Below are positions 1 through 64,000 of a stretch of 64,000 bases of DNA, piece after piece (within the stretch, counting starts at the first letter, position 1; every line of letters begins with the position of its first letter). A program made the translations under genes and the position numbers. The DNA comes from an uncultured Gemmatimonadales bacterium (lineage in GTDB: Bacteria > Gemmatimonadota > Gemmatimonadetes > Gemmatimonadales > GWC2-71-9). Below the pieces are notes generated by a model. It was not told where the DNA came from. It saw only the letters and a program-made list of their open reading frames with translations, and made no database searches. The stretch covers positions 928,001-992,000 of the forward strand of contig CAWGED010000019.1 of NCBI GenBank assembly GCA_963821525.1, read 5' to 3'.

Positions 1-669
1 TCACTCACCCGCCGGTTGACGGCAGAAGCCCTCGGCACCTTCAGTTTCGTATTCATCGGATGCGCCTCGGTTACCGCTGCTGGAATCATCGGTGGCGACG
101 GCGGGGTCCTCGGCGTCGCATTCGCGCACGCGGTCGCATTGTCGGTCATGATCACGGCCACGATGAACATCTCGGGTGGCCATTTGAATCCGGCCGTGAC
201 GCTCAGCCTGCTCAGCGTGCGCCGCATCGATGCCAAATCCGCTCTCCTTTATATAGTCGCACAGTTGGGCGGTGCCGCCCTGGGCGCTCTGCTGGTCAAG
301 CTCCTCTACGGCCACAACTTCACTCATCCGATCACCCTCGGTACTCCAAGCCTGGCCAACACCATGACCTGGGGCACCGCGATCGGAATCGAAGCAGTCT
401 TGACCTTCTTCCTCGTGTCAGCGGTCTTCGGCACCGCCGTGTCGCCCGACGCCCCCAAGGTGGGAGGGTTCGGCATCGGCATGGTTCTGCTATTTGACAT
501 CATCGCCGGCGGCGCCTTGACCGGTGCAGTCATGAACCCCGCTCGCGCGTTTGGGCCGGCACTCATCTCGGGTACCTGGTACGCCCAACCGGTCTGGTGG
601 ATCGGTCCTATACTGGGCGGGCTTGTCGCGGCGCAGATCTGGGAGAGGGTGCTGCTGAAGAAGGACTAG
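1..669 (+). CDS. MIP family channel (aquaporin-like), probably 5'-truncated by the window edge
   Basis: Two NPA boxes (SGGHLNPAVT, MNPARAFGP) and about six hydrophobic helices; the frame is open from base 1 (SLTRRLTAEALGTF). Confidence 0.93.
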   Translation, partial: SLTRRLTAEALGTFSFVFIGCASVTAAGIIGGDGGVLGVAFAHAVALSVMITATMNISGGHLNPAVTLSLLSVRRIDAKSALLYIVAQLGGAALGALLVKLLYGHNFTHPITLGTPSLANTMTWGTAIGIEAVLTFFLVSAVFGTAVSPDAPKVGGFGIGMVLLFDIIAGGALTGAVMNPARAFGPALISGTWYAQPVWWIGPILGGLVAAQIWERVLLKKD

Positions 670-689
670 AAGAGGAAGTAATAATGGCG

Positions 690-777
690 AGAATTGAAGA
701 TTGAAGATTGCAGATTGAAGATTTGATGAACAGTTGTTTTTTCAATCTGCAATCTGAAATCAGCAATCTTCAATTCT
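690..777. repeat. Inverted heptamer-array element (AGATTGA/AGATTGC units) between convergent genes
   Basis: Left arm AGAATTGAAGATTGAAGATTGCAGATTGAA (690-719) is complementary to right arm TTCAATCTGCAATCTGAAATCAGCAATCTTCAATTCT (741-777). Confidence 0.85.
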
Positions 778-895
778 CCTCCCTGTTCACCCGTCTGGCC
801 CTCCCCCACAACACCAGCACATAACCCAGGTAGATCACGGTGGCCACGACGTAGGCGGCGACCATGTATCCGCCGTTGCTTGGGGTCTCAGGCAT
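770..895 (-). CDS. ccmD: Heme exporter protein D (CcmD-like), 41 aa, absent from the ORF track
   Basis: Manual translation MPETPSNGGYMVAAYVVATVIYLGYVLVLWGRARRVNREEN*: YxxAAY motif, one TM helix, basic tail. The start overlaps the ccmC end. Confidence 0.8.
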   Translation of the reverse strand: MPETPSNGGYMVAAYVVATVIYLGYVLVLWGRARRVNREEN

Positions 896-1583
896 GGCCC
901 CGCTCCTCGGCCTCCTGGGCCAGTCTGATTCCGTAAGCCAGCGTCACCAATCCGACATACAGAAGCGTGAATGCGGCGAAGGAGATCAAGAGCGTCCGCA
1001 GCATCTCCGGATCGAGCGATGGAGCGCTCGGCTTGAGCACGATCGGGATCGGGTGTAGCCCCCGAAACAGATAGACGCTCAGGTGAATGAAGGGCACCAG
1101 GACCATCGCCATGATGCCAACGACGGCCGAGAGTCGTGCCCGCTCGGTGGGCACCCGGATGGCGGATCGGAGGACCTGGTATCCGAGCAGGAGGAAGAAC
1201 AGAAAGAGCGTCAGCGACAGGCGCGCGTCCCAGGTCCACCAGGCGCCCCAGATCGGCTTTCCCCAGATGGGACCGGTAGTGAGCACCACGGCACAGAACA
1301 CGGTTCCGACTTCGGCCGAAGTCGCGGCGAAGCGGTCGAAGTGCTGGTCGCCCAACCAGAGATAGAGGATGCTGGCGAGACCGGTCAGGCCAACCGCCAG
1401 GAACGCACACCACGCCGATGGCGCATGGATGTAGAAGATTTTCTGAGCCAGTCCCTGCCTGATCTCGGTCGGGGTAAAACGCTGGGCGAGGACCACCATG
1501 CCGGCCAGCGCCAGGAGGGCTAGCAGGGTGAGCCGCCAGCCTCGGCGGACCAGGATTTGGGCCCGGATGGGATCGGCGTTCAT
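888..1583 (-). CDS. ccmC: Cytochrome c biogenesis heme exporter CcmC
   Basis: Trp-rich WWD motif WGKPIWGAWWTWDARL with flanking histidines (YIHAP, FIHLSV, LHP). Confidence 0.95.
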   Translation of the reverse strand: MNADPIRAQILVRRGWRLTLLALLALAGMVVLAQRFTPTEIRQGLAQKIFYIHAPSAWCAFLAVGLTGLASILYLWLGDQHFDRFAATSAEVGTVFCAVVLTTGPIWGKPIWGAWWTWDARLSLTLFLFFLLLGYQVLRSAIRVPTERARLSAVVGIMAMVLVPFIHLSVYLFRGLHPIPIVLKPSAPSLDPEMLRTLLISFAAFTLLYVGLVTLAYGIRLAQEAEERGHA

Positions 1584-2260
1584 TCGTCTACTACAGCAGA
1601 GAATAGAAGCAGAGAGACCGTGATAAATGCCACATCGTAGAGTACCAGCAACCTAAGCCCTCCCGCCACCTCGCTCAACGCACGGCCCGTCAGAAGCCGC
1701 ATCGTAATCTGCACTGCAAAGATGAGAGGCGGCACCATGAAGGGGAGGAGCAGAACCGGCAGCATCAGCTCGGCAAAGCGGGTTCGCACTACGATTGCGC
1801 TGAAGAGAGTTCCCACCGAAACCAGTCCTGCCGTGGCCAGAAGAAGGGTGACCACCAGCCCCGGCAGCGCCTGACTCAGATCGACGTTGAAAAAAAGCAC
1901 GAACAAGGGCAGCGCGATGACCTCGACCAGGAGCACGAAGGTCAGGTTCGCCAGGTACTTCCCCAGGAACAGCACCTCCCGGGAGACGGGGGCCAAAAGC
2001 AAGCCGTCAAAGGCGTGATTCTCCCGCTCGACGGCAAACCCGCGGTTCATCGCCACCACCGCGGCAAACGCCACCGTCACCCAGAGGATGCCCGGCGCGA
2101 GATCGATCGTAGCCACTGCGGTCGGGTCGCGCGCGAAGTTGAACACGACGAGCAGCAGAGCCGCGAACATCGCCGCCGAGAGGAAACTGGTGCGGCTCCG
2201 CAATTCGGCACGGAGATCCTTGGCCGCAATCGCCAGTGCGAGCCGCAGGCTCTCAACCAC
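1580..2260 (-). CDS. ccmB: Heme exporter membrane protein CcmB
   Basis: KDLRAELR N-terminus, FxxE..DGLLLAP and LLLPFMVP motifs; lies between ccmA and ccmC. Confidence 0.93.
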   Translation of the reverse strand: MVESLRLALAIAAKDLRAELRSRTSFLSAAMFAALLLVVFNFARDPTAVATIDLAPGILWVTVAFAAVVAMNRGFAVERENHAFDGLLLAPVSREVLFLGKYLANLTFVLLVEVIALPLFVLFFNVDLSQALPGLVVTLLLATAGLVSVGTLFSAIVVRTRFAELMLPVLLLPFMVPPLIFAVQITMRLLTGRALSEVAGGLRLLVLYDVAFITVSLLLFSAVVDE

Positions 2261-2969
2261 GCGCGAGCTCCTGGTAACGGGTCACGAACTGTTCGAGCGA
2301 CGCGCCTCGCGGTTCCTGCAGGGCCCACTGGCCAGCTCGAAGGACACCTACTCGAGTCGCCAGATCCCAGGCTTCGTCCGGATGATGGGTGACGAGAACG
2401 ACGGCCCGACCGCCGAGACACCGCTCGCGCAGGAGGGTACGAAGAAGCTGCGCCGAGCCCGTATCGAGTCCGGTGAAGGGCTCGTCGAGTAGCAGCACGG
2501 CAGGATCATGGATCAGAGCGCGCGCGATGGCCACCCGCTGCTCCAGCCCGCGGCTCAGGTCCCGGGGCAGGTCCCGGAGTCGCTCAGCCAGACCGAATCC
2601 CGCGAGCGCCTCGCGGGCCTTGTGCTCCGGCTGGGCCAGACCATACAGCCGCGCGGCAAAAGTGAGATTTTCGAGAAGCGTGAGGTCGTCGTAAAGCAGC
2701 GAGTGGTGGGAGAGAAACCCGATGGGACGGCGGCTCTCGGGTTCGCTCGCACGAAGCCTTTGGCCGGCGATCCGCACCTCGCCGGCGCTCGGCTTGATGA
2801 GCCCGGCCAGCAGACGGAGCAAAGTTGTCTTCCCCGCCCCGTTGGGACCCAGCACCATCAACACCTCGCCGGCGCCGAGAGTGAGGTGGACGCCGGAAAC
2901 GGCGCGAACGGGCCCGTAGGCGCGCTCCAGACCGACCGCCTCGAGCGCCGGCCGGTCAGCGGAGAGCAT
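2253..2969 (-). CDS. ccmA: Heme ABC exporter ATPase CcmA
   Basis: Walker A GPNGAGKT, signature LSRG, Walker B LLLDEP; translationally coupled to ccmB. Confidence 0.92.
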   Translation of the reverse strand: MLSADRPALEAVGLERAYGPVRAVSGVHLTLGAGEVLMVLGPNGAGKTTLLRLLAGLIKPSAGEVRIAGQRLRASEPESRRPIGFLSHHSLLYDDLTLLENLTFAARLYGLAQPEHKAREALAGFGLAERLRDLPRDLSRGLEQRVAIARALIHDPAVLLLDEPFTGLDTGSAQLLRTLLRERCLGGRAVVLVTHHPDEAWDLATRVGVLRAGQWALQEPRGASLEQFVTRYQELARG

Positions 2970-3324
2970 CGATCCGGTCGCCGAGCTCGGATAGATCGAA
3001 GGGCTTTACCAGATATCCGCTGTGCGGCAGGTCCAGCACTTTGAGCTGGGGTTTGAGGCTGACGTAGGCGGAAGTGATAATGACGGGAAGGGCCGGCTGG
3101 ATTTCCCGAAGACGGCGGATGAGCTCGATGCCGTCGGTGTCGGGAAGCCGCATATCGAGTACGGCAACGTCAGGCGGCTGCTCCTGGGCCAACCGAATCG
3201 CTTCGGCACCGGTTGCCGCAAACGAAGCGGCGTACCGGGCGGCAAAGTACCGCTCGTAGCTCAGGCGAATAGCCGGCTCGTCCTCGACAAAGAGAACCCG
3301 CCGGCGCGCGGGGGGGTGAGCCAT
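2956..3324 (-). CDS. Single-domain response regulator (receiver)
   Basis: VLFVEDE, AVLDMRLP (phospho-Asp), ITSA and LVKPF motifs; ATG at 3324. Confidence 0.9.
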   Translation of the reverse strand: MAHPPARRRVLFVEDEPAIRLSYERYFAARYAASFAATGAEAIRLAQEQPPDVAVLDMRLPDTDGIELIRRLREIQPALPVIITSAYVSLKPQLKVLDLPHSGYLVKPFDLSELGDRIDALR

Positions 3325-3341
3325 CCCCCCCAATATAGCCC

Positions 3342-3653
3342 TTAGACCGCGGCCTCCAGCTGGAACAGGTCATCCAGTTTGGTGAGTACCAGCAGGAATC
3401 GAAGTTCGTCGTTCGCATTCCTGAGCACCACCACTTGGCGCCGCTCCGAAGCCCGGCGCTGCACCAGCATGAGCGCTCCGAGACCCGCCGAATCCACCTG
3501 CCGGGTACCGCTCAGGTCGATGATCAGGCGACCGGTACGCTCGGGCAGCTGCTCGAGCAGGGTCACCGCCGCCTGGCGGAACTCGGTGCGGGACTCCAGA
3601 CCGAGATGCTCGGGTGCTGCCAACTCCAGGGACGTCGTTTGCGTGGTGAACAT
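3342..3653 (-). CDS. STAS-domain anti-sigma-factor antagonist
   Basis: 103 aa with the IIDLSG..VDSAGLG phospho-Ser motif of the SpoIIAA/RsbV family. Confidence 0.9.
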   Translation of the reverse strand: MFTTQTTSLELAAPEHLGLESRTEFRQAAVTLLEQLPERTGRLIIDLSGTRQVDSAGLGALMLVQRRASERRQVVVLRNANDELRFLLVLTKLDDLFQLEAAV

Positions 3654-3877
3654 CGTGTCCTCCCACGCCCGAATACACAGAAGCGCGATCGTTCGCCGCC
3701 TGCTACTTCCGCGGGACGCTCGCGCTTTCGCGCTGCACCCGCCTTCGGCACCGAGCTATCTCCTGCGCCACTCGCGCATGAGACCTCTAGTTTTGCGGCC
3801 CCGGATCACTCCGGGTGTGCTATTATCGGGCGAGTCAATTGTTTTGGAACCCTTGTGGGTTCCGGCCATAACAATTG

Positions 3878-3893
3878 GCTAGTCCAGTGCCAA
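3878..3893 (-). promoter_or_regulatory. Candidate sigma54 (-24/-12) promoter for STAS-receiver-ccm
   Basis: Minus strand reads TTGGCAC-TGGAC-TAGC (GG-N10-GC), with an AT-rich, possibly IHF-bound tract just upstream (3900-3930). Confidence 0.6.
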
Positions 3894-4074
3894 ACTACCT
3901 TAAGTTGTTATAATATAGCCACTTACAGATTTGCATTCGGTGCAGATTCGGCCTGTTTTGCCTAGCACTACGCAGCAGTTCAGGGAGCTTTGCTAGCCAC
4001 CAAAATACCCCGGTTCCTGCTCCCCTGCGGCCCATTGTTCCTTACCTTTCCCTTTCCTTCAGCCCGCCCGTCTC

Positions 4075-6030
4075 ATGACCGACCAGATCGACACCCTGCT
4101 CTCCGAAACCCGGCGTTTCCCGCCGCCTGCGGAGTTCGCCAAGGCCGCGGCAGCGAAGAGCGAAATCTACGGAGCAGCCCAGCGCGATCGCCTGCGGTTC
4201 TGGGAAGACCAGGCCCGCGCGCTGGAATGGATCAAGCCCTGGAAGACGGTGCTCGAGTGGACACTGCCCCACGCGAAGTGGTTTGTGGGCGGGCAGCTCA
4301 ATGTGTCCAGCAACTGCCTGGACCGCCACCTGTCGGGACCCCGGCGTAACAAGGCAGCGATCATCTGGGAGGGCGAGCCGGGAGACCGGCGCGTACTGAC
4401 CTACTGGGAGCTGCACCGGGAGGTGAATCGCTGCGCCAATGCGCTCAAGGCACTGGGAGTCAAACGGGGAGACCGGGTGGCGATCTACCTGCCGATGATC
4501 CCCGAAGCTGCAATCGCGATGCTGGCCTGCTCCCGGATCGGCGCGGTGCATTCGGTGGTCTTCGGCGGCTTTTCCTCCGAATCCTTGCGCGACCGGATCA
4601 ACGATGCCCAGGCGGTTGCGCTCATCACGGCAGACGGCGGTTATCGCCGCGGGAGCATGCTGCCCCTCAAACGCTTCGCCGACGAGGCGATCGCCGAGTG
4701 TCCCTCGATTCGCCATGTGGTGGTAGTCAAGCGCCAAGGCGCCGCTTCGGGGGACGAGTCGTTCGCCGAAATGAAGGAAGGCCGGGACCACTGGTGGCAT
4801 CGCCTGCTCGACCAGGCGGAGCCGCGCTGTCCCCCGGAAGCAATGGAGGCGGAGGATCTGTTGTTCATCCTCTATACCTCGGGGACGACCGGGAAGCCCA
4901 AGGGCATTGTGCACACGACCGGCGGCTATCTCACCCAGGCCGCCGCGACGACACGGTACGTCTTCGACCTGCGGGAAGACGACGTCTTCTGGTGCACCGC
5001 CGACATCGGGTGGGTGACCGGCCATTCCTACGTGGTTTACGGACCACTGGCCAATGGTGCCACCGTCGTGATGTACGAAGGCGCCCCCGATTGGCCGGAA
5101 CGAGACCGCTTCTGGAAGATTTGCGCCCGCCATGGAGTGACGGTGTTCTACACGGCGCCCACCGCCATCCGCGCCTTCATGAAGTGGGGTGAGTCCCACC
5201 CGGCGAAGCACGACCTCTCCATGCTTCGACTGCTGGGAACCGTCGGCGAACCGATCAATCCCGAGGCCTGGATCTGGTACCACAAGAACATCGGCGGAGA
5301 ACGCTGCCCGATCGTCGATACGTGGTGGCAGACTGAGACCGGCGGCATCATGATCACCCCGCTTCCCGGGATCACGACCACAAAGCCAGGTTCGGCGACC
5401 ATCCCCTTCCCCGGCATCAGCGCCGAGCTGGTGGATCAGACCGGCAAACCTCTCGCGAAGGGCGGCGGACTGCTCACACTGACTGAGCCGTGGCCCGGAA
5501 TGCTCCGCACCATCTACGGAGACGACGAGCGCTATCAGCAGGTCTACTGGAGTAAGTTCCCCGGAAGGTACTTCGCGGGCGACGGCGCGAAGCTGGACGA
5601 AGACGGGTACTGGTGGCTCCTGGGGCGGGTGGATGACGTCCTCAATGTGGCGGGTCACCGGATCGGGACGATGGAGGTGGAGAGCGCACTGGTTGACCAC
5701 CCGGCTGTAGCCGAAGCGGCCGTCGTCGGCAAGGCGCACGAACTCAAGGGTCAGGCACTGGCGGCCTTCGTCACACTCAAGGAAGGGCACAAGGCAACCA
5801 GCAGTCTCAAGGATGATCTGAAGGATCACGTGGTGAAGAAGATCGGGGCGATCGCGAGACCGGACGACGTGCTCTTTTCAGCCGATCTGCCCAAGACCCG
5901 CAGCGGAAAAATCATGCGCCGGCTGCTCAAGGACATCGCCGAAGGACGAGCCCTGGGAGACACCACGACCCTGGCTGATCCTGCGGTGGTCAACCGTCTC
6001 AGGGATCAGTACGAGGCGGAGGAGTCGTAG
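4075..6030 (+). CDS. acs: Acetyl-CoA synthetase
   Basis: [37 protein letters not shown] and [12 protein letters not shown] motifs. Confidence 0.97.
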
Positions 6031-6091
6031 GGGCGGAACGTCAGAGCGGAACATCAACCAGAAAAGCATATCAATAAGCGAGGGGCTACTT

Positions 6092-6541
6092 ATGCGATTC
6101 ACTCGACTAGCAATTCTCCTGGCGGTCTCGGCCATCACGGTTTCCGCGGTTTCTGCGGTTCCCGCCTCTCCCGCCCTGCCCGAAATGACGGTTTACAAGA
6201 CCCCGACATGCAGATGCTGTTCCAAATGGGTTGACCACGTGAAGGCGGCGGGCTTCACGGTCAAGACGGTTGATCAGCCTGATCTCTCGGAGCTGAGAGC
6301 AGACGTCGGAGTGACCAAGGCGCTCTCCTCCTGCCACACGGCGCTGGTCGGTGGATATGTGATCGAGGGTCACGTCCCCGCGGCGGACATCCAGCGGTTG
6401 CTCGAGGAGAAGCCGAAGATCGTCGGGCTTGCGGCTCCCGGCATGCCCGGCGCGGGACCAGGCATGGATACCAATAAGAATCCCTACGATGTGCTGGCGT
6501 TCGACGCGAGCGGGAAGACCACGGTGTGGGCGCATCATTAG
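6092..6541 (+). CDS. DUF411/CopG-like periplasmic metal-binding protein
   Basis: Signal peptide plus KTPTCRCC, SCHTA, IEGHVP and PGMP motifs. Confidence 0.88.
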   Translation: MRFTRLAILLAVSAITVSAVSAVPASPALPEMTVYKTPTCRCCSKWVDHVKAAGFTVKTVDQPDLSELRADVGVTKALSSCHTALVGGYVIEGHVPAADIQRLLEEKPKIVGLAAPGMPGAGPGMDTNKNPYDVLAFDASGKTTVWAHH

Positions 6542-6547
6542 GGCTGG

Positions 6548-6708
6548 CTGTTAGCTGTTAGCTGTTAGCTCTTGGCGATTAGGCTGTGAACCGTAAGCCC
6601 GAAGCCCACAAGCTGTAGACTCGAACGGCCCTACAGGAATGAGGGCCGTTTCTTGGCTTATGGCTAATCGCTAATAGCTAACCGCTCACCGCTCACCGCT
6701 CACCGCTA
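6548..6708. repeat. Inverted heptamer-array element with a central hairpin between convergent genes
   Basis: (GCTGTTA)3 left arm; right arm GCTAATC-GCTAATA-GCTAACC-(GCTCACC)3; central stem AACGGCCCT...AGGGCCGTT (6624-6650). Confidence 0.8.
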
Positions 6709-8634
6709 GAACTGAATCTGCGCCCCCATTTCTACTACGCGGTTGGGCGGTAAGCCGAAGAAGGCGGTTGCGGTCTGCGCATTCCGGCTCATCAGGACGA
6801 AAAGGCGTTTTCGCCACATGGCCATCCGCTTGCGCGGTGGGGCCCCGTCCTCTGCCGTGGTGGCACGCGGCGCTACCGGGATCAACGACTCCCGTCCAAG
6901 GTAAAACGTCGTTTCCAGCGGACGGACCGTAACCCCACGCGACTGAATCAGCCGCAGTGCCGCCGGCACATCCGGTGACTCCATGAAGCCATAGTGGGCC
7001 CGCAGCGCGTAGAACTTCTGGCCCAGGTCGGTGAACTCGAGCCGCTCTTCCTCCGGGACCTGAGGAATCTCCTCGGTCGTGACCGAGAGCAGGATGACCT
7101 GCTGATGCAGCACCTTGTTGTGTTTGACATGGTGCAGCAGCACCGGCGGAGCTCCACCGGCGTTCGAGGTCATGAACACCGCGGTGCCCGGGACCCGGGT
7201 CGGAATCCGTTTCGCGACGTCCCCCAAAAACAGATCCATGGGGAGCGAAATCTCCTCCATGATCTCGTTGAGTCGCTGCCGGCCCTGCTTCCAGGTGCTC
7301 ATCAAGGTGTAGATCACCAAGGCGAGAACCAGGGGGAACCAGCCACCCTGCTCCACCTTGATCAGGTTCGCCGATAGAAAGGCGAGGTCCACCACCAGGA
7401 ACAACGCGGTGAGCGCCCCGCTTTGCAGCCGGCTCCAACCCCACCGTTCCCGCGTCACCACGTAGAACAGGAGGGTCGTGATCGTCATCGTCCCGGTCAC
7501 CGCAATGCCGTAGGCCGAGGCCAGATGGGACGAGGTCTTGAAGCTCGCCACCAGCGCGATGCAGGCGACCATCAGCCACCAGTTCACCTCCGGGATGTAG
7601 ATCTGGCCCCGCTCGGTATACGAGGTGTGTTTGATGGTGACTCTGGGACAGTAGCCCAGTTGAGCCGCCTGCTGGGTCAGTGAAAAGGCACCCGAGATGA
7701 GGGCCTGGCTGGCGACGATCGCGGCGGCGGTGGCCACTACCACCATCGGGTAGAGAACGCTGCGGGGCACCAGGCCGTAGAACGGGTTGCTAGCGGCTTC
7801 CGGCTGGGTCAGCAGCAGCGCCCCCTGCCCGAAGTAGTTGATCATCAGGGCCGGCAGGACGAGGCTGAACCAGGCAACCCGGATCGGGCGCTTTCCGAAA
7901 TGCCCCATGTCGGCATAAAGCGCTTCGCCGCCGGTCACGACCAGCACGACCGATCCCAGGATGAGAAATCCCTGGACCCCGTCGCGCAGGAAAAACTCCA
8001 CCGCGTACCACGGATTCATCGCTCGCAGCACCGATGGATAGCGCGCAATCCCTCCCAGCCCGAGCAGCGTGATCGAGATAAACCACACGATCATGATAGG
8101 CCCGAAGACCCGTCCCACCCGCGCCGAACCGTGACCCTGAAACATGAACAACACGACGAGGATGCCAATCGTGATGACCCAAACCAGGTGATCCAATGAC
8201 GAGGTGGCGACCTTGAGTCCTTCAACCGCGCCCAGCACCGAAATGGCGGGTGTGATCACTCCATCGCCATACAGCAGCGCAGCACCGATCAGGCCCAGCG
8301 TGACAAGCACCCACCGGCTGTGGCCTTCCTGGCGAGGCCGGATGAGGGCCAGAAGGGCCACAATTCCGCCTTCGCCGCGGTTGTCGGCCTTCATGACGCA
8401 GAGGATGTACTTGAAGGAGACGATGAAATTGAGAGACCAGAAGATCAGCGAGAGGACGCCGAAGACGTTGTCGTTGGTCAGGGGAATGCTATGGGCCCCC
8501 GTGAAACACTCCTTGAGGGCGTACAGCGGGCTGGTGCCGATGTCGCCGTAGACAACCCCAAGAGCGGCCAGGGAGAGCGCGGCAAGCGCCCGTCCGCGTG
8601 CCGGCGTGCCGCCTGGCGCGGCGCCGTGGCTCAC
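6706..8634 (-). CDS. kup: KUP/HAK/KT potassium transporter
   Basis: GVVYGDIGTSPLY, GEALYADMGHFG and GQIYIP motifs; GTG start at 8634 overlaps the VKOR stop (GTGA). Confidence 0.96.
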   Translation of the reverse strand: MSHGAAPGGTPARGRALAALSLAALGVVYGDIGTSPLYALKECFTGAHSIPLTNDNVFGVLSLIFWSLNFIVSFKYILCVMKADNRGEGGIVALLALIRPRQEGHSRWVLVTLGLIGAALLYGDGVITPAISVLGAVEGLKVATSSLDHLVWVITIGILVVLFMFQGHGSARVGRVFGPIMIVWFISITLLGLGGIARYPSVLRAMNPWYAVEFFLRDGVQGFLILGSVVLVVTGGEALYADMGHFGKRPIRVAWFSLVLPALMINYFGQGALLLTQPEAASNPFYGLVPRSVLYPMVVVATAAAIVASQALISGAFSLTQQAAQLGYCPRVTIKHTSYTERGQIYIPEVNWWLMVACIALVASFKTSSHLASAYGIAVTGTMTITTLLFYVVTRERWGWSRLQSGALTALFLVVDLAFLSANLIKVEQGGWFPLVLALVIYTLMSTWKQGRQRLNEIMEEISLPMDLFLGDVAKRIPTRVPGTAVFMTSNAGGAPPVLLHHVKHNKVLHQQVILLSVTTEEIPQVPEEERLEFTDLGQKFYALRAHYGFMESPDVPAALRLIQSRGVTVRPLETTFYLGRESLIPVAPRATTAEDGAPPRKRMAMWRKRLFVLMSRNAQTATAFFGLPPNRVVEMGAQIQF

Positions 8635-9068
8635 TGCGACAGCGAACCAGGTGGTGCGGCCCTGCGGCGCCAGTCGAGCAGGGCCACTATGAAGATCAGC
8701 GTGATGATGACGGCCGAGCCCACGCACCAGCGGCAGATGGCCTTGATGACGAACAGCTCGAGGTAGGTCAGATAGATCGTGAAGGCCAGCCCTACCCCGG
8801 ACAGGATTGGCAGGAGGCGAGAGCTGATCCCGGCCACTGGTCGCCGCAGCATGTCCATGCTCAGGACCAGGAGGACGAGATACCCTATCACTCCGTAGAG
8901 CGCCACTTCCAAACCGAGAAAGCGGCTGAACGGACTGGTCTGAACGGTTTCACATCCTCCGGTCCCGCAGGCGAGCGTGCCGATCCGGCCGATCTTGTAC
9001 AGATACAGGTAAAGCGACACGAAGAAGCCAGCCAGGCTCAGCAGGGCCGCGGCCATTCGGTACTTCAT
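8631..9068 (-). CDS. Vitamin K epoxide reductase family disulfide-bond formation protein
   Basis: Loop Cys pair (ACGTGGC), CRWC active site and four TM helices; coupled to a DsbA gene. Confidence 0.92.
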   Translation of the reverse strand: MKYRMAAALLSLAGFFVSLYLYLYKIGRIGTLACGTGGCETVQTSPFSRFLGLEVALYGVIGYLVLLVLSMDMLRRPVAGISSRLLPILSGVGLAFTIYLTYLELFVIKAICRWCVGSAVIITLIFIVALLDWRRRAAPPGSLSQ

Positions 9069-9736
9069 GGCTTCGCCGCGGGCGCCGGGCTCAAGGAGTC
9101 TACCAGCTTCTTGATTTCGTCATACGCCATCCGTCCTGGATAGAGCCGGCCGCCGATCAGGAAGGTAGGCGTCGACGTCACGCCTACCGCGACACCTTCA
9201 CGCGAGCTGGCTTCGATCCTCCCGGCATACTTCTTCGCCTCCATACAGGCATCGTACTTCGCCACATCGAGGCCGACCGCTTTGGCATAATCCCGGAAGA
9301 TTCCGTTAGGGTCGCTCTTGGTAGTCCAATCCGGGGTCCAGGAATAGATCCGGTGGTGCTGCTCCCAGTACTTCCCCTGCTCGTCCGCACACGCCGCGGA
9401 ATGGGCGGCGACCCGGGTGTGCCGGTGAATCTGGTCCAGCGGAAAATCCCGATAACGCCAGCGCACCCGGCCGGTCTGAATGAGGCGTTCCTCGACCGAA
9501 GGCATCTGCACCGTCTCGAAGTCCTGGCAGGCTGGACACTGATAGTCGGCGTATTCGGTGATCTCGATCGGCGCCGAATCCGAGCCCAGGAAGTAGCCGC
9601 GAAACCCGGCCGTGTCGGCCGGGAGGACCTGTACGTTGGCGGGGATGCTGATCGTCGGCCGCCGTACCACCAGGTAGCCGATCACCGCCAGACCCGCCAC
9701 CCCAAGAACTCCCAGGATAGTGTAGAAGCGCTTCAT
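9065..9736 (-). CDS. Membrane-anchored DsbA-family thioredoxin
   Basis: EYADYQCPAC active site, cis-Pro STPTF and an N-terminal TM anchor; ATGA overlap with the upstream ORF. Confidence 0.92.
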   Translation of the reverse strand: MKRFYTILGVLGVAGLAVIGYLVVRRPTISIPANVQVLPADTAGFRGYFLGSDSAPIEITEYADYQCPACQDFETVQMPSVEERLIQTGRVRWRYRDFPLDQIHRHTRVAAHSAACADEQGKYWEQHHRIYSWTPDWTTKSDPNGIFRDYAKAVGLDVAKYDACMEAKKYAGRIEASSREGVAVGVTSTPTFLIGGRLYPGRMAYDEIKKLVDSLSPAPAAKP

Positions 9737-10029
9737 TTCGCCCGCCGCCATGGTTGGTCGTCCTCCGGCTCGTCGAATGGGTTGCCGCCCCGTGCAGCCT
9801 CGTCCACGATCCGCCGGCTTTCGGCGATTTCGGGCGTGTCGTAGGTACTTCGCACTTCATAATGAAACAATTCGCTGCGAACGTCTCCCAGCCGCTTCAA
9901 TAACTCCGGTACAGCATCGAGCAGCTGATCGGAGCTATCGAGCTCTGCTATTCGGGCAGCGAGGGCCCGCAGCAATTCCAACAGCTGCTTGCGACGGGCG
10001 TCGCCGTACACCTCATCATGCTCTGGCAT
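9733..10029 (-). CDS. Hypothetical helical protein
   Basis: 98-aa ORF from MPEHDEVY, coupled to dsbA; no family recognised. Confidence 0.7.
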   Translation of the reverse strand: MPEHDEVYGDARRKQLLELLRALAARIAELDSSDQLLDAVPELLKRLGDVRSELFHYEVRSTYDTPEIAESRRIVDEAARGGNPFDEPEDDQPWRRAK

Positions 10030-10145
10030 GGCGAAGAATCTACAATGGCCGGTGGAACCAAGGGAGGAACCGGGAGTTTGCTCCACCGAGTCAGTCAAGT
10101 TATATTCCCGTCGCACTTTAAGGCACCCAAAGGAGAGCACTTAGA

Positions 10146-10427
10146 ATGGCGAAGAGTAAGTCCGCACGGCGGACCCCGGCCGCTCCCCGACCTTTCGAGC
10201 AAGCCCGGGATGAGTTGTTCAGTCATATCCTGCGTTGTGGAGTCCTGGAAGCTCTGCCGGAACATCAGAAGGAATGGTTCGACGATACCATGCAATACCT
10301 CGGTGAGCGCTACAACGATCTCACCGCGGAGGAGCTGGCCCAGGTTCGCACGCTCGGAGAGCGTTACGTCCAGCCGGTGATGGGACGCGGCACGCCCAAC
10401 GTTGAAGAGGAAGCCGCAGTCGAGTAG
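10146..10427 (+). CDS. Hypothetical protein
   Basis: AGGAGAG upstream, protein-like composition, followed by a terminator. Confidence 0.75.
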   Translation: MAKSKSARRTPAAPRPFEQARDELFSHILRCGVLEALPEHQKEWFDDTMQYLGERYNDLTAEELAQVRTLGERYVQPVMGRGTPNVEEEAAVE

Positions 10428-10451
10428 GAAACCACGAGCTATCAGTTTCGT

Positions 10452-10484
10452 GAGCCGCCCGCCCAGGGCGGCTCGATTGTTTTT
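10452..10484 (+). terminator. Rho-independent terminator
   Basis: GAGCCGCCC-GCCCA-GGGCGGCTC followed by a T-rich tail. Confidence 0.7.
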
Positions 10485-10945
10485 CAGGGCAAGCGTCGCC
10501 AGCGGTATCCCGCGGCGATCCGGAAACCACCTCCAATCCCCGCCTCGAGGGCCCAACCGCTGCGCGCGCCGGGGCTCGATTCCACGCCGAGGCCGAGGAC
10601 CATGTAGCCCTGCGTGTCGCCGGTGGACTCAACGTCGGCGACTGCGGCGCCACCGAGCGCGTAGAATCCGACGCCATGAGTCGCTCGCGGGCTCAGCAGA
10701 AAGTGCCCGAGCAGCTCGCCGCGAAAGGCCACGTCTCCATCTGCCGTGCCTGCCGCGAGTGTAAGCGCCAGTCGTGCGCGTTCACCGGACCGAACCGCCG
10801 CGTAGCCCCCACCCGCGACCAGATCGGGCGTGGCGAAGGTCGCCACCGCGTGCAGTCCGTATTCCACCGGATGCTGAGCCGCGAGCGGACGCCCCGGCAG
10901 CGCGGCCCACAGCCCGGCCACGACGACCGTCGCGGTCCGGTTCAC
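10484..10945 (-). CDS. Secreted protein, possible small outer-membrane beta-barrel
   Basis: Signal peptide (..PLAAQ), alternating Gly/aromatic strands and C-terminal AGYRW. Confidence 0.65.
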   Translation of the reverse strand: MNRTATVVVAGLWAALPGRPLAAQHPVEYGLHAVATFATPDLVAGGGYAAVRSGERARLALTLAAGTADGDVAFRGELLGHFLLSPRATHGVGFYALGGAAVADVESTGDTQGYMVLGLGVESSPGARSGWALEAGIGGGFRIAAGYRWRRLP

Positions 10946-10948
10946 CGC

Positions 10949-11356
10949 TTACCCGAGGACGAGATCGTAGGTGATCGGGATATCGGGGGCGAGACTGTGC
11001 ACCACGGAGCAGTACTTCTCGATCGAAAGGTCGATGGCGCGCCTCGCTTTCGTCTCATCCAGGCGCTCACCGCTCAGGTGATAGGTCAGGTGCAGGTTGA
11101 GGTAGCGCCGAGGCTCCTCATCACGACGAGTGCCGGAAACGTCGATCTGAAGCCGGATCAAGCTGACTCGCATCTTCTCCAAAATTGTGACGATGTCGGC
11201 GCCGGTGCAGGAGCCCGCCGCCAGCAGCAACAGGGCCATGGGGCTCGGGGCGGTGCGGCTGTCCGCGTCCATGTGGATCGGAGGCGCGGTTCCGCTGCTT
11301 CCGTCGAACTCCATTCCCCGCTGCCAAGTCAGGCTCGCTTTGGTCTCTGTGGGCAT
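10949..11356 (-). CDS. OsmC/YhfA family protein
   Basis: SPMALLL.AAGSC and EKYCSV conserved cysteines; ATG at 11356. Confidence 0.9.
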   Translation of the reverse strand: MPTETKASLTWQRGMEFDGSSGTAPPIHMDADSRTAPSPMALLLLAAGSCTGADIVTILEKMRVSLIRLQIDVSGTRRDEEPRRYLNLHLTYHLSGERLDETKARRAIDLSIEKYCSVVHSLAPDIPITYDLVLG

Positions 11357-11384
11357 GGTGAGCAGTAGTTGAGATTGAGAAGGT

Positions 11385-11942
11385 TCACCCGCCGACGGGA
11401 CGACGGGCACGGGTGGCGGCATGCTGATAATCCCAGATGGCATACAGCGCGATCGCTGCCGTCGCCCAGGCCAGCGGCCGCACTAGCGGAGAGTCGGTAA
11501 TGGCGGCGGCCAGTGTCAGCATCTGCGCCAGAGTCACGGCCTTCCCGCCCAAGCGTGCCGGAATCGAGGCGGGGCGCCCGCTGACCAGCGTGACTACAAA
11601 GGCAACGGTTGCTACCACATCCCGCGCCAGCACGCCCAGGATCTCATACCAGGTGAGACGTCCGGAGAAGAGCACCACCGCAAAAGCGGCGGCCATGAAC
11701 AGCTTGTCCGCTACCGGATCAAGGAAGGCCCCCAGTTTGGATGGACCGACTCGGCGCGCCAGCGCACCGTCGAGCAGGTCGGTCAGGCCTGCGATCACCA
11801 GGATCACCAGCCGATGGTCATCGTCCTGCGCCAGGACAAACCATGCGGCGAGCGGGAGACGAAGCGCCGTGAGCGCATCAGCCGCACCGAAACGCGGTGC
11901 GGCGACTTGCTCGGCTTCTGAGCGAGGACTACTTTCGGACAT
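11385..11942 (-). CDS. CDP-alcohol phosphatidyltransferase
   Basis: Family motif TDLLDGALARR...GAFLDPVADK; ATG at 11942. Confidence 0.92.
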   Translation of the reverse strand: MSESSPRSEAEQVAAPRFGAADALTALRLPLAAWFVLAQDDDHRLVILVIAGLTDLLDGALARRVGPSKLGAFLDPVADKLFMAAAFAVVLFSGRLTWYEILGVLARDVVATVAFVVTLVSGRPASIPARLGGKAVTLAQMLTLAAAITDSPLVRPLAWATAAIALYAIWDYQHAATRARRPVGG

Positions 11943-11970
11943 TCCGGTCCACTCTCCAGGGCGAGGCGCG

Positions 11971-12429
11971 ATGGATCTCCAGCTCCTCAAGAAAACTGCC
12001 ATCTTCGCGGACCTCGACGATGGGGAACTTGCCCGCGTGGCGGAAATTTGCAAAGAGCAGACGTTCAAATCGGGGCAGCACATTTTCAAGGAAGGCGAGC
12101 GGGGAAATCGCTTCTATCTGATCGTTTCGGGAGACGTCCGCATCAGCCGCGACATTCCGGGGAGCGGTGAAGAAGCACTCGCGGTCCTACAGCCGGGCGC
12201 CTGTTTCGGGGAGATGGCGGTGTTCGATCGCTCCGAGCGTTCGACCGACGCGGTCGCGAATGGCCCCGTCACCCTCATGACAATCACGCGACCCGATTTC
12301 GAGATTCTGCTCGATTTCAACCGCGACATGGCCTACAAGATTCTCCGGTCGATGGTTCGGCTGCTCTCCTCCAGATTGCGGGTGACCAACGATAACCTCC
12401 GCTCACTCCTCGCCATTTCGATGTTCTGA
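11971..12429 (+). CDS. Cyclic nucleotide-binding domain protein (no obvious HTH)
   Basis: IFKEGE, FYLIVSG and FGEMA....ERS phosphate-binding cassette; ATG at 11971. Confidence 0.9.
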   Translation: MDLQLLKKTAIFADLDDGELARVAEICKEQTFKSGQHIFKEGERGNRFYLIVSGDVRISRDIPGSGEEALAVLQPGACFGEMAVFDRSERSTDAVANGPVTLMTITRPDFEILLDFNRDMAYKILRSMVRLLSSRLRVTNDNLRSLLAISMF

Positions 12430-12456
12430 GGCGTTCGGCCGTCAGGATACTGCCTG

Positions 12457-12771
12457 ATGTCGAGCTTCTCGCATTCCTGCACCCAACTCACCGGGATCAT
12501 GGGCGCCCGCCTGGGTGACGCGGCTGGATTGGCCGCTCTCGCCGCCGGCGCCGCCAGCGCCGCCGGACTTACCCCGTATGGTCCTCCGGTCCTCCACTCC
12601 GGACCCAAGGGCACCGTGGTCGCTGTCCTGTGTCACGGCGGCCATCTGATTCTGCATATCGAGCCCGATGCGGGACGCTGCCTCGTGGACATCGTTGCGG
12701 CGACACCGAACGCAGCCTCCAGAGGCACCGATGCCCTGGCAAAGCGGCTCAACGCTGAAGGACACCACTGA
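12457..12771 (+). CDS. S-adenosylmethionine decarboxylase-fold protein lacking the catalytic residues
   Basis: PKGTVVAVLCHGGHLILHIEPDAGRCLVDIVAA aligns by eye with the SpeD pattern PxGxSGxxxxxESHxxxHTxPExGxxxxDxFTC; ES is replaced by GG and Cys by Ala. Confidence 0.65.
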   Translation: MSSFSHSCTQLTGIMGARLGDAAGLAALAAGAASAAGLTPYGPPVLHSGPKGTVVAVLCHGGHLILHIEPDAGRCLVDIVAATPNAASRGTDALAKRLNAEGHH

Positions 12772-13217
12772 TGCTCAAGGAAAGCCCCGATCATCACGAT
12801 GCCGATCTGATTCTGAAGATCTACGATCTGCGGATGGAAGCCGTGCTGCGGGAGTCGCGCGCGAAACTCCGGGCCGAATTCTGGCCGGGCAACGCCGAGG
12901 AGGCGATTGCGATCACTCGCGGCGACCACCCGCTCAATACTGAGTACCGCCAGGTATCAACCTACTGGGAGATGGTCTACGGGATGGCCCACCACGGCGT
13001 GATCCATCCCGACTTCCTGATCGACAACAACGCCGAAGGTCTCACGAACTTCGCGCGGATAGAGCCTTATCTCGCCGAGATCCGCACCGCTACTTCGCCG
13101 CGGTCCTTCCAGCACACCGAGTGGGCAGCCGTACACACCGAAATGGGGCAACGCCTGATGAGCATTTTCCGGCCCCGCGTGGCTCACGAGCTGGCCGCTC
13201 GAAAAGCGCGACGCTAG
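12771..13217 (+). CDS. Conserved hypothetical protein (DUF4760-like)
   Basis: DADLILKIYDLR and YWEM motifs; coupled to the upstream gene by a TGATG overlap. The family name is from recall. Confidence 0.7.
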   Translation: MLKESPDHHDADLILKIYDLRMEAVLRESRAKLRAEFWPGNAEEAIAITRGDHPLNTEYRQVSTYWEMVYGMAHHGVIHPDFLIDNNAEGLTNFARIEPYLAEIRTATSPRSFQHTEWAAVHTEMGQRLMSIFRPRVAHELAARKARR

Positions 13218-15841
13218 CGACCTCCGCCCACACCTCGCACAATGCCTTCCGCGCGTACCCCGCTGGGGAATTGCCCCGCCACGGCGAGAACTTGCTCGGC
13301 GGTCACGGACCGATAGCGGTCCGCTGTTCCTTCCAGGTCGGACAAGCCATTGCCAGTGAGCCAGGCCTCGACGATCTCTGAAGCCAAAGCCGAAGCCGAC
13401 TGCCGTTCTACGTCAACCTGGCCCGCCAGATAGTTTCTGGCCCGGTTGAGCTCATCTGCGGTCACCCGGTCCGCAGCGAAGCGCGACAGTTCTTCCAACA
13501 TGGCCGACCGAGCCTCCTCCTCTCGCTCCGGCGCGGTTGCGATGTAGGTGACCAAGGCACCGGCCCGTCCCTTCTGCCAGGAAGACGCCACAACGGTGTA
13601 GGCCAGCGATCGCTTGTCGCGCAACGTCTCGAACAACCTGCCACCGAGCCCGCTCGCAATCGCCGCCCAGATCTCAGCGGCCAATCTCTGAGAACTCTTG
13701 CGGGAGGGTCCTGGGAACGCCATCGCCATTGCCGTCTGGGCCTTGCTCCGGTTAACCACTCGCTCGACCGGCTCACCATCGAGGACCCACTGGAGATCCT
13801 CCGGCGCTCGAGCAGCAGCCCTGGCTGCGTCCTCACCGAACACGCCGGCGAGAGAATCCCGCGCCTGCTCCGGAGTCAGGTCGCCGACAGCGACGACCAC
13901 ACCGCGGGCCGGATCGAGGCGGGTCCGGTGCCAGTTGCGGACATCCTCCGGAGTGAGAGTCTCGACGCTGTCCGGCAATCCGATGGCGGGAACTCCATAA
14001 CCGCGATCGCCATACGCGGCGCCAAAGGCGAGCTGGAAGGGATAGCGGAACATGTCGTCTGTTACCTGAGCCGCTTCCTCGGCGAGCAGTCTCTGCTCCG
14101 CTCGCACTTGCTCTTCGACGAATCGCGGCTCGCGGAAGACAGATCTCAGGAGTCCTGCCGCTTCCCCCAGATTCGGCGCCAGCACCGTCGTAACAAAACC
14201 GCACCAATCGTAGGTGACGCTCGACCCGAGCGTGCCTCCTAGCCGCTCGAAGGCGAAGGCCAGGGCGGCAGCGTCGAGCTCCCCTGCTCCACGAATTGCA
14301 CTGCGGATAGTCAGGGCGCCGAGTCCTGCCTGGCTCGCATCCTCGAAGTGCAGGCGCGGGACGTAGAGTCCGAGTGAGACGGTCGGCACTCCCGGTTTGC
14401 GTTTGATCAGCAGGTCCCATCCGGGGAGGGCCGCATGCAGCACGCCAGCTTCCTCGCGGCTCGAGCTCTTTCGTGCAGCTCGGGGTGGGGCAAGTGCGGG
14501 TGAGAGCTCGCGCGCGCTGCTGGCTCCGCGTCGGGAGAACGCGGTGGTGAGGATGCCAGGCGTCAGATCATCCCCCCGGTCACGAGGGTGGCAAACCACC
14601 GCGGCCAGCCGATCCGGCAGCAAGACTCTCGCGGCCGCCTCTCGGACCCGGTCACCACCGATCGTGGCGAGCTCCTCAAACTCCCGATCCAACAGCGAGA
14701 TGTCCTCGAGCGCTTCGGCTCCCGCGAGTGCGGCTGCTCGACCCACCATCGACTCCATTCGGCGAGCCCACCGGGTCAGGAGAAGCGCGCGGGCCCGCTC
14801 CAGATCCGCGGGGGGCGCACCGTGGGTGCTCAGCCGATTGACCGCAGCGGCCGTCGCGTCGAGTACGGCCTCCATTCGGCCCGGATCGAACTCCGCGCCC
14901 ACGCTGAAGACGCCGATCTCGGTCGGGGAGTAGTGGTGCGCGCCCACCGAGGTCGCGATCCCGGCCTCGCGCAGGCTCTGGTACAACCAACTTCCTCTTC
15001 CCGCACCGAGAATCGCGGCGGCCAGATCGAGGGCCACCGCGTCGCGATCCAGCGCGGGAACACCCTGCCATCCGATCGCCAGCTCACTCAGGGTCACATC
15101 GGCACGCAGAGTCCGTCCCCGAATATCGCGGCGCTCCGGCTCGGATGGGGAGAGGTCCACGGCGCCAGGAGCCGGTGCCCAGTCTCCATAAGCGGCGCGA
15201 GCCAGATCCAGAGCGGCTTCAGGATCCACGTCACCGACAATCCCGACAATGGTTCGTGACGGCACGTAGCGGGACTTGTAGTACCCCAGCACGTCCTCCT
15301 GGGTGAACTTCGCGAGATCTTCCTCTCGCCCAATACGCCAGCGCCGCATTCGGTGCCGGTCGTACATCGTTTCATGCAGGGTTTCCGCGGTGAGCGCGGC
15401 GGGAGTGTCGAGCTTTCTACGGGCCTCCTGAATGACTACGCCAAGCTCCCGGCGCAACTCGTCGGGATCGATGAGTGAGTGCTGCAGCGCATCGGATTGA
15501 ATGTCGATCGCGGCCGGGAGGCTCGAGGCCGGCAAGGCGACGACATAAGAGGTGTGATCGTAGGTGGTCGAGGCGTTCAGGTACCCGCCGGCGGCCTTGG
15601 TCTCTTTAGCGATTTCGCCAACTCTCCGGCGGGGCGTCCCCTTGAAGAACATGTGCTCCAGCACATGGGAAATGCCGACCCACCGATCCGGCTCGTCGAA
15701 GAATCCGGCCTTGACGTGAGTGACGACCGCGGCGACCCGCGCGGAACGTTCGGGCAGGACGAGCAGGGTCAGCCCGTTGGGGAGTACCTCGCGGCGTACT
15801 CCCTGCGTCCATCCGGTAAGAGAGTGATGTGAGATGGCCAT
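13214..15841 (-). CDS. M16 (pitrilysin/insulinase) zinc peptidase, fused two-module form
   Basis: Inverted zinc motif HVLEHMFFKGT in the N-half; inactive C-half with RLFETLRDKRSLAY. Confidence 0.95.
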   Translation of the reverse strand: MAISHHSLTGWTQGVRREVLPNGLTLLVLPERSARVAAVVTHVKAGFFDEPDRWVGISHVLEHMFFKGTPRRRVGEIAKETKAAGGYLNASTTYDHTSYVVALPASSLPAAIDIQSDALQHSLIDPDELRRELGVVIQEARRKLDTPAALTAETLHETMYDRHRMRRWRIGREEDLAKFTQEDVLGYYKSRYVPSRTIVGIVGDVDPEAALDLARAAYGDWAPAPGAVDLSPSEPERRDIRGRTLRADVTLSELAIGWQGVPALDRDAVALDLAAAILGAGRGSWLYQSLREAGIATSVGAHHYSPTEIGVFSVGAEFDPGRMEAVLDATAAAVNRLSTHGAPPADLERARALLLTRWARRMESMVGRAAALAGAEALEDISLLDREFEELATIGGDRVREAAARVLLPDRLAAVVCHPRDRGDDLTPGILTTAFSRRGASSARELSPALAPPRAARKSSSREEAGVLHAALPGWDLLIKRKPGVPTVSLGLYVPRLHFEDASQAGLGALTIRSAIRGAGELDAAALAFAFERLGGTLGSSVTYDWCGFVTTVLAPNLGEAAGLLRSVFREPRFVEEQVRAEQRLLAEEAAQVTDDMFRYPFQLAFGAAYGDRGYGVPAIGLPDSVETLTPEDVRNWHRTRLDPARGVVVAVGDLTPEQARDSLAGVFGEDAARAAARAPEDLQWVLDGEPVERVVNRSKAQTAMAMAFPGPSRKSSQRLAAEIWAAIASGLGGRLFETLRDKRSLAYTVVASSWQKGRAGALVTYIATAPEREEEARSAMLEELSRFAADRVTADELNRARNYLAGQVDVERQSASALASEIVEAWLTGNGLSDLEGTADRYRSVTAEQVLAVAGQFPSGVRAEGIVRGVGGGR

Positions 15842-15844
15842 CCT

Positions 15845-15881
15845 GAAAATGGTAGCGCCGCACGAGGGTGCGGCGCTACCA
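15845..15881 (-). terminator. Rho-independent terminator after the TPR gene
   Basis: Perfect 14-bp stem TGGTAGCGCCGCAC/GTGCGGCGCTACCA followed by TTTT on the minus strand. Confidence 0.75.
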
Positions 15882-15916
15882 CAGCCGGAGAAGCCGGCCG
15901 CTGAGAGAGGCTGCGC

Positions 15917-17032
15917 TTAGACCAGCCGAAGAACCCCCGCCTCCACGCTACCGAGGATGAACGCTTCGGGATCGGTGGTCGGGATGATGACCCCGGTCTC
16001 CGCCACTCCTCGCCGGGCTAGATCAACCATGAACTCCATCATCGTGGCGTGGGCCCATTCCCGGTCCGCCGCCTTCATCTGTTGCAGAATCTCCTCCCAC
16101 GAGCCGCGAAAGGTCCGGCCGGTGAGAGTCGTTACCGCGTGAGGCCCGCCACCGGTGGGCCGTTTCTGCATCGCGTGCAATTCGGTGAGCAGAGTCCCGA
16201 AGAGCTCGAGCTGGGTGGGGTCACGCAGAGTGCCGTCGGGCTGGGTCGCCTCGACTTCGGCCAGCAACAGGTCCAGGGTGTCCGGTTCGCCCGCAACCTC
16301 ACCAAGCCGGGTAAACCAGGGACGCAGCTCGGGATCATCATCCGGCAGGTGGTAGACCACCTTCTTGAGCTCGATCAATCGCCAGATGCCCAGCTCGTCG
16401 TAGTGATCCTCGGGGACGGTTTGATGCAGGTGATGAAGAGCCGCGTCGGTTTCACCACGATCATAGAGCATGTTCGCGAGATAGATCCGCGCCTCGCTGT
16501 AATGCGGATCGATCTGCAGCGCCCGGCGCAGCCAGTAGAGAGCGCCGCTCTCGTCGTTCAACCGGTGCGCTGCGTACCCAACGCAGGCCGAAGCCTCGGC
16601 GCAGTCGGGTTGAGCATTCACGGCGAACTCGAAGAACCGCTGCGCTGCGGCGAGAATTCCCTCTCGGAACAGTGCACGGCCGATCTGCAGCATCAGCTCG
16701 TGATCATCCCGAAAGCCCAGCACCAGGATCTGTTCGAACGCCGTCAGTGCTCCGTGACGATCCCCCAGCTTGAGCAGCACCTCTCCGTATCCCGCCAGCG
16801 CGTCTTCATGGTCCGAATCGAGCGCCAGAGCGGTCTCAAAACTGCGCCGCGCCCACGCGATCTCTTCACGGGCGAGAAACGCGTAAGCCATCCCGACGTG
16901 GAGTTCCACGGAGTTGGGATAGAGTGCGGTGCCTTCTCGGAGAAGGTCGACAGCGTCGTCGTAGCGGCCGTCGTTGTACAACTGGTGGGCGTGTTCGTCG
17001 TAGTCGTCGGAGCTGAAAAACCGATCGTCCAT
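15917..17032 (-). CDS. Tetratricopeptide repeat protein
   Basis: Repeated A...F..AL.LDP-type helical units; ATG at 17032. Confidence 0.85.
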   Translation of the reverse strand: MDDRFFSSDDYDEHAHQLYNDGRYDDAVDLLREGTALYPNSVELHVGMAYAFLAREEIAWARRSFETALALDSDHEDALAGYGEVLLKLGDRHGALTAFEQILVLGFRDDHELMLQIGRALFREGILAAAQRFFEFAVNAQPDCAEASACVGYAAHRLNDESGALYWLRRALQIDPHYSEARIYLANMLYDRGETDAALHHLHQTVPEDHYDELGIWRLIELKKVVYHLPDDDPELRPWFTRLGEVAGEPDTLDLLLAEVEATQPDGTLRDPTQLELFGTLLTELHAMQKRPTGGGPHAVTTLTGRTFRGSWEEILQQMKAADREWAHATMMEFMVDLARRGVAETGVIIPTTDPEAFILGSVEAGVLRLV

Positions 17033-17122
17033 CGGGGGGTGCCTCCGGTGACGAATGAACGTAAAGGTAGGAAGGTCGCCCATCAGGAACAAGGGAGGCC
17101 GCAGGTCCCAAGTCCTTTCCAG

Positions 17123-17168
17123 TTGACAATCTACGTGTCGCAAATATGTTACTTACTGGTCAGTTATT
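17123..17168 (+). promoter_or_regulatory. Sigma70 promoter with an overlapping TetR-type operator
   Basis: TTGACA-16-TATGTT followed by the imperfect palindrome TTACTTACTGGTCAGTTA upstream of the TetR gene. Confidence 0.65.
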
Positions 17169-17183
17169 TAGGAGACAGGCCAC

Positions 17184-17852
17184 ATGTCGAGCTCAACTGC
17201 CGAAGATCGCGTGCCCCGTTGGCAACGCCGGCCCGAGTCGCGCCCCGAAGAAATCCTCGAGGCTGCGCTGCACGTGTTCGGAGAGCAGGGATTCGCCCGT
17301 ACTCGCCTCGAAGAGGTGGCGCGACGGGCCGGGGTGAGCAAAGGAACGCTGTATCTCTACTTCAAGTCGAAGGAAGATCTCTTCCGGGAGATGGCGCGGG
17401 CCTGCGTGAGTGCCAGCGTCGCCCAAGAAGAGGAATTTGTCCGCACCTTCGAGGGCTCGACGAGGGATCTGCTCGAACAGTTCATCCGGCGTTACTGGGC
17501 CAAGATGAATGAGCCCGCCAATCTCCGGCTGGTCCGTGTCGTACAGCTCGAGCTGACCAACTTCCCCGAGCTGGCCCGCTTCTTCTTCCAGGAAGTCATC
17601 CTGCGGATGCGGAGCCTGATCCAGTCCATCATCGAGTTGGGGATCGAGCGGGGCGAGTTCCGGCCGGTTAATCCGGGGTTCGCCGCCCGGGCACTGCAAA
17701 CACTCTGCGCCCAATTGGCGCAGTCACAGCACCACTTCCGCGCCTACGATATCCATCCCATGTCGCACGATGAGCTCCAGTCGGGGATCATCGACTTGTT
17801 CCTGAACGGGGTCCTGCAGCAGCCCGCTTCAGAGTTGAAGGAAAGTGTATGA
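17184..17852 (+). CDS. TetR/AcrR family regulator
   Basis: HTH motif VARRAGVSKGTLYLYFKSKEDL. Confidence 0.95.
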   Translation: MSSSTAEDRVPRWQRRPESRPEEILEAALHVFGEQGFARTRLEEVARRAGVSKGTLYLYFKSKEDLFREMARACVSASVAQEEEFVRTFEGSTRDLLEQFIRRYWAKMNEPANLRLVRVVQLELTNFPELARFFFQEVILRMRSLIQSIIELGIERGEFRPVNPGFAARALQTLCAQLAQSQHHFRAYDIHPMSHDELQSGIIDLFLNGVLQQPASELKESV

Positions 17853-19150
17853 CCCGGACCTCATTAGTGATTCTCGCTGCTCTGGCCCTCACTCAGAGCG
17901 CCGCGGCGCAGGTCAGCCCCGGGCCGCTCACTCTGGCTCAAGCCATTGCCCTCGGGCGGGAGCGCGGCATCAACGCGGCCCTGGCCCGTTACAACGTCCA
18001 GGTGGCGGATGCCCGCGCCGGTCAGCGGCGGGCGGATCTCCTGCCCACTGTCACGCTGAACGGTTCTATCGCGCGAAAGACGATCAACTTCGAAGAGTTC
18101 GGATTCCCCGGGATCATCGGGGTCGGCCCCGACTTCAATGTGGTCAATTTCAACATCCAGGGCTCCCAGACGATTTTCAACCTGAGTTCGATTTCGCGGC
18201 TCCGCGCGGCCAAGGATTCGGCATTGGCCAGCGGCTACGACGCGCGAGCGGTTGGTGACCTCTCTGCAGCCGAGGCGGGCCTCGCATACTTGCAGGTATT
18301 GAGCGCTGAAGAGGCCGTCACGGCCCGCTTGGCCGACAGCAGTATCGCGGCTGAACTGCTGGACCAGGCGAAGAAACTCACCGCGGCAGGCGTGAGTCCG
18401 ATCATCGACCAGACCCGGAGCGAGGTGAACTTCGCCACGGTCCGGACCCAGCTCGAGGTGGCGCGCAACGAGCGTGACCGGTCTCGGCTGGATCTGGCCC
18501 GGGCGCTCGAGCTGCCTCCGTCGCAGCCGATTGTTTTGTCGGACTCGCTCGGGCCGGCTACGCTGACCGTGCCAAAGGATAGCGAAGAGGCCGTCGCCTT
18601 CGCGCTGGCGCACCGGCCCGACCTGCTGGCCGAGCAGCAGAGAACCAAGTCGATAGAAACCTCGCATCGCGCGATTGGACAGGAATACATCCCCAGTCTC
18701 GTCGCCAGTGGAGCCCTGTTCGAGAGCGGGAAGGAATTCAGCACCCTCGACAACACCTACGTGGTGCAGCTCGGCATCAGCCTCCCCTTGCTCGATGGCT
18801 TCAAACGGCCGGCCCGGCAACAGGAAGCGCAGGCGCGGGTGGACGCGCAGAAGCTGCGGGAAAGTGACCTCCGCCTGGAGGTGGAGACCGAAACCCGCCA
18901 GGCACTTCTGGATCTCACCTCCGCCGAGCAGCAGGTGACCCTGGCCACCGACCGGGTGCGCCTCTCCGAGCAGGAGTTGGCGCAGGCCCAGCAGCGCTTT
19001 GACGCAGGTGTGGCAGGCAGTATCGAGACGACCAACGCCCAGGGCGCGCTCTTCACCGCCCGAAACGCGTTGATCCAGGCTCGCGTTGGATATGCAACCG
19101 CCCGGGTGAGGACCTATCGGGCGCTGGGTGTCGTGGATCAACTCCAGTAA
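17849..19150 (+). CDS. TolC-family outer membrane efflux protein
   Basis: Signal peptide and duplicated OEP repeat; within the efflux operon. Confidence 0.92.
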   Translation: MTRTSLVILAALALTQSAAAQVSPGPLTLAQAIALGRERGINAALARYNVQVADARAGQRRADLLPTVTLNGSIARKTINFEEFGFPGIIGVGPDFNVVNFNIQGSQTIFNLSSISRLRAAKDSALASGYDARAVGDLSAAEAGLAYLQVLSAEEAVTARLADSSIAAELLDQAKKLTAAGVSPIIDQTRSEVNFATVRTQLEVARNERDRSRLDLARALELPPSQPIVLSDSLGPATLTVPKDSEEAVAFALAHRPDLLAEQQRTKSIETSHRAIGQEYIPSLVASGALFESGKEFSTLDNTYVVQLGISLPLLDGFKRPARQQEAQARVDAQKLRESDLRLEVETETRQALLDLTSAEQQVTLATDRVRLSEQELAQAQQRFDAGVAGSIETTNAQGALFTARNALIQARVGYATARVRTYRALGVVDQLQ

Positions 19151-19173
19151 CGGAATCGGATAGGAAGCTTTCT

Positions 19174-20263
19174 ATGGCAACGCATGCAGTAGAATCGACA
19201 CTCGAAACCTCAGTCCCCGTCAGGAAACGGCGGGTGCTGTCCGATCATTGTCGTGACAACCGCCGCGCTCGTCCTGGGAGCATTCGCCTTCACCAAGTGG
19301 CGCTTCTCCCAAGTGCACGAGACGACAGACAATGCCCAGGTTGATGGCCACATCACGATCATCTCGCCCCGGGTTCAGGCCTTCGTCGCTCAGGTCCGGG
19401 TGGACGACAACCAGCGGGTGAAGCAGGGCGACACGCTGGTTGTGCTGGACGATCGGGACCTGCGGGTGAAGGAAGCTCAAGCCAGGGCCGACCTCGCGAG
19501 CGCGCTGGCGGCAGCGGGAAGCCACACCCGTGGCGGGCAAGCCCAGGCCCAGCTGGCCTGGAGCGAGGCTCAGGCTTCGAGCGCGCAGGCCAACGTCGCT
19601 TCCGCCGAGGCCGCCGCCCGGAAAGCCGCAGCGGACCTGGAACGGATGAAAGTGCTGGCCAATGAACGCATCGTGCCGCCGCAACAGTTGGATGAATCCG
19701 AGGCTGCGGCTGATGCCGCCAAGGCCAATCTCTCCGCCGCACAGAAGCAGGCCTCCGCAGCGCAGAGCCAGGTCTCGGCGTATGGCGCAGCGGTGACCGG
19801 GGCGACCGCCCGGCTGGAGAGTGCTCAGGCAGCGCTCGACAACGCGCAGCTCCAGCGGAGCTATACCGTCATCACAGCCCCCATGGCAGGGGTCGTGGCC
19901 AAGAGGAGCGTGGAGCCCGGCGCTCTCGTCAGTATTGGCCAGGGATTGATGCAGTTGATTCCGGAAAACGACATGTGGGTCACAGCGAACCTCAAGGAGA
20001 CGCAGGTCCGCGATGTGAATCCCGGCGACAAGGCCACCTTCACGGTTGACGCCTATCCCGGCCGCACGTTCTACGGTCACGTCGAAAGCCTGAGTCCGGC
20101 GACCGGCGCGCGGTTCTCTCTACTGCCGCCCGACAACGCTACGGGGAACTTCACCAAGGTGGTGCAGCGGGTCCCGGTGCGGATTGCGGTGGATTCCGGT
20201 GCAGATGCCGAGCATCCACTTCGCCCGGGCATGTCGGTCGACGCCACGATCCAGACCAAGTAA
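19174..20263 (+). CDS. emrA: EmrA/HlyD periplasmic adaptor (apparent +1 frameshift near 19240)
   Basis: TDNAQVDG and PPDNATGNFTKVVQRVPVRI motifs. The ATG at 19174 (MATHAVE..RKRRVL) joins PIIVVTT only if one base is removed at CTG-T-CCG. Confidence 0.9.
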
Positions 20264-20269
20264 GGACCG

Positions 20270-21856
20270 ATGGCCACGTTTGCACTTCCCGCCCGGCAGG
20301 CCCGGCTCTCACGGGAAGAGGTTTACAGCGCCCGCTACCTCATTGCCTTTGCGGTGGTGTCGGCGAGCGTTCTCGAGCTGGTGGACACCAGCATCGTGAA
20401 CGTGGCGATTCCCCACATGATGGGGAACCTTGGCGCGACGCTGGACGAGATCGCCTGGGTCAGTACCGGCTACATCGTTGCCAACGTCATCATTCTTCCG
20501 CTCACCAGTTGGTTGTCGGACCGCTTCGGCCGCCGGAACTACTACACCGGCTCGATCATCCTCTTTACCATCGCGTCATTCCTCGCCGGCAACGCGCACA
20601 CGCTTGAAGAGTTGATTGCCGCCCGGGTAGTTCAGGGCATCGGCGGTGGCGCGCTCATCTCCACGGCTCAGGCCATTCTGTTCGACGTCTTCCCGTTGAG
20701 GGAACGGGGAAAGGCTATGGCCATCTTCGGTATGGGGGTGATGGTAGGCCCGACGCTGGGACCAACTCTGGGCGGATGGATCACCGACAACTACTCCTGG
20801 CCCTGGATCTTCTACATCAACATCCCGCTCGGCATCCTGGCGGCGATGATGACCTGGCGATTTGTGCCGGAGCCGGAGCACGTCAACGAGCGGGTCGATC
20901 ACGTAGACTGGCTTGGCCTGGCGCTGCTGATCATCGGCATCGGCTGTCTGCAGGTGCTGCTCGAGCGCGGAGAGGCCAGGGGTTGGTTCGAATCGAATGA
21001 GATCCGGATCGAAACCCTTCTCGCCACGATTTCCCTGATCTGGTTCACCTGGCACGAGCTCACCACCGAACATCCGGTGGTGAACCTGCGGATTCTGCGC
21101 AACCGGCAGCTCGCGGCCGGGGTGGTATTCGGGCTGATTCTCGGGTTCGCCCTGTACGCGAGCGTCTTCGCCTTGCCGGTATTCCTCCAGACGCTGAGGG
21201 GATATACCGCATGGGATACCGGGAAAGTGATCCTGCCCGGTGCCATTGCGAGTGCGATCACCATGGCCATCACAGGGCGAATCACAGGGAAGGTGGATGC
21301 CCGGTATCTGATCGTGACTGGGGTGGGACTCTTCTTCTGGGCGATGTGGCTCCATTACCACTTCACGCTTGAAATCGGGATGCATGATCTCCTGCTACCC
21401 ATGATCCTGCGTGGCGTGGGCCTCGGCCTCATCTTCGTCCCGCTGACCCAGGTTGCCGTCGCCGACCTGCGTCCCCAACAGCTCGCTCAGGGGACGGGCC
21501 TCTTCAACCTCTCTCGCCAATTGGGCGGCAGCTTTGGGATCGCGGTGGCGGCGACCTTGCTGACCCGATTCACTGAGCAGAGTCGCGAAGGGCTGCGCGC
21601 ACACCTGACACCGACTGAGCCTTCCACTGCCGCCTGGCTGCAATCGACAGTTGCCCGGATGCAGCAACTGGGCGGGAGCTTCCAGGAAGCCCAGTCGAGA
21701 GCGTATCGCCTGCTCGATCTCCACCTCGATGCCCAGGCCGGCATGATCGCCTTCGAGAAGGTGTTCCTGATCATGGGAATCACCTTCGTGGTTGCGCTGC
21801 CGCTTCTGCTGCTCTTCCGGACCGGACGCACTCAGGGAGGGCCAGCAGCTCACTAA
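20270..21856 (+). CDS. emrB: DHA2 MFS efflux permease EmrB-like
   Basis: LVDTSIVNVAIP, LSDRFGRR and GPTLGG..WPWIFYINIP motifs. Confidence 0.95.
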   Translation: MATFALPARQARLSREEVYSARYLIAFAVVSASVLELVDTSIVNVAIPHMMGNLGATLDEIAWVSTGYIVANVIILPLTSWLSDRFGRRNYYTGSIILFTIASFLAGNAHTLEELIAARVVQGIGGGALISTAQAILFDVFPLRERGKAMAIFGMGVMVGPTLGPTLGGWITDNYSWPWIFYINIPLGILAAMMTWRFVPEPEHVNERVDHVDWLGLALLIIGIGCLQVLLERGEARGWFESNEIRIETLLATISLIWFTWHELTTEHPVVNLRILRNRQLAAGVVFGLILGFALYASVFALPVFLQTLRGYTAWDTGKVILPGAIASAITMAITGRITGKVDARYLIVTGVGLFFWAMWLHYHFTLEIGMHDLLLPMILRGVGLGLIFVPLTQVAVADLRPQQLAQGTGLFNLSRQLGGSFGIAVAATLLTRFTEQSREGLRAHLTPTEPSTAAWLQSTVARMQQLGGSFQEAQSRAYRLLDLHLDAQAGMIAFEKVFLIMGITFVVALPLLLLFRTGRTQGGPAAH

Positions 21857-21860
21857 CAGC

Positions 21861-22012
21861 GGGAACGGGGAACCGGAGAAACCCCGCCGCCCCGAACAAC
21901 AACGGTGATGGGAAGGGAGACTCGAGTGGCTTAAATTCCACACCCTGTTCCCTGTTCCCTGTTCCCTGTTCCCTGTTCCCTGTTCCCTGTTCCCTGTTCC
22001 CTGTTCCCGCTT
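21861..22012. repeat. Heptamer tandem array (CCCTGTT)9 with a degenerate complementary arm
   Basis: Nine perfect CCCTGTT units at 21943-22005; upstream arm GGGAACG-GGGAACC-GGAGAA near 21861-21880. Confidence 0.92.
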
Positions 22013-22019
22013 CTCGCCC

Positions 22020-23459
22020 TTGCCCGACATCCTCGACGACTTCGAATCCGACGCGACACCAGCAGCCGGAGCCTTGTTGCTGGAGTTGGTCGGCCGATAC
22101 CTGGAAGTCACCGGCCGCGGAGAAGGACCGGTCTCGACCGGACTCACGCCGGTTGAGCTGGCTCAACGGTTCGCTGGTCCCATGCCGCGACGTGGGCGTC
22201 CACTGGATGAGGTGGTAGCACATCTCGAGCGCGATGTTCTTCCTCACTGCAATCGCCTCACCCATCCCATGTACCTCGGCCACCAGGTATCGGCCCCGCT
22301 GCCCGCGGCCATCTGGACCGAGTCCCTCACGGGAGCGATCAACAATTCGCTCGCGGTGGCCGAGATGTCGCCGGCAATCACCGCGATCGAGCGTCAGTTG
22401 ATCCGCTGGATGGCCGAGCTGGCTGGGTATGGGGCGGAGGCGGGAGGCACGTTCACCTCCGGGGGCACCGAGGCAACATTCACAGCCCTCCTTGCCGCGC
22501 GAGCCAGGGCGTTGCCGGACGCGTGGGAGAATGGCATTGGGAGCGCCGCACCCGCCGTCGTCTACGGGGAGAACGCTCACTATGCGGTCACTCGGGCGAT
22601 CGGTGAGCTTGGTATCGGACTTCGGGCCGGTGTCGTAGTGCCCAACCGTGACTTTCGCATGGATGCGGCGGCCTTGAACAGGGCACTCGAAGACCTGGCG
22701 AGGAAGGGCCGCCAGATCATGGCGGTCGTAGCTACCGCCGGTTCTACTCCCACGGGATCGTTCGACGACCTGGAATCGATCGGGCAAGTTTGTGAAGCCC
22801 GTGGCATCTGGCTCCACGTTGACGGTGCACACGGGGCGTCCGCGCTTCTCTCCAGCCGGCACCGCCATCGCATGAAAGGCATCGAGCGGGCCCGCTCCAT
22901 TGCGTGGGATCCTCACAAGATGATGCTGCTGCCGCTCTCGGCAGGGATGCTGGTAGTGCGGGACGAGAGGGACCTGGATCAGGCGTTCCTGCAGCGGGCT
23001 CCCTACCTGTTCCACGGGGCGGAGAACCAACCGGTACCCGATCAGGGTGTCCGGAGCTTTGCCTGCTCCCGGCGTGCCGATGCCCTCAAGGCCTGGGTTG
23101 CCCTGCTCCGCTACGGAGCTGACGGGATTGGAGAGCTGTACGATCGGCTGTGTGACCTGACCGCCGACCTGTACGGTCTCATCGAACGGCATCCTTCCTT
23201 CGAGACCTTTCACGCTCCCGAGAGCAACATCCTCTGCTTCCGTTTCGTGGGTGACGGCCGCTCCGATGATCCGTCGCTTGACCTGCTCAACAAGGAGCTG
23301 CGCGAGCGCTTCAATCGATCGGGCGTTGGATGGATTACCACCACCGTCCTCAACGGTCGCCGAGTACTTCGGGTGACGATCATGAATCCCCGGACCAGAG
23401 CCGAGCATCTCCAGCGCCTGCTCGATGGCCTCTCAGCAGAGGCGGGGCGGATGGCCTGA
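22020..23459 (+). CDS. Group II PLP-dependent amino-acid decarboxylase (DABA/aromatic type)
   Basis: GGTFTSGGTEA, ATAGST.TGSFD, WLHVDGAHG and DPHK (PLP-Lys) motifs; TTG start. Confidence 0.92.
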   Translation: MPDILDDFESDATPAAGALLLELVGRYLEVTGRGEGPVSTGLTPVELAQRFAGPMPRRGRPLDEVVAHLERDVLPHCNRLTHPMYLGHQVSAPLPAAIWTESLTGAINNSLAVAEMSPAITAIERQLIRWMAELAGYGAEAGGTFTSGGTEATFTALLAARARALPDAWENGIGSAAPAVVYGENAHYAVTRAIGELGIGLRAGVVVPNRDFRMDAAALNRALEDLARKGRQIMAVVATAGSTPTGSFDDLESIGQVCEARGIWLHVDGAHGASALLSSRHRHRMKGIERARSIAWDPHKMMLLPLSAGMLVVRDERDLDQAFLQRAPYLFHGAENQPVPDQGVRSFACSRRADALKAWVALLRYGADGIGELYDRLCDLTADLYGLIERHPSFETFHAPESNILCFRFVGDGRSDDPSLDLLNKELRERFNRSGVGWITTTVLNGRRVLRVTIMNPRTRAEHLQRLLDGLSAEAGRMA

Positions 23460-23519
23460 CTGCTTGCCAGTCTTGGCTATGCCCCGTAGCTTGGCGGCCC
23501 CAACCGTGATCCTGCCACT

Positions 23520-24983
23520 GTGACCTTTCAGCGCAAGCTGCTCCTCGGTACTTCGCTCATGATCCTTCCAGTGCTGCTCATCGGCCTGGAGGCGATCCGA
23601 AGCAACGCCGCGGAACGGCGCGCCCTCGAAACACTCGGCGCCGGCCTGGGTCGCAATCGGACCTATGCCGAGCTGGAAACCGCCATGTTCAACCAGACCG
23701 AGTCGGTCTGGCGCTACCTCACGGGCATGGACAGCTCCGCACGGAACGAGTTCCGCATGGCGGGCGAGGTAGTGGATTACTGGTACGACCGCTGGCAGGG
23801 CGAGCTCAAACCGGACGAGATGGAGCTCGCGAAGAGCGTCCAGGCGATTCAGATCCAGATTCAGGCGGTGGGAGACAGCGTCTTCCGTCTTTACGACACC
23901 GGCCATCACGAGCTGGCCTACCGGACTGCACAACTCGAGCTGAAGGGGCGCCTCCAACCGGCGCTCACCACGCTCAATCGGGAGATCTATCGCCGCGCGC
24001 GTGAGTTCAGCGTCCAGGCGGCATTCGCGCGGGTGGAGGAGATTGTAGACAATGAACGTCGTGTACTGCTCGCGATCACGGGCCTGGCACTCGCGGGCGG
24101 CCTGCTCATCTCGTGGCTCATCGCCCGCGGCCTGATCCGGCCTATAACGGTTCTGAGTAACGCAATGGCAGTGGTAGGCGGCGGCGACCTCGACCACCCG
24201 ATCCGCACCCAAGCCAGCGACGAGATCGGGAACCTGGCCCGTTCCTTCGCCGGGATGACGGAGAATCTGCGCAAATCTCGGGCGGAGATGGTTCGGCTCA
24301 ACGGAGCGCTGATTCAATCGGAGAAGCTCGCTTCACTGGGAGAGATGGCGGCCGCGGTGGCTCACGGTCTTCGTAACCCGCTCGCAAGCTTGCGGGCTTC
24401 GGCGCAACTCGCGTTGCGTCACCCCGAGTCGCCCGCCGCGCGCGAACAGCTCTCGGCTATCATCCAGGAGGTCGACCGCCTGGACCGGCGGATCAGTCAC
24501 CTGCTCGCTTTCTCCCGCCCCGCGCCGTTTCATCCGATGCCGGAGCGGATTCCGCAGCTGGTGCAAGACATCCTCCCCGCGTTCACCGAGCGGCTGCGGG
24601 CGCAGGGCGTGACTCTGGAGCAGGATCTGCCGGCGTCGCTTCCCGAGGTCCGGGTGGATCCCATGAAACTGGAGCAGGTATTCGTGGAACTCGTTTCCAA
24701 CGCTCTCGATGCCATGCCATCCGGCGGCCGGCTTGCCATCGCCGGGCGACTGGAGCAGTCAGGCGAGACCCCCGGGCTCGCGGTGACCGTACAAGACACC
24801 GGTTCGGGAATTCCCGACCAGGTGCTTCCTTCCATCGGCGAGCCGTTCTTTACTACCCGGCCCGAGGGGACCGGCCTCGGCGTCGCCACTGCACGGCGGT
24901 TCGTGGAGCAACACGGGGGCCGTCTCGACTTGACCAGCCGCGTAGGAGAAGGGACCACCGTGAAGATCTGGCTGCCTCAATGA
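23520..24983 (+). CDS. Sensor histidine kinase (periplasmic helical sensor, HAMP, HisKA, HATPase)
   Basis: Two TM helices, H-box VAHGLRNPL, N-box NALDA and G boxes DTGSG and GTGLG. Confidence 0.95.
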   Translation: MTFQRKLLLGTSLMILPVLLIGLEAIRSNAAERRALETLGAGLGRNRTYAELETAMFNQTESVWRYLTGMDSSARNEFRMAGEVVDYWYDRWQGELKPDEMELAKSVQAIQIQIQAVGDSVFRLYDTGHHELAYRTAQLELKGRLQPALTTLNREIYRRAREFSVQAAFARVEEIVDNERRVLLAITGLALAGGLLISWLIARGLIRPITVLSNAMAVVGGGDLDHPIRTQASDEIGNLARSFAGMTENLRKSRAEMVRLNGALIQSEKLASLGEMAAAVAHGLRNPLASLRASAQLALRHPESPAAREQLSAIIQEVDRLDRRISHLLAFSRPAPFHPMPERIPQLVQDILPAFTERLRAQGVTLEQDLPASLPEVRVDPMKLEQVFVELVSNALDAMPSGGRLAIAGRLEQSGETPGLAVTVQDTGSGIPDQVLPSIGEPFFTTRPEGTGLGVATARRFVEQHGGRLDLTSRVGEGTTVKIWLPQ

Positions 24984-26353
24984 ACGGCTCAACCGTCCTC
25001 ATCGTTGACGACGAGCGCAACCTCGCGCGCGCGATGAAGGCGTTCCTCGCCGAGCACGGCTACGAAAGCGAGGTCGCCGGCGATGCGGAGCGGGCGCTGC
25101 AGCTTCTCCCGACCATGCATCCCGACGTGGTATTCAGCGATGTTCGCCTTCCCGGAATGAACGGCATCGAGCTCCTGAAGCGGATCAAGGAGTTCGACCC
25201 CGCGATCCCCGTCGTGATCATGACGGCCTTCGGCTCGATCGAGGGAGCGGTCGCAGCGGTGAAGCTGGGCGCCTTCGACTACGTGAAGAAGCCGCTGGAT
25301 CTGGAAGAGCTGAAGCTCCTGGCCGACCGGGCGCGCGAAACCTCGCTCATGAAGCAGGAGCTCTCCTACCTGCGGCAGCGGGTCGCTCGCGACGTACCCT
25401 TCGACAACGTGCTGGGCGAGGCACCCGTAATGCGCGGGATACTGGAGCAGGTTCGGCAGATCGCGGCCCTGGACGAGACACCACCGGTCCTGATCACCGG
25501 GGAAACCGGAACTGGCAAAGGGCTAGTGGCCAGGACGATTCATGCTTCGGGAGCCCGTGCGAATCGTCCTTTTATCGACGTCAATTGCACCGCCCTCCCC
25601 GCGACACTCATGGAAGCCGAGCTCTTCGGCTACGAGCGCGGCGCTTTCACCGATGCCAAAGAGTCGAAGATCGGCCTGTTCGAGGCGGCCGAGGGTGGAT
25701 TCCTCTTCCTCGACGAAATTGGCGACGTGGAGCTGGCTCTTCAGGGCAAGCTGTTGCGCGCCATCGAAGAGCGGGTCGTGCGCCGGGTCGGCGGGATCCG
25801 GGACCGGAAGATCGACGTGCGAATTCTCGCGGCGACGAATCGGGACCTGGAAAGGGATGCCGGCGGGGAGCGGTTCCGAAAAGATCTCTATTTCCGTCTG
25901 GCAGTGATTCTGATTCGCCTCCCGCCGCTCCGCGATCGGGGCAATGACATACTGCTTCTCGCCGAGCACTACCTGCGGGAGTTCTCGGCCAAGTACGGGC
26001 GGGAGGTCCGCGGTATTGATGCCCTCGCGCGGGAGCAATTGATGGCCTATCCCTGGCCCGGGAACGTGCGCGAGTTGAGTCACGTGATCGAGCGTGCCGT
26101 GCTGTGGAGCCGCGGCGGAGATCTGTCAGCGGAGCATCTCGCTCTTACCCGCCCCTCGGATCAGGTCCAGCTACCAGGCGCCGAGCCGGCGAACCGCCGA
26201 GCCGCCGAGCCGGCAAGCCTCGAGCAGTGGGAGCGTCAGTTACTCGAGCAAGCCCTCAAGGAGGAAGGCGGGAATCAGACCAGGGCGGCACAGCGGCTGG
26301 GAATTTCCCGCGATACGCTGCGCTATCGGATCAAGAAGTATGGGTTGGGCTAG
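24980..26353 (+). CDS. NtrC/AtoC-family sigma54-dependent response regulator
   Basis: REC domain, GETGTGK, ELFGYERGAFTDA, FLDEIG, WPGNVREL and a Fis-type HTH. Confidence 0.96.
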   Translation: MNGSTVLIVDDERNLARAMKAFLAEHGYESEVAGDAERALQLLPTMHPDVVFSDVRLPGMNGIELLKRIKEFDPAIPVVIMTAFGSIEGAVAAVKLGAFDYVKKPLDLEELKLLADRARETSLMKQELSYLRQRVARDVPFDNVLGEAPVMRGILEQVRQIAALDETPPVLITGETGTGKGLVARTIHASGARANRPFIDVNCTALPATLMEAELFGYERGAFTDAKESKIGLFEAAEGGFLFLDEIGDVELALQGKLLRAIEERVVRRVGGIRDRKIDVRILAATNRDLERDAGGERFRKDLYFRLAVILIRLPPLRDRGNDILLLAEHYLREFSAKYGREVRGIDALAREQLMAYPWPGNVRELSHVIERAVLWSRGGDLSAEHLALTRPSDQVQLPGAEPANRRAAEPASLEQWERQLLEQALKEEGGNQTRAAQRLGISRDTLRYRIKKYGLG

Positions 26354-26389
26354 TGGGTGATCTCACCCAAAGTGGGTCATATCACCCAC
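26354..26389. promoter_or_regulatory. Tandem palindromic enhancer (UAS) candidates
   Basis: TGGGTGA-TC-TCACCCA (26354-26369) and GTGGGTCA-TA-TCACCCAC (26372-26389), about 100 bp upstream of a -24/-12 box. Confidence 0.7.
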
Positions 26390-26473
26390 TTACCCCCAAG
26401 TGGTAGCCGGTAGGACAATCGCCAAGACATTGGAAGACAATCACTTAGGAGTAGAGGGGAAGACAACAAAGCC

Positions 26474-26489
26474 CGGCACGGCGTCTGCT
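26474..26489 (+). promoter_or_regulatory. Sigma54 -24/-12 promoter of the pqq operon
   Basis: CGGCAC-GGCGT-CTGCT (GG-N10-GC), about 62 bp upstream of pqqA. Confidence 0.75.
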
Positions 26490-26551
26490 TTACCCTTGAA
26501 CAGTACTGCTGCGCTGCAGTCACAGACGGAATCTCTTTGGAGGGTACCTCG

Positions 26552-26626
26552 ATGTCTTGGACCAAGCCAGAAGCTGAAGTGGTTGCGGTCACCATGGAAG
26601 TCACCGCGTACGTCGCGACGCTTTAA
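26552..26626 (+). CDS. pqqA: PQQ precursor peptide PqqA (24 aa), absent from the ORF track
   Basis: MSWTKPEAEVVAVTMEVTAYVATL*: WxKP leader and ExxxY core (EVTAY), SD GGAGG, directly before pqqB. Confidence 0.95.
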   Translation: MSWTKPEAEVVAVTMEVTAYVATL

Positions 26627-26642
26627 ACTCGCGATGCACCGG

Positions 26643-26675
26643 ACGGGGCTCGCGGAAGCGGGCCCCGTTTGTTTT
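26643..26675 (+). terminator. pqqA-pqqB intergenic hairpin (partial terminator or stabiliser)
   Basis: ACGGGGCTCGC-GGAA-GCGGGCCCCGT followed by TTGTTTT. Confidence 0.75.
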
Positions 26676-26677
26676 GT

Positions 26678-27586
26678 ATGGACCTGATTCTTCTAGGCAC
26701 CGCCGCGGGCGGCGGATTCCCTCAGTGGAACTGCTGGTGCCCACCCTGCCGCGTCGCGCGAACCGATCCGGCCCGGGCCCACCCCCGCACTCAGTCCTCC
26801 GCGGCCGTATCGTCGGATGGCAAGCGATGGTTCCTGCTCAACGCCTCACCCGACGTCCGACTCCAGCTGGGCCTGCTCAATGGTCAGGCTCCGGCAGGAA
26901 TTCGGCACGTCCCGGTCGAGGGCGTGGTGGTGACCGATGCTGAACTTGACCACACACTCGGCTTGGCCCTGCTGCGCGAAGCTCGCCAGCTTCGGCTCTA
27001 CGCCACCGATGCGGTGCTCGGCGTTCTCCGGGAGGATTCCAGACTGCTGCCGGTAACCGAGGCCTTCTCGGAGGTCACTGTCACCCGGCTGTCTCTGGAT
27101 ACCGACGTGCCTTTGCTCTATCGTGACGGCACGCCCAGTGGCATCGAGGTCACTGCCTTCAGCGTAGCTGGAGACCCGCCTCGCTTTGCGCGGCGCGAGG
27201 AGCCGGGCCACACCATTGGACTCTTGCTGCGCGAAACCAGGTCGGGGAGTAGAGCCGCGTTTGTTCCCGGTTGTGGCGCGCTCGATGAGAAGCTGCTCGG
27301 TCGGCTGCGCGGAACGGATTCGCTGTTCATCGACGGCACCTTCTGGGACGACGCCGAGCTTGTGACACTCGGGATCAGCGATCGCTCCGCCCGACAGATG
27401 GGCCACGTGCCGGTTTCAGGAACCGAGGGAAGTCTGGCGCGCCTCCGGGATCTCCCTTGCCGAAATCGGGTCTACACCCACATCAACAATTCGAATCCCA
27501 TGCTCCTGGAAGATTCGCCCGAGCGGCGCGAGGTTGAGGCGGCGGGCATTCTCGTGGGGGACGATGGGATGAGATTTTCACTATGA
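26678..27586 (+). CDS. pqqB: PQQ biosynthesis protein PqqB
   Basis: LGTAAGGGFPQWNCxCxxC, RTQSS, NASPD, DGTFW, MGH and HINNSNP motifs. Confidence 0.97.
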   Translation: MDLILLGTAAGGGFPQWNCWCPPCRVARTDPARAHPRTQSSAAVSSDGKRWFLLNASPDVRLQLGLLNGQAPAGIRHVPVEGVVVTDAELDHTLGLALLREARQLRLYATDAVLGVLREDSRLLPVTEAFSEVTVTRLSLDTDVPLLYRDGTPSGIEVTAFSVAGDPPRFARREEPGHTIGLLLRETRSGSRAAFVPGCGALDEKLLGRLRGTDSLFIDGTFWDDAELVTLGISDRSARQMGHVPVSGTEGSLARLRDLPCRNRVYTHINNSNPMLLEDSPERREVEAAGILVGDDGMRFSL

Positions 27587-28341
27587 CGACGGTGTTCAAC
27601 GAATCCAGGCTGACGAGCGTTCCGCGTCCCGCCATTCCGGAGCTTTCCCGTCCGCTTACTCCGGCAGAGCTGGAGGAGGCGCTGCGCGGTTTCCACGGCT
27701 CCTACTACGTCGAGCACCCGTTTCACAAACTCATGTATCAGGGCCAGCTCACTCCGCGCCAATTCCAGGGCTGGGCCGCCAACCGGCTCGCGTACCAGCG
27801 CGTCGTCCCCCGCAAGGACGCAGCGATCTTGTCCAATTGTCCTGATCCCGCAGTCCGCCGGGAGTGGATCCAGCGCATCATCGATCACGACGGCACCCAG
27901 GAGGGAGAAGGCGGGATCGAGATGTGGATCAGACTCGGTGTCGCACTCGGCGTTCCCCGGGAGGAAATGGAGGACGAGCGCCATGTGCTCCCAGCCGTCC
28001 GACTGATCTGCGAATCCTACGTCTGGTTCTGCAAGTCGAAGCCGTGGGTTCAGGCGGTTGCGTCGTCTCTCACCGAGCTATTTGCCCCCAAGATTCACAA
28101 TCAGCGCATCGAGGCTTTCCCGATCCATTACCCGTGGATACCGCCTGAAGCGCTCGATTACTTCAAGAGCAGGCTGGTGCAGGCGCCACGCGACGTGAAA
28201 CATGGCCTCTCGATCGTGCAGCGGAATTGCACGACCGTGGAGACTCAGCGCCAGGCCTTCGAGGCGCTGGCTTTCAAGCTCGAAATGCTCTGGGCTATGA
28301 TCGACACGATTCACAACGCGTATCGCGAAGATGGCAGATAA
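27583..28341 (+). CDS. pqqC: Pyrroloquinoline-quinone synthase PqqC
   Basis: HPFH, RKDAAI, RIIDHDG, SSLTELFAP and YFxxRLxQAPRD motifs. Confidence 0.97.
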   Translation: MTTVFNESRLTSVPRPAIPELSRPLTPAELEEALRGFHGSYYVEHPFHKLMYQGQLTPRQFQGWAANRLAYQRVVPRKDAAILSNCPDPAVRREWIQRIIDHDGTQEGEGGIEMWIRLGVALGVPREEMEDERHVLPAVRLICESYVWFCKSKPWVQAVASSLTELFAPKIHNQRIEAFPIHYPWIPPEALDYFKSRLVQAPRDVKHGLSIVQRNCTTVETQRQAFEALAFKLEMLWAMIDTIHNAYREDGR

Positions 28342-28627
28342 TCGTCCCGTGACTCCCGATTCCCGCCCTCAGCTCTGGCGACTGGCCAGGATCGACTTCG
28401 ACCGGGTGCGCCGGCGGCCGGTCCTGCTGTATCCCGAGGGGGCGATGTTCATCAACGACACCGGGAAGGCGATCCTGGAGCTTTGCAACGGCGAGCGGAC
28501 TGCCGGCGAGATCGCGCGGGAGCTGGGGGAGCGATACCAGAGCGAGGTTCTGACTGACGTGATCGAGTATCTCGAGGTGATGGAACAACGGAACCTGGTC
28601 GTCGATCGAGCGGCGGTGGCTCCATGA
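28331..28627 (+). CDS. pqqD: PqqA peptide chaperone PqqD (RRE)
   Basis: VLLYPEG...N....IL.LC.G motif; lies between pqqC and pqqE. Confidence 0.95.
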   Translation: MADNRPVTPDSRPQLWRLARIDFDRVRRRPVLLYPEGAMFINDTGKAILELCNGERTAGEIARELGERYQSEVLTDVIEYLEVMEQRNLVVDRAAVAP

Positions 28628-29736
28628 CCGGGCCACGCATTCTGAATCAGCCGACGACCCTGCTGGCGGAGATCACCTATCGCTGCCCGCTGCATTGCCC
28701 GTACTGCTCCAATCCTCTGGAGATGACCAGGGCCGAGGCCGAGCTTTCGACGTCGGATTGGAAGCGGGTCTTCACCGAAGCGCGGAACCTCGGCGTCCTT
28801 CAGCTAGGCTTGTCAGGTGGCGAGCCGCTGGTGCGCAAGGATCTGGAGGAGCTCGTCGCCCACGCCCGCAGCGAAGGGCTGTATTCGACCTTGGTAACCT
28901 CGGGACTCGGACTCACGCGAAATCGCGCTCAGAGTCTCAAGGAAGCCGGGATCGATCACGTACAGATCTCGTTTCAGGATTCCGAGACCCAATCCGCCGA
29001 GCAGATTGCCGGGATCCGGTCGGTGAAGCAGAAGCGCGCGGCGGCGGAGTTGGTCCGGGAGCTGGATCTCGCGTTCTCGGTGAACGTGGTACTTCACCGT
29101 CAGAACCTGGACCACCTGAGCGACATCATCGAGATGGCGGCTTCGATGGGGGCGGACCGGCTGGAGCTGGCAAACACTCAGTACTACGGTTGGGCGCTCA
29201 AGAACAGGGCGGCGCTGCTACCAACCCGGCAGCAGGTCGAGGCCTCGAAGGCGGTAGCTGAGGCGGCCATCAAGAAGTATCGGGGGAAGATGCAGATCCT
29301 CTATGTGCTGCCCGACTATTACGAGACCTACCCGAAGGCCTGCTACGGCGGCTGGGGCAATGTGTACATCCTGGTAACGCCCGACGGTCGTGCCCTTCCC
29401 TGCCACGGCGCGACCCAGATTCCCTCGCTCTCGTTCGTCGATGTCCGGGAGCGGCCGCTCGACTGGATCTGGCAACACTCGCCGATCTTCAACGCCTTCC
29501 GCGGCGACAGCTGGATGAAAGAGCCTTGCCGCACCTGTTCCCGGAAGAACGTGGACTTCAGCGGGTGCCGCTGTCAGGCCTTCGCGCTCACGGGAGACGC
29601 GACCAATCCCGACCCCGTCTGCACGCTCACTCCTCTGCGGTCAATCATTGATGAGGCGCTGAATCTGAACGGGAGCCCGCCCGAGTACGTGTATCGGTAT
29701 GTCGAGAAGGAGACGGTTGGGCCTGGAGTGCCATAG
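28624..29736 (+). CDS. pqqE: Radical SAM/SPASM PqqA cyclase PqqE
   Basis: LAEITYRCPLHCPYCSNP, ELANTQYYGWA and GCRCQA motifs. Confidence 0.97.
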   Translation: MTGPRILNQPTTLLAEITYRCPLHCPYCSNPLEMTRAEAELSTSDWKRVFTEARNLGVLQLGLSGGEPLVRKDLEELVAHARSEGLYSTLVTSGLGLTRNRAQSLKEAGIDHVQISFQDSETQSAEQIAGIRSVKQKRAAAELVRELDLAFSVNVVLHRQNLDHLSDIIEMAASMGADRLELANTQYYGWALKNRAALLPTRQQVEASKAVAEAAIKKYRGKMQILYVLPDYYETYPKACYGGWGNVYILVTPDGRALPCHGATQIPSLSFVDVRERPLDWIWQHSPIFNAFRGDSWMKEPCRTCSRKNVDFSGCRCQAFALTGDATNPDPVCTLTPLRSIIDEALNLNGSPPEYVYRYVEKETVGPGVP

Positions 29737-29746
29737 GCCGTAGGCC

Positions 29747-30532
29747 TTAAGGCGGACACTTACCGCCACTCACTCGTTCAAGCCGTATAGTCTGCTCTAC
29801 CCTCGTCTGCGCGCCTCGCGGGAGCTCATCGCTGGCCGGAATTGACGCTTCGGCCTCGATCGCGCGATCCCAGCGCATCAAACCCGTCGCCGGGTCCCAG
29901 AGCATCAGCCCCGTTTCCCGCTCGACCTGTTGCGCCGTGTCCGCCAATGAGTCCCCCCCGAGCCTCGAGTACAGGGTCCGGTTTCCAACCACTCGATAGC
30001 GCTGCAAATTCTTCTGGTCGGACTGGCGACTGATGATCCACCCCGTCGAATCCTGCCAGCGTTGTCCTACATCCAGTGATGTACCGGGCACCGGCGGAAA
30101 CAAATCGTCGAGCGCCGCGGTGAAGTTGGTAATCTCGGCGATCTCACCGGGGACGAAGGGGGCATCAATCCGGAAATACCGACCCTCGGGGTAGAGCAGG
30201 CCGAGGAACCGGCCGCCGATGACCCCATCGGTATCGACCACACGCTTGCCAGTCGGCTCGGCACGCCACACCATCAGGGAGTCGAACCAGCTCTCGACCA
30301 GCATGCCGCCCGCGGTATCTCGGGCAGCCACGACCAGCAGCCCGCTTCGCCCGCTGTTCTGCCGTAGCACCCGGTTTCCGCTCTCGAGGCGGAGGCTGGT
30401 CTCCACCGACTGGCGAAACCGCGCACAGGCAAGGTCGGCGGCGCGGTAACGGATCGGGACTGCCTGGGCCGGCGTAGACGCAGGCATGGCCAAAAGGGCC
30501 ACAATCGCAAGTAGTGCGGCAATCACCTTCAT
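29747..30532 (-). CDS. Secreted hypothetical protein
   Basis: Signal peptide MKVIAALLAIVALLAMPASTPAQA at the ATG 30532. The upstream part of the ORF-track call overlaps the amidohydrolase. Confidence 0.75.
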   Translation of the reverse strand: MKVIAALLAIVALLAMPASTPAQAVPIRYRAADLACARFRQSVETSLRLESGNRVLRQNSGRSGLLVVAARDTAGGMLVESWFDSLMVWRAEPTGKRVVDTDGVIGGRFLGLLYPEGRYFRIDAPFVPGEIAEITNFTAALDDLFPPVPGTSLDVGQRWQDSTGWIISRQSDQKNLQRYRVVGNRTLYSRLGGDSLADTAQQVERETGLMLWDPATGLMRWDRAIEAEASIPASDELPRGAQTRVEQTIRLERVSGGKCPP

Positions 30533-30541
30533 GAGGACAAT

Positions 30542-31849
30542 ATGGCACCGGCCTCCCGCCTCTGTCGGACTCTGGTTCATGCGCTGACCCTGCTTCTCCT
30601 GCTTGCCGGGCCCGGAGCCGCACAGACCCGGACCCTCATTCACGCCGGCCGATTGATCGATGGTGAGTCGGATCAGGTGCGGACGGACCAGGGAATTCTG
30701 GTTGAAGGCGAGCGGATTTCGAAAGTTGGATCCTGGAGTGAAGTGTCGGCGGCTGCGGCCGGAGCAAACGTCGTTGACCTGACCGGAATGACGGTGCTTC
30801 CGGGAATGATCGACAATCACACTCACATTCTGCTGCAGGGAGACATCACCGCGCAGGACTACGACGATCAACTGCTCAAGGAGTCGATTCCCTACCGCAC
30901 CATCCGGGCGACCGCCGCGGTTCGCACCGCCCTCATGAATGGCTTCACCGCAATGCGGGACCTCGAGACCGAAGGCGCGATGTACGCCGACGTGGACGTG
31001 AAGACCGCCATCAATCGCGGAATCATCCCCGGTCCCCGGATGTTCGTCGTCACCCGTGCGATGGCGCCAACCGGCATGTACCCGCTCAACGGGTATTCCT
31101 GGGAATTGCGCGTACCGGAAGGCGTACAGATCGTGGACGGGCCCGACAATGTGCGCAAAGCGGTCCGGGAACAGGTCAAGTACGGCGCCGATTGGATCAA
31201 GTTCTACGCCGACCGCCGCTACTACCTCGGTGACGACGGGAAGCTGCACAGCTGGGTGAATTTCACCGACGAGGAAATGAAGGCACTGGTGGACGAATCA
31301 CACCGGCTGGGCCGCAAAGTCGCCGCGCATGCGATCGGCTGGGATGGAATCGACGCGGCGCTCCGCGCCGGGGTCAACAGTATCGAGCACGGCGACGGGC
31401 TCACGGCCGAGCTGGTGGACCGGATGGTCAAGCAGAAGGTCTACTGGTGCCCGACGATCTTCGTCGGGGTGTATGTCGCGGAGGGCCGAGGCGGGATCTG
31501 GCCGAAGATGGTGGAGCTGGAAAAGGCCGCCTTCGGCATGGCGCTCCGTCGCGGCCTGCTGCCATTCATCTCCTACGGCACCGACGCCGGCGGCTATGCA
31601 TGGGACCAGAACCAGGCCCAGGAGCTGGATTACATGGTCCGCTACGGGATGACGCCGATGCAGGCGATAAAGTCGACCACGACCGTGGCCGCGAGGTTGC
31701 TGGATCAGAGCGCCAATCTGGGCGCGGTTTCGGCGGGGCGGTACGCGGACCTGATTGCCGTGGAGAATGATCCGCTGGCCGACATCACCGAACTGCAGCG
31801 GGTGCAGTTCGTGATGAAGGGAGGAGTGATCTACAAGGGCGGGCAGTAA
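30542..31849 (+). CDS. Secreted amidohydrolase (Xaa-Pro dipeptidase-like)
   Basis: PGMIDNHTH, VAAHA, SIEHG and GTDAG metal-ligand motifs; signal peptide. Confidence 0.93.
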   Translation: MAPASRLCRTLVHALTLLLLLAGPGAAQTRTLIHAGRLIDGESDQVRTDQGILVEGERISKVGSWSEVSAAAAGANVVDLTGMTVLPGMIDNHTHILLQGDITAQDYDDQLLKESIPYRTIRATAAVRTALMNGFTAMRDLETEGAMYADVDVKTAINRGIIPGPRMFVVTRAMAPTGMYPLNGYSWELRVPEGVQIVDGPDNVRKAVREQVKYGADWIKFYADRRYYLGDDGKLHSWVNFTDEEMKALVDESHRLGRKVAAHAIGWDGIDAALRAGVNSIEHGDGLTAELVDRMVKQKVYWCPTIFVGVYVAEGRGGIWPKMVELEKAAFGMALRRGLLPFISYGTDAGGYAWDQNQAQELDYMVRYGMTPMQAIKSTTTVAARLLDQSANLGAVSAGRYADLIAVENDPLADITELQRVQFVMKGGVIYKGGQ

Positions 31850-31856
31850 AGACCCG

Positions 31857-31884
31857 GAGATGGCCGGGATACCCCGGCCATCTC
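31857..31884. terminator. Hairpin between convergent genes
   Basis: GAGATGGCCGGG-ATAC-CCCGGCCATCTC, a perfect 12-bp stem. Confidence 0.7.
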
Positions 31885-32515
31885 AGTTGCGCAGTCCGTT
31901 GTCGCTCACATACCGAATCAGGTCCGCATTCGACATCATCTGCATCTTCTCCAGAATGCGGGAGCGATAAGTACTCACCGTCTTGGCGCTCAAGCCCAAC
32001 CGCTCCGCCAGCACTTTGACGCTCAGGCCGGTACCAAGGCCCCGCAGGACCTCGTACTCGCGGTCCGAAAGCCTCTCGTGCAGCACGGTGCTCGCGCCCG
32101 CCTCGAGCCCCGTCGCCAGCCTTTCAGCGAGTGCCGCGCTCACGTACTTCCCTCCCCGGTACACCTTGCGGATGGCTTCGATCAACTGCTCCGGGGAGTG
32201 ATCCTTGGTGAGATACCCCGCGGCGCCGGCACGAAGGGCGCGCACTGCCCATTGGTCCTCCGGGTGCACGCTGAGCACCAGGACTTTGACTGAGGGGTGC
32301 TCCTTTCGCACCATCTGCAACACTTCGATGAAGCTCGGTCCCGGCATCGAGACGTCGAGCAGGATCACGTCGGTCGGCGTTTCCGTCACCCGCTGCAATA
32401 CCTCGCCGGCTGAGGCCGCCTCTCCCACCACGGTGATGCCGGGGTGGTCGGCGGCAATTCGCCGAAGGCCTGCGCGCACGATGGGGTGATCATCCGCGAT
32501 CAATAAACGAATCAT
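31883..32515 (-). CDS. NarL/LuxR-family response regulator
   Basis: IADDHP, LLDVSMP, LSDREYEVL and KTVSTYR motifs. Confidence 0.95.
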   Translation of the reverse strand: MIRLLIADDHPIVRAGLRRIAADHPGITVVGEAASAGEVLQRVTETPTDVILLDVSMPGPSFIEVLQMVRKEHPSVKVLVLSVHPEDQWAVRALRAGAAGYLTKDHSPEQLIEAIRKVYRGGKYVSAALAERLATGLEAGASTVLHERLSDREYEVLRGLGTGLSVKVLAERLGLSAKTVSTYRSRILEKMQMMSNADLIRYVSDNGLRN

Positions 32516-34473
32516 GCAACCGCCTCCTGTGTCTCTAGTACTCGTGAGGGGATCCTCACCTCGACCCTGGTGCCCTCTCCCGGCCGTCCTGCTATCTCGA
32601 GCACGCCGCCGCAGGCGATCGCTCGCTCGCGGATTCCGACCAGACCCAGTGAGCTTCGACCAGCCAGCTCGACAGGAGTGATCCCTCGCCCATTGTCCGC
32701 TACGACCAGGCGCAGCTCATCCCGGGTCTGCAGCACGCCGATGCGGACCATCGTCGCGCCGGCGTGCCGGGCCACATTGGTGAGCGCCTCCTGCAGGATC
32801 CGGAAGATCGTGGTGGCTCGCACGTCATCCACCGGGCTGTCATCCGATTGCAGGTCGAGGTCGGTCTCGATCCCGGTGCGGCGGAAGAATTCCTGCGACT
32901 GCCACTCGATCGCCGCCACCAGGCCAAGCAGGTCGAGCACACCGGGACGGAGCTCGGTAGCAATGCGACGGACCGAGTCCACCGTGCCGTCCAATCGGGT
33001 AATGGAGTTGAGCAGCCGGTCGGAAAGATCGCTCTGGGTCCGCGGCAGGCGTCCCCGCACCCAGGACAGGTCCATCTTCAGGCCGGTCAGGGCCTGCCCC
33101 AGCTCGTCGTGCAACTCCCGCGCGATGCGGGTCCGTTCCTCTTCGCGCACGGTCTGCAACCGCGCAGCGAGGTCCCGCAGCTCCTGCCGCGAGCGGCGCA
33201 TCGCCTCCTCGTTGGCCTTCGCGTCCGTCACGTCCCACACGATGTCCAGCAGGCAATCCTGACCGCCGAGGTTGATCTTCTCGGCCCAGATCTGGTTGAT
33301 CTGCCGCTCCCGGAGCCGCGTCCTGGCCTCAAACTCGTACCGGCGAACCATTCCGTCGCGCTGGAGCCGATGGACCAGCTCTTCCCGGGCCGCCGGTTCG
33401 CGCCAGAGGCCGAGGTCGTGTGCCCGCCGGCCGATCACTTCCTCGCGAGGCAGGCCAACATCACGGAGGAAGGCTTCGTTGACCTCGATGAAGCGGCCCT
33501 CTTCGAGGGACGCGATGCTCATCGGGAGGGGAGAAGAGCGGAACGCCTTGGCGAATTTTTCCTCCGACTCCCGGAGCGCCTCTTCCTGACGAGCGCGTTC
33601 GCTGATGTTCCGCTGAATGCCGAAATGCCCCGTAATGCGGCCATCGGCATCGTAGAGACAGACGTAGTCCCCCTCGATGAGCATCGGGCTTCCGTCGCTG
33701 CGGCGCTCGTGGGTGACCGCGTGGAGGCGGCCGGCGTCGAACAGCGCGCGCCATGCCGCACGACCGTGGGCCTGGTCGTGAGAATAGAAGTCGGCGGGCG
33801 TGAGCCCCAGCATCTCGCTCTGCTTTCGCCCATACTCGGCGATCATCGCGCCGTTCACCTTGGTGATCCGCTGATGGGTGAAGACGTAATCGAGGAGCTT
33901 CTCCTTGTCGGCCTGATCGTTCCAGCGGATCGGCCGGTCCAGCATCATGAAGAAGAACCCGTCGAGCGATTGGGTGAAGAACGCCTCGAGCAGCTTCTGC
34001 TGTTCGCTGATCGTCGCCTCGGCTCGCAGCTGCTGCGTGAGGTCGTGATACACCTCGTAGAACGCAACGGCCTTTCCGTCCACCGTCAGGGGCGAACCGG
34101 TGTGCGAAACGTCGACCAGCGATCCGTCCCGCCGGCGACGACGCATCTGCCGCCACATCCGACTCTCCGAGCTGAGCGGCCGGTCAATCCCGGTACTGGG
34201 GTCGGACCCCGGCACGCCGATCAGCCGGTCAATGTCGACCCCGATTGCTTCCTGGACCGAATAACGGAACAATCTGCTGAATTCCGCGTTAGCCCGGATC
34301 AGCCGGCCATTCAGGTCCCGGAGAGTGAGCGCGTGAGGGAAGGTCTCGAAGAGCTGCTCGAGGTAGGCCTGCTGGATCCGCAGCTGTCCCACCGTTTCCC
34401 GGTAGCGCAGCAGTGTGACCCCAGCTGCGACCAGGGCGAGTATCAGGAGTACGACAAGGAGAACCATCGCCAT
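32512..34473 (-). CDS. Multi-PAS sensor histidine kinase (HisKA_3 type)
   Basis: N-terminal TM helix, three PAS-like domains, ERTRIARELHDELGQ and EALTNVARHA. Confidence 0.93.
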   Translation of the reverse strand: MAMVLLVVLLILALVAAGVTLLRYRETVGQLRIQQAYLEQLFETFPHALTLRDLNGRLIRANAEFSRLFRYSVQEAIGVDIDRLIGVPGSDPSTGIDRPLSSESRMWRQMRRRRRDGSLVDVSHTGSPLTVDGKAVAFYEVYHDLTQQLRAEATISEQQKLLEAFFTQSLDGFFFMMLDRPIRWNDQADKEKLLDYVFTHQRITKVNGAMIAEYGRKQSEMLGLTPADFYSHDQAHGRAAWRALFDAGRLHAVTHERRSDGSPMLIEGDYVCLYDADGRITGHFGIQRNISERARQEEALRESEEKFAKAFRSSPLPMSIASLEEGRFIEVNEAFLRDVGLPREEVIGRRAHDLGLWREPAAREELVHRLQRDGMVRRYEFEARTRLRERQINQIWAEKINLGGQDCLLDIVWDVTDAKANEEAMRRSRQELRDLAARLQTVREEERTRIARELHDELGQALTGLKMDLSWVRGRLPRTQSDLSDRLLNSITRLDGTVDSVRRIATELRPGVLDLLGLVAAIEWQSQEFFRRTGIETDLDLQSDDSPVDDVRATTIFRILQEALTNVARHAGATMVRIGVLQTRDELRLVVADNGRGITPVELAGRSSLGLVGIRERAIACGGVLEIAGRPGEGTRVEVRIPSRVLETQEAVA

Positions 34474-34537
34474 CGTTCCGTGAAAGACGAATCATGGTAC
34501 GGGCACCGCACCGACAGGTCAACGACAAGGGGGGAGA

Positions 34538-35188
34538 TTAGTACCCCATTGCCGCAGACCCGGCCCGCGGCGAGTCCTGATCCGACGGAGTCTCCGAGGC
34601 GAAGGTTACATCGACATGGACCACAATGTCCTCATGCATCTTGAGCACGCCGAGCATCTTGCTGAGCCCGCCGATCCGGTAGTCCTTCAGGTTGAGCGGG
34701 ACGGTCGCCCGAACGCGAACCGCTTTCTGATCCACCGCAACCGAACCAGGAAACTCGACTTCTCTCTCTACACCGTGAATCAGAAAGCGGCCGTGAAGGG
34801 TGACTTGGGCGCTATCTCCCGCCCAGGTATCTGCACCGACACCCGTGAGCTCATAGCGGATCGTCGGGTACTTGTCGCTCTCCATGGACTTGTTCATGTC
34901 ATGGTCCCGCTTGTCCTTGCCGGTCCGGAGCGTCGACACGGGGGCTTCCACCCATCCCCGGACGGACGAGAGATCAGGACCGCCCGTCATCTCCCCCGTC
35001 AGCGTCGTCGTGGTACCGGTGAAGTCGCCCACGGTAGAGTTGCCATCAAAGGAAAGCGTGCCGGACACGACCTTTCCCGAGACAATCGGCAGCTGAGCCT
35101 CGGCTTTGACAGTGACGGCCCCAAGCACCAGCGCGGTGACGACGCCAAGCATGAGGCGGGTCTTACGAATCTGTCCTGCAGCAGTCAT
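34538..35188 (-). CDS. YceI-family lipid/polyisoprenoid-binding protein
   Basis: LRTGKDKRDHDM, YPTI and G.FLIHGV motifs; signal-like N-terminus. Confidence 0.88.
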   Translation of the reverse strand: MTAAGQIRKTRLMLGVVTALVLGAVTVKAEAQLPIVSGKVVSGTLSFDGNSTVGDFTGTTTTLTGEMTGGPDLSSVRGWVEAPVSTLRTGKDKRDHDMNKSMESDKYPTIRYELTGVGADTWAGDSAQVTLHGRFLIHGVEREVEFPGSVAVDQKAVRVRATVPLNLKDYRIGGLSKMLGVLKMHEDIVVHVDVTFASETPSDQDSPRAGSAAMGY

Positions 35189-35472
35189 CTTGCCCTCGTG
35201 AACTTGGGCCTCTAAAGCGAGCGGGCATCGGTAGATGCCCGCCCGTTCCGGGATCAACTCTCATCCGATGATGCGCTTCGGATCCCGGCTCCGCTCCGCT
35301 ACTCGATAAGGCGCAAAGAAGTTAGGGTCGGGATCAGGTCGGCTCGATCGGGACCCCGCTGAGGGGGGAGTCGGACCTAGGCGAATCGACGTGTAGGACC
35401 AGGGACTACAAGGAGTTGGACCCAGCGATGGGTGGCCGGGACATCCATCCTATCTTCAGACAGGGTAAGCAT

Positions 35473-36450
35473 ATGGCCCACGGACGTATCTATCGCGATG
35501 TAACCGAAACCGTCGGTAACACCCCGCTGATTGAGCTGAACCGGATCAGCGCCGGCCTCCCGGCCCGCATCGTGGTCAAACATGAAGGCTACAACCCGTT
35601 TGATTCGGTGAAGGATCGTATCGGCAACGCGATGATCACCGACGCGATCGCCAGCGGGCGGCTAAAGCCCGGCATGCTGATCGTGGAGCCGACGAGCGGA
35701 AACACCGGCATCGGCCTGGCCTACGCAGCCACCGCCTTTGGCTACCGCTGCATCTTCACGATGCCTGAAACCATGACCCTGGAACGGCGCCACATGCTGA
35801 AGGCGCTCGGCTGCAAGGTCGTGCTGACCGAAGGCCCCAAAGGAATGAAGGGTGCCATCGCACGAGCCGAGGAAATTCTCGGGCGTCTTGGCAACAAGGC
35901 GTGGATGCCGCGCCAGTTCGACAATCCGGCCAATCCAGCGATCCACTACCGGACGACGGGCCCCGAGATCTGGACCGACACCGAGGGCAAAGTCGACATC
36001 TTCGTGGCCGGCGTGGGAACTGGCGGGACGATCACGGGAGCGGGGAGGTTCCTGCGGGAGAAGAAGCCGGACATTCACATCGTGGCGGTCGAACCGAACG
36101 AGAGTCCGGTGCTGTCCGGAGGCGCGCCGTCACCCCACAAGCAACAGGGGATCGGCGCCGGTTTCATCCCCGGAAACCTTGATACGACGATCTACAACGA
36201 GGTGGTGCGAGTCACCAACGAGGATGCTATCGCGACGGCTCGACGCCTGGCCCGGGAGGAGGCGATCTTCGCCGGCATCTCCTCGGGGTCAATTACGTGG
36301 GCCGCGCTGAAGGTCGCCTCGCGTCGGGAGAACGCCGGCAAGCTCATCGTCTCGATCGTCTGCGACTTCGGTGAGCGATATCTGTCCAACCCGGTCTACA
36401 CGGAGCTAGCGGATCCGGATTTCTCGGATGTGGAGGGGGCGGTCGCCTGA
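35473..36450 (+). CDS. cysK: Cysteine synthase A
   Basis: SVKDRIG (PLP-Lys), EPTSGNTG, GVGTGGT and QGIGAGF motifs. Confidence 0.95.
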   Translation: MAHGRIYRDVTETVGNTPLIELNRISAGLPARIVVKHEGYNPFDSVKDRIGNAMITDAIASGRLKPGMLIVEPTSGNTGIGLAYAATAFGYRCIFTMPETMTLERRHMLKALGCKVVLTEGPKGMKGAIARAEEILGRLGNKAWMPRQFDNPANPAIHYRTTGPEIWTDTEGKVDIFVAGVGTGGTITGAGRFLREKKPDIHIVAVEPNESPVLSGGAPSPHKQQGIGAGFIPGNLDTTIYNEVVRVTNEDAIATARRLAREEAIFAGISSGSITWAALKVASRRENAGKLIVSIVCDFGERYLSNPVYTELADPDFSDVEGAVA

Positions 36451-36552
36451 CAGCGTGAGACGTAAGAAGTGAGAAGGAAGGAGCACGACGCGAGTGATGC
36501 GCTCCTTGTCTCGCTGTTCCTTCTCACTTCTTACATCTCACATCTCACGCTG
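36451..36552. repeat. Inverted heptamer-array element between convergent cysK and pruA
   Basis: CAGCGTGAGACGTAAGAAGTGAGAAGGA pairs with TCCTTCTCACTTCTTACATCTCACATCTCACGCTG; inner hairpin AAGGAGC...GCTCCTT. Confidence 0.85.
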
Positions 36553-36559
36553 TTGAGAC

Positions 36560-38190
36560 CTACTCTTCCGACATAAACGGATACTTGTAGTCTTTGGGCG
36601 GGTTGAAGTTCTCCTTGATGCTCCTGGGGGAAACCCAGCGCACCAGGTTGAGAACCGAGCCCGCCTTGTCGTTGGTCCCGCTGGCCCGAGCCCCGCCGAA
36701 GGGCTGCTGGCCGACGACGGCACCGGTCGGCTTGTCGTTTATGTAGTAGTTGCCTGCCGCGTGACGCAGAGCGTGATCCGCCTCGACCAGCGCCCGGCGG
36801 TCCTGGGCGAAGACGGCGCCGGTCAGGCTGTATGGGCTGGTCTGGTCCACCAGCGTCAGAGTCTCCGTCCAGCGATTCTCCGGATAGACGTGCAGGCTCA
36901 GGACCGGGCCAAAGATCTCCTCGCACATCGTGCGGTACTTGGGATCCTCCGCCTGCAGCAGGGTCGGCTCGATGAAGTAGCCTGTGTCCCCCTTGCAGCC
37001 TCCTCCCGCCAGCAGCTTCACGCCTGAATCCTTCTTCGCCCGATCGATGTATTCCCGGATCCGGTCGAATGCTTTCTGGTCGATCACCGCACCCATGAAG
37101 TTCCGGAAGTCGGCCACATCACCCATGCGGATATCGGAGATGAGCGCCGAGCAGCCGTTCCTTCACCTGGGGCCACAAGTTGGACGGCACATAGGCGCGG
37201 GAAGCGGCACTGCACTTCTGGCCCTGATACTCGTACGCGCCGCGAACCAGGCCGACGCACAAGCGCATCGACATCGGCGCTGGGGTGAGCCAGAACGAAA
37301 TCCTTACCACCGGTTTCCCCCACGATTCTGGGATAGGCCGCGTATTGCGGCAGGTGTCCGGCGATGGTCTTCCACAGCGACTGAAAGACCTCGGTCGAAC
37401 CGGTGAAATGGATTCCCGCGAAGGCACGGTCCGCGAGTAAGAGGTCGCTGATTTCCCGGGCGGGTCCGGGCACGAGATTGATGACTCCCGGCGGCAGGCC
37501 GGCTTCTTCCAGGCACTTCAGGATGTAGTAGTTACTGAGCGAGGCCGAGGCGGCGGGCTTCCAGACCACCACGTTGCCCATGATGGCCGGCGAGGTCGGG
37601 AGGTTACCGCCGATCGCCGTGAAGTTGAAAGGCGTGATGGCGTAGACGAACCCCTCGAGCGGCCGGTGATCCATCCGGTTCCAGGTCAGAGGCGCCGAGT
37701 GGGGCTGTTCCTTGTAGACCTGCTCCGCGAAGTGGACGTTGAACCGCCAGAAATCAATCAACTCACAAGCGGAATCGATTTCCGCCTGGTAGGCAGTCTT
37801 GCTTTGGCCAATCATCGTCGCTGCGTTCACGATGGGCCGCCATGGCCCCGCTAACAGGTCCGCGGCCTTGAGAAACACGGCCGCGCGATCCTCGAAGCTC
37901 CAGTTCGACCACTCACGCCACGCCTTTTGCGCCGCGCAGATGGCGCTCTTCACCTCGGCCGCACCGGCCTGGTGCACCTTGGCCAGCACCCGTTTGTGGG
38001 CATGTGGACTCACGCAGTCAATGGTGCGGCCGGTGCGAACTTCCTGACCACCGATCACGATCGGGATGTCGATGGTCTCGCCGGACATCTTCGCCAGGGC
38101 GGCCTTCAGCTGCGCGCGTTCCGCCGAGCCGGGCGCGTGGCTCAGCACCGGCTCGTTGATTGGACGGGGGATATTGATGGTACCGCTCAT
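36560..38190 (-). CDS. pruA: L-glutamate gamma-semialdehyde (P5C) dehydrogenase, two apparent +1 frameshifts (~37258, ~37148)
   Basis: PFNFTAIGGNL, FTGST, GETGGK, EYQGQKCSA, EEIFGP and QPFGG are spread over three frames. Confidence 0.92.
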
Positions 38191-38277
38191 GGATACGAAA
38201 CCTGAGACTGGAGGGCGAGGAGATTAGCCCCCCGCCCCCACATGCGGCAAGAGCGCTAGAATCGAGCCTGGAGTTCA

Positions 38278-39355
38278 CTACGAGTAGGTGCTGACGGCGG
38301 TCGCTTTGAAGCTGGCGTAGACCTGGGTTCCAACGGCCAGGCCCAATCGATCCACTGCTGCTTGGGTCACTTCGGCCACGAGCGGAGGGCGGGTTCCCAG
38401 AACGACCCGAACTCTCTCACCGAAGGGCGGCTCCGGAACCATCTCTATTACCGGACCGCGAAAGACATTCTGCGCGCTGCCGGCCGTAGGTGCCGCGGCG
38501 TAGAGCGTGATCTCCCGAGGACTCACCGCGACGAACGGGGTCTCCCCGACCTCCGTCCCGGAAACCAGGACCGGACCCTGGTCAGTCTCGATGCGACTCA
38601 ACCCGCCGGGCTGAGGCATACTGCTCCGCCCCTGGAACAGGTTCACGCCGGTGAACGCGGCCACGTACGACGAGCGCGGCTGGCGCAGCAATCGATCCGG
38701 GGTGCCCGATTGCACGATCCGCCCGCCATCGAGCACCGCGATACGCTGGCCGAAGACCACCGCTTCGAGGGGATTGTGGGTGACGAAAATCGTGGTGCAT
38801 GGCAGCGAGGCGAGCATCGCGACGCAGGTCACCCCGCACCCGGGCCCTGGTCTGAACGTCGAGAGCCGCGAGCGGCTCGTCGAGCAAAAGGAGCCGGGGC
38901 TTGAGGACCATCGCGCGCGCCAAGGCGACCCGTTGCTGTTGGCCACCCGACAGTCCTATCACTCGGCGGGCGGCGAGGTCGGCCACACCAAACTGCTCCA
39001 GCGCCCTCTGGCAGCGTTCAAGGATTTCTTGTTTTGGAGTCCGGCGAGCCCTCAGGCCGAAGGCCACGTTTTCGAACACGTCCAGGTGGGGCAGCAGTGC
39101 ATAGTCCTGCGGAAGCCACCCGATCTCTCGTTCCTGGGGTGGGAGATTGATCTTCCGCGCGGAATCGAACCAGGCGTTTCCCTCCAGGACGATCCGGCCC
39201 GAAGTCGGCCGGGTCAGCCCTGCCAGAAGGCGGAGGACCGTGGACTTCCCCGAGCCGCTCTCTCCCACCAGCACAAGAGTCTCGCCTGGAGGGACCTCGA
39301 GCTCGAGATCGAGCGCGAAGGCACCGTACCGGATGGCGAGTTGTGCTTGTAACAA
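38278..39355 (-). CDS. modC: Molybdate ABC transporter ATPase with TOBE domain, apparent +1 frameshift ~38820
   Basis: GESGSGKS, LSGGQQQR and LLLDEP, then FVTH and TOBE (SAQNVF..ASFKA) in the shifted frame. Confidence 0.9.
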
Positions 39356-39364
39356 GTCGAGCCT

Positions 39365-40156
39365 TCAGGGAACGCGGGACTGACCGTAGCGCAGCGCGAG
39401 CAGCAGCCCGAACGAGAGCATGATCAGGAGTACCGACAGGGTGATCGCCGCGCCGAGGTCATGTTGCATTTCCACATAGACCGCGAGCGGCATGGTCTGG
39501 GTGACGCCGGGCAGATTGCCCGCGAAGGTGATCGTCGCGCCGAATTCTCCCAACGCGCGGGCGCAGGCCATCGCGGTGCCCGCCAGAACCGAAGGGAGAC
39601 TCAGCGGCAACATCACCCGAACGAACGAGTAGAACTCGCCGGCGCCGAGCGTCGCGGCGACCTCTCGATACCGGTGCTCCACCGTGGTAAACCCCGCGCG
39701 CACCGGTCCGAGGAAGAAAGGAGCCGCCATGAAGGCCTGCGCCACGACCACCGCGGCAGTAGTAAACGGCAGCGACACTCCCCACACGCCGAGCGACTTC
39801 CCGAGCAGTCCGGCTCGGCCGAAAGTGAGCAACAGAATGAGCCCCGCCACGGTGGGCGGTATGACCATTGGAAGATCGAACAGGACCTCGACGATTCGTT
39901 TCCCGGGAAATTGACGGCTTGCCATGAGGTAGGCCGCTGGGAGCCCAAGAAGCAGAACGAGAGCGGTGGCGAGCAGGCTGGTCTCGAGACTCAGGAGAAG
40001 GGCCTGCTGGATCTCCGGCCGGCCCAGACGAGTCAGGAGTTCACCGGGGGAAGTGCGGATCAGGAGCGAAACGACAGGCAGTACGAGAAGGAAACCCAGC
40101 CCACCGACTGCAAGCCCCACCAGAGCCCGGACGGCAATGGTGCGGAGCAGCTTCAT
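39365..40156 (-). CDS. modB: Molybdate ABC transporter permease
   Basis: DLPMVIPPTVAG, ARALGEFGAT and GNLPG.TQTMPLA motifs. Confidence 0.95.
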   Translation of the reverse strand: MKLLRTIAVRALVGLAVGGLGFLLVLPVVSLLIRTSPGELLTRLGRPEIQQALLLSLETSLLATALVLLLGLPAAYLMASRQFPGKRIVEVLFDLPMVIPPTVAGLILLLTFGRAGLLGKSLGVWGVSLPFTTAAVVVAQAFMAAPFFLGPVRAGFTTVEHRYREVAATLGAGEFYSFVRVMLPLSLPSVLAGTAMACARALGEFGATITFAGNLPGVTQTMPLAVYVEMQHDLGAAITLSVLLIMLSFGLLLALRYGQSRVP

Positions 40157-40974
40157 TGAGAGGGCTGGGTCGCGGGTTGCACCGGGATGAAACCCGCCTT
40201 TTTCAACGACTCCTGCCCCGTGGCCGATTCTACCAGCTCGACAAACGCCTTGGCCAGTTCGGGGGAAGCCGCTCCGCGGACCACCGCGATTGGATAGGAC
40301 GCGATGACATTGGACGCTTCGGGAATCTCGAGTGTGGTCAGTTGGGAAGCGACTGATCCGGTAGCATCAGAGCGGTAGACCACACCCGCGTCGGCTTCCC
40401 CAAGCTGCACCTTCGCAACGACCCCCTTCACGTTCTCCTCGTAGCTCGCAACGTTGGCCAGTACCTGCTGGCCGTATTTGGATCCGAATCCAGGCTGAGA
40501 TGAGAGCTTGGCGAGCATCTCCCGGGTGTAGTGGCCCACCGGAACCGCCTCAGCGGCGATCACCAGCTTTACACCGGAGCGGGACAGGTCCTGCAACCGT
40601 TTGATGCCGGCAGGGTTTGCCACCGGGACGATCACGACCAGCTCGTTACGGGCAAATAGAACCGGCTCGCCTTCGACCAGTCCACTGTCTTTCGCGGTCT
40701 GCATCCACCGCTCGTCCGCCGAGGCGAATACGTCGGCCTCGGCTCCTTCTTGGATCTGGAGGACCAGCTGCTGGGAGCCGGTGAAGTTGAACCGGACAGT
40801 GGTTCCGGGGTGAGCGGCTTCGAAGCTCCTGCCGAGGCGGGAGAACGGTTCGGTGAGCGAGGCGGCGGCGAACACAGTCAGCGTCGTGGGTCCCTGTGCC
40901 GCACTTCTCGAGGACGAGACGCCTAGCACGGAGAGCGCCGAGAGAACCGTAGCGACAGACCTGCTGCGTTTCAT
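40153..40974 (-). CDS. modA: Molybdate-binding periplasmic protein
   Basis: FAAASL, ADVFASA, VPVG and GEADAGVVYRSD motifs; ATG 40974 with a signal peptide. Confidence 0.95.
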   Translation of the reverse strand: MKRSRSVATVLSALSVLGVSSSRSAAQGPTTLTVFAAASLTEPFSRLGRSFEAAHPGTTVRFNFTGSQQLVLQIQEGAEADVFASADERWMQTAKDSGLVEGEPVLFARNELVVIVPVANPAGIKRLQDLSRSGVKLVIAAEAVPVGHYTREMLAKLSSQPGFGSKYGQQVLANVASYEENVKGVVAKVQLGEADAGVVYRSDATGSVASQLTTLEIPEASNVIASYPIAVVRGAASPELAKAFVELVESATGQESLKKAGFIPVQPATQPSQ

Positions 40975-41364
40975 CTCCCTATCATCACCTCGGTGGACTT
41001 GATCACCGCGAATACTTGATCGCCAACCTTCAGACCCATGCGTTCGACCGAACTCCGGGTGATGATCGAAACCAGATCCTGGTCGCCGATGGCAAGCCGG
41101 ACTTCCGCCATCACGCCGTCGACTTGAAGCGAAAGGATCCGACCGCGAAGCCGGTTCCTCGCACTCAGATCGTGTACCGCTGCTGGAGCTGCTCTCGCTC
41201 GGGGTTCCGAGCAGCGCTTCGATCCTGGCGCGTGAAAAGAGCCATTTGCGGCCCACGCGACTCGCCGGGAGCTTGCCGGCGCGAGCCAGCGTTTGCACTC
41301 GCTTCTTGTTGAGCCGGAGCAGAGCGGCGACGTCTTCCACGCTTAGTGTATCCATATTGCCCAT
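40971..41364 (-). CDS. HTH-TOBE molybdate-responsive regulator candidate, apparent +1 frameshift (~41170-41210)
   Basis: Excisionase-like HTH (LSVEDVAALL..GKLPASRVGRKWLF), then TOBE LSARNRLRG..VFAVIKSTEV in the shifted frame; the stop overlaps the modA ATG. Confidence 0.85.
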
Positions 41365-41374
41365 TTGGTTGGCT

Positions 41375-41402
41375 ATTATAGTCCGTTAAAGGTTCTGCAC
41401 AA
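41375..41402 (-). promoter_or_regulatory. Sigma70 promoter of the mod operon
   Basis: TTGTGC-16-TATAAT about 10 bp upstream of ATG 41364. Confidence 0.65.
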
Positions 41403-41611
41403 GCGCACTTAGGCCATCCTTGGCCAAGTCGTCAGGCCAATCGGGCGAGAGATTCCGCCGATCGTGGTTCCCTGTTGAGACGTCCAAAGCCTAACGCCTT
41501 TCGCCCCATCGCAGTCGCAGGAATTGTGGCCTCCGCACCGCAAAACAATCGTGATCCGTGCCCGCAAGGGGGGCTGGACAGGGGGTGGGGGGGATGGGCT
41601 AGACTGGCTTA

Positions 41612-41803
41612 CGACCCCTGCCCAGCAGGGAGCGTGTTTGCATCCTCCGACCGAGCGGAGGGTCCACTCCTCACAGCTGACTCTCTCCTTGAGCTGTGGG
41701 GCCCCCAGTAGCGGGGGGGGCGAGGCCCAGCTTCCTGACAGGCTTCTCGGGCTGTCACGGAGGGGCCAGACCGAGTCCCGCACTAACAATGAAAAGAGGA
41801 GTT
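41612..41803 (+). ncRNA. Candidate structured cis-regulatory leader RNA (class not recognised)
   Basis: Five consecutive hairpins after a TGGACA..TAGACT promoter-like site; ACTCCTC (41666-41672) is the exact complement of the SD GAGGAGT (41796-41802). Confidence 0.55.
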
Positions 41804-41804
41804 T

Positions 41805-43038
41805 GTGAACGTCCTGGTGTTGGGTGCCGGCGCGGTGGGGACCGTGTCCGCCCTGAAATTCGCGCAGCATCCCATGGTGACCAGGCTGGTCATTGCGGAT
41901 GCTGTCCCTGGCCGAGCCCAGTTGCTCGCCGACCGCATTGGGAACCCGCGCGTGAGCGCCATGACGCTTGACGCCGGGAACCGTAGTGAACTCGCCCGCG
42001 CCATTCGTGAAACCGGTACGAACATCCTGCTGAACGCCGCCCTTCCGGCCACTAACCTGGTCGTGATGCGCGCGTGTCTCGACGGAGGATGCGACTACAT
42101 CGACATGGCGAGTGGCGGAGCCGCCATGGACGGCACCCCGAAACTCCCCGACCAGTTCGCCCTCGACCAGGAGTTCAAGGCCGCGGGCCGTCTGGCAATT
42201 CTGGGGATGGGGGCTGATCCGGGAACCAGTAACGTCTACGCCGCGTACGCCGCGAAGCACCTGCTCGACACGGTGACCGAGCTGCGGATACGGGACGGCG
42301 ACAATTCCGTCTGCCAGGGACACGATGGATTCCTGGCCGCCTTCAGTCCGTGGGTCTTCATCGACGAATGCCTCTGCGGAGCCATTTCCTGGCGCGATGG
42401 GACCTACCACCTCGAGGAAGCCCTCTCCGGTTTCGAGCCCTTCAATTTCCCGGAGCTCGGCGTCCTCAACACCTACTACGTTGACCACGAAGAGTCGCGC
42501 ACCCTGCCGATGTTCATCCCCGGCCTGGCGGTCGCGGACTTCAAGCTGTGCATGGACGATGTGACCTGGCAGACCCTGCGGGTCCTGAAGCAGATGGGCC
42601 TCTCCCGGACCGACAAGGTGCGGGTGGGAGACACCGCGGTTTCACCGCGCGATGTCGTCGTAGCCCTGTTGCCCCAGCCCGGTGATCTCGCCGGAAGGAT
42701 GCGGGGGAAGACCTGCGTCGGGACGCTGGCGCGCGGGATCCGAAACGGGCAGGCACGCAGCTTCTACATCTACAATGTGACCGATCACGAGAAGGTCTAC
42801 GCCGAATTGGGAGTTCAGGCCACGGCCTACCAGACCGGCGTTCCCTCCGGTAATCGCGGCCGAGTTGATGGCCAATGGTCGCTGGAGCGGCGTCGGGGTC
42901 ATGTCTCCCGAGCAGTTCGATCCCGATCCCTTCGTGGCCCGCCTCGGCGCGATGGGAATGCCCTGGCATGTCCGGGATGAGGAAACGGGGAAGATCGACG
43001 CAGTCGAGATGGATTTCGCAGAGCCGGTAGCGGCGTAG
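41805..43038 (+). CDS. Saccharopine dehydrogenase family protein, carboxy(nor)spermidine synthase-like, apparent +1 frameshift ~42845
   Basis: GAGAVG Rossmann motif, GADPGTSNVYAAYAAKHLLD, HEE and QATAYQTGVP; C-terminal PEQFDPDPF lies in the shifted frame. Confidence 0.85.
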
Positions 43039-43083
43039 GCCGGGGCCAATCGCTATCGGCCAGAGGCCAGTAAAGGCCCAATG

Positions 43084-43121
43084 ACACGAAGCCCTCCGCC
43101 AGAGCGGAGGGCTTCGTGTTT
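43084..43121. terminator. Rho-independent terminator between convergent genes
   Basis: Perfect 16-bp stem ACACGAAGCCCTCCGC-CAGA-GCGGAGGGCTTCGTGT. Confidence 0.85.
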
Positions 43122-43134
43122 CCAGGACCCGTCC

Positions 43135-43945
43135 TCAGAACGCGATGGACATTGAAGCGGAAACGCTCTTCGGTGTGGCCAGGAAGTGAGGTTGGCCCGC
43201 TCCGAAGATGGTCCATTTCCCATCCATGATCATTGCACTGGTGATCCCGACCGCGGCTCCGCCCAGGACATCGCTCAGCCAGTGCTGGTTGTCGTTGATG
43301 CGGGACCATCCCGTGAGAGTGGCCGCACTGTAGAGTCCGACCTGGGCCGGCCAGAAGTGCACTTCATTGCTGACCGATGCCGCGAGGGCGAAGGCCATCG
43401 CGGTATGTCCCGAGGGAAACGAAACATTGCCGGAGAAAGGCGCGAATTCATCCGGATCCGGAATACTGCTATGGTTCGGGCGCGTTCGACCGACCACATA
43501 CTTGATGATGCCGGTTCGAAAGGCCGGCCGTGACCAGTGAGCCGGTGATGCGGCCACCCGCCCGGGCGATATCGTCGTCCGACGCGATGAGGCCGGTCAG
43601 GATGGTGCCGAGGCCTACGGTGGCATAGACCTCGGGTTGTCCCATGTGACGGAAGACAGAGGCGATATCATCCTTCGTTTCGGTCCGGTGGCTCTGGGTG
43701 TAGTCCTGAACCGTCGCGTCCAGAAATCCGCTTGCCACGATAACGCCGGCCACCGCCGCCGCCTCGTACCATTGCACCGCGTGTGGCTCGCTGGCGGAAC
43801 TCCCACTACTCGATCCCTCAGTCGCAAGCGACGCGGGGAGGGGAGGGGCCCACGATTCGAGACGCGGAGCTGCCCGCGCCACTTGAGCGATCAGCGACGC
43901 GGGCACAAAGGTGACCGCCAGGCACCATCCGATCAGGTTGCGCAT
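43135..43945 (-). CDS. PAP2-family phosphatase, apparent +1 frameshift ~43515
   Basis: KYVVGRTRP, SFPSGH and SRINDNQHWLSD (C1-C3 motifs); signal peptide in the upstream frame. Confidence 0.88.
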
Positions 43946-44009
43946 AGGGGCGGAAATCTAGTACCTTCGTGGCCGGCGCGTTTCCCCTAACTCTTTGCCG
44001 AGCCTATCG

Positions 44010-44378
44010 ATGCGTCGCACCATCCCAATCCTCCTGAGTCTCATCGTCAGCCTCGCCTGTCGCGACTACAACCTGGAGCGCCACGTGGCCGGTCAGGCCG
44101 GTCTGGTTCCGGCCGATAAGTTCGCGAGCTATGGCCGCGAGCAGGCCATCGCGGTCGCGATCGGCCGGGAATTCGGCCGGCCCTACAACTCCGGTCCCGA
44201 GGCGCAGGCAGAGATCGCCACGACCTACGCGCGCAACAAGTTTGGGGCGGACATCGTTGACATCACACCCGATCCGCTGGGACATCGCCTCACGGTGACG
44301 TTCAAAAGCGGGTGGCGCACAGCCATTGTCCCGATCGACGACGGCAAGACCGGGGACGAAACCAAGGTCCCGTCCTGA
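44010..44378 (+). CDS. Hypothetical lipoprotein
   Basis: MRRTIPILLSLIVSLAC lipobox. Confidence 0.75.
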   Translation: MRRTIPILLSLIVSLACRDYNLERHVAGQAGLVPADKFASYGREQAIAVAIGREFGRPYNSGPEAQAEIATTYARNKFGADIVDITPDPLGHRLTVTFKSGWRTAIVPIDDGKTGDETKVPS

Positions 44379-44701
44379 CCACGTTGCTCCAGGTCACCAC
44401 GGCTGTTCCCTCAGCCGAGCTGGCGCGCCGTATCGCGGAGGCCGCGGTTGCCGAGCGGTTTGCGGCCTGTGTTCAGATCAGCGGTCCAATTACCAGTGTC
44501 TACCGCTGGCAGGGGGCCATAGAAGAAGCCTCGGAATGGTTTTGCGTGTTCAAGACCAGCACCGAGGCGTATCCCGGCCTTGAGTCTCGAATCCGGTCGC
44601 TCCATCCGTACCAGGTTCCGGAAATCATTGCGACACCGATCGTCGCTGCCGCGGAAAGCTATGCCGCTTGGATTGCAAGCGAATTGCAGAGCGATCGGTG
44701 A
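44375..44701 (+). CDS. cutA: Divalent cation tolerance protein CutA (start uncertain)
   Basis: AACVQI, SVYRWQG and HPYQVPEI motifs. Confidence 0.92.
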   Translation: MTTLLQVTTAVPSAELARRIAEAAVAERFAACVQISGPITSVYRWQGAIEEASEWFCVFKTSTEAYPGLESRIRSLHPYQVPEIIATPIVAAAESYAAWIASELQSDR

Positions 44702-44797
44702 GCAAGTGAGGAGTGAGCGGTGAGAGGTAAGGAGTTCTTCACTCCTCACTGCTTAAACCTCCACTTACTCCTCACACCTTACTCCTTACTCCTCACG
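44698..44797. repeat. Inverted heptamer-array element between cutA and mgtE
   Basis: GTGAGCA-AGTGAGG-AGTGAGC-GGTGAGA-GGTAAGG left arm; CTCCTCA-CACCTTA-CTCCTTA-CTCCTCA right arm. Confidence 0.85.
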
Positions 44798-44820
44798 GCT
44801 TGACGCGCTCCGGGGACCCC

Positions 44821-46213
44821 ATGCCCGCTCGCCCCGATGCTCCGCTCGCGGAGTACCTCTACCTTCTCGCCGGCGATCCCGAAGACTTCGTCGCCGCCTG
44901 CGCCGACCTTCTCCCCGCCGACATCGTCGAGGCGCTGAACGACCTCCCGCCGGAAGCAGCCTCGAAGGTGGTTGGGGCTCTGCCCTTCCACACTGCGGTG
45001 GAGGTCTTCGACCAGCCCGAGTTGGAAGCTCGGGACGAAATTGTCGAGCGGCTCCCGGACGACATCGCCGCCCCGCTGGTCCAGGCGATGTCGGCAGACC
45101 AGCAGGTGCGGCTGTTCCGGAGCATCAAGGGCTCGGACCGTGCCCGGCTGGGCTACTGTCTCGACGCCCCGACCCGGGATCAGCTCAAGCTGCTCCTGAA
45201 ATACCCGCCTCAGAGCGCGGGCGGACTGATGACCACGGAGTTTGTCAGCGTGCCTTCGGCCTGGACGGCGGCCCAGGTTCGCCAGCTCGTGCACGACGTG
45301 GGCAGCGCCAAGGAAACCGTCTACGCCATCTACGTCCTGGACGAGAAGACCCAGCGGCTGCAGCAAGTCATTTCACTGCGAGAAGTGATGACGGCGGCCG
45401 ACACGACGCCGGTCCGGGACATCGGGGATACCAGAAAGCCGGTGACCACTCAGCCCTCTCACCGATCGCGAGGAGGTGGCGCGCCTCATCGCCAAGTACA
45501 ACCTGCTCGCGATACCCGTCGTAGACGAGGCCAATCATGTCCTCGGCATCGTCACCGTGGACGACGTGATCGACGCGCTGGTCAAGGAACAGACCGAAGA
45601 CGTCCAGAAGTTTGGCGGTATGGAGGCTCTCGACCAGCCCTACATGGAAATCGGCCTGCCGCAGATGATCCGGAAGCGAGCCGGCTGGCTCTGCGCGCTC
45701 TTCCTGGGGGAAATGCTCACGGCTACCGCCATGGGCTATTTCGAACATGAGATCGAACGAGCTGTGGTCCTGGCGATCTTCCTGCCGCTGATCATCAGTT
45801 CAGGCGGGAATTCGGGTTCTCAGGCCACGTCCCTGATCATCCGTGCGATGGCGCTGCGCGAGGTGAATCTTCGCGACTGGTGGAGGGTCGCGGCACGGGA
45901 GATCCCCGCCGGGGTCACCCTGGGCGCGATCTTGGGAACCATCGGCTTCATTCGCATCGTGGCGTGGCAGGACCTGGGCTTCTACAACTACGGCCCGCAT
46001 TATCTGCTGGTCGCGATGACGGTAGCACTGGCACTGGTGGGGGTCGTGCTTTTCGGTTCCCTGACTGGCTCCATGCTACCCTTCGTGCTCCGGCGCATCG
46101 GCTTCGACCCGGCCAGCGCCTCGGCACCCTTCGTGGCCACGCTGGTGGATGTGACCGGCCTGATCATTTTCTTCAGTGTGGCGCTTGTGGTGCTGAAGGG
46201 GACGCTGCTTTAG
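44821..46213 (+). CDS. mgtE: Magnesium transporter MgtE, apparent +1 frameshift ~45455
   Basis: SAGGLMTTEF CBS pair, GIVTVDDV, GGNSGSQ and DPASASAPFVATLVDV motifs. Confidence 0.93.
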
Positions 46214-47240
46214 CGTCCCACCTCCCCTGTCCCACTTCTTCCAGCACCGCCGCGATTTCCTGAAGGCTGAGCATCCAATCCACCCCGCCGCGCAACAAAG
46301 CCGCGCGAGGCATGCCGTAGACGGTACAGCTTGCCTCATTCTCCGCGATGGTCCGGCCCCCGTGGGCCCGGATGATGCTCATCCCCTCTGCCCCATCATC
46401 CCCCATCCCAGTCATCAGCACGCCGAGCACCTTGCCGCGCCGAGCGCGGTCGGCGGATTTCATGAGAACGTCAACGCTGGGAGCATGGCGGGCCTCGAGT
46501 GGCTCCGAGGAGAGCAGCACAGTGAGACTGTTGCTCAATCGAAGCTGTCGTCCGGCCGGCGCGATCAGGACCCGGCCCGGAACCAGCCGCTCGCCCTCTT
46601 TCGCTTCTCCGACCCGAAGGCGGCAGAGTGAATTGAGCCGGTCGGCGAACGGTGCCGTGAATCCCGCCGGCATATGCTGCACGATCGCCAGAGGCAGCGG
46701 GAACGAGGCGGGGAGGCGTTCAAGGATGTACTGCAATGCTGCGGGCCCGCCCGTGGAAGCTCCAATTACGCACAGCTCACAATGGCTCACGTCAACCGCC
46801 GGAACAGTCGGCGCTGGACGTCGAACCGCCGGCCTGGCTTCCCGGCTTCCCGGGCGCCAGGACTTCAGCCGATCCACCAGCTCGCGTCCCAAGCCGTCCA
46901 GATCCATAAGGTTGATGGCGGTCTTATCGATGAAATCCGCAGCGCCGAGGCTCAACGCTTCCAGTGTTGCCGCGGCACCTTCCCGGGTGTGAGCCGAGAG
47001 CATGATGACGTGAAGGCTCGGTCGCCAACCCAGCAAGGCGCGCAAGGTGGCGAGCCCATCCATGCCATGCATGGCCACATCGAGTGTCACGACATCGGGG
47101 TTCGCGGCAGGGATTCGCTCGAGCGCCTCGTGACCGTTCGCGGCTTCGCCCACGACCTGGCATTCCGGCTGCGCCGAGAGCACCCGGGTCAGGGCCTTAC
47201 GGATGAAAGCCGAATCATCGACCACGAAGACCCGAATCAC
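46173..47240 (-). CDS. cheB: Chemotaxis methylesterase CheB (REC + esterase)
   Basis: VVDDS, TLD, GASTGG, QHMP and TGMGDDG motifs; the GTG start overlaps the cheR stop. Confidence 0.95.
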   Translation of the reverse strand: MIRVFVVDDSAFIRKALTRVLSAQPECQVVGEAANGHEALERIPAANPDVVTLDVAMHGMDGLATLRALLGWRPSLHVIMLSAHTREGAAATLEALSLGAADFIDKTAINLMDLDGLGRELVDRLKSWRPGSREARPAVRRPAPTVPAVDVSHCELCVIGASTGGPAALQYILERLPASFPLPLAIVQHMPAGFTAPFADRLNSLCRLRVGEAKEGERLVPGRVLIAPAGRQLRLSNSLTVLLSSEPLEARHAPSVDVLMKSADRARRGKVLGVLMTGMGDDGAEGMSIIRAHGGRTIAENEASCTVYGMPRAALLRGGVDWMLSLQEIAAVLEEVGQGRWDAKAASPSAPQAPH

Positions 47241-48073
47241 GAGCATTCTCCGGTTCGGCGGTAGGCCATGGTCCCATTGAGGAACACCGGCTCGAAGGTC
47301 GGCATCCTGTCTACCAGCGACTCCGAATGCCCCAGGAGCAGATACCCACCTGGGAGCAAGAGGCGGCCGAAATGCCCGATGAGGGACATGAAGGCATCAT
47401 CGTGGAAGTAGATCAGCATGTTCCGGCAGAGAATCACGTCGTAGCCTGCCCGCCCGAGTCCCACCGTGGGTGCGGCGAGATTGGCTTGAAAGAAATTCAC
47501 GCCCTTGCGGTAACGATCCTTGAGCTGGAACCGCTCTCCGTTCCGGATGAAGCACCGCTGTCGAACGTCGTCGTCACAGACCCTGAGCGAGCCAGGCTCA
47601 TAGAGCGCCTTCCGGGCCTGCTCGATGCGGGCCGTGTTCAGGTCGCAGGCGTCGATCTCCCAGCGGTAGCCCTGAAGCTCCAGTCCACTGTCCACCAGGT
47701 TCACGACCAGCGAATACGGCTCTTCGCCCGAAGAACAGCCCGCCGAAAGCACCCGAAGCGGACGCGTCCGCAAGACGCTCTGAAGCGGCGGTATGACCTG
47801 GTTCAGGATGAATGCGAAGTGGTGGGGCTCGCGAAAGAAATAGGTCTCGTTATTGGTAATCCGCCGGGACAGCTCGGAGTTCTCCGCATGACGCGCCGGG
47901 TGGAAACTGAGATAGTGGTAGTACTCCCGGAACGTTTGCAGGTGGAGATCGGAGAGCCGGGAGCGGAGCCGTGCTTCGAGGATGTCGCGCCTTGCTCCTT
48001 CGAAACTGAGGCCGAATCGCTCCCGGACGAAGTCGGCGATAAGCTTCCAGTCGGCTTCGGCTACTTCGCTCAT
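47237..48073 (-). CDS. cheR: Chemotaxis methyltransferase CheR
   Basis: NNETYFFRE, SAGCSSGEEPYS, CRNMLIYF and GHSES motifs. Confidence 0.95.
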   Translation of the reverse strand: MSEVAEADWKLIADFVRERFGLSFEGARRDILEARLRSRLSDLHLQTFREYYHYLSFHPARHAENSELSRRITNNETYFFREPHHFAFILNQVIPPLQSVLRTRPLRVLSAGCSSGEEPYSLVVNLVDSGLELQGYRWEIDACDLNTARIEQARKALYEPGSLRVCDDDVRQRCFIRNGERFQLKDRYRKGVNFFQANLAAPTVGLGRAGYDVILCRNMLIYFHDDAFMSLIGHFGRLLLPGGYLLLGHSESLVDRMPTFEPVFLNGTMAYRRTGECS

Positions 48074-50100
48074 GCCGGAGCGGAGGCCGTGACTTCCGGC
48101 TCTCCGCTCAGTGCGGCGAGCGCCGTGCGGGCCACGACAGGTTCCAGGTCTCGCGCCAGGGCGAGCAGCAGCGACCTCCGCTCCGGAACCCGCAGCCGGC
48201 CCAGCGCCCGGGCCGCCTCGTTCCGAATGGCCCAATCCGGATCTTCGGCCAACGCACTAAACAACGGGAGATCACTTGGGCCGGCCAGATCGGCCAGTCC
48301 TTGGGCCGCGACCCGCCGAATCTCGACCTGAGATTCCTCCAGCCGCTGGCGCAGGAACTCCACCGTTCCTGGCGACGCGATGTTGGCCAGAGCGGCGAGA
48401 ATCTCGATTTTCTCGTGCAGCAAGGTGGTGCCATAGAGCGTCTGGAGCGGACCCGCGGCCTGAGCAGCACCCAATCGGCCCAGAGCGCGAATCACGTGAT
48501 AACGCAACGAGTCGTTGGTGTTGAGCAGTGCCAGGAGCGTCGCCAGCGTGCGGCCGCCCGGTCTCTTGGCCAGCAGATCCAGGACTTCGGTTTGTACCGA
48601 CTCGTCGGGGTCGGCCAGCGCGCGAAGCAGCACCACTTCGGCGCGGGAGCCGTCCATCTGGCCCACGACCCTGAATGCGGCGCGGCGCAGAGCGGGCGAG
48701 GCAGCGTGCGCCAGTTCGAGGATCTCCGGGTCGAACGCACGACAACCCGAGTGCTCTACCACCCGAATGGCGCGCAACCTCACCGCCTCATCAACATCGG
48801 ATTGAAGGAACGGAGCAAGACTCAGCTCGAGGTCTTGTGCCGGCATGTGTCCAAGTGCCGCGGCGGCGGCATCCCGTTCCTGCCCGGTGCTGTCCTGCAG
48901 CAGCTGCAACAGGTCCGGTATGGCCTCGACGGCCTTCAGGGGACCGATGGCGCGGCAGGTGGCCGCGCGAATCTGCTCGCTCTCATCCCGCAGCAAGCCG
49001 AGTATCCGGGACAGGTCGTCGGTGGTGAGCTCACCAACCTCCAAGGCACCTTGCCGTACCCTCACATCGGGATGGGCGAGCAGGCCTCCGAGCGTTGAGC
49101 GCAGACAACCGTGGAATCGCCGCACCAGCGGCCGCTGCCACGCGACTCCCTCACGATCTACTGCCCACCGGACGACCCAGGGATGCAACGACTCGAGGCC
49201 ACCGGCCAACGCCAGCGTCGCTGCTGCGCGAACCAGAGGCCCCCCGCCCCGGGTACCCCGGCGATCGTCGGATGCATTGAGCGGATCGAGCGGTTCCTCT
49301 CCCGAGACCTCGCCCTGGAGCACCGCGGCGAGATAGCGCCAGATACCATCCCGGTCGGCATCAATTCGTTGGCCCAAACGCCCGAGCAGGGGCATTCCCG
49401 GATGGAGCGATGCCGCCAGCGCAAGAACGATGGGACCTCGCAACTCGACCGTGTCGGACCGGAACAGCAGGGTCAGCAGTGGCTCGGCCGCTTCCGCGGC
49501 GGCGATTTTCCGTAGCGCTGCCAGAGCCGGGATGGTGACGAAGCTTTCCGGAACCAGGCCGACGAGCACCGGTGCCGCGAGCGGATCGCCGATCTCACCG
49601 AGGGCGTCGGTGGCCGCCAGCTGAAGCCACGGTTCTTCGCCCAGGATCTCGATGAGTCTGGGCACCGCATCGCGGGCTCGCACTCTCCCCAGCGCTTCGA
49701 TGGCCGCCTGTACCACGTTCACTTGCTCATGTTTGAGCAGCCGCAGCAGAGCCGGCCAGCATTCAATCGCCTTGATCTCACCGATGACCTGGCAGGCGAA
49801 CATCACCACGTCGGGATCCGGATCTTCGAGCATCCCGCCGACGTGCTGAATGGCATAGGGACCCTGCCGGGTCAGCGCGGCGAGGGCCGCGTTGCGGAGT
49901 ATCGCGTTGTCGGGAGATGCGACCAGCGGGGCGAGCCGCGCCGGTTCAATGCAGCGCGCCGCCCATGCAATCGCCACCTCTCTGACGGCCGGCGACTCGT
50001 CCTCCAGCGCGGAGAAGATCTCCGCCTCCCGCAGGGCATGATCTGCCGGGGAGGCGAGAGCGTTGAGCCGGGCAGTCAGAGCCGAAGCGGCGCGGGGCAT
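48070..50100 (-). CDS. HEAT/PBS-lyase repeat protein
   Basis: Many L.D....VR..A..ALG units; coupled between the MCP gene and cheR. Confidence 0.9.
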   Translation of the reverse strand: MPRAASALTARLNALASPADHALREAEIFSALEDESPAVREVAIAWAARCIEPARLAPLVASPDNAILRNAALAALTRQGPYAIQHVGGMLEDPDPDVVMFACQVIGEIKAIECWPALLRLLKHEQVNVVQAAIEALGRVRARDAVPRLIEILGEEPWLQLAATDALGEIGDPLAAPVLVGLVPESFVTIPALAALRKIAAAEAAEPLLTLLFRSDTVELRGPIVLALAASLHPGMPLLGRLGQRIDADRDGIWRYLAAVLQGEVSGEEPLDPLNASDDRRGTRGGGPLVRAAATLALAGGLESLHPWVVRWAVDREGVAWQRPLVRRFHGCLRSTLGGLLAHPDVRVRQGALEVGELTTDDLSRILGLLRDESEQIRAATCRAIGPLKAVEAIPDLLQLLQDSTGQERDAAAAALGHMPAQDLELSLAPFLQSDVDEAVRLRAIRVVEHSGCRAFDPEILELAHAASPALRRAAFRVVGQMDGSRAEVVLLRALADPDESVQTEVLDLLAKRPGGRTLATLLALLNTNDSLRYHVIRALGRLGAAQAAGPLQTLYGTTLLHEKIEILAALANIASPGTVEFLRQRLEESQVEIRRVAAQGLADLAGPSDLPLFSALAEDPDWAIRNEAARALGRLRVPERRSLLLALARDLEPVVARTALAALSGEPEVTASAPA

Positions 50101-51584
50101 CAGCTCTTGAAGGTCTCCACCCGCTCGCGAAGTGCTTCCGATTCGCCGGCCAGGTTGCGGGAGGCAGCGCCCATCTGTTCGACCGCTACCAGATTCTGCC
50201 GCGAGACCAGCGCGATCGACTCCACGGCCTTCACCACCATATCGCCGCCGCGCTTCTGCTCGGCCACGCCTTCCGACATCTGGTGGGTCAGCTTGTTCAT
50301 CTTCTGCGCCGCCGCGGTGATTTCCCGGGCCCCGGCCGCGTTCTCCTTGACCGATGTGGCGATCTGGCGGGTCAGGTTTGCCATGTTGCCCGCCATCGCG
50401 AGGACCTCGCGCGCGTCGGCCGCCTGCTCCTCGGTCGCGTGCGCCGCCTCGCTCACCAGCTGCGAGGTCTGGTCTACCGAGCCGACAATCGTCGCCAGTA
50501 CCTGCTCCATCAGCGTCACGGCGCCTCCGGTCTCCCGCTGTACCGTGTCGATCACCTGGGCGATCTCCTGGGTCGCCTGTACCGACCGCTCGGCCAGGCG
50601 CCGGACTTCGTCAGCCACGACCGCGAAGCCCTTCCCCGCATCGCCGGCCCGCGCCGCTTCGATGGTCGCGTTCAGCGCCAGCAGGTTCGTCTGGTCCGCG
50701 ATGTCCTCGATGACCTTGATGATCTTTCCGATCTCCTGCGAACGGTCTCCGATCGCGGCGATCGATTGAGTCAGCCGCTCTCCCCCCGCGCGAGCTTCGC
50801 TCACCGACTTTTTGGAGACTTCATCGACCTTGTGCACCCGTGATGCGATAGAGCCGACGGTGTTGATCATGTCGGTCAGCGTACCGGTGACTTCCTCCAC
50901 CGCGCCGAGCAGGGTGTCGCCGTTCTGGGCCGTCTGCGCCAGCACGACGCTCATCTGCTGAATCGAGGAAGAGGTTTCGTCCACGTTGGCCGCCAGCGCC
51001 TCGGCATTCTTGGCCAGCGCCTGCATCTGGGCCGCCATCTCGACCATGGTCGACGAGGTCTCTTCGGTCGAGCTCGACTGAGATTCGGCGCCCTTGGTCA
51101 TCTGGGTGGCCGAGGCGGAAATTTCTTCGGCCGAAGTGGCGACCGTGCGGGACGAGGTGGTAATCTGGCCGACCACCTGCCGCAGGTTCTTGACCATCTG
51201 CCGGATGGTGTGCTCGAGCCAGCCGATCTCGTCCCGGGAAAGGCTCTTGATATCGATGGTCAGGTCGCCGTTGGATACCTGCTCCGCCGCCAAGCCCAGC
51301 CGGGTCAGCGGGTCGGCGATAAGCCGGGCGAGGAAGAGCGCGGCCAGGAGCCCGAGGATGACGCCCGAGGCGACCAGGACCAGGATGAACGATCTCGAGT
51401 CCTGATAGATCGCGTCGACCATGCCTCCGCCCTGGGCGGACACAACGGCGGAGTGCATGCGGTCGAGCTGGCGGATCGCGTAGGCCCCCACGACTCCGGT
51501 GGCCAGCAGCGCGATGGTAAAGCCCGTGAGGATTTTCCGGCGGATGGTCCAGTTCCGGATCACCTGAAGAATCTGTTCGCTCAT
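50100..51584 (-). CDS. Methyl-accepting chemotaxis protein with a minimal periplasmic loop
   Basis: Two TM helices about 30 aa apart, HAMP, and [20 protein letters not shown]. Confidence 0.95.
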
Positions 51585-52141
51585 GAGACGAGGGGTCCTG
51601 GGGTAGACACGTTTTCGAGCAAGAGTGCCTTATCAAGCTCGATGAGGATGATGAGCCGCGGACCAACTCGCGCGACGTTGCTGACATAATCGGCGCGCTG
51701 CGAAACAACTTCATCAGGCGGCGGGACGATGAAACTCTCGCCGATCTTCACCACCTGTGAGACCACATCCACCAAGATTCCTACCATGCGTCCGTGGGCT
51801 TCTACGACCACGACCCGGGAGCGCGAAGTGAGCTCGGCTCGCTCCAGCCCGAAGCGGGTTCGGATCTCCACCACCGGGAGAATCCGCCCCCGGAGGTTCA
51901 TGACTCCGCGGATGTGCGGCGGGGCCTGGGGGACCCGGGTGATTTCCGGAACCCGCACGATCTCGCGCGCCCGCGCGATTGGAATCGCGAATTCCTCACG
52001 GTCGAGCCCGAAGATGACCAGATGACGCTCGGGTTCCGCTTCCGCCGCCCGAACGGCGACACCCTGCTGGGCCACGTCGTCGGCGAAGGTCAGCAGGCTG
52101 TCCCGCGCGGAGAGCTTCAGTTCTTGTTTCATGTCGGTCAC
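51581..52141 (-). CDS. cheW: Chemotaxis adaptor CheW
   Basis: [22 protein letters not shown] and GILVD motifs. Confidence 0.95.
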
Positions 52142-53829
52142 GAGAGAGTCGCGGTGGAGGCTTCGGTCCCCCGAAGCTCAGCGAATCGCGCCGTGTCGAG
52201 AATGCAGGCTACCCGACCGTCGCCCAGGATCGTGGCGCCGGAGATCGTCGGAGGCCGCCCCAGCGATGGATCGAGCGCCTTGACGACGACGTCCTGGTGC
52301 CCCAGCAAGCCATCAACCAGCATCCCCCGGCGCTTGGCGCCCGACCGGACGACTACGCAGTAGTTCCGGGAGGAGCGCGCTGTCCCACCCAGCACCTCCG
52401 CGGCATCGGACACCGGAATTACCTGGCCTCGCCAGAGCATCATTCCGTGCCCGGCGATTTCGTGAATTGCATCGTTCGTGACTCGCAGTGATTCCGCCAC
52501 GTCTCCCAGCGGCACGGCATAGCGCTCGCCATCAACCGCGACCAGCAGGGAGCGCAGCACAGCCAGGGTGAGCGGCAGGCTCATTGTGAACTTGGTGCCC
52601 TTCCCCGGCTCGCTCGTGACCTCGATGCTGCCACCCAGCGTACGAATCGAGTTGGCCACCACGTCGAGCCCGACGCCGCGTCCTGCCAGCGCAGAAACCT
52701 TCTCGGTGGTGGAAAGACCGGGCAGAAACGCCATCGCCAACACTTCTTCGCGCGACGGGGTCGCGTCCGCCGCGACCGCGCCCAGCTGTCTCGCCTTGTG
52801 CAGGATGCGCTCGGGATCGAGGCCTCTCCCGTCATCGGTGACCGTGAGGATGACCCGGTCCGAACGCTGAGCCGCCGAGAGCGTCACGGTTGCTTCGGCC
52901 GGCTTCCCGGCGCGCTCCCGATCCTCCGGCGATTCCAAACCGTGGATGATGGCGTTGGTGACCAGGTGGATGAGGGGCTCGCCCAGCCGATCGATGACCG
53001 TCTTGTCGAGCTGGGTCTCGCCACCCGAGGTCACCAGCCGAACTCGCTTCTCGTGCGCGTTAGCCACCTCGCGCACCAGCAGGTTGAAGCGGCCGAATAC
53101 GGTTGCAATGGACACCAGCCGGGTGGCCATGAGCGCACCCTCCAGCCGCTTCAATGTCTTTTCCAGCGATGTCAGCGCATGCTCCAGATCGGTGAAGCCC
53201 GCGCCTCGATGTCGGATGGCAAGGTCCCGTACCGCCTCCCGGAGACCCAGTCCCGCGATCATCGTCTCACCGAAGGTCTCCAGCAGCCCATCGAGCCGTC
53301 TGGCATCTACCCGAATCGTGCTCACCACTCCGTCGGAGCCAAGCTCTCCCACCTCCGAGCCGGTGCGGCGCTCGAACCTGCGCCGTTCGGGGTACGGGGC
53401 GGACGATGCCGCGCCGACGGACTCGGTTTGGATGAACTCGCGAGCCTCGCTGATGAAGTTCTCGCTGCGATCGGCTGAAAGCGGACCGCGGGCCGCGCGA
53501 CCCACCATCTCCACCAGAACACCGGCGCCCCGGAGCAGCAGGCCCGACGCCGCTGGTCGCAGGTCGGGCCGCTCTCCCAGGAAGGCGCAGACATCTTCCA
53601 TGCAGTGCGCGAGGGCCTGGATGGCCGTGAGGCCCATCATGGCCGAGTTGCCCTTCAAGGTGTGGAGGGAGCCTTTCAGCGTACCGAACAGCGGGTCGGC
53701 GGGGTCGCCTTCTTCCCAGCGCCCCTCGAGAGTGACCAGGGTATCCCCGACGGCCTGAGCGAGCGGAGCGCACTCCGCTACGTATTCCTCGAGCAGCTCC
53801 GCGAAGGGATTCCCGGCGTCGTCGTTCAT
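52138..53829 (-). CDS. cheA: Chemotaxis kinase CheA (no apparent P2 domain)
   Basis: Hpt LHTLKG, HLVTNAIIHG, DDGRG, GRGVGLDVV and a C-terminal CheW domain. Confidence 0.95.
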   Translation of the reverse strand: MNDDAGNPFAELLEEYVAECAPLAQAVGDTLVTLEGRWEEGDPADPLFGTLKGSLHTLKGNSAMMGLTAIQALAHCMEDVCAFLGERPDLRPAASGLLLRGAGVLVEMVGRAARGPLSADRSENFISEAREFIQTESVGAASSAPYPERRRFERRTGSEVGELGSDGVVSTIRVDARRLDGLLETFGETMIAGLGLREAVRDLAIRHRGAGFTDLEHALTSLEKTLKRLEGALMATRLVSIATVFGRFNLLVREVANAHEKRVRLVTSGGETQLDKTVIDRLGEPLIHLVTNAIIHGLESPEDRERAGKPAEATVTLSAAQRSDRVILTVTDDGRGLDPERILHKARQLGAVAADATPSREEVLAMAFLPGLSTTEKVSALAGRGVGLDVVANSIRTLGGSIEVTSEPGKGTKFTMSLPLTLAVLRSLLVAVDGERYAVPLGDVAESLRVTNDAIHEIAGHGMMLWRGQVIPVSDAAEVLGGTARSSRNYCVVVRSGAKRRGMLVDGLLGHQDVVVKALDPSLGRPPTISGATILGDGRVACILDTARFAELRGTEASTATLS

Positions 53830-53830
53830 C

Positions 53831-54229
53831 TCAGGTCCGAACGCCGCGCGCGCGGGCCCGCTCCACCAGCTCGGTGAGTTGGGCAGGAGTAAAAGGCTTG
53901 CGAAGGTACTCCCAAGCGCCGGCCGCCCTGCCTCTCGCCTCGTCCTCGGCGCTGTCTTCAGTAGTCACCAGCACAACCGGGATGTGAGGATGCAGGTTTT
54001 CCGATCGACGCCGCTCCAGGAACTCCAGTCCGTTCATCTCCGGCATGTTGAGGTCGAGGAAGACCATCTCGATTTCGGGATGAGTGGTAAACAGCGCGTA
54101 TCCCTCGCGACCGTTCTTGGCGTGCAGGAGCGTACTTCCCGCCAGCGCGCCTTTGGCGAAGACGAGCATATACATCTGGTGGTGGAGGCGGGAATCATCG
54201 ACCACCAGGAAGACAGGTTTGGCGCTCAT
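53831..54229 (-). CDS. CheY-like receiver
   Basis: VVDDS, FLDLNMP, VTT and RKPF motifs. Confidence 0.9.
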   Translation of the reverse strand: MSAKPVFLVVDDSRLHHQMYMLVFAKGALAGSTLLHAKNGREGYALFTTHPEIEMVFLDLNMPEMNGLEFLERRRSENLHPHIPVVLVTTEDSAEDEARGRAAGAWEYLRKPFTPAQLTELVERARARGVRT

Positions 54230-54609
54230 CCGATGCGCTCCGGGATGACCTGGCGAATGACTTCGCGCAGCTCGTTCGGCCGCCACGGCTTGCGCACGAC
54301 CGCCGAGACCCCCAGCGCTCGCGCGTGCTGGAGCAGCGAAGAGTCTTCCGGTTCCGCGGTGGTGAGAACGATTGGAATGGAATCGAACTCGTGCCCGCTC
54401 TTGCGCAGGGCCTCGATGAACTCGACCCCGTCCATGTCGGGCATGCGAAGATCCAGCAGGATCAGGTCGTACGGCGCGGTGGAGTCGTTGATGAGCTGAA
54501 GCGCGTCACGGCCGTTGAGGGCCGTGATCATCACGTGCTCCCGCTTGGAGAAAACCAGGCCGTACATTTTTTGTACGAGCGGAGAATCCTCGACGATCAA
54601 TATTTTCAT
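54226..54609 (-). CDS. CheY-like receiver
   Basis: IVEDS, LLDLRMP, LTT and RKPW motifs. Confidence 0.9.
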   Translation of the reverse strand: MKILIVEDSPLVQKMYGLVFSKREHVMITALNGRDALQLINDSTAPYDLILLDLRMPDMDGVEFIEALRKSGHEFDSIPIVLTTAEPEDSSLLQHARALGVSAVVRKPWRPNELREVIRQVIPERIG

Positions 54610-54619
54610 GGCGCGATCG

Positions 54620-54739
54620 TCCCCCCGGTCGAGATTGCCGACAACTCTCTGTGATTGGTTCGAGGGTGGGAGGGGCAAGAAGCAGGCCCGCCGTTGTCGA
54701 GTTTTTGAACAGCTCGGATGGCGAGCAATCTCGGAGGGA
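54620..54739 (-). promoter_or_regulatory. Candidate structured 5' leader sequestering the SD of the first che gene
   Basis: Nested inverted repeats CGAGATTGC/GCAATCTCG and CGACAAC/GTTGTCG, plus TCCCTC able to pair with GGGGGA. Confidence 0.4.
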
Positions 54740-54931
54740 AATGCGAGGCCGGACCCCTATCTCCACACAGGACCTAAGTCCAAGCCGCAACGCACGAAGG
54801 AGGTCCGCGACCGGAGCGCGAATAAGGCGCAATGCCTGGCTGGGCAAACAACTTCATGAAGCGAATTATCGGACGGGACGGCGGGTCAGTCTGAGGATTT
54901 CCGGGCTTGCAGGACGCGAGGAGCGGCTGGC

Positions 54932-55486
54932 TTAGCGAACCAGGACCGGGATGGGATGAAGCACCTCGCCATCCTCCCCTTTGGCCGCCGCATCGATCGA
55001 ATCGCGGTCCCAGATGACCAGTGCGATCAGATCCTTCGAACCGGCGAACGTTTCGAGGTCCTGCTTGGCCAGGATCGGTTCCTTCAGCGGCCGGTTGAGC
55101 GTATCGGCTCGGTAGGGATGGGTGTGAAAAGTTCCTACGAGACCCGGAGTCCCTTCGCAATCACCCGTAACTGCGAACTGCAGCTGTTTCATGTTTCGCG
55201 CGGGCGTCCACCCCTCCACCCGCAACGTATCGCCCGCGCGACTCCCGGTGAGACAGCCGAGGTACTCGCGCTGAGTCGGACGCACAGTGCCCAGCATCTT
55301 CTCGAGCTGGGTCAGATCCTGAAGCTCGTCCCAGTGTTCGTTGGAACGATCGAAGATCGCGTTCATGGAGTCCGCGACCGGCCGCGACAGCAGGATGACC
55401 GGTTGGCCCCGGGAACAACCGAGGACGCACAGCAGTCCCAACGCCGAGAATGTGCCCATCTGACCGAACCGCTCGAGCGCACGCAT
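54932..55486 (-). CDS. Putative lipoprotein with a JAB/MPN-like motif
   Basis: Lipobox-like VLGC, REYLGCL, LVGTFHTHP and a downstream QD; start at 55486 or 55459. Confidence 0.65.
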   Translation of the reverse strand: MRALERFGQMGTFSALGLLCVLGCSRGQPVILLSRPVADSMNAIFDRSNEHWDELQDLTQLEKMLGTVRPTQREYLGCLTGSRAGDTLRVEGWTPARNMKQLQFAVTGDCEGTPGLVGTFHTHPYRADTLNRPLKEPILAKQDLETFAGSKDLIALVIWDRDSIDAAAKGEDGEVLHPIPVLVR

Positions 55487-55570
55487 TTCGAAGAGTAGCT
55501 GAATCGGGGCCGATTGAAACTGGCGCCGTGATGGATACCTTGAGAGCGTCCTCCCACCCAGGAACCCTCG

Positions 55571-56291
55571 ATGCCGGCCGCCGACACGACGCCCAGCGCC
55601 TTTACCGACGCGCTCGAAATTTTCTACGCTCCATCGGAGGTCTTCGAACGCCGCAAACTGGAGCCAGCTTTCGGCCTGCCCCTGATCATCCTGGTGCTGG
55701 GGATCGGCATCCTGTTCTTCGCGTCGCGAAGCGCGATGGATCCGATCTTCGACGCGGAGTTCAAGCGTGGATTTGCGGCGGCGATGAAGCAGAACCCGCA
55801 GCTCACCTCGGAAATGGAGGCGCAGGCCAGGGAAACATCCAGGAAGTTTGTGCCGGTCTTTGTGATGGGCTACGCGTTTTTCGCCCCCTTCTTTGTCGGC
55901 TTTTTCCTGTGGCTCGCCGGCAAGCTGGTTGGAGCCAAGCAGGAACTGGCCGCGGCTTGCATGGTAGCCACGTTCGCGCTGTATCCCCGGATCCTGGAAG
56001 GGATCGTCAACGCGCTCCAGGCCCTGCTTCTTCCCGAGGAATCGCTGGTAGGCAGGTACAGCGTGACGCTCGGGCTCGGTCGCTTCTTTAATCCCGATAC
56101 TGCCAACCCCCTTCTGCTGGCGCTGATCGGCCGTATCGATGTATTCACTATCTGGGTGACTGTCCTTCTCGCCATTGGCCTGTCCATCACCGGCAAGATC
56201 CCCCGGACCCAGGCCGCGCTGGCCGCGGCACATCGTGTGGTTGATAGGAGCCTTGCTCCCCGTATTGGGCGCCATCCGCGCGATGGGCTGA
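55571..56291 (+). CDS. Yip1-domain membrane protein, apparent +1 frameshift ~56230
   Basis: IFYAPSEVF, several TM helices and IDVFTIW..GLS; the last TM (IVWLIGALLPVLG) is in the shifted frame. Confidence 0.8.
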
Positions 56292-56310
56292 ACCACCGTC
56301 AGGAGTACCC

Positions 56311-56586
56311 ATGAAAATCAAGCGCGGGACCATCATCACACTCGTTGCCGTGGCTCTTTTCGGCGCCCTGCTGCTCTTCAATACGCTTTCGGCACAGAAG
56401 GCTGAGTGCAACGTGTGCGTCGAGTTCAACGGTAAGCGCAACTGCGCAGCGGCCTCGCACGAAAACCAGGAGGAGGCCACCCGATCAGCTCAGAACACCG
56501 CGTGTGGTGTCCTGGCCAGCGGCATGAATGAGTCAATCGCGTGCGGGAGAGCCAAGCCAGTCTCGGTCCAGTGCCGCACCAAATGA
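56311..56586 (+). CDS. Small membrane-anchored six-Cys protein
   Basis: AGGAG SD, N-terminal TM helix, CNVC plus four further Cys. Confidence 0.8.
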   Translation: MKIKRGTIITLVAVALFGALLLFNTLSAQKAECNVCVEFNGKRNCAAASHENQEEATRSAQNTACGVLASGMNESIACGRAKPVSVQCRTK

Positions 56587-57930
56587 AAGGAATCCACGCC
56601 CGCTTCCCTCACCCCCTGACGCTTCTCGTCGGCTGCCTCCTCGTCGCGGCAGCCCTCACCTACATCCTTCCCCCCGGGGAGTACCAACGGCACGAAGATC
56701 CCATCACCCACCGCGACGTCGTCGTACCCGGGACCTTCGCCCCGGTAGAGCGCTCTCCGGTCAATCTGTTCCAGGCGGCAGTGGCAATCCCGCGCGGAAT
56801 GGCCGACGCCGCCTCGGTGGTCTTCCTCGTGTTCCTCATAGGCGGTGCGTTCACTGTCGTAGACCGGACCGGAGCACTCCGCACGGCGATCGGCGCCCTG
56901 GTTCGCAAACTCGACCGGCGGGAAACTCTCGTCATCCCCGTCTCCTGTGCCGCCTTCGCGCTGGGTGGCGCGCTCGAGAACATGCAGGAGGAGATCATCG
57001 CCTTCGTTCCTCTCCTCCTCCTGCTGACCCGGCGACTCGGCTTTGACGCGCTCACCGCGGTCGCGATGAGTCTGGGTGCGGCAGCGGTCGCTGCATCATT
57101 CAGCCCGATCAACCCGTTCCAGGCTCAGATCGCCCAGAAGCTGGCACAGCTCCCCCTCGGCTCGGGATGGGAGTTCCGTACCACCCTGATGCTGCTGGCG
57201 CTCGGCTTCTGGACCTGGGGCGTGACCCGGCATGCACGCCGGACCCGGAGGCCTCCCGAGGCTCGTCGAGCTGGAGGCCGGAGCATCACTCGGCTGGCGC
57301 ACTCCGCTGATTCTGCTTTCGGTGCTGGGAGCGTTCTCGGTGTTCCTTTACGGAATCCTCAGACTGGGATGGGATTTCGATCAGCTGTCCGCAGTCTTCT
57401 TCATCATGGGAGTCGTTGCGGGATTACTGGGCAGGCTCGGTATTCGAGGGACCGTCGACGCGTTCGTCGAAGGCTTCAGATCCATGACGCTGGCGGCTCT
57501 CCTGATCGGGTTTGCCCGCGCCATTTCGGTGGTACTCGAGCAGGGCAGGATTCTCGATACGATCGTTCACGGGTTGTCCGCCCCGCTGGCGAACCTCCCA
57601 CCGGCCGTCTCCGCCATCGGCATCATGGCGGTGGAGGCCGGGATTCACGTGCCGGTCCCCAGTGTGAGCGGTGAGGCCGTGCTCACCCTTCCCGTTCTGG
57701 TTCCCCTCTCCGACCTGATCGGCTTATCCCGGCAGGTGACTGTGCTGGCCTACCAGTATGGCGCGGGGCTGTGCGAGCTGGTTACTCCGACTAACGGCGC
57801 CCTCATGGCCATGCTCGCCGCCGCCGGCGTTGGCTACGATGACTGGCTCAAGGCCTTCGCCAAGCTGGTCGGCGGGCTGGCTCTCATCGGCATCGCCGCG
57901 ATCATCCTCGCCATCGCCATTTCACTCTAG
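56583..57930 (+). CDS. YfcC/DcuC-like transporter, apparent +1 frameshift ~57260
   Basis: PHP, LPPGEYQR, INPF, VPSVSG, LAYQYG and TPTNG motifs across two frames. Confidence 0.88.
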
Positions 57931-58289
57931 GGGTCATCACGGATCTCGTTAGCGATCACCTGGCGCCGTAGCCACGAGCACTGAACTGTCGCCGCAGGGT
58001 GCAGGCTCAGCCTGAAAATCGCGAGGAGGAGGAATCCGGCGGCTCCGACACCAAGGCGGTCAGCGTTCGCCCCGGGGGCCGGCAGGGCTCCGGGCTTTGA
58101 GGGACAATTGGTCCAGGTCTGGGCGATTCTGCTCGGTCAGCGATGAAGTGACTCAGCCCTGCTTCTCCCAGAGGACGGGTCACCACTTGCTTGCCACGGG
58201 GGAGGATTGGGCTATCCTTTTGCTGTCGGTAACGCGCTGCCGGACTGAGACTTATCGATGTCCGTCGATGTAACGGAGTCTGGCCCATG

Positions 58290-58304
58290 TGGCACTAACG
58301 TTGC
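58290..58304 (+). promoter_or_regulatory. Sigma54 -24/-12 promoter
   Basis: Consensus TGGCAC-TAACG-TTGC about 60 bp upstream of the GNAT gene. Confidence 0.7.
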
Positions 58305-58363
58305 GTCTTACGCGTCTACAGATGGTAGAGGAATGCCGCAGTGACGCGAAAAAGGGTGCTTCG

Positions 58364-58795
58364 ATGAGTGAGTTGACCATCCGGGAAATGGAAAACGGCG
58401 AAGAGTTCGCCGAATGGTTCTCCGACCTCACGTTGCGGGAGGAGCAGGAGACGGGTGACGGCGTTCACCTGGAGGAGCGTTTCCTGGTCCTGAGCAACGA
58501 AATCGGCGATTGGATCGGCGGACTCCGCTACTCCATGCGCGGCGGGGTCGCTCACATCCTGGACATCGCAGTGACGCCGGAAGAGCGGCACCTTGGTCAC
58601 GGCCACTTGCTGGTCAGCGCTTTCGAGACCCGTGCTCGGGAGTCGGGCGCCCACTTGGCGGAATTCTGGACCGACGACCTTCGCGATGAGGGTGAGTTCA
58701 TCCTGAACGGTTGGCATCGCGTTATGAAGCGCGACGAGTACTTTGGCGGTAAGACGTGGTACCTCATGGAGAAGCGGCTGACCCCGGCGGCCTGA
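58364..58795 (+). CDS. GNAT-family N-acetyltransferase
   Basis: IAVTPEERHLGHG acetyl-CoA motif A. Confidence 0.85.
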   Translation: MSELTIREMENGEEFAEWFSDLTLREEQETGDGVHLEERFLVLSNEIGDWIGGLRYSMRGGVAHILDIAVTPEERHLGHGHLLVSAFETRARESGAHLAEFWTDDLRDEGEFILNGWHRVMKRDEYFGGKTWYLMEKRLTPAA

Positions 58796-58933
58796 TTCCG
58801 GGCAGGGCGCTCCGGCGCCAGATTCCGACCTTCCCCCCAGCCTCCAACTGCTCCACATTACAAGTGTTGACTGCCCGACCGTGGGCCTTCCACGGAGGTC
58901 GCTCTTGTATCGCATCGAACCAGGGATTGACTT

Positions 58934-59908
58934 GTGACCCTCACGGCCACTGCCAAGGCTTTCTTTACCAAGGTCGAGGTGCTTCGCGACCTTGAGGCCA
59001 AGGTCCACGAGATGATGGAGGCCCACGTACGCAAGCGGAACCTCTGGTTCCCCAGCGACCTTCTGGAGCCTCCCCCGGGTGAATCGGCGGACGATCATGT
59101 GGTCATGCTTCGCAAGCGCGCCACCGGCATTCCGGATTCGGCCCGCGCAGCCCTCGCCCTGAATACCCTGACCGAAGAAGGGTTGCCTCATTTCCACCGG
59201 CTGCTGGCGGTGCACTTGGGCGAGGATAGCCACTGGCGTCGCTGGAACAACATGTGGACCGCGGAAGAGGATAGGCATGGGGCTGTACTGCACGACTACT
59301 TGCGAGACACCCGGCTTCTCAATCAGCGGCGTCTCGAGGAAATGCAGTATTCCTATCTTGAGAGCGGCTTTCATCCCGACTGGGACACGGATCCCTACCG
59401 GGTCTTTGTCTACACCACCCTGCAGGAACGGGCCACCCAGGTGTCGCACAGCGGCACAGGGCGAGCCGTCGCGGACTACGAGCCGCTGCTGAACGAAGTG
59501 CTCTCCAACGTCGCGCTCGACGAAGCCCGGCACTTCGCCTTCTACCGGTCGGTTTTCGAGGAAATTCTGAAGCGGGATCCGGACCAGGCCCTGCACTCGG
59601 CCTCGTTCATCATGCCGAGTATCGAGATGCCGGGCCATACGATGCCGGGTTTCCGGGAAATCGCGGATGTGATTAGGCGGGCCGGGATTTACGGTCCACG
59701 AGACTACCTGCGGATTGTGCAGGAGCAGATCCAATACTGGAGGATCGAAACGCTGACCGGCCTGGGGGAAATGGGACGGCTCGCCCAGGAAAAGATCGCG
59801 GGAATTCCCGACCGGCTCCGCCGCATTGCCGAGCACATCGAATCGCGCACCAAGTCCAAGACGTTCGCCTTCGACGTCGTGTTCAATCGTGAATTCGCGA
59901 TGGAGTAG
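58934..59908 (+). CDS. Acyl-ACP desaturase (soluble di-iron, DesA/FAB2 type)
   Basis: LTEEGLP, WTAEEDRH, LQERAT, DEARH and MPG motifs. Confidence 0.92.
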   Translation: MTLTATAKAFFTKVEVLRDLEAKVHEMMEAHVRKRNLWFPSDLLEPPPGESADDHVVMLRKRATGIPDSARAALALNTLTEEGLPHFHRLLAVHLGEDSHWRRWNNMWTAEEDRHGAVLHDYLRDTRLLNQRRLEEMQYSYLESGFHPDWDTDPYRVFVYTTLQERATQVSHSGTGRAVADYEPLLNEVLSNVALDEARHFAFYRSVFEEILKRDPDQALHSASFIMPSIEMPGHTMPGFREIADVIRRAGIYGPRDYLRIVQEQIQYWRIETLTGLGEMGRLAQEKIAGIPDRLRRIAEHIESRTKSKTFAFDVVFNREFAME

Positions 59909-60356
59909 CTCGCGGATCCGCAAGTTCGGCTGGACCATCGTCGCCGGCCTGATCGTCGCGTGCGGAGCCAAGAAGGCGACCGGCAAGGATTCCGGTGGAA
60001 AACACCCGACCGATCCCATGCAGGCGGATGCGGAAGAGCTGGGTCGGGCGCTCTTCGACGCGGTTGATCGCGTCATGTCCTACCGCAGTTCCCACCAGAA
60101 CATGCTTCCCAATTCACTCCGCACAGCAGGCATCGACAGCCTGAGCCCGACCATCGTCCTCCGCTATGGGAAGTCCGGCACATCTCCGCAGGTGACCGCC
60201 ACCTTCCGGCGTACTTCGGGCCGGCAGTTAGCCAGCTGCGAGGGGACCAACGACGTGCTCGAGGATGCCAGCCTGCATGAGGGGGCCTACACCATAACCT
60301 GCACGTTGGTTGGTGGCGGGAGCCGGGGCTTCACTGTGGGCCGCCCTTCGGAATAG
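59889..60356 (+). CDS. Hypothetical lipoprotein (start uncertain)
   Basis: RIRKFGWTIVAGLIVAC lipobox; in-frame GTG at 59889. Confidence 0.6.
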   Translation: MNSRWSSSRIRKFGWTIVAGLIVACGAKKATGKDSGGKHPTDPMQADAEELGRALFDAVDRVMSYRSSHQNMLPNSLRTAGIDSLSPTIVLRYGKSGTSPQVTATFRRTSGRQLASCEGTNDVLEDASLHEGAYTITCTLVGGGSRGFTVGRPSE

Positions 60357-60375
60357 CCTTCCATCGTACTCTCCG

Positions 60376-60945
60376 ATGATTGAAGTCATCCAGATCGCGC
60401 GACTCCTCGTCGCCGTCGTCTGCCTCGGCGCCGCGGTTGTTGGCCTGACCCACTGGGCCGTGAAGGCCAAGAAGCTGAGTCCCTTCGGCGGCTTCGCCCG
60501 AGCCATTCGCAAAGTCAGCGACCCCATCATCAAGCCGTTGGAGCGACGGATCGTCCGATCCGGTGGCAACCCGGTGAATGCGCCGTGGTGGCTGTTCTGG
60601 ATCGTGGTGATCGGCGGATTGGTCTTCCTGAGCTTGCTGCAGTGGTCTCTGGGGACCCTGGTCTCGCTGGGGTATGCCGCCCAGGCCGGGCCACGGGGAG
60701 TCCTGCGCTTCCTGGTGGATGGGCTATTCGGACTGTTGATCGCCTGCGTGTTGATCCGCGTCATCGCATCCTGGCTCGGCATCTCGAGCTACGCCAAGTG
60801 GATGAGGCCGATCGCCTTTCTTACCGACTGGCTGCTCGAGCCGCTGCGGCGACTGATACCGCCCCTCGGGATGTTCGACATCAGCCCCCTGGTCGCCTGG
60901 TTGCTCCTCATTCTCGCCCGCTCACTCGTGCTGGGCCTGCTGTAA
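60376..60945 (+). CDS. yggT: YggT family membrane protein
   Basis: Duplicated YGGT units: SDPIIKPLERRI and TDWLLEPLRRLIPP.GMFDISP. Confidence 0.9.
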   Translation: MIEVIQIARLLVAVVCLGAAVVGLTHWAVKAKKLSPFGGFARAIRKVSDPIIKPLERRIVRSGGNPVNAPWWLFWIVVIGGLVFLSLLQWSLGTLVSLGYAAQAGPRGVLRFLVDGLFGLLIACVLIRVIASWLGISSYAKWMRPIAFLTDWLLEPLRRLIPPLGMFDISPLVAWLLLILARSLVLGLL

Positions 60946-60949
60946 ACCG

Positions 60950-61243
60950 ATGCCACCGGTTGACGAAGTGCCCGGCGGCGTGAGACTCACGATTCACGCT
61001 CAGCCACGAGCGGCTCTCAACCAGGTGGTCGGACTTCACGGTGATGCGGTCAAAGTCCGTCTGACGGCGCCGCCAGTGGACGGTGCCGCGAACCAGGCCC
61101 TGGTGCAGCTGCTGTCCATGGTTCTCGGTGTCGCGCCAGCGCGAGTCCGGCTCACCGCTGGAAGTGCGGCTCGGCGGAAAATCGTCGAAATAGCCGGCCT
61201 GACCTCCAGGGAGGCACGAGAGCGGCTCGGACTTGGCGGTTAG
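60950..61243 (+). CDS. yggU: DUF167/YggU family protein
   Basis: QPRA and VRLTAPPVDGAAN motifs. Confidence 0.92.
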   Translation: MPPVDEVPGGVRLTIHAQPRAALNQVVGLHGDAVKVRLTAPPVDGAANQALVQLLSMVLGVAPARVRLTAGSAARRKIVEIAGLTSREARERLGLGG

Positions 61244-61282
61244 GTGTCTGATGGGCTATCTTAGGTGAGGTGACAATTGACG

Positions 61283-61330
61283 TCGTGGTGATTTGCGCCT
61301 ATTGCAGCCACGTTAAACAAGTGCTAAAAC
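61283..61330 (+). ncRNA. SAM-II (SAM-alpha) riboswitch
   Basis: CGTGGTGATTTGCGCCTATTGCAGCCACGTTAAACAAGTGCTAAA: P1 CGTGGT/GCCACG, pseudoknot TTTGCGC/GTGCTAAA and TTG/CAA; directly upstream of metH. Confidence 0.9.
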
Positions 61331-61336
61331 AGCCGC

Positions 61337-61368
61337 CCCCGGGTGCCGTTTTGGCCTCGGGGATTTTT
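61337..61368 (+). terminator. Riboswitch expression-platform hairpin with a U-tract
   Basis: CCCCGGG-T-GCC-GTTTT-GGC-CTCGGGG followed by ATTTTT. Confidence 0.65.
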
Positions 61369-61375
61369 CATCATT

Positions 61376-64000
<2,625 letters not shown>

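Follow-up and report, generated by a model that had tools for sequence, protein, structure and literature searches.

What regulates the dehydrogenase-like gene that starts at position 41805 of this window (the whole 64,000-nucleotide stretch of DNA analysed), and does the leader that precedes it form an RNA able to sense a polyamine? The leader is flanked by a divergent molybdate-transport operon and by the gene itself (41805..43038, + strand), which opens with a GTG and encodes a 410-amino-acid carboxyspermidine-dehydrogenase-like protein with the saccharopine-dehydrogenase fold (PF03435 and PF16653). Proteins 95-98% identical to this product were found, in a scan of genome contigs, to be carried by Gemmatimonadales MAGs. 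A preliminary description of the locus had proposed a structured leader of no known class, in which an anti-Shine-Dalgarno strand would control the translation of a polyamine-synthesis gene.

Inside the focal gene, near 42843-46, the window has one base more than a related locus (L031); the RNA contigs of two runs also lack this base, which probably reflects an error of sequencing. The assembly appears to be indel-prone, since several genes, the focal gene included, are apparently split by single-base indels; the others are the P5C dehydrogenase, the ABC ATPase of the molybdate operon and a third gene that we take to be MgtE-like (among 36560-38190, 38278-39355 and 44800-46213). On the minus strand, an excisionase-type HTH domain and ModA run together in a single ORF (40153-41364), a fusion that may be an artefact because ModA stands alone in L042. 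Two other riboswitches were detected in the window above the Rfam gathering score: c-di-GMP-I (3744-3831, - strand, 49.2 bits) and SAM_alpha (61275-61348, + strand, 41.2 bits). RNA contigs near-identical to the leader cover it in three of the four runs compared, each from a separate study (24 runs being listed); such contigs are uninformative on strand, start and level, and libraries of this kind can contain DNA. In these four of the 24 listed runs, positions 41422-41632 are uncovered and no contig spans the gene start with 31 letters on either side, and in one run the leader is deeper than the gene. As the contigs are silent on starts and levels, neither the uncovered stretch nor the depth was used as evidence.

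All the features of the leader discussed here lie on the + strand. The hairpins named in the preliminary description were found in their places (41616-30, 41642-63, 41669-701, 41702-20 and 41724-67), as was the Shine-Dalgarno (SD) sequence GAGGAG (41796-801). When the leader was folded alone, its z-score was -1.49, with 21 of 200 shuffles equally good, and a second run gave -1.05, with 45 of 300; the lone fold is thus unremarkable for the G+C content of the window, and single-sequence folding was rejected as proof of structure because neither score is significant. That the leader folds beyond chance follows instead from the comparison of homologues. In an unfitted MAFFT alignment of 71 orthologue leaders, 97.3% of the cells pair and 11 of 35 base pairs show double changes, which bears out the expectation of conserved, covarying homologues; none of 500 shuffles matched this level of pairing and double change, and slid partners reached 40-52%. 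Once divergent leaders were added, 99.8% of the cells were paired across 82 distinct rows, in an alignment fitted to the nested helices from whose model the pseudoknot described below was left out. Since kinship inflates raw covariation counts, a second count followed the changes along a tree built from 76 coding sequences. Across 1161 pairs with a protein identity of 68-75%, the core of the element is 81% identical, versus 50% at four-fold sites (saturation 42%).

Helix P2 (41642..41663) is 100% paired in the unfitted 71-leader alignment, in which one of its eight pairs shows double changes; four of the eight do so in the fitted alignment after a diverged form of the leader (g54) is added. 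Helix P3 (41669..41701) is the best-compensated helix by the tree count, with double changes in four of eight pairs and at least 5, 2, 5 and 6 coincident changes at these four on the tree of 76 coding sequences, and it is capped by a loop, L3 (41678-92), whose letters UGAC...CCUUGA are near-invariant. Helix P4 (41702..41720, pairing 41702-06 with 41716-20) lies where the preliminary description had placed it, but its stem is CCCCY/GGGGG and not GCCCCC/GGGGGC; four of its pairs are invariant and the fifth alternates between C-G and U-G, with no double change. A CGA junction, the variable P5 (41724-67) and an RGAC junction follow (41721..41771 in all). In P5, both base pairs reach 100% pairing and the interior is highly variable in length, and the CGA and RGAC letters are near-invariant, as are many other unpaired letters of the element. 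The universal core is made up of P2, P3 with its UGAC...CCUUGA loop, P4, CGA, the variable P5, RGAC and a pseudoknot strand. Both L3 and the base of P5 contain a CNGAC/YGAG pair, which could form tandem sheared G-A pairs beside a one-base bulge; natural A-to-C changes yield G-C in this sheared-pair register, and the motif is one that we take to resemble kink-turns. A pairing of L3 with the CGAGG junction was also considered and rejected, being 93% compatible, yet broken four times independently with no compensation.

The loop of P4 (L4) is engaged in a pseudoknot, absent from the preliminary description, in which 41711-15 pair with 41777..41781 in the 3' tail, and for which covariation provides the support. 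One of its pairs is G-C in 37 sequences and C-G in 33, an A-U swap occurs once at another pair, and the end pair changed three times on the tree, on both sides each time, as parallel double changes. The pseudoknot is 100% paired in the 82 distinct rows, and the changes are wobble-compatible. In 75 of 76 sequences it ends 11-15 nt before the SD; for comparison, PMC10018353 describes a pseudoknot that still regulates when as much as 10 nt separate it from the SD.

Upstream of this core, the putative promoter consists of the -35 and -10 boxes picked out in the preliminary description, TGGACA (41575-80) and TAGACT (41600-05), both of which were confirmed in the sequence and are separated by a spacer of 19 nt (41575..41605). 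A loose version of this box pattern is present in 75 of 78 leaders, with TGGACA in 71 and the 19-nt spacer in 62, and a strict sigma-70 scan with spacers of 16-18 nt gave no match. From the boxes, we infer a transcription start near 41611. The leader keeps its own promoter-like boxes even within an apparent operon, and in the divergent g54 leaders such boxes lie immediately 5' of P2. The 19-nt-spacer promoter has G-runs before and within the spacer (41568-41605 and homologues); only two such sites were found in the host genome (G000), with one or two in shuffles. The g54 leaders also contain an 11-bp inverted repeat that overlaps the -35 box and spacer, possibly an operator or an upstream terminator. 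Between promoter and core, a 5' hairpin of variable sequence, P0 (41610..41636), folds at -5 kcal/mol or below in all 77 main-clade leaders when the 31 nt preceding the core are taken, a GC-rich stretch scored without a shuffle control; by inspection, it is missing from the seven divergent g54 leaders. The letters GUUUG (41636..41640) could form the 5' strand of a further helix, P1, with 41767-41771 (98.9% paired). As P1 has no double change in the 71-leader alignment, is disrupted in L105 and is missing in g54, the idea that it closes a five-way junction in all leaders was rejected, and both P0 and the GUUUG/CAGAC pairing appear to be restricted to the main clade.

At the 3' end of the leader, alignment and folding delimit a region (41796..41815) comprising the SD GAGGAG, a 3-nt spacer, the GTG start and codons 3-4, which can pair back onto the SD. 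The SD is invariant (76/76), GTG is the start in 75 of 76 sequences, and the local hairpin between SD and codons 3-4 has a median of -5.1 kcal/mol and is at or below -2 kcal/mol in 71 of 77. The CCUU of L3 is complementary to the SD in 75 of 76 sequences. Twelve changes are counted at the base that precedes the SD, every one of them to C or U, either of which pairs with an invariant G of L3; the neighbouring bases have 1-4 changes each. In 59 of 76 sequences, the base before the SD is an A, which does not pair. The L3-SD pairs are invariant or change on one side, and one pair is broken in L090 and L166. Partial support was obtained for the pairings of L3 with the SD and with a loop in the coding region, described below, and two other expression platforms failed. 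A candidate OFF hairpin between the pseudoknot 3' strand and codons 5-11 was rejected, since it appears in 55 of 71 local folds but nearly as often in synonymous-resampled controls (mean 0.75 vs 0.69), and holding the strand out eases opening of the ribosome-binding site by 0.6 kcal/mol (control 0.8). No conserved uORF or leader peptide was found among 78 leaders. An out-of-frame ATG lies 16 nt upstream of the start (41789-41791) in 46 of the 78, and a one-base loss brings it in frame in L091 and L098. In several g54 leaders (L161-L167), the tail repeats the L3 letters CCUUGAG just before and into the SD.

The structured element proposed in the preliminary description is real by these measures but larger than claimed, its conserved part running to 41848, inside the gene. 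Codons 9-15 form a hairpin (41829..41848) of -12.5 kcal/mol whose ends coincide with a block of frozen synonymous sites: there are 0-1 synonymous changes per site in the hairpin against a median of 16, and all nine of the 125 four-fold sites with one change or none fall within codons 1-14, the start codon among them. By a related measure, only one of 218 sites is conserved at 96% or above in the adjacent downstream ALDH gene. The hairpin is the main consensus helix within the first 150 nt; only 39 of 83 full-length nested folds give it a probability above 50%. We propose that the G-rich loop of this hairpin (41837-41) kisses L3 (41684-88), with 5 bp in 64 of 83 sequences and no more than 3-4 bp in 19. 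Codons 9-14 show a single synonymous change, at codon 12, which occurs in exactly those three sequences in which L3 reads UACCC (L006, L034 and L056), a co-change that was predicted ahead of inspection and then found; two metagenome loci (L111 and L113) show it too. The evidence for this kiss traces to a single evolutionary event, and the pairing is a candidate one. In a large ALDH-linked clade (L053, L096, L108), the synonymous sites of codons 33-42 are frozen as well, and codons 33-39 can base-pair with each arm of the hairpin at codons 9-15, which would give this clade a longer or alternative structure of its own.

Past the stop codon lies a 17-bp hairpin (43083..43120, + strand, -34.2 kcal/mol), a probable terminator or stabiliser that received no call in a U-tract terminator scan. 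It shares a CCTCCG/CGGAGG stem with P2 of the leader and is kept in close relatives only.

We then examined how widely the element occurs and what it accompanies. The scan of genome contigs yielded 104 relatives of the protein, and the best 80 of the 104 were kept. A covariance model built from the 71 distinct leaders matches 96 of 99 orthologue loci, a count made up mostly of training rows and with several genomes fetched twice; the three unmatched loci are on contigs that end within 11 nt of the gene, and all 96 with upstream sequence match. Among 151 genomes of the phylum, 18 (G000 included) gave a strong match, and the 17 full-length matches elsewhere all precede an orthologue of the focal gene. 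In 151 genomes of the family there were 16 strong matches; all seven newly fetched loci precede the same gene, and the others had been checked earlier. The diverged form (g54, 44-69 bits) is carried by 7 of 41 relatives of genome G347, in six cases ahead of a gene 61-63% identical to the focal one, the seventh contig ending just past a matching start. The leader RNA is present in one copy per genome, always 5' of the same gene, even where that gene has moved to other neighbourhoods, and no second copy was found in the host genome at E < 2. Outside these genomes, other phyla were probed solely by a strict pattern scan and three plasmid loci: the exact-pattern scan of metagenome contigs returned only three loci, all 5' of the same gene, and the motif was not found at the three plasmid homologue loci (98 plasmid records fetched). 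Nor was it found at 22 loci of distant homologues with 24-33% identity. Weak matches at L136 (E 0.02), L168, L182 and L183 are coding-like, lack the core and were set aside as chance; L137 and L181 are contig-end fragments on which no gene is visible. The focal gene itself occurs in 49 of 401 genomes of the phylum, of which, besides the host, 47 belong to the same family and one to a second family. The element accompanies a single gene, in one family and in one genome of a second family, and so gives no evidence of a regulon. Taken at the level of sequence comparison, these data demonstrate P2, P3, P4, the L4-tail pseudoknot with its inserted P5, the codon 9-15 hairpin and the linkage to one gene.

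What, then, does this gene encode? The preliminary description called it carboxy(nor)spermidine synthase-like, which is right as to fold and homology (structural homologues 4INA, 251.6 bits, and 8DEB, a carboxyspermidine dehydrogenase, 244.1 bits) but not as a family assignment, the match to NF043000 being 214 bits against a cut-off of 800. The nearest full-length representative outside the subfamily is 43% identical, and the focal gene thus forms an isolated subfamily. The catalytic His (H228) is kept, with His-Glu present in 76 of 76 sequences and His-Glu-Glu invariant. An Asp at the position after strand 2 of the Rossmann fold suggests the use of NAD(H). Asp32 is invariant there in these proteins, as opposed to the Ser-Arg-Thr of the NADPH enzymes, which suggests NAD(H) and an oxidative role. 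The present protein has the fold of the carboxyspermidine/carboxyaminopropylagmatine dehydrogenases (8DEB, 4INA; PMC13683441) and is homologous to them over its full length. Two residues of the recognition loop proposed in PMC13683441, N105 and E107, are replaced here by Ser and Gly in 76 of 76; the loop model is itself presented there as a hypothesis. Stand-alone homologues with 38-39% identity and no nspC-annotated neighbour were seen on plasmids of Streptomyces and Kitasatospora (L155-L157). These are oriented divergently from a TetR or HTH regulator and lack the RNA motif; they make up a second orphan subfamily, apparently under protein control.

The genomic context also bears on the reading of this gene as one for polyamine synthesis, which is left unsupported by the sub-threshold NF043000 score, by the lack of a decarboxylase partner in five genomes and by neighbours for uptake and breakdown. 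No carboxy(nor)spermidine decarboxylase (nspC) exceeded the cut-off in any of these five genomes (81-100% complete), each of which gave one weak match, and the two PF02784 fold-III decarboxylase genes of the host are lysA and speA. Polyamine genes lie within 3 kb of the gene in 53 of the 80 best loci (ALDH in 46, gabT in 21, a potA-like gene in 20, potC in 18 and an FAD oxidoreductase in 3); the potA-like count may include cross-matches. The FAD oxidoreductase is presumably SpdH-like, and Pfam yields FAD/NAD binding only. In the other 27 of 80, and likewise in the window, no polyamine genes were found within 3 kb. In g54, the gene lies downstream of potB, potC and ALDH and faces a glutamine-synthetase-family (PuuA-like) gene. 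The host carries its large pot/gabT/ALDH cluster, for the uptake and breakdown of polyamines and GABA, on a separate contig (C4:316000-334000, L158; also L159 and L160), with two binding proteins, potABC, gabT, aminotransferases, oxidoreductases and ALDH, and has PuuA-like and FAD-oxidoreductase genes elsewhere; the leader motif is absent from all of these loci. A gene with the deoxyhypusine-synthase fold was present in all five genomes tested, and that of G000 passes the cut-off for a homospermidine biosynthesis protein. Because many relatives place the gene among polyamine uptake and breakdown genes, it is probably catabolic. The subfamily probably does something other than make carboxyspermidine, and we infer both its substrate and its direction.

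We found no terminator-like site within 41300-43200, so that control of translation, as put forward in the preliminary description, is the most likely mode of action; the ACTCCTC mechanism offered for it is not supported. The fixed distance of 11-15 nt between pseudoknot and SD and the constraint within the gene tie the element to initiation, and we consider it very probable that the structure of the leader regulates translation in cis. In line with what is expected of a riboswitch, the element sits in the cis 5' leader of a metabolic gene (taking the start to lie near 41611) and combines a complex covarying fold with conserved unpaired letters; that it would be a riboswitch for some ligand has, in our estimate, an even chance, and that the ligand would be a polyamine (homospermidine, putrescine, spermidine or agmatine) has a somewhat smaller one. 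Our best explanation, to which we give about half of our confidence, is that a cis mRNA structure of ~240 nt controls initiation of the dehydrogenase, most likely as a polyamine riboswitch.

Under such a polyamine riboswitch, the invariant CC of L3 would pair either with the SD or with the G-rich loop of the coding hairpin, but not with both at once. With ligand absent, L3 would lie on the SD, aided by the SD/codon 3-4 hairpin, and little translation would take place. Binding of ligand would stabilise a compact form of the RNA, where L3 reaches over the ribosome-binding site to kiss the loop in the coding region and the SD is left only weakly paired, creating an ON switch for an enzyme that is probably NAD+-linked and catabolic. 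This exact route, with L3 passing from SD to coding loop, is a tentative suggestion to which we would assign about a quarter of our belief. Rather less likely is the complete proposal of a new class unrelated to SAM-I, working through L3 as an ON-switch that responds to homospermidine or another polyamine, for an undescribed NAD+-dependent, polyamine-cleaving dehydrogenase that feeds 4-aminobutanal to the adjacent ALDH and GabT.

The rival that survives best, though an unlikely one, is a protein-bound translational operator, with the fold recognised either by the product of the gene or by some RNA-binding regulator. The pseudoknots of the S4 alpha-operon and of rpsO are operator leaders that reach into the coding region. 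Autoregulation of this kind would fit the single-gene association, the extension into the gene and the narrow clade, and a protein might bind at the two similar CNGAC/YGAG internal motifs, but we know of no RNA binders among enzymes of the carboxyspermidine-dehydrogenase-like family, and no conserved regulator was recognised in the neighbour clusters, only some of which are annotated. Less probable again is a non-selective barrier to initiation, in which the GTG start (75/76), the 3-nt SD spacing and the paired SD would be tuned by general binding of polyamines or Mg2+. Such general tuning of inefficient initiation by polyamines is familiar from the mRNAs of the polyamine modulon. A general affinity of polyamines for RNA is also noted in PMC10853860, but the invariance of loops and junctions and the compensated pseudoknot surpass the needs of a generic barrier. 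Slightly more doubtful still is a function other than switching, as an mRNA stability or processing element or as a small RNA or ribozyme that is cleaved out of the leader and acts independently: the compact fold and the promoter-like boxes retained within an apparent operon would suit it, and the lack of a terminator downstream of the fold speaks against it. The least probable is the switch of the preliminary description, in which ACTCCTC (41666-72, indeed the exact complement of GAGGAGT) would leave P3 for the SD and so repress a spermidine-synthesis gene: the 7-bp match is perfect in the window (-10.7 kcal/mol) and recurs in 17 of 78 leaders, but it is missing in the other 61, where other lineages show -2 to -8 kcal/mol in shifting registers, it would require opening of the best-compensated helix, and the decarboxylase partner was not found in five genomes.

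How does the polyamine riboswitch that we favour compare with known RNAs? The claim that the leader belongs to no known class was upheld by a covariance-model check against Rfam 15, which gave no match at gathering score over the leader. With E up to 10 there were only three matches (E 5.5-8.6), none of them to the SAM family, and the leaders of four divergent homologue loci gave none with E up to 1. The Rfam models include that of the ldcC motif. No description of the motif was found in the literature searched, the supplements of PMC11109978 and bioRxiv 10.64898/2026.10.21.760802, which may list it, being outside the search; the main text of both contains no mention of polyamine, spermidine, saccharopine or Gemmati. 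As the second of these reports a clustering of 1.5 million intergenic groups, the motif may be present in it without a name. The leader appears to be a folded RNA outside any Rfam family, outside the SAM-I-derived spermidine class and outside odc1, and it would work like a translational riboswitch or operator with a narrow distribution.

Polyamine riboswitches have long been sought and, as PMC10853860 relates, earlier claims were unconvincing and one rare class, derived from SAM-I, has been validated. Like that spermidine riboswitch, the present leader precedes a polyamine gene and is proposed to sense a polyamine, but the former is described there as a four-stem SAM-I derivative of Gram-positive hosts that turns expression OFF by transcription termination, whereas here the fold and host are different and there is no terminator. 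The odc1 motif (PMC8632094) is likewise a pseudoknotted leader acting on translation initiation of a polyamine gene with a non-AUG start; it consists of one long hairpin, occurs in alphaproteobacteria, has its ribosome-binding site in P1 and carries a conserved uORF of 11 aa, in contrast to four to five stems and no conserved uORF here. The ldcC (PMC5737381) and potE (PMC8632094) motifs are orphan candidates upstream of other polyamine genes, potE being limited to Veillonella with weak covariation; our leader has no Rfam match.

The motif marks an isolated dehydrogenase subfamily and is directly testable, being an independent fold whose pseudoknot is compensated, of which some 90 variants exist in nature and for which few ligands need be considered. 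Its conserved part straddles the ribosome-binding site and takes in frozen codons, and would be clipped both by searches of intergenic regions only and by fusions that end at the start codon. Cobalamin, preQ1 and SAM-II riboswitches are translational switches that use pseudoknots or loop kissing. Like them, the leader places a pseudoknot a short, fixed distance 5' of the SD and has a loop able to dock on the SD; unlike them, it matches none of their sequences or models, and the second docking site that we propose for the loop is within the coding sequence.
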